Assembly: GCA_951406725.2 (NCBI GenBank)
Contig: OX597826.1
Coordinates: 75,702,001 to 75,766,000 of the forward strand
Reading direction: 5' to 3'
Origin: Octopus vulgaris
Lineage: Eukaryota
Length of the DNA: 64,000 nt
Of the stretch, positions 1 through 64,000 are shown piece by piece (within the stretch, counting starts at the first letter, position 1; each line of letters starts with the position of its first letter). The notes beneath the pieces were generated by a model that was not told the origin of the DNA, made no database searches, and saw only the letters and a list, made by a program, of their open reading frames with translations. The position numbers were made by a program, and so were the translations under genes.

Positions 1-212
1 GTGAAATTAGTGAAAGGATTTTGCATATCTGTGATTTCCCTGCAGAATTTCAAGAAATTCCTCTCATGGTTATATATAGCGTCTCCATCTCATAAATACT
101 TTGGTTTTTCAATACGTGGGCTTATTGATTTGCAAGACTATAGGTAGGTTATTGGATTGGTCCGTCTTAACGGTATCATAAATACACGCAGATCTAAACG
201 TTCTTTCCATGT
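1..212 (-). mobile_element. Degraded Penelope-like element RT fragment (N-terminal RT region), runs off window start
   Basis: Minus-strand translation with stop/frameshift: SACIYDTVKTDQSNNLPIVLQINKPTY / EKPKYL / EEFLEIL. Resembles the PLE motif PARxYGxxKxHKxxxPLRPIISxxxxPTYxLAKYL...EFL. Confidence 0.55.
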
Positions 213-562
213 GATGCTAGGAGGGCAATGCGCATGCGTCTTCTTTAAACGGTTGCAGTTTATTTTTGAAAATGAGATCGCGGAAGTGTCGAAATGTCAG
301 ACGTCGTGGATTTAGCAACGTTATTGTTTCGACCCAAACATGAAAAGCAAATAAGAATAATCGTTAATAAAGAGATCAAACGTGAAAATAGTTGCGCTTT
401 TAATAAAAGGTTTGAAGAAAAAGCTGTTCTCTACATAATTACCCCCTCCCCCCACGCACACACTCGCAGGCACACATGCACACACTCATATATTTATGCA
501 ACTATCACACACGCATACCCATTTTATACATATATGTGTGTATATGTGTGCGTGTGTGTGTG

Positions 563-1028
563 TACCGTTTCCTTCAGTCTACAGAATTCATATTTTTCCG
601 TCCAAATGATTCTGAAGACTACCGAATAAAGGATAATCAGATGGAACAATCTCCGGTAAATGTGGTGAGTAGGGCATCGTTTCCTATTCGAACTGCTCCA
701 GCCTTTGGAATGTCTTCTTTGCAGTATGCGGCCGAGCATCATCCTGATGGAAGAACACCTTTCGTCTTGAAACCAAAGATGGTAGTTTTTCTTCTAGCAT
801 TGATCTAAGTCGCTCAAACTGCTCACAGTAGATCTCCGTTATCGTTTAATTTCGGTTTAAAAGTTCAAAGTAAACTAAACCTTTCATATCCCACCAAACA
901 GATAACAACACCTTACGTAGGTGAAGACCTTCTTTAGCCTGGGGTGCCGTTGTTTCTCCTTTTCCTGCCCACTGTCTTCGGCGCTTGACATTTTTATAGA
1001 GAACCCATTTCACGTCACGAGTCACGAT
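563..1028 (-). mobile_element. Mariner (DD34D) transposase remnant, catalytic domain only
   Basis: Minus strand: [20 protein letters not shown]...[23 protein letters not shown]...VFFHQDDARPHTAKKTFQRLEQFE*ETMPYSPHLPEIVPSDYPLFGSLQNHLDGK. 34 residues between the 2nd and 3rd Asp; in-frame stops. Confidence 0.9.
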
Positions 1029-1056
1029 ATATATATGATATATATATATATATCTA

Positions 1057-1123
<67 letters not shown>

Positions 1124-1125
1124 AG

Positions 1126-1172
<47 letters not shown>

Positions 1173-1250
1173 TGTATATATATATATATGTGTATATATA
1201 TATATATGTATATATGTATATATATATGTATATATATATATATACACATT

Positions 1251-1340
<90 letters not shown>
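1028..1340. repeat. Compound (TA)n/(TG)n/(GA)n microsatellite, representative of dozens in the window
   Basis: Direct reading. It is the source of the [12 protein letters not shown] pseudo-ORFs. Confidence 0.97.
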
Positions 1341-1343
<3 letters not shown>

Positions 1344-1344
1344 A

Positions 1345-1775
1345 GATGAATATGGTACTTAAGTTGAGGCACCAGAATTTAGTACAGTATTATCCATACA
1401 ATTTCAAAAATAAGGTGATTAAAATCGAAATAAGCAACAAGGATATCTAGAGGTAATGCAGTTCGATCGTTTCAAGCAACTCCATTTAATTGAACAATGA
1501 AATCATTACATTAATTTAAATGCAGAACAATTCTCAGCTGCATAAAGACAATTTAATTAAATCAAAACAGATGGACACATTAGTATAATTATACCAAGAA
1601 GTTAAGGAGATAGACAAAGAACATGATGTTATTTTCACTTCAGTTTTAGAAGCCACTAAGGTATGCAGCTGAGGATTGCTCTGCATTTAAATTGATGTAA
1701 TGATTGCATTGTTCAATTAAATGGAGTTGATGGAAACGATCGTACTGCATTACCTCTGGATAATCTTATTGCTTA
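1345..1775. mobile_element. Fold-back element, family A (probable Penelope pseudo-LTR derivative), with inverted arms 1431-1544 / 1662-1775 that each contain a hammerhead motif
   Basis: The ~114-bp arms are imperfect reverse complements. The same family recurs at 10377-10530 and, more diverged, at 20170-20545. Confidence 0.75.
1663..1750 (+). ncRNA. Type I hammerhead ribozyme motif
   Basis: ATGCAG-CTGAGGA(1669-1675)-long stem II (CATTTAAATTGA...TCAATTAAATG)-GAAA(1733-1736)-CGATCG-TA-CTGCAT. Perfect 6-bp stem I and palindromic stem III; the base of stem II pairs poorly. Confidence 0.65.
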
Positions 1776-1796
1776 TGTATATATATATATATATAA

Positions 1797-2995
1797 TTTA
1801 CAGAAAAACAAAAGAAGAAGACAGGTGTATAACCAACAAGCGGGTGTATTAGTTTGATGCTCGAGAAGGTGAGAAAGTCTTTTACGTTTCGAGCCTACGC
1901 TCTTCAACAGAAAAGAACACGATGAAATAAACAGAGAGAAAATACAAAAAAAAAACTTAAGGATTTAGCGGTCAATCGTGGCGACTGGTTGGAAAAAGTT
2001 AGTTGGACAGGAGAGATAGGAAGAAGGGAAGATAATAAAGTACTGGTGAGCCCAAGAAACTGCCGACCAGGACGTCATGTAGGTTGTGGGTTCGTTTGAA
2101 GGAGGGAAGGGGTAGGTTGGGGAAGATGTGCGAAGTGGAGGGGTCGGACTGAAGTCGCCGGAAGGCTCGGAGAATGGTGCGTTGGAGGGGCAGGCTGGAC
2201 GGGTGGTAGGTGAAGGGAAACAGAAGACAGGCAACGGTGGGGCGCATGCGAGGAGAGAGAGAGAGCAGAGACACGGTCCATGGAACATGCTCTGGCAAGG
2301 GCGGTGTGGATAGTGGTGAGGGAAGCTTCACAAAGGATGAAGTTGCGAGCCACGAGTTGAGACAGTCTCAAAGACATGGTTGTCAATGCAGAGCCTGGGC
2401 AGACGTAGGGACTGAGAGTAGGGGAGGTAGAGATTGGTGTGGGTAGGGTGGGAGGAGGAGAAGTTGAAGTATGTGTCTGAGTCGGTGTGTTTTTAGTGGT
2501 GTAGTGAGAGCGGAGTTGTGTATGATGACCGAAATGTCGAGAAAGGCGACGAAAGTGTTGGAAATGGCGCAGGAGTATTTCGAGGGCAGGAGGGAAGGAT
2601 TGGACAAAAGAGAGGAAGAAGTCCAGTTGTTCGCAGGAGGGCGAGGTCACACCGATACAGTCATCAACATAACGACCGTATAGTTCGGGAGTGGGACCAG
2701 TGAATCTTGAAAATATTTGGACTTCGAAGTAGCCAACGAACAGGTTCGATTAGTCGGGGCCCATTCTCGTTCCCATGGCCAATCCCTAGAAATATTGGTA
2801 AAACTCCCCCACGAACGAGAAGCAATTGAGTCAGAGAATAAGTTCGGAAAGACGAAGACGTGTAGAAGTTTTAGGTTGGGGGTTGGGTCGAAGGTCTAGG
2901 AAGTGTTTCAGAGCAAGAAGTCCTTCGTTGTGTGGGATCACCGTATATAAACTCTTGATATCAAGAGTGAAGAGAAGATTAGAGGGGCGAGGAGA
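1797..2995 (-). mobile_element. Penelope-like retroelement, 5'-truncated RT plus 3' terminal region; no GIY-YIG domain recognised
   Basis: Minus strand: LLFTLDIKSLYTVIPHNEGLLALKHFL...LNCFSFVGEFYQ...GLAMGTRMGP...LFVGYFE...YGRYVDDCIG...VAFLDISV...TYHPSSLPLQRTILRAFRRLQSDPSTSHIFPNLPLPSFKRTHNLHDVLV. Several stops and frameshifts. Confidence 0.9.
1878..1916 (-). ncRNA. Minimal hammerhead-like motif with variant core CUGUUGA
   Basis: Minus strand TCTTTT-CTGTTGA-A-GAGC-GTAG-GCTC-GAAA-CG-TA-AAAGA. It lies in the 3' terminal region of the Penelope copy and is repeated at ~29155-29193. Confidence 0.55.
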
Positions 2996-3072
2996 GATAT
3001 ATTATGTACATGTATCTATGTATGCTTCTATGTATCTATGTATCTATATAAAGTATATCAGAATACCACAAT

Positions 3073-3440
3073 ATCTCTTATATAATGTCCGTTCTGTGTG
3101 TGTGGGGCGCTTTTAAGATTTCGGGCATCCTCCATCTGATTGCGCTCAAATTTGATATGCAGATACCGACGGTATCAGGGCGTGCATAAGTCTCGAAAAA
3201 ATTACAAAAATCGATACCAGGTGAGAATGCGATCGATAAAGCCGTGGGAAATCATTTTTCTTTGGAATAGAAAAAAAATCTATCTTTATTTCTACTTTTG
3301 CTGGTGTCTCAAATTTAGGTTAAATCAGTGTTTCTCAAAGGAGAGGCCTATGGAACGGTCGGACAAGTTGTCTTGAGAAAATTTGGTTTAAATGTTTGAC
3401 AATTCAGCACCGTCCATTGGACGGGTCACGTTTTGCTCGT
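3073..3440 (+). mobile_element. Possible non-autonomous Helitron-like element
   Basis: Starts A|TCTCTTTATATAA, with internal GTGTGTGTG and ATTGCGCTCAAATTTG. Ends GACGGGTCACGTTTTGCTCG|T, which resembles a CTRR-type 3' end. No TIR or TSD seen. Confidence 0.4.
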
Positions 3441-4042
3441 TTTATATAATAATATAATCTTAATCCAAACCCTTTTTAACAATACCAAACTCATGATTTT
3501 TTAAAAGAAAACTACAAACGTCAACACTTCGATTTTTATTGAACCTATGCATCGATCTAGTATTATCTAGGAACATTTGTCTGTGAATTCTAAAATAGCA
3601 CAAAACTAACCTTATATACAAAGAATTATAATCAGTCACAAGAAAACTCCAATACGAATTGTTACCTGACTACGACACATCTGTTTACTTATTTCTTTTC
3701 ACGCCTGACTGAGCACTAAACAATAATAACATTCCCCTATCGTACCAGAACAGTTGTTTCCACCATCCGTTTCACTTAACCCACGCCTTGCAAGCACATA
3801 CTTTTCTCTTAGACTTCTCCATTTCTTCCTTCCTACACAACCATTTCCACTGACAACCTACATTTAATTCCAATTCATATTACTCCACCCAAAATAAGCC
3901 ATAGACTAATGACGGCTGCTAAGCCGAAATTTCCTTGTAAAAATGAATATTTATGTGTGTATACATGTATGCATGTGCTTATATATGTATATGCATTCAG
4001 ACTCCCCTTATATATATACATATATGCATACATTTACATGTA

Positions 4043-4123
<81 letters not shown>

Positions 4124-4125
<2 letters not shown>

Positions 4126-4387
4126 AGGCGCAATGGCCTATAGGGCAGCGGACTCGCGGTCGCAGGATACGGTTTCGATTCCCAGATATGAGCGAAAACA
4201 TAAAATCCACGAAGCTCCGGCAGGGGGTGATCCCTGCTGTACTCTTTCACCACTCTTTCTCCCACTCTTTCTTCTGTCGGCCTGCTCGCTTAGCGGGGTG
4301 GCGTCATTAGGCTAAAACAATGCGAACGCATTGTGACCAGCGATGTGTAACAACATCTGATGGTCTGGTCGGTCACGTGATCACGTG

Positions 4388-4390
<3 letters not shown>
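4124..4390 (+). mobile_element. tRNA-derived SINE (OR-type head), tail variant 1
   Basis: Head GGAGGCGCAATGGCCTATAGGGCAGCGGACTCGCGG...GGTTTCGATTCCC (A/B boxes), flanked by (TA)n. Head and core are shared with 45738-46083. Confidence 0.8.
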
Positions 4391-4424
<34 letters not shown>

Positions 4425-4576
4425 CGTGTATAAATTAGACTAGAACCATCATGTAACAATTCAACAATGATATAATTAAATCATAATATATAGAAAAAAT
4501 TAAATACACGATAAAAAATATACCTGTAATTAAGTAAAGTACAAAATAAGAAATAAATAGTATATAATTAGTAAAA

Positions 4577-4659
4577 AGACTATACGTGTTTCGTGGCTAT
4601 ATATTCAAGCGGATGACAGTAAAATCAATTCAATTTAAATATAGTCACTCATCAGGTCC
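4577..4659 (-). ncRNA. Type I hammerhead ribozyme motif, slightly decayed
   Basis: Minus strand GGAC-CTGATGA-GTGACTATAT...ATATAGCCAC-GAAA-CACGTA-TA-GTCT. Confidence 0.6.
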
Positions 4660-4690
4660 AAGATAAATATGTTAATATATATATATATAT

Positions 4691-4741
<51 letters not shown>

Positions 4742-4777
4742 TGCTTCAAGAGGATTTCAACCCAGTTTACATATTTA

Positions 4778-5166
4778 TATGCATTGCGTTGCTATTATGT
4801 TAAAATGTCGTATGTCCACGTTTCTTTTCTTTTTTTTTTTTTTCAATATTTAATTTTGCTTGCAATAGCCGGTTCTTTTGGTCAAACTATCGTATCTCCA
4901 GCTGCTTCAGATGCTAAGATATGAAGATTGTCAAAGCGTAGTACAGCAGTTTAGCATTACTCAGAAGTATAGTAAGTCCCACACACGACAGTTATGTTAA
5001 AATATTTCTGACAGAAAATAGCATTTATGCAGGGACAAACGATTTTATTATTGTTAAGCTGAAACTGTTGATAATAATATAAAAAGAAATGGAGTAGTGA
5101 AACTATTTTTTCGTTTTCTGAAAAAGCAACGTTTTGGACTTACAACACGTTTGCACAATAGCAACG

Positions 5167-5172
<6 letters not shown>
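4778..5172. mobile_element. Possible MITE with decayed ~40-bp terminal inverted repeats
   Basis: Left CGTTGCTATTATGTTAAAATGTCGTATGTCCA versus reverse complement of the right end CGTTGCTATTGTGCAAACGTGTTGTAAGTCCA. Confidence 0.35.
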
Positions 5173-5197
<25 letters not shown>

Positions 5198-5405
5198 TGT
5201 ATGTATGTATGTATGTATGTATGTATGTATGGATATTACCAGTAAAGGTTTTAGTTGACAATTTTGTACAAGACATTGTAGATCTTTAGCTGGGCTAAAA
5301 AGTCACATTCGATCACAGCACCAGTAACAGTTAAGCTTCGTGCAATGGCCACTTTCGATAACGAGGGGCCAGCCATAATGTATATATATATATATATATA
5401 TATAT

Positions 5406-5457
<52 letters not shown>

Positions 5458-5458
5458 T

Positions 5459-5520
<62 letters not shown>

Positions 5521-5580
5521 TACATATATGTACCTAAGTTAACACCATCTTTAAACAAACATAATCCAAATATATATTAA

Positions 5581-6020
5581 AAGTCAGGATATAATATGTA
5601 CTAGTTTGCTTGAAAGAAAAATAAACCTCCAAAACCACATATCTCTCACCATATGTAAACATGTACGGGGAATGTCTCAAATACATTTAGAAAAACGGTT
5701 CTTCCAGTTTGTAAACCTACAAACAGGAGGTACATATCCTAGTATCAAATGCGCACGGAAAGGTAAATGTATTTTTAAAAAAACTATTTGCGCAGTAAGC
5801 CTTGCTGATGAGCTTTAAGTGTCAATTCGACACAGATTGTGAAATCAATTGATTCGGAGATATCTATCCTCCTCTTTGCAGATTTACAAACTGGAAGAAC
5901 CGTTTTTCTAAATGTATTTGCTACATTCTCCGTGCATGTTTACATATAGTGAAAGATACGTGGTTTTGGAGAGTTTTATTCTTCTTTCAAGCAAACGGGC
6001 ACATATTGCACCCTGACTTA
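5581..6020. mobile_element. Fold-back element with ~155-bp inverted arms (5581-5738 / 5859-6020) enclosing a hammerhead motif
   Basis: AAATACATTTAGAAAAACGGTTCTTCCAGTTTGTAAA on the left is the exact reverse complement of TTTACAAACTGGAAGAACCGTTTTTCTAAATGTATTT on the right. Similarity extends to AAGTCAGG/CCTGACTT. Confidence 0.8.
5800..5859 (+). ncRNA. Type I hammerhead ribozyme motif
   Basis: CCTTG-CTGATGA(5805-5811)-GC..GTGTC AATTC GACAC..GT-GAAA(5841-5844)-TCAATTGA (palindrome)-TT-CGGAG. Stem I is weak (G-U pairs). Confidence 0.6.
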
Positions 6021-6109
6021 CATGTATATATATATATATATACGCACACACAATGGTAGTCTCTCGTAGACTGAGAAAGACTGTTTTGCCATTTCTAGCT
6101 GAACGACCT

Positions 6110-6354
6110 CTGACACAAACGATTTGTTCAGAGTGATCAAATGTCTGTGCTGTTCAGTAGCTCAGTGCCGCCATCAAATCGACATTTCTTGAACAGGTGC
6201 ACGACGTGCTGCACATCAGGTGTCGAAGTCGTCGCACAGCAACGTGGGATGAAGTGTTTTGCGCAAGAGCACAACGCACCACCCAGGGCACAACTTGAAA
6301 CTACGGACTCGCGATGGTCAGTGCAACATCCGAACCGCTTGGCCATACACCCTC
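6110..6354 (-). mobile_element. tRNA-derived SINE, old copy; related copies at ~28425-28540 (+) and ~49880-49995 (-)
   Basis: Minus strand GGTGTATGGCCAAGCGGTTCGG...GTTTCAAGTT...GCGTTGTGCTCTTGCGCAAAACACTTCATCCCACGTTGCT. Confidence 0.6.
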
Positions 6355-6363
6355 ACAGATAAA

Positions 6364-7007
6364 CATATACATACATGCATATACACATACGTACATACAT
6401 ACATACATGCATGCATGCATACATACATACATACGTACATACATACATACATGCATACACACATACATACGTACATACATACATACATGCATGCATACAT
6501 GCATACATACATACATATATATGTACGTACGTACGTAAGAGCATAGGTACATACATACGTACATGTATGCATGCATGCATGCATACATACACACATACAT
6601 GCATGCATGCATGCATACATACATACATACATACCTACATACATACATGCATGCATGCATACATACATACATACATACACACATACATGCATGCATGCAT
6701 GCATACATACATACATACCTACATACATACATGCATGCATGCATACATACATACATACATACATACATACATACATGCATGCATGCATGCATGCATACAT
6801 ACACACATACATACATTCATACATACATACATACATACATACATGCATGCATGCATGCATACATACATACATACATTCATACATACATACATACATACAT
6901 ACATTCATACATACATACATACATACATGCATGCATGCATGCATACATGCATACATACATGCATGCATGCATGCATGCATACATACATACATACATACAT
7001 TCATACA

Positions 7008-7041
<34 letters not shown>

Positions 7042-7063
7042 CATACATACATACATACATACA

Positions 7064-7098
<35 letters not shown>
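6364..7098. repeat. (CATA)n/(CATG)n tetranucleotide array, ~735 bp
   Basis: Direct reading. Explains the HTYI/MYVC pseudo-ORFs. Confidence 0.97.
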
Positions 7099-7505
7099 TG
7101 TCCTGGTTATCACTTTAAACTGCCTCTGATAGTGGAGCCCTAATTCGGGATTCCTGGAATTCGAAGACTGAAACCCCCACTTTAGCCTATATTGTTCTTA
7201 TCTCAACTCTGCCTCGGTGTAATAGTCCTACCAATTTCTAAGCTATTGATTAATCAGCATGTAAATATGAACCTCAGGAAGTAAGGGGCTCTAAGCTGTT
7301 GTCATAGCAACCTTCTAGAAGAAGGACACTCTAATGCAAAACCTGTAGGTTCACATGATTTCAGGTCATCTCGCATCGATTTATCACTAGGTACGAACCA
7401 CGTAGCCTCAGAAACTGTTACTCATGTTGTACAAGCGTTTCTCATTATAATCCAATGATATACAGGTGTGTTTTTATCGAGGGCTTATTTGTCATTTATC
7501 ATTTC

Positions 7506-8290
7506 TATTTCTTTATTGCCCACAAGGGGCTAAACATAGAGGGGACAAACAAGGACAGACAAAGTGATTAAGCCGATTACATCGACCCCAGTGCGTAATT
7601 GGTACTTAAATTATTGACCCCGAAAGGATGAAAGGTAAAGTCGACCTCGGCGGAATTTGAACTCAGAACATAAAGACTGCCGAAATACCCATTTCTTTAC
7701 TGTCCACAAGGGGCTACACACAGAGGGGACAAACAAGGACAGACAAACGGATTAAGTCGATTACATCGACCCCAGTGCATAACTGGTACTTTTATTTATC
7801 GACCCCGAAAGAATGAAAGGCTAAGTCGACCGCGACAGAATTTGAACTCGGAACGTAGCGGGAGACGAAATACCTATTTCTTTATTACCCACAAGGGGCT
7901 AAACACAGAGGGGACAAACAAGGACAGACATAGGTATTAAGTCGATTACATCGACCCCAGTGCATAACTGGTGCTTAATTTATCGAGCCCGAAAGAATGA
8001 AAGGCTAAGTCGACCTCGGCAGAATTTGAACTCGGAACGTAGCGGCAGACGAAATACCTATTTCTTTATTACCCACAAGGAGCTAAACACAGAGGGGACA
8101 AACAAGGACAGACATAGGTATTAAGTCGATTACATCGACCCCAGTGCATAACTGGTACTTAATTTATCGACCCCGAAAGAATGAAAGGCTAAGTCGACCT
8201 CGGCAGAATTTGAACTCGGAACGTAGCGGCAGACGAAATACCTCTAAGCATTTCGCCCGGCGTGCTAACGTTTCTGCCAGCTCGCCGCCT
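7506..8290 (-). mobile_element. Head-to-tail tetramer of a tRNA-derived SINE: four ~184-bp units with a single 48-bp head
   Basis: Units start at 7506, 7690, 7875 and 8059. The head GGCGGCGAGCTGGCAGAAACGTTAGCACG occurs only at 8243-8290. Each unit has the B box GAGTTCAAATTC and the central domain GTCGACTTTGCCTTTCATCCTTTCGGGGTCGATAAATTAAGTACCAG. Confidence 0.9.
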
Positions 8291-8429
8291 TTGTCATTTA
8301 TCATTCCATCTACTAAACGTCCAGCACAATGAAACTGTGATGACGTTTACCGATCTAATCAGCTGGAAACGCACAGGTACGAGGCAGTGTAATTGAATAG
8401 TCGTCCGAGAGGTCATGGCCGGAAAATCA

Positions 8430-8664
8430 GAAATACCTATTTCTTTATTACCCACAAGGGGCTAAACATAGAGGGAACAAACACGGACAGACATAGGTAT
8501 TAAGTCGATTACATCGACCCCAGTGCGTAACTGGTACTTAATTTATCGACCCCGAAAGGATGAAAGGCAAAGTCGACCTCGGCGGAATTTGAACTCACAA
8601 CGTAACGGCAGATGAAATACCTCTATGCATTTCGCCCGACGTGCTAACGTTTCTGCCAGCTACC
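8430..8664 (-). mobile_element. Monomer of the same SINE, retaining the multimer junction GAAATACC|TATTTC
   Basis: Aligns by eye to the 7506-8290 units. Confidence 0.9.
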
Positions 8665-9204
8665 GTTGACGAAGATAAATCAGAAGCCGCCTACAATTTC
8701 CTATGAAGATGGAACAACCATAATAAATGTATGTATGAAGAGCAACGAGATTCACCTGAAGCATTGCGTTATAAGAAAGCAGAGGAATTCAGTAACAAAT
8801 TATTATAACCCAGAAATCGCTGTGTTTCCTTATGGTAATTTCTGGTTCGTTAAAAAATTCGTTACTGCTCTCCTTTGTCGAGGGGAAATGGGTCATTCAC
8901 CCGAAATATGCAAGCAGTGAATAAGCCATTAACTCTTTCCTCGCACGCACTATTTCTTGTCTATTGCCTTTGTCGCTCATTCGAGTTTGTGGACAACGTG
9001 TAAATAGTTGCGCCTATTTATGTGTGTTCAGGTGTATCTGCGAATTTTGTGCACCATACGAAGAAGATTATTTTCCCGCTCAACGAGCTTCCGATAGCTC
9101 TTATCAGACATTGGTATGCGTGTTGTGTATGCGTGTGTGTATGTGCGTAAATATGAACGTGCGTTTGTAAATCTGTATCTACTACCCTTTAAATACATAC
9201 ATAC

Positions 9205-9326
<122 letters not shown>

Positions 9327-9360
9327 TATATATAAATATAAATATATACATATATATATA

Positions 9361-9434
<74 letters not shown>

Positions 9435-9466
9435 TATATAACAGAAATAGATATATATATATATAT

Positions 9467-9518
<52 letters not shown>

Positions 9519-9750
9519 CATGTATGTATGTACGTATATGTGTATACATGTATATCATTTTGTACCCATAAGTAGTGAAAATATTCATCATTAATTAAAT
9601 ATGTTAATAGGAAAGCAACAAAAAGTTGATAACTGGGACGCTCGTTGCTGGTTGGTTTACAGAGGAATGTCAATACAATAATTAACTAAATTTAGATATC
9701 GAAACTAGGTTTTTGTTCGACGTAAGCCCAGACCTCACATAATGCGTATG

Positions 9751-9810
<60 letters not shown>

Positions 9811-10376
9811 TAAACCAGCATGTAAGACTATTTTTTTTTTCGGAAACTGCAGTCGGAATCAACTCATCCGATAGAATACCAGCAGTACAAGCAACACCGC
9901 TGCTCACCCATACCGTTCCACTCTCCTTTCCTTTTGCTGCTGTTCAGAGAATGCAGAGAGAACCACTGACTGGACCCGACCACTCTCTATTCAATGAGAA
10001 TGTCTGATGAGGCTGTTTGCTCGTTTATACTGGTTTACTTGGTCAGAGAGAAAGAACAAAAAATATATACATAAACCAATCAATATATAAATACATAAAT
10101 ATACAGGTTGGCCCAAAATTCGCTCTACCATTGAATGTGTAACACAAATGTTTTCAATGGTAAATTGGATTCTGGGCCACTCTGTACATACATGTATGCA
10201 TACATACACATACACACATACATACATACACACATACATACATACATACATACATACATACATACATACATACACAACATAAGTACCATATTCATCTGAA
10301 TATATATATATATATATATACAATTATATATATATACATACACACACATATATATAATTTGTATATAAATAGATAT

Positions 10377-10530
10377 AAATCAAAATAAGCCACAAGGATA
10401 TCCAGAGGTAATGCATTACCTGTGGATATCCTTGTTGCTTATTTTGATTTTAATCACCTTATTTTGAAATTGTATGGATAATACCGTACTAAATTCTGGT
10501 GCCTCAACTTAAGTACCATATTCCTCTGAA
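10377..10530 (+). mobile_element. Family A element fragment beginning with a loop-less 74-bp palindrome (10377-10450)
   Basis: AAATCAAAATAAGCCACAAGGATATCCAGAGGTAATG|CATTACCTGTGGATATCCTTGTTGCTTATTTTGATTT. The rest is the reverse complement of 1345-1430. Confidence 0.8.
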
Positions 10531-10531
10531 C

Positions 10532-10657
<126 letters not shown>

Positions 10658-23342: not shown

Positions 23343-25394
23343 TAAGGAAGGAAGGAAGAAAGGAAGGAAGGAAGGAAGGAAGGAAGGAAGAAAGGAAGGA
23401 AGGAAGGAAGGAAGAAAGAAAGAAAGGAAGGAAGGAAGGAAGAAAGAAAGGAAGGAAGGAAGGAAGGAAGAAAGAAAGGAAGGAAGGAAGGAAGAAAGAA
23501 AGAAAGGAAGGAAGGAAGAAAGAAAGAAACGAAGGAAGGAAGAAAGAAAGAAGGAAGGAAGGGAGGAAGGAAGAAAGAAAGGAAGAAGGAAAGGAAGAAA
23601 GAAACCAAGGGAGAAAGAAAGGAAGAAAGAAAGAAAGAAAGGAAGAAAGAAAGAAAAGAAGGAAAGAAGGAAGAAAGAAAGAAAGATAGGAAGGAAGGAA
23701 GGAAGGAAGGAAAAAAGAAAAAAGGAAGGAAGGAAGGAAGAAAGGAAGGAAGGAAGAAAGAAAAAAGGAAGAAGGAAGAAAGAAAGGAAGGAAGGAAGGA
23801 AGAAAGAAAGAAAAGATGGATGGAAGGAAGGAAGACAGAAAGAAAGGAAGGAAGGAAGGAAGAAAGAAAGGAAGGAAGGAAGGAAGAAAGAACAAAGAAA
23901 GGAAGAAAGAAAGGAAGAAAGAAAGAAAGAAAGAAGAAAGAAAGAAAGAAAGAAAGAACGAAAGGAAGGAAGGAAGGAAGGAAGAAAGAAAGGAAGAAAG
24001 AAAGGAAGAAGGAAAGGAAGAAAGAAAGGAAGGAAGAAAGGAAGAAAGAAAGAAATAAAGAAAGAAAAAAGAAAGAAAGAAAGAAAGGAAGGAAGGAAAG
24101 AAGAAAGAATGGAAGGAAGGAAGAAAGAAAGAAAGGAAGGAATAAAGAAAGAAAGGAAGGAAGGAAGGAAGGAAGAAAGAAAAAAGGAAGGAAGGAAGGA
24201 AGAAAGGAAGGAAGGAAGGAAGAAAGAAAGGTAGGAAGGAAGGAAGAAAGAAAGAAAGGAAAGAAGGAAGGAAGGAAGGAAGAAAGGAAGGAAAAAAGAA
24301 AAAAGGAAGGAAGGAAGAAAGAAAGAAAGGAAGGTAGGAAGGAAAGAAGGAAGGAAGGAAAGAAGGAAGGAAGGAAGGAAGGAAGGAAGAAAGAAAGGAA
24401 GAAAGACAGGAAAAAAGAAAGAAAGGAGAAGGAAAGAAAAAAAGAAAGGAAGAAAGAAGAAAAGGAAGGAAGGAAGGATGGAAGGAAGAAAGGAAGGAAG
24501 GAAGAAAGAAAGGTAGAAAGAAAGAAAGGAAGGAAGGAAGAAATAAAGAAAGGAAGGAAGAAAGAAAGAAAGGAAGGAAGGAAGGGAGGAAGGAAGAAAG
24601 AAAAAAGGAAGGAAGGAAGAAGGAAGAAAGGAAGGAAGGAAGAAAGAAAGAAAGAAAGGAAGGAAGGAAGGAAGGAAGAAAGAAAGGAAGGAAGGAAGGA
24701 AGAAAGACAAGAAGTAAGGAAGGAAGGAAGAAGGAAGAAAGAAAGGAAGAAAGAAAGGAAGAAAGAAAGAAAGAAAGAATGAAAGAAAGAAAGAAAGGAA
24801 GGAAGGAAGGAAGGAAGAAAGAAAGGGAAAAGAAAGGAAGAAAGAAAGGAAGAAAGAAAGGAAGAAAGAAAGAAAGAAAGAAAGGAAGGAAGGAAGGAAG
24901 GAAGATAGGAAGAAAGGAAGGAAGGAAAGAAGAAAGAAAGAAAGGAAGGAAGGAAGGAAAGAAAGAAAGAAAGAAAGGAAGGAAGGAAGGAAGGAAGAAA
25001 GGAAGAAAGAAAATAGGAAGGAAGGAAGGAAGGAAGAAAGAAAGGAAGGAAGGAAGGAAGAAAGAAAGGAAGGAAGAAAGGAAGAAAGAAAGGAAGGAAG
25101 GAAGGAAGGAAGGAAGAAGGAAGAAAGAAAGGAAGAAGGAAAGGAAGAAAGAAAGGAAGGAAGAAAGAAAGGAAGAAAGAAAGAAAGAAAGAAAGGAAGG
25201 AAGAAAAAAGAAAGAAAGAAAGGAAAGAAAGAAAGAAAGGAAGGAAGGAAGGGAGGAAGAAAGGAAGGAAGGGAGAAAGAAAGGAAGGAAGAAAGAAAGG
25301 AAAGGAAGGAAGGAAGGAAGAAAGAAAAAAGGAAGGAAGGAAGGAAGAAAGAAAGGAAGGAAGGAAGGAAGAAAGAAAGAAAGAAAGAAAGAAA

Positions 25395-25431
<37 letters not shown>

Positions 25432-26024
25432 GAAGGAAGGAAGGAAGGAAGAAAGGAAGAAAGGAAGAAAGAAAGGAAGAAAGAAAGAAAGAAAGAAGCA
25501 AGAAAGAAAGAAAGAAAGAAAGGAAGAAAGGAAGGAAAGAAAGAAAGAAAGAAAGGAAGGAAGGAAGGAAGAAAAGAAGGAAGGAAGAAAGAAAGGAAGG
25601 AAGGAAGGAAGAAAGGAAGGAAGAAAGAAAAAAGGAAGGAAGGAAGAAAGAAAGAAAGGAAGGAAGGAAGAAAGAAAGAAAGGTAGGATGGAAGGAAGGA
25701 AGAAAGAAAGAAATTAAGGAAGGAAGGAAGAAAGAAAGGAAGGATGGAAGGAAGGAAGGAGGAAGGAAGAAAGAAAGGAAGAAAGAATTGAAGAAAGAAA
25801 GAAAGAAAAGAAGGACGGAAGGAACGAAGGAAGAAAGGAAGGAAGGAAGGAAGAAAGAAAGGAAGTCAGGACGGAAGGAAGGAAGAAAGGAAGAAAGAAA
25901 GGAAGAAAGAAAGGAAGAAAGAAAGGAAGAAAGAAAGGAAGGGAAGAAAGGAAGGAAGGAAGGAAGGAAGAAAGGAAGAAAGGAAGAAAGGAAGAAAGAA
26001 AGAAAGAAAGGAAGAAAGAAAGGC

Positions 26025-26058
<34 letters not shown>

Positions 26059-26241
26059 GAAGGAAGGAAGAAAGAAAGAAAGAAAGGAAGAAAGAAAGAA
26101 AGGAAGGAAGGAAGGATGGAATGAAGGAAGGAAGAAAGAAAGAACGGAAGGAAGGAAGGAAGAAGAAGGAAGAAAGAAAGAAAGAAAGGAAGGAAGGAAG
26201 GAAGAAGGAAGGAAGGAAGAAGGAAGAAAGAAAGAAAGAAA

Positions 26242-26306
<65 letters not shown>

Positions 26307-27862
26307 GAAGGAAGGAAGGAAGGAAGGAAGAAGGAAGGAAGAAAGAAAGAAGAAAGGAAGGAAGAAGAAAGGAAGAAAGAAAGGAAGAAAGAAAGAAAGG
26401 AAGGAAGGAAGGAAGGAAGGAAGAAAGAAGGAAGGAAGAAAGGAAGGAAGGAAGGAAGAAGGAAGGAAGAAAGAAAGAAGGAAGGAAGAAAGAAAGGAAG
26501 GAAGGAAGGAAGGAAAGAAGAAGGAAGGAAGGAAGGAAGGAAGGAAGGAAGGAAGGAAGGAAGGAAAGAAGGAAGGAGGAAAGAAAGAAAGGAAGAAAGA
26601 AAGAAAGGAAGGAAGGAAGGAAGAAAGAAAGAACGGAAGGAAGGAAGGAAGGAAGAAAGAAAGAAAGAAAGAAGGAAGAAAGAAAGAAAGGAAGAAAGGA
26701 AGTAAGAAAGAAGAAAGAAAGAAAGAAAGAAAGAAGGAAAGAAAGAAAGGAAGGAATGAAGGGAAGGAAGGAAGGAAGGAAGGAAGGAAAGGAAGGAAAG
26801 GAAGAAAGGAAGAAAGAATGAAAGAAAGGAAGAAAGAAAGGCAGAAAGAAGAAAGAAAGGAAGGAAGAAGGAAGGAAGGAAAGAAGGAAGGAAGGAAAGA
26901 AAGAAGGAAGGAAGGAAGAAAGAAAGAAAGAAGGAAGGAAGGAGGAAAAGGAAGGAAGAAAGAAAGAAAGGAAGGAAGAAAGAAAGGAAGGAAAGAAAGA
27001 AAGAAAGAAAGAAGGAAGGAAGGAAGAAGGAAGGAAGGAAGGAAGAAAGAAAGAAAGAAAGGAAGATAGGAAGAAAGAAAGAAAGAAAGAAAGAAGGAAG
27101 GAAGGAAGGAAGGAAGGAAAGAAAGAAAGAAAGAAAGGAAGGAAGGAAGGAAGGAAGGAAGAAAGGAAGGAAGGAAGGAAGGAAGGAAGGAAGGAAGGAA
27201 GGAAGGAAGGAAGGAAGGAAGGAAGGAAGGAAGGAAGAAATGAAGGAAGGAAGAAAGGAAGGAAGAAAGAAAGAAAGGAAGGAAGAAAGGAAGGAAGGAA
27301 GGAAGAAAGAAAGAAAGGAAGGAAGAAAGAAAGAAAGGAAGGAAGGAAGAAAGAAAAAAGGAAGGAAGGAAGGAAGAAAGGAAGGAAGGAAGGAAGAAAG
27401 AAAAAGAAAGGAAGGAAGGAAGGAAGGAAGAAAGAACGAAAGGAAGGAAGGAAGGAAGAAAGACAGGAAGGAAGGAAGGAAGGAAGGAAGGAAAAGGAAG
27501 AAAGAAAGGAAGAAAGAAAGAAAGTAAGAATGAAAGAAAGAAAGAAAGAAAGGAAGGAAGGAAGGAAGGAAGAAAGGAAGGAAGGAAGGAATGTAGGAAG
27601 GAAGGAAGAAAGGAAGGAAGGAAGAAAGAAAGGAAGGAAGGAAGGAAGGAAAGAAGGAAGGAAGGAAGGAAAGAAGGAAGGTAGGAAGGAAGAAATGAAG
27701 GATGGAAGAAAGAAAGAAAGGAAGGAAGGAATGAAGGAAGAAAGAAAGAACGGAAGGAAGGAAGGAAGAAAGAAAGAAAGAAAGACAGGAAGGAAGGAAG
27801 GAAGTAAGAAAGGAAGGAAGAAGAAAGAAAGAAAGAAAGAAAGGAAGAAAGAAAGAAATAAG
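20780..27862. repeat. ~7.1-kb polypurine/polypyrimidine (GAAG/GAAA)n low-complexity satellite
   Basis: Almost only A/G on the + strand. Produces the 1082-2403 aa F/L/S/P pseudo-ORFs. Confidence 0.98.
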
Positions 27863-29071
27863 GACATGCATGAACTTCACAACGCTCGGCCGTCACGTCT
27901 TGAAACTTTTTTATACCCGATGCCTTAATTGTCTGCAGAACCAGACCATTAAATTACAGGCTTTAAAATTCCATTAGCGGGAGGGGGGTCACCCTTTATT
28001 TTTATCCCTCTGATTATTGGACGGTGTTCAATCAACTTTACTGTTTTCCAAGTTGGGTGACGACCAAATGAAAGGGCATAAATATTTGATCGCCCCTTGA
28101 GTGGCAATTTGAATACGAGCCAAGCGAAGCATGAAATTAAAGCGATACCAGTTGTCTATTCCCTCTGTGCTTGCCTTGATTTCTTTTGATTTATTGAACG
28201 TGTACAGATAGGGGTATGTCTGGCAATTAAGAACCATAGATGACCGATTTCACTGGGTAGAGGAGGCGATCGACTGAAGAAAATAAATCATTGACATTAA
28301 TTACTCGGAGACTTGAAAAACAATTAGTTAATTTCTGTTAGCATATTGAATCTAGTGGGCATCAAAAGTCTAATTAGAAATATTTATTCAATGAAGAAAA
28401 TAGTTGAGTTCAATTGTAAGTATTACAGGTGCGTGGTTCGGGTATTCGGTTCACGATCGTCGGGTTGTGAGTTCGATTGCAAGTGGGACGTTGTGACATT
28501 CAGCAAGACACTTTATTTCACGTTGCTCCAGTTCAGTACCTGTAAATTATTCAGGTAATAAAGAGGTTCTGGGGCATCAGAGTCTGGAGAGTTGGTGTTT
28601 TACCTGTATTTCAATCATTCTGGTAAGCACTGAAGACAACGAGAATATTTCCCGATTATTAAACCTCTTAACAGAAGAAAATACTCCACCTTATTTGCTA
28701 CAGTCGTGGTAACAGATCTACTATGTACAGGGCTAATACTGTACTCATGCACTCGTTAGAGTGCACAGTTAAAATGTTAACACCAACTTAACTATTGATT
28801 CTCGTGCGGATAGCGTCTTTGAGTTATTAATATAAGGTGTACCTGCTGAAGAAGACTTCGCCAAGCAAATTATTTTATTTGCTAAAAAAAGGTCTGAAAC
28901 CATTGGTACAGGAGTTAGATGGTAAATGTTTTTATTATTTATTCCCTTCGAAATTTTATCCCTAATAGTGGTTTGGAATTTAACTGTTCTCTCTAGCGTG
29001 CAAGGAGTCCTATGATGGATGCCTCTTATGTACACTTATCTACTCTTATGTACACTTTATATATATATATA

Positions 29072-29248
29072 TAATTACAGAAAAACAAAAGACGAAGACA
29101 AGTGTATAAACAACAAGCAGGTGTATTAGTTTGACGCTCAGGAAGGTGAGAAAGTCTTTTATGTTTCGAGCCTACGCTCTTCAACAGAAAAGAATACAAG
29201 GAAAGAGAGAATTTTAAAAATTTATAGAGTTAGCGGTCAATCGTGGCG
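29072..29248 (-). mobile_element. Solo Penelope 3' terminal region with the CUGUUGA hammerhead-like motif
   Basis: Close match to 1797-1985 (AAAGTCTTTTATGTTTCGAGCCTACGCTCTTCAACAGAAAAGA...TAGCGGTCAATCGTGGCG); abuts (TA)n. Confidence 0.8.
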
Positions 29249-29482
29249 TCCATCTTCCAAATTCACTCACAGAGATTTGGCCGGCCCGAGGCTAAAATAG
29301 AAGGCACTTGCCCAAGGTGTCACGCAATTATAAAAATGTTTTGCCACACAGCTACGCCTGCGCCTGTTAACACACCTTTTTACATATCTTCTCGTTTGAT
29401 CCCGTTTAGTCGCCGCAGCAAAGGTAATCTATTACTACCGGTTGAGGTGATGAACGGTAAGTCAATATTTTGTGATGCTTTA

Positions 29483-29662
29483 AGGTGGTGAGTTGGCCAG
29501 ATCGTTAGCTTAGCGGCATTTCGTCTGCCGCTACGTTCTGAGTTTAAATTCCGCCGAGAGCGACTTTGCCTTTCATCCTTTCGGAGTCGATAAACACCGG
29601 GCTCCATTTAATCGACTTATCCACTCCTACAAAATTGCTGGCCTTGTGCCAAAATTTGAAAG
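29483..29662 (+). mobile_element. SINE with the head and central domain of the 7506-8290 family but a different tail
   Basis: GGTGGTGAGTTGGC...GAGTTTAAATTCCGCCGAG...GCCTTTCATCCTTTCGGAGTCGATAAA...AAAATTGCTGGCCTTGTGCCAAAATTTGAAA. Confidence 0.8.
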
Positions 29663-29819
29663 TTCTGTTTTGCAATATATTAGTTCCTTGTGTCGCTATT
29701 TTGATTTCAAATTCTGGCTGGAGTTGTTTGTGAATGTCATCCGTTTGGCGTCGTAGAATCAGTACGGAGGACGAGACAGTCTATTGTATTCGATTGGTTC
29801 GCCTTCCGTAGTATCATGA

Positions 29820-29888
29820 AAATTGTTCGAAAATAATTGTTCGAAAACAATTATTCGAAAACAATTATTCGAAAAACTTATTTGAAAT
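29820..29888. repeat. 15-bp minisatellite (AAACAATTATTCGAA), ~4.5 units
   Basis: Direct reading. Confidence 0.8.
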
Positions 29889-30184
29889 AAATATCATTTG
29901 TGTACTTGATTTTTAATTTTATCATTTTTGTTTAAATAAAATAAAAAATTTAGAATTATTAACATTTCGTATAATTGTCCTTTTGAATAATTTACATCCA
30001 TACAATTTTCCATTCGAATAAATATTTTCAAACAATGTTCACATAATCTCTTCCGTATATAAGTGGTTCTAATTTTACCAACACCAAATGGATGACGTGC
30101 ACGTGTCTGTTTCAACAAGACTTAAACACCGGATTGCGACACAAAGAACTAGAGAACTACAAAGCATTTACGTACTGCTTACCA

Positions 30185-30520
30185 AGAGTTCGTCCACCCA
30201 TCCATCTTCTCTGCCCATTATTCCAGGGAGAGCATGGAAGTAGAGTCTTCAGGCACCTTCTCCATCAGAAGCAACTATATTTACACTTTCTAGACGAGAC
30301 TACGGATGTTACCCAACCACCTCATTTTTAGTCTACCGTTAGGTCCCTTGTTGGTTGGTTCAGCTTGAAAATTTATCTTGCAGTTCTTTCCTGTGATATT
30401 CTAATCACCACAACGCCCGTAGTCCTGGATCTGTGAGCTCTCAATGCGGAGAAGGAGATACTAAACCTGGAGTGACTCCCTGATCGCTAAGCTAAGCACC
30501 TTGAGATCTTTCGAGGGAAC
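30185..30520 (-). mobile_element. RTE-clade LINE 3' fragment
   Basis: ESLQV*YLLLRIESSQIQDYGR..VIRISQERTAR..QAEPTNKGPNGRLKMRWLGNI resembles the RTE C-terminus LLLRIERSQLRWFGH...RPRGRPRTRW. Confidence 0.7.
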
Positions 30521-31423
30521 CCTGCTATTTCCGCTGATTGTATTTGCGATCGTATATCCGCAAGTTCACAAGAAAAATGCTTCGCTTTCTGTTTCTTGTG
30601 GAATAAAGGGGACGTGCCGCTTCTTCCTCAAAACCAACATCATTTGTCATACACGATTCTATACGTACGTGTTAACCGTCAACGCTATGAACTGCTCGTG
30701 CACTCCTTTTCGCCTTCAACATGAAACGGAAAATAAGGCTGGAGAAGAAATGCCTGTTGCAAAGTGTGTTTCGTAAAAGATGGAAGTCTATAGCAAGTAT
30801 GTTGCGAGTGAAAGAACCTGTTTAATCGAGAATATATAAAAAGGAGAAAGCAAAGTCTTCAGTGTGAGTCTGTGGTTTGTGGGGTCGACCGCGTCCTCCG
30901 CTTCGTTTTTTGTTAATCACTCATTAATCATTTAATTGTATATATTTTAATTGTTTGTTTATTCATACGTTTCGTCTCATTCGATACCCTGAACCCCCCC
31001 CCCCAACGTTTGTTTTGTCTGTCCCCGTTTTGTCCCCTCTTTTTCTCAACCTTATGCTGAATAAAGAAATTCTCTCTCTCTCACTCTCCCCCTCTCTCTC
31101 TCTCTCTCTCCCTCTCTCTCCCTCCCTCTCTCTCAACACACACACACAATCGCGCGTGCGCTCCACAACATTCAGCTAGATATCTCATTATAAAGCAACA
31201 TTTACCGGTTACGACAATTTCGAAGCTTTTAGAGATAGATCAATAACTCACGATTCCCGGAACGATGCACGCAGGATGTCGAGTTTACAGTGACACAATT
31301 GCTCCTACATTTACAGACGTCAATAATAATGGCGCTGATGCGTTTGCTCTTTTGTTGGTCTTAGCCATGACGACGGTTATACTGCTGACAGCGGTAAACA
31401 TGCAAACATGGAAACACATTATA

Positions 31424-31622
31424 CAGGGTTATTCAGAAAGAATGAAACGATTTCATTACGCAATATTTTAATTAGGAAAAACAACAGAAAGCTCCAGCTA
31501 AGTCAAAAGGATTTACTCACAATCAACTTTCATTTCCTGTCTTACAAGTGTTCGATGTGGCCACCACCTGCAGCACGGGCAACATCAGTGCGATGAGAGA
31601 ATTCCTCCCAGACGCGTATCAG
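31424..31622 (-). mobile_element. Tc1/mariner 3' end fragment with TIR
   Basis: TA|CAGGGTTATTCAGAAAGAATG terminus. Minus strand LIRVWEEFSHRTDVARAAGGGHIEHL* is a typical C-terminal GxHxEHL motif. Confidence 0.75.
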
Positions 31623-31629
31623 GATATCG

Positions 31630-31767
31630 AAAGCAAGGTCATTATGGAACTAAAGAATAAATTTGCTATGCTTGACGCGATTCCAGAAGATATTGACATA
31701 GAAGGGAAATGGAAAGGCTTCGATAAAGCATTCAACCAGACAGCCAGGGAAGTACTCTGTGGATCGT
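31630..31767 (+). mobile_element. RTE-type LINE internal fragment (EN-RT linker)
   Basis: MELKNKFAMLDAIPEDIDIEGKWKGFDKAFNQTAREVL. Confidence 0.6.
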
Positions 31768-31815
31768 GATATGCTGATACGCGTCTGGGGGGAATTCTCT
31801 TGTCGTACTGATGTT

Positions 31816-32530
31816 ATATTCTTTGAGTTGGTGTTTATGAATGCATTTCCATAACAGAGGGATTTTCTAAGTTTATTTCAGGACAGTCGTTTTTGCGGGT
31901 GGCATTGTAAATTGTTTTAGCAACAACATTGTGCTGCATAGGAAGGCAGTACCGTGACATCATTTTAAGACAGCTGTTAATCACATGCGTGATGTCTTCC
32001 GCAGGAACATAACGTAGCCTACACATGTGGTTGTACCTTGGGATTACAAGAGCGTCACTGTCTCTCTTGTTCACCAGGTACTATGGGGCAAGTGGTCCTG
32101 TGTCCAAGAGAGGCTGCGCTTCGTGTCAGTTCTATTGTCTTCTTTAAGCTTCCGGGCAGCATACGTATGCATAGTCTTTTTCCTTTGTATGCTGAGTACT
32201 TTCCATCCAGGTCTTCTCTGAGGTAAGAGAGCCCAGCTGTTTCGGGGCTGTATAGAAGATCATCAGGAAGAGAGTGTTTCTTGAGGACTTCTCTTCCAAC
32301 ATGTACAATGTTGCTCACTTCACTGTTCAGCACTGCATTAATATATTTATTTTTGCTGCTGTTGTTTTGCAGGTGCTGCCTGGGTGATACCATACAACAT
32401 TTAAAGGCCGTCCGCACTGATCTCAGGCCTCTACCACCTTCATTTCTTCTTAGGTAGAGCCTGTCAACATCACTGTTTCTGTAGAAGTTCCCAGTTTATG
32501 TCAGGATTTTGCGGGTTTTGATATCTATGT
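31816..32530 (-). mobile_element. Dong/R4-clade (restriction-like endonuclease) LINE fragment
   Basis: IDIKTRKILT*TGNFYRNSDVDRLYLRRNEGGRGLRSV and a zinc-knuckle remnant CRLRYVPAEDITHVINSCLKMMSRYCLPMQHNVVAK. Confidence 0.85.
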
Positions 32531-32584
32531 AGTGGATTTCCTCTACGGACCAATCAAGTATCCCAAAAGTTTGGATCAACACTG

Positions 32585-32614
<30 letters not shown>

Positions 32615-32615
<1 letters not shown>

Positions 32616-32750
32616 ACGGGCTTCTTTCAGTTTCCGTCACAAGGCTTTGGTCGGACCAAGGCTATCGTAGAAGACACTTTCCCAAGGTGCTACGCAGTGG
32701 GGTTGAACCCGGAACCATGTGGTTGGGAATCAAGCTTCTTACTACACACC
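32615..32750 (-). mobile_element. CORE-like SINE head half
   Basis: ACGGGCTTCTTTCAGTTTCCGT...GAACCCGGAACCATGTGGTTG matches 19622-19780. Confidence 0.8.
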
Positions 32751-32779
32751 CACGTATATGCGTATGCATTATGCAAGTA

Positions 32780-33163
32780 CAGGGATAATTCGCAGTACGA
32801 GTTTAATTCGTTTTATGACCGAATTCGTCTTGCGATTTACTCGTTTTACAAATAAATTTTCCTCATTGAAATTAACTAAAATATAATTAATCCCGTTCCA
32901 GCCCCGCAAAAACCACTCAAAATAATTTCTTATGGGTTTTAAAACAGAAAAATTGTAGTTACGATTAAATTGACAATTATAAAAAAGAGTATGCAAAAGA
33001 AATTTGTAAACTGGTTTTATTAACTGAATTACCTTAAAGGTGGGGCTGTGTGTTCTTGTACTGCAGATTTCCGCCAGTACATCAAGACAAAAATTCGCAC
33101 GAGTCTCGACTCGTACAGCAAGTCACTCGTACAATGGAGCACTCGTACTGTGAGGTTCTACTG
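32780..33163. mobile_element. Tigger/pogo-type MITE
   Basis: TA|CAGGGATAATTCGCAGTACGAGT versus reverse complement of the right end CAGTAGAACCTCACAGTACGAGT; subterminal CTCGTAC repeats. Confidence 0.65.
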
Positions 33164-33253
33164 CTTATGATTGTGTGTATCTATTTATCCATCCATCCAT
33201 CCACACTATATATATAGATATATATAGAGAGAGATATATAGATATAGATATAG

Positions 33254-33312
<59 letters not shown>

Positions 33313-33994
33313 TGTATGTGTGTGTGTGTGTGTGTGTGTCTGTGTGATGAGTTTTCCTACGTTCTCCGTGGTCGCTGGAAAAGTGAAAATTCTATTTTCA
33401 CTGAGCTGCGTAATGGAATTGAACCTCGAACCACGTGCGTACAGAACAAAACTTTCTCCGACGTATCTACTATCTTCAAAACAACAAACCGCCGTCATTT
33501 TCCGAACTATCTATTTGTACCCGCAAATCTGTTAGGTTGGCTGATAATGGAAGTTACTCTCACAATAAACGAGCATAATTCAAAATAAAACGACATATTT
33601 ATTAAATCCAACTTCACAGAACTGTTTCCATGTCTACATAACTAATCCTATCCGACATACGTATTTGAAACAATACATTTATTCTTTTTTCTTTTAATAT
33701 TTGGTCTGTGTTTTTACAGTAATCGAAAACGTTGAGAAAGGTAGGCCGCAGTTATTTCCCTTACATTTCATATTCGGAAATATATTTGTTTAGTGCGAAT
33801 AGTCTCCCTTGACATCCGTTCAGCTGTTCGTGAGATTAATTTTTTGAGCACCACATTATTGTTTAATCCAGCCGTGGGTCATCGTGACCCGCGGAACTTT
33901 CTGAATGACACTCCTAACGAAAAACAACCCAATATTCGTAATAGTGCCGCCTGCCCATGGCACCTTTTTTTTTCCAATATGCCCTTCTTCTTAA

Positions 33995-34639
33995 CCCTTT
34001 CATTACTGTATTTATTTTGAGATGTTTTTTTACTCTTTCTACTCTTTTACTTGTTTCAGTCATTTGACTGTGGCCATGCTGGAGCACCGCCTTTAGTCGA
34101 GCAAATCGACCCCCAGGACTTATTCTTTGTAAGCCTAGTACTTATTCTATCGGTCTCTTATGCCGAAACGCTATGTTACGGGGACGTAAACACACCAGCA
34201 TCGGTTGTCATGCGATGTTAGGGGGACAAACACAGACACACAAACACATACACACACATACATATATATATATATTTACATATATACGATGGGCTGCTTT
34301 CAGTTTCCGTCTGCCAAATCCACTCACAAGGCTTTGGTCGGCCCGAGGCTTAAGTAGAAGACACTTGCCCAAGGTGCCACGCAGTGGGACTGAACCTGGA
34401 ACCATGTGGTTGGTAAGCAAGCTACTTACCACACAACCACTCCTACGCCTCTATATTTCTTTCAATTAATTATAAATATAACAAAGAATTTATTAAAATA
34501 ATCTAGTTATCATTCAGCTAGTGTTAGAAACATAAATTGTGACTAAGGTTTGGTGGAAGATTTTAATTGAAAAGTTATGAAAACAAGACATTTGTACTCA
34601 GAGCCAGAGGCGGTTTCAGTCGGATTGGTAACGAAAGGG
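33995..34639. mobile_element. piggyBac-type MITE interrupted by a SINE
   Basis: TTAA|CCCTTTCATTAC ... GTAACGAAAGGG|TCAA: 12-bp TIR and a TTAA target site with one mismatch. Confidence 0.75.
34028..34450 (-). mobile_element. Full-length CORE-like tRNA SINE nested in the piggyBac MITE
   Basis: Same sequence as 19375-19780, with the 5' end AGGCGTAGGAGTGG. Confidence 0.92.
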
Positions 34640-34905
34640 TCAAGAGCAGTAGAGGATGAATTAAGTGAAGTTTCGTGGATGTTTCTATCTTTTATTGATC
34701 AGAGGTGCACACAGCACCACCCCGCCAATACCCTCTAATTCTATTCCGTTCCACTCCAGCATTTTCCCAGGGGTCCAGAGGTATAAGTTGACTGAGAACC
34801 GCTGGGTTGCCTGCCCTTCGTTGGCAGGATTTTATTTTTACATAGTGTATTGTCATCGATGTAGATATTTGTAGGAATCGTTTTGTGAAGAACGAGGGAC
34901 ATGGA

Positions 34906-34956
<51 letters not shown>

Positions 34957-35044
34957 AGAGAGAGAAGAAGAGAGAGAGAAGGAGAGAGAGAGAGAGAGGG
35001 GGAGATGAATGAAAGCTACAAAGAGAAGACAGAAAAAGAGAATG

Positions 35045-35112
<68 letters not shown>

Positions 35113-35279
35113 TTAGGTGTCTAGAATACTTATAGTATCAGCTAATGTATTCAAGTACTTCCACACGGTATGACAGATAAAGTGCGAATAGATAGATCAG
35201 TTGAGAGTGAGCTCACCCACTGCCGCTCAAACGATTACACTACAAACAGTAACATACAGTCGCATGCACATTCGCTCAC

Positions 35280-35365
<86 letters not shown>

Positions 35366-35384
35366 GTACACACACACGCATATA

Positions 35385-35586
35385 CTCTTACTTGTTTCAG
35401 TCATTAGACTGTGGCCATGTTGGGGCACCGCCTTGCAGAAGTTACCCTTGTATATGTTCTGTTGGTGTCTCATGCCGAACCGCTAAGTTACTGGGACGTA
35501 AACACACCAAAACCGGTTGTAACGCGTGGTAAGGGGGACAAGCACACTTACCAGCACAAAGATACAGACACACATATGTATGTATG

Positions 35587-35623
<37 letters not shown>

Positions 35624-35700
35624 GACGGGCTTCTTTCAGTTTCCCCCTACCAAATTCACTCACAAGGTTTGGTCGGCCCGAGGTTATTGTAGTAGACACT
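35385..35700 (-). mobile_element. CORE-like SINE, 5'-truncated
   Basis: Tail, internal microsatellite and partial head all match the family. Confidence 0.8.
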
Positions 35701-36574
35701 CTACCTTAAAATAAATGATATTTGTTCCTTATCTTGTACACAATAGCTGGAATTGTTGTGAAGGGTTCTTACTTTATCGGCCCAGAAAGGACGAAAAGTA
35801 AGGCTGACCCCAGCTGGAATTACACTTGTTGTAGCTAAATACAAGACCCTTTGTTCGGCGCTCCACCAGCTTTGCCCCCTCATCTTACCTCGAGTAATAG
35901 TAATATCTAACACAACCACAAGACCCTCAGCTTTAGAAAGAATGAAAAGATAAGCGCGTTTGTTTTGTCTTTATTCTCTGTTGTACAACATCAACATCAA
36001 CAACAATGCCTTCGGTGAAGAGAGTCGGCGAAGCATGTTTGGTCCACTTTCAATGAGAGCAAAAATGAAATTCTAAAGCACAAGCAGGGAAATCTTGATT
36101 TATAAACAATAGAAATACGTGATGCTGCGACGTTCATTCACGCCTATCCAAGTATTAGCTAAGTAAATTAAGCACAGTATATATATTTTTCATGAATGTA
36201 ATTAAAACGACATCGCCGTCTCGAGTGGCTGCCATATTACGTCTTCGCTTCGACGCTCACACTTCATTGTTAATTAAAAACTCGTTAGACAAAGAAGACG
36301 AATTCCTCATTCTACTCGAAACCATTCCGGCAGTTGATAAACGAATGTAATAAGACACAAGATTTATTACAAGGCAGTTACTGTCAAATTGTACAAGATT
36401 TCAACAATATTTCCGCGGTTCTGATACTTTTGTGACCGAGTTTGTGAAGACGCATGAGTCTTGCGAACATGTGGTTATGTAAAGTATATTTTTGTTTGCT
36501 TGTTGTTGGAATGAAATTAATGAATGAACCTATTATGTGTGTAGACAAACACAACATGCGCAGATACATTTACA

Positions 36575-36692
36575 GGCACACATATACATATATATATATG
36601 TGTGTTTGAGCGTGTGTGAGCATATATGTGTATATGTATGTATGCATGTATGTATGTATGTATATATGTATATATGTATATATGTATATATG

Positions 36693-64000: not shown

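Follow-up and report, generated by a model that had tools for sequence, protein, structure and literature searches.

Genomic 5′ ends at a predicted hammerhead cut in octopus Penelope-like elements: a possible record of ribozyme cleavage

Results

Hammerhead motifs and fold-back insertions in the window

The window, the whole 64,000-nucleotide stretch of Octopus vulgaris DNA analysed here, belongs to a microsatellite-rich genome of 2.8 Gb and carries a series of fold-back insertions, several of them bearing hammerhead ribozyme motifs (Table 1). Throughout, positions within elements are counted from the predicted hammerhead cut, +1 being the first base 3′ of it.

Table 1. Hammerhead motifs, arms, and fold-back axis in the window
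Feature	Positions	Strand	Remarks
Family-A fold-back main arm	1341–1660	−	Hammerhead in both arms of fold-back; junction upstream of hammerhead
Type I hammerhead, long stem II	1663–1750	+	Predicted cut after 1744; in short arm (1662–1776) of 1341–1776 fold-back
Main arm, second hammerhead-bearing family (tandem unit of about 425 nt)	5540–5748	−	5′ end −6, past cut
Short partner arm, whole hammerhead	5750–6020	+	CTGATGA 5805–5811, predicted cut after 5854; 3′ end ~+165
Separate short fragment of family-A 3′ tail	10274–10301	+	Starts ~+95
Short inverted arm, family-A insertion	10377–10413	−	3′ end about +39/+40 (second 3′ end), (TA)n-flanked
Fold-back axis	10408–10419		From interrupted 12-nt palindrome at −3 to +9
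Main arm of 10377 insertion	10412–10530	+	From +2 of predicted cleavage product to tail end ~+120
Related-subfamily main arm	20166–20281	−	5′ end at +3
Short partner arm	20282–20356	+	Crosses predicted cut (after 20316)
Further copy, complete hammerhead core	20430–20550	−

A sequence-only reading of the window had proposed a hammerhead at 1663–1750 with a predicted cut after A1744, and this claim was borne out. A type I core and stem I are found there, with CTGAGGA at 1669–1675, GAAA at 1733–1736, and GTA ending at A1744, and with 1663–1668 pairing with 1745–1750; the short arm of this fold-back begins at −82. Across the window and the fetched loci, 186 complete cores follow the type I order CUGANGA...GAAA...NUH, and stem I pairs at 4 or 5 of 5 positions in 146 of them. 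Both strands of stems I and II differ between subfamilies (TGCAG/CTGCA, ATTGG/CCAAA, ATTAG/CTAAA; GTAC/GTAC, GCAC/GTGC), two-sided changes that represent subfamily differences and not a set of independent events. Judged by its sequence, the family A motif is confirmed as a type I hammerhead with a long stem II and a predicted cut site. Folding of one single copy formed stem I and not the core (z −1.5). An Rfam scan gave no hammerhead model among the best 150 of 365 rows, which consisted of microsatellite and hairpin noise; the models are likely missing from the rows listed because stem II is long.

Elsewhere in the window, a decayed stretch of retroelement sequence bearing a YVDD motif occupies 1798–2750 on the minus strand (ORF 2075–2749; Atlas lead HTH_animal, score 0.93; Pfam blank). 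At its end is a third repeat family, which has a minimal motif resembling a hammerhead, with copies at 29075–29248 and 46170–46277. Further fold-backs lie at 37879–38105, 38948–39413, 14182–14330, 10083–10205, and 31581–31815, several of them (TA)n-flanked. A tandem repeat of about 184 nt has dispersed copies (7505–8661, 51971–52202), and in 20680–27900 a gap of 100 Ns precedes about 7 kb of simple, purine-rich repeat.

Identity of the element families

Family A insertions have a main arm that ends near +120 or further, and about half add a short inverted arm with (TA)n flanks and a fixed 3′ end at about +38 to +41. In contigs from four public sequencing runs, the +38/+39 end ranks among the top loose ends each time (4/4). 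This inverted, 5′-truncated arm with a one-sided tail is as in EN+ Penelope-like elements (PLEs), and the insertions themselves are a known PLE product.

Subfamily C′ inserts into (TA)n targets, and in 4 of 70 loci the sequence reaches a coding remnant about 700 nt upstream. The top Atlas match of this remnant is "GIY-YIG catalytic domain" (score 0.95), PDB and homologue searches with it were blank, and Pfam searches of five ORF pieces were blank bar one sub-threshold match. Inspected by eye, the L365 and L338 translations contain the Hydra-clade motifs, namely a CxCX5C linker, CxxC before E, and CxH after N. No RT domain was seen within the 1.5 kb of C′ sequence covered. On the best reading, C′ would be a Hydra-type EN+ PLE, known here from its C-terminal remnant and its hammerhead. 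Subfamily A is tied to this clade by homology of the hammerhead-tail region only, and no GIY-YIG remnant was seen for it within about 1.2 kb.

The family at 5581 is a separate, older element with a tandem unit of about 425 nt and a second end at +165; partial tandems of about 425 nt occur at four of its loci (L148, L153, L156, and L159). Near-identical copies of this family are clustered at 10.98–11.62 Mb of C20 in this genome, probably a segmental duplication array.

Three fold-backs near the predicted cut

In three window elements the fold-back axis had been placed at or just short of the cut. The loop-less palindrome at 10377 does keep nothing upstream of the cut, as claimed, but its junction also fits uncut RNA. 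The axis falls between 10413 and 10414, at +3/+4 of the element, which is the centre of the interrupted 12-nt palindrome at −3 to +9 straddling the predicted cut. Among 86 family-A fold-backs, 5 resolve as at 10377 and 2 (L222, L226) retain −1 to −3, as does a further junction on this palindrome at L135; the 10377-type junction is also present in 8 contigs of sequencing run X16. Because the palindrome also yields junctions retaining −1 to −3, the 10377-type junction needs no cut RNA. The insertion is likely a 5′-truncated head-to-head copy of a hammerhead-bearing PLE, its arms being two cDNAs joined via the short palindrome.

At 20242 an arm ending at +3 exists, but it is the tail-bearing main arm, while the short partner arm passes the cut: the partner (about 20282–20356) contains GAAA..GTA and extends to about −17 or beyond. 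The arm at 5581, described as stopping about 5 nt short of the cut, crosses it. In the register given by the other copies of the family (ATA^CTGGG/CTAGG), the left arm ends at base 5748, or −6 (−9 by the aligner call), and the right arm holds the entire hammerhead from about −101. The misjudgement arose from substitutions at +2 to +4 in the right arm. The window cases are therefore weak, with one of three (5581) failing and two (10377 and 20242) ambiguous. An assembly artefact was considered as a source of the fold-backs and rejected, given that substitutions distinguish the arms and that the junction type is found again in other sequencing runs.

Distribution of 5′ ends across the cut

Copies were sampled by exact 3′-tail patterns, blind to the 5′ end, which gave 347 A and 714 C′ matches. 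We fetched 90 A and 70 C′ copies and kept 88 and 67, or 155 in all. The rows left out were L087, retrieved from the wrong flank, together with L042, L353, L337, L375, and L225, which share a locus or lie in a duplicated one; in the A tail listing, 10 of 100 rows were left out, two of them read-through copies already found by a 260-nt DNA query. The 30 loci from that query were kept out of the counts because it selects hammerhead-containing copies. Eleven 5′ end positions were corrected by hand.

The main arm crosses the cut in 99 of the 155 copies, and 78 extend past −80. Among arms still at risk of ending, pooled 5′ ends fall in +1 to +22 in 36 of 135, compared with 4 of 99 in −1 to −22 and 9 of 144 in +23 to +44 (Fisher p 2e-6 and 3e-6); the remaining bins from +80 to −176 hold 5–15% pooled. 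The corresponding fractions are 23/73, 1/50, and 7/80 for subfamily A and 13/62, 3/49, and 2/64 for C′, which has the step despite lacking GGATATCC and TGCA palindromes. By hand count, copies without a visible inverted arm contribute 12–13 ends in +1 to +22 and 0 in −1 to −22, and of the 36 copies with ends in +1 to +22, about 17 have both arms downstream of the cut. The excess over background in +1 to +22 amounts to about 25 copies (16%), its bulk lying at +5 to +22 and not at +1 to +5; exact +1 ends number about 3 of 155 (about 2% of main arms). The footprint at the cut thus concerns a minority of copies, and the 22-nt step is clear in two subfamilies. Among fold-backs chosen for short gaps, end density declines gradually across the cut, with no step.

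In the 5581 family, whose copies are few and about 20% diverged, 2 of 36 ends fall in +1 to +22 and 6 of 34 in −1 to −22, so that no excess follows the cut. Of its tail-anchored rows, 6/16 end at +145 to +172, near the second start at +165 (two of these are duplicates and one was placed by eye). Because these ends cluster near the family's own second start, the plateau in A and C′ may likewise follow the second start at +39.

Ends at base resolution

Ends were then listed base by base, with patterns requiring three mismatches just upstream of each end. For subfamily A at +1 to +10, the 97 rows were read by eye and comprise about 80 true ends and about 17 read-through copies with indels; the +1 rows were all verified in their loci, and bins +4 to +10 were verified for the first 30 of the 97 rows only. 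The 21 rows at +1 yielded 19 true ends at 17 loci (of about 78 ends), making +1 the commonest single end, while positions +2 to +10 hold 2, 5, 5, 13, 3, 9, 6, 9, and 9. This spike has p 0.002 against a flat null and p 0.012 against the other C-starting bins; with +1 and +2 pooled (19/78), p is 0.20, and the assignment of about six GGATAT(C)TGC joins to one or the other is ambiguous. Microhomology is at most 1 nt at 12 of the 17 loci (hand count).

The A listing from −9 to +1 holds 39 rows, 4 of them read-through copies with indels. Sixteen rows lie at +1 to −2 and 10 at −3 to −8 (p 0.003), and another 7 on the stem-III palindrome; p becomes 0.02 when the upstream control includes the −9 palindrome. 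At the same resolution, the 38 rows of C′ include 4 strict +1 ends, and 9 in +1 to −2 versus 12 in −3 to −9 is not significant (p 0.15). One pair of loci (L460/L461) has a blunt head-to-head join of +1 to +1, and L498 ends at +1 in both arms. Overall, the +1 spike is moderate and is seen in one subfamily, A. Position +1 is not among the best 24 of 278 contig loose ends listed. When RNA-seq from three 2026 runs under another organism code was compared with a family-A copy, reads were of mixed strands with no start pile-up at the cut; with libraries this fragmented and host transcripts present, the comparison says little about cleavage.

Seven loci (L419, L429, L440, L464, L466, L477, and L508) have internal deletions that remove the hammerhead GAAA or stem III and are rejoined at or near the cut. 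They are joined mostly via short direct repeats and could reflect jumps between templates, from a cut RNA to the fragment upstream of it. Separately, in the +1 joins of L425, L493, and one C′ row, the end of the partner lies on the 5′ strand of stem I, at about −80, and in joins of this type stem I itself supplies 4 nt of microhomology.

Junctions between inverted arms

Junction overlaps of at least 4 nt occur in 31 of 83 fold-backs versus 2.4% by chance, a contrast that is somewhat inflated because the observed overlaps allow mismatches; 26 of the 83 have insertions at the junction. Near-symmetric axes recur at +18 (12), +3 (6), −1 (3), −5 (3), and −26 (2), all on palindromes and on both sides of the cut, and inversion junctions range from about +58 to beyond −500. 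The short arm often includes sequence from upstream of where the main arm ends (L072, L075, L080, L117). Because self-copying cannot produce such an arm, two independently primed cDNAs would be the simpler source.

In about 7 copies the main arm stops at +37 to +58 and a long inverted arm has the upstream part, a class that L1 twin priming resembles. Unlike in L1 twin priming, our insertions use a fixed second priming site, and in many pairs the two arms contain copies of one and the same region.

A recurrent asymmetric junction in family A joins +10/+11 to +15/+18 with only 0–2 nt of microhomology; about 8 cases are among the short-gap fold-backs and 4 more are tail-sampled. The loci L041/L042, L352/L353, and L396 hold compound insertions, with two fold-backs in opposed orientation, arms that are both tail-bearing, and a tail-to-tail pair.

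Discussion

Origin of the footprint

The histogram of breakpoints about the cut, which the sequence-only reading had proposed as a check, gives a mixed picture: A and C′ have a step and A has a +1 spike, but the 5581 family has neither, and most of the excess lies beyond +5. We consider hammerhead cleavage in vivo to be the likeliest cause of the footprint at the predicted cut, and on balance a probable one. Our preferred scheme, which we think fairly probable, is two-primer integration of Hydra-type PLEs, with ribozyme-cut RNA serving as template in about 2–16% of copies. Both target strands would be nicked and would prime RT at two internal start sites, with an in vitro parallel in an anole element (PMC11167929), and the cDNA ends would be joined by microhomology annealing or template switch. 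RT that reaches the 5′ end of a cleaved RNA would run off at +1. Joined unchanged, the run-off end would give the exact +1 ends of about 2% of main arms; trimmed to the nearest microhomology, it could account for as many as about 16% of copies, provided that the entire +1 to +22 excess is of this kind. That PLE 5′ junctions record such cleavage, with cut RNA templating retrotransposition, RT running off at the scissile bond, and ends trimmed and joined head to head, is a proposition toward which we lean slightly.

The footprint might also arise with no role for cleavage, which we regard as rather unlikely. The plateau would then stem from the second cDNA start at +39, with products that are often short and joined at G/C-richer microhomologies 17–38 nt away; RT pausing at a folded, uncut hammerhead may add to it, and +1 would reflect binning or chance. 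The 5581 family, with ends that cluster near its second start and not at the cut, fits this account. So do the nonsignificant result for C′ at base level and the p of 0.20 for A with +1/+2 pooled, the symmetric axes that sit on palindromes upstream of the cut too, and an end density that, on a rough rescaling, goes from ~8 to 4 to ~2.4 per nt, smoothly across the cut except at +1. However, the interval +23 to +44, closer to the second start, is not raised (9/144), the step is also present in copies without a visible inverted arm, and the microhomology-free exact +1 ends and the blunt +1/+1 join are left unexplained. If a pLTR promoter near the hammerhead set the ends through its transcription starts, a step with few upstream ends would be expected, and promoter motifs have been proposed for the pLTR (PMC3846280, accessible text). 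Such starts are nonetheless an improbable origin of the ends: only 3 of 35 ends in +1 to +22 are preceded by G (by eye), which argues against a cap-derived extra base, and only by coincidence would a start fall exactly on the scissile bond.

The sequence-only reading had gone further and offered the cut as the mechanism of inverted pLTRs, with RT running off the end made by the ribozyme and the cDNA then snapping back. The copies ending in +1 to +22 with both arms downstream (about 17/36) and the recurrence of the 10377-type junction count in its favour, but the idea is largely refuted and we give it very little credence. Because 99 of 155 copies read through the cut, cleavage is not a general cause of inversion; most long inverted arms cross the cut as well, junctions occur along the whole element, palindromic axes lie on either side of the cut, and short arms hold sequence that self-copying cannot give. 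Naiad elements, moreover, invert without canonical hammerheads, according to the accessible text of PMC8557442. The best explanation is that junctions follow microhomology, and that cleavage bounds some arms and does not cause inversion.

Germline cutting, and copying of the cut RNA, would gain indirect evidence from a genomic signal at the scissile bond. If the cleavage reading is true, breakpoint histograms become a cheap, genome-only assay for germline cutting by individual PLE ribozymes and for the sites at which they cut. The same data argue for two priming sites and microhomology joining, and they speak against the idea that cleavage causes the inverted pLTRs.

Comparison with known systems

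Palindromic inverted junctions are already known; what is new is that, in a minority of copies, the ends leave a statistical footprint at the cut. We found no article relating PLE breakpoints to the hammerhead cut in the open-access literature, supplements aside, and the role of the hammerhead in EN+ PLEs is called unclear, without in-vivo evidence, in the accessible portions of PMC8557442 and PMC4209133. The comparisons below likewise follow the accessible text of each source.

The complex insertions of EN+ PLEs (PMC3846280, PMC8557442) share with ours the 5′ truncation, the head-to-head inverted arm, junction palindromes and microhomology, the one-sided tail, and microsatellite targets. Their tail is 30–40 nt, whereas it is about 80–85 nt here, and in the text available their junctions are not related to the hammerhead cut; in PMC3846280 the palindromes are ascribed to self-priming on an antisense template. 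The Hydra clade (PMC8557442) resembles C′ in its C-terminal GIY-YIG, of which a remnant is present here, its CxCX5C linker, its CxxC and CxH motifs, its canonical hammerhead, and its insertion into (TA)n.

In vitro, the anole Poseidon element PAc (PMC11167929) uses two internal RT starts, which would explain two 3′ ends, and both strands are nicked and extended. The hammerhead is dispensable in that system, where hammerhead mutants leave insertion unchanged and, in the text available, no RNA-seq reads begin at the cut, whereas here some genomic ends lie on the cut. Metazoan non-LTR retrozymes (PMC7229834, bioRxiv 10.64898/2026.07.22.740005) also carry a type I hammerhead with a short palindromic stem III, and the 5581 family is like them in its tandem unit of about 425 nt; A and C′, by contrast, are not short tandems, and C′ runs on into a coding remnant. 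The precedent for 5′ junctions defined by a ribozyme is R2. In R2 elements with HDV-like ribozymes (PMC3774820), as in our data, the ribozyme cut is reflected in genomic 5′ junctions and variable junctions form via chance microhomology. There the cut defines the 5′ end of the full-length RNA, whereas here it is internal to the 3′ UTR/pLTR and marks the ends of a minority of copies.
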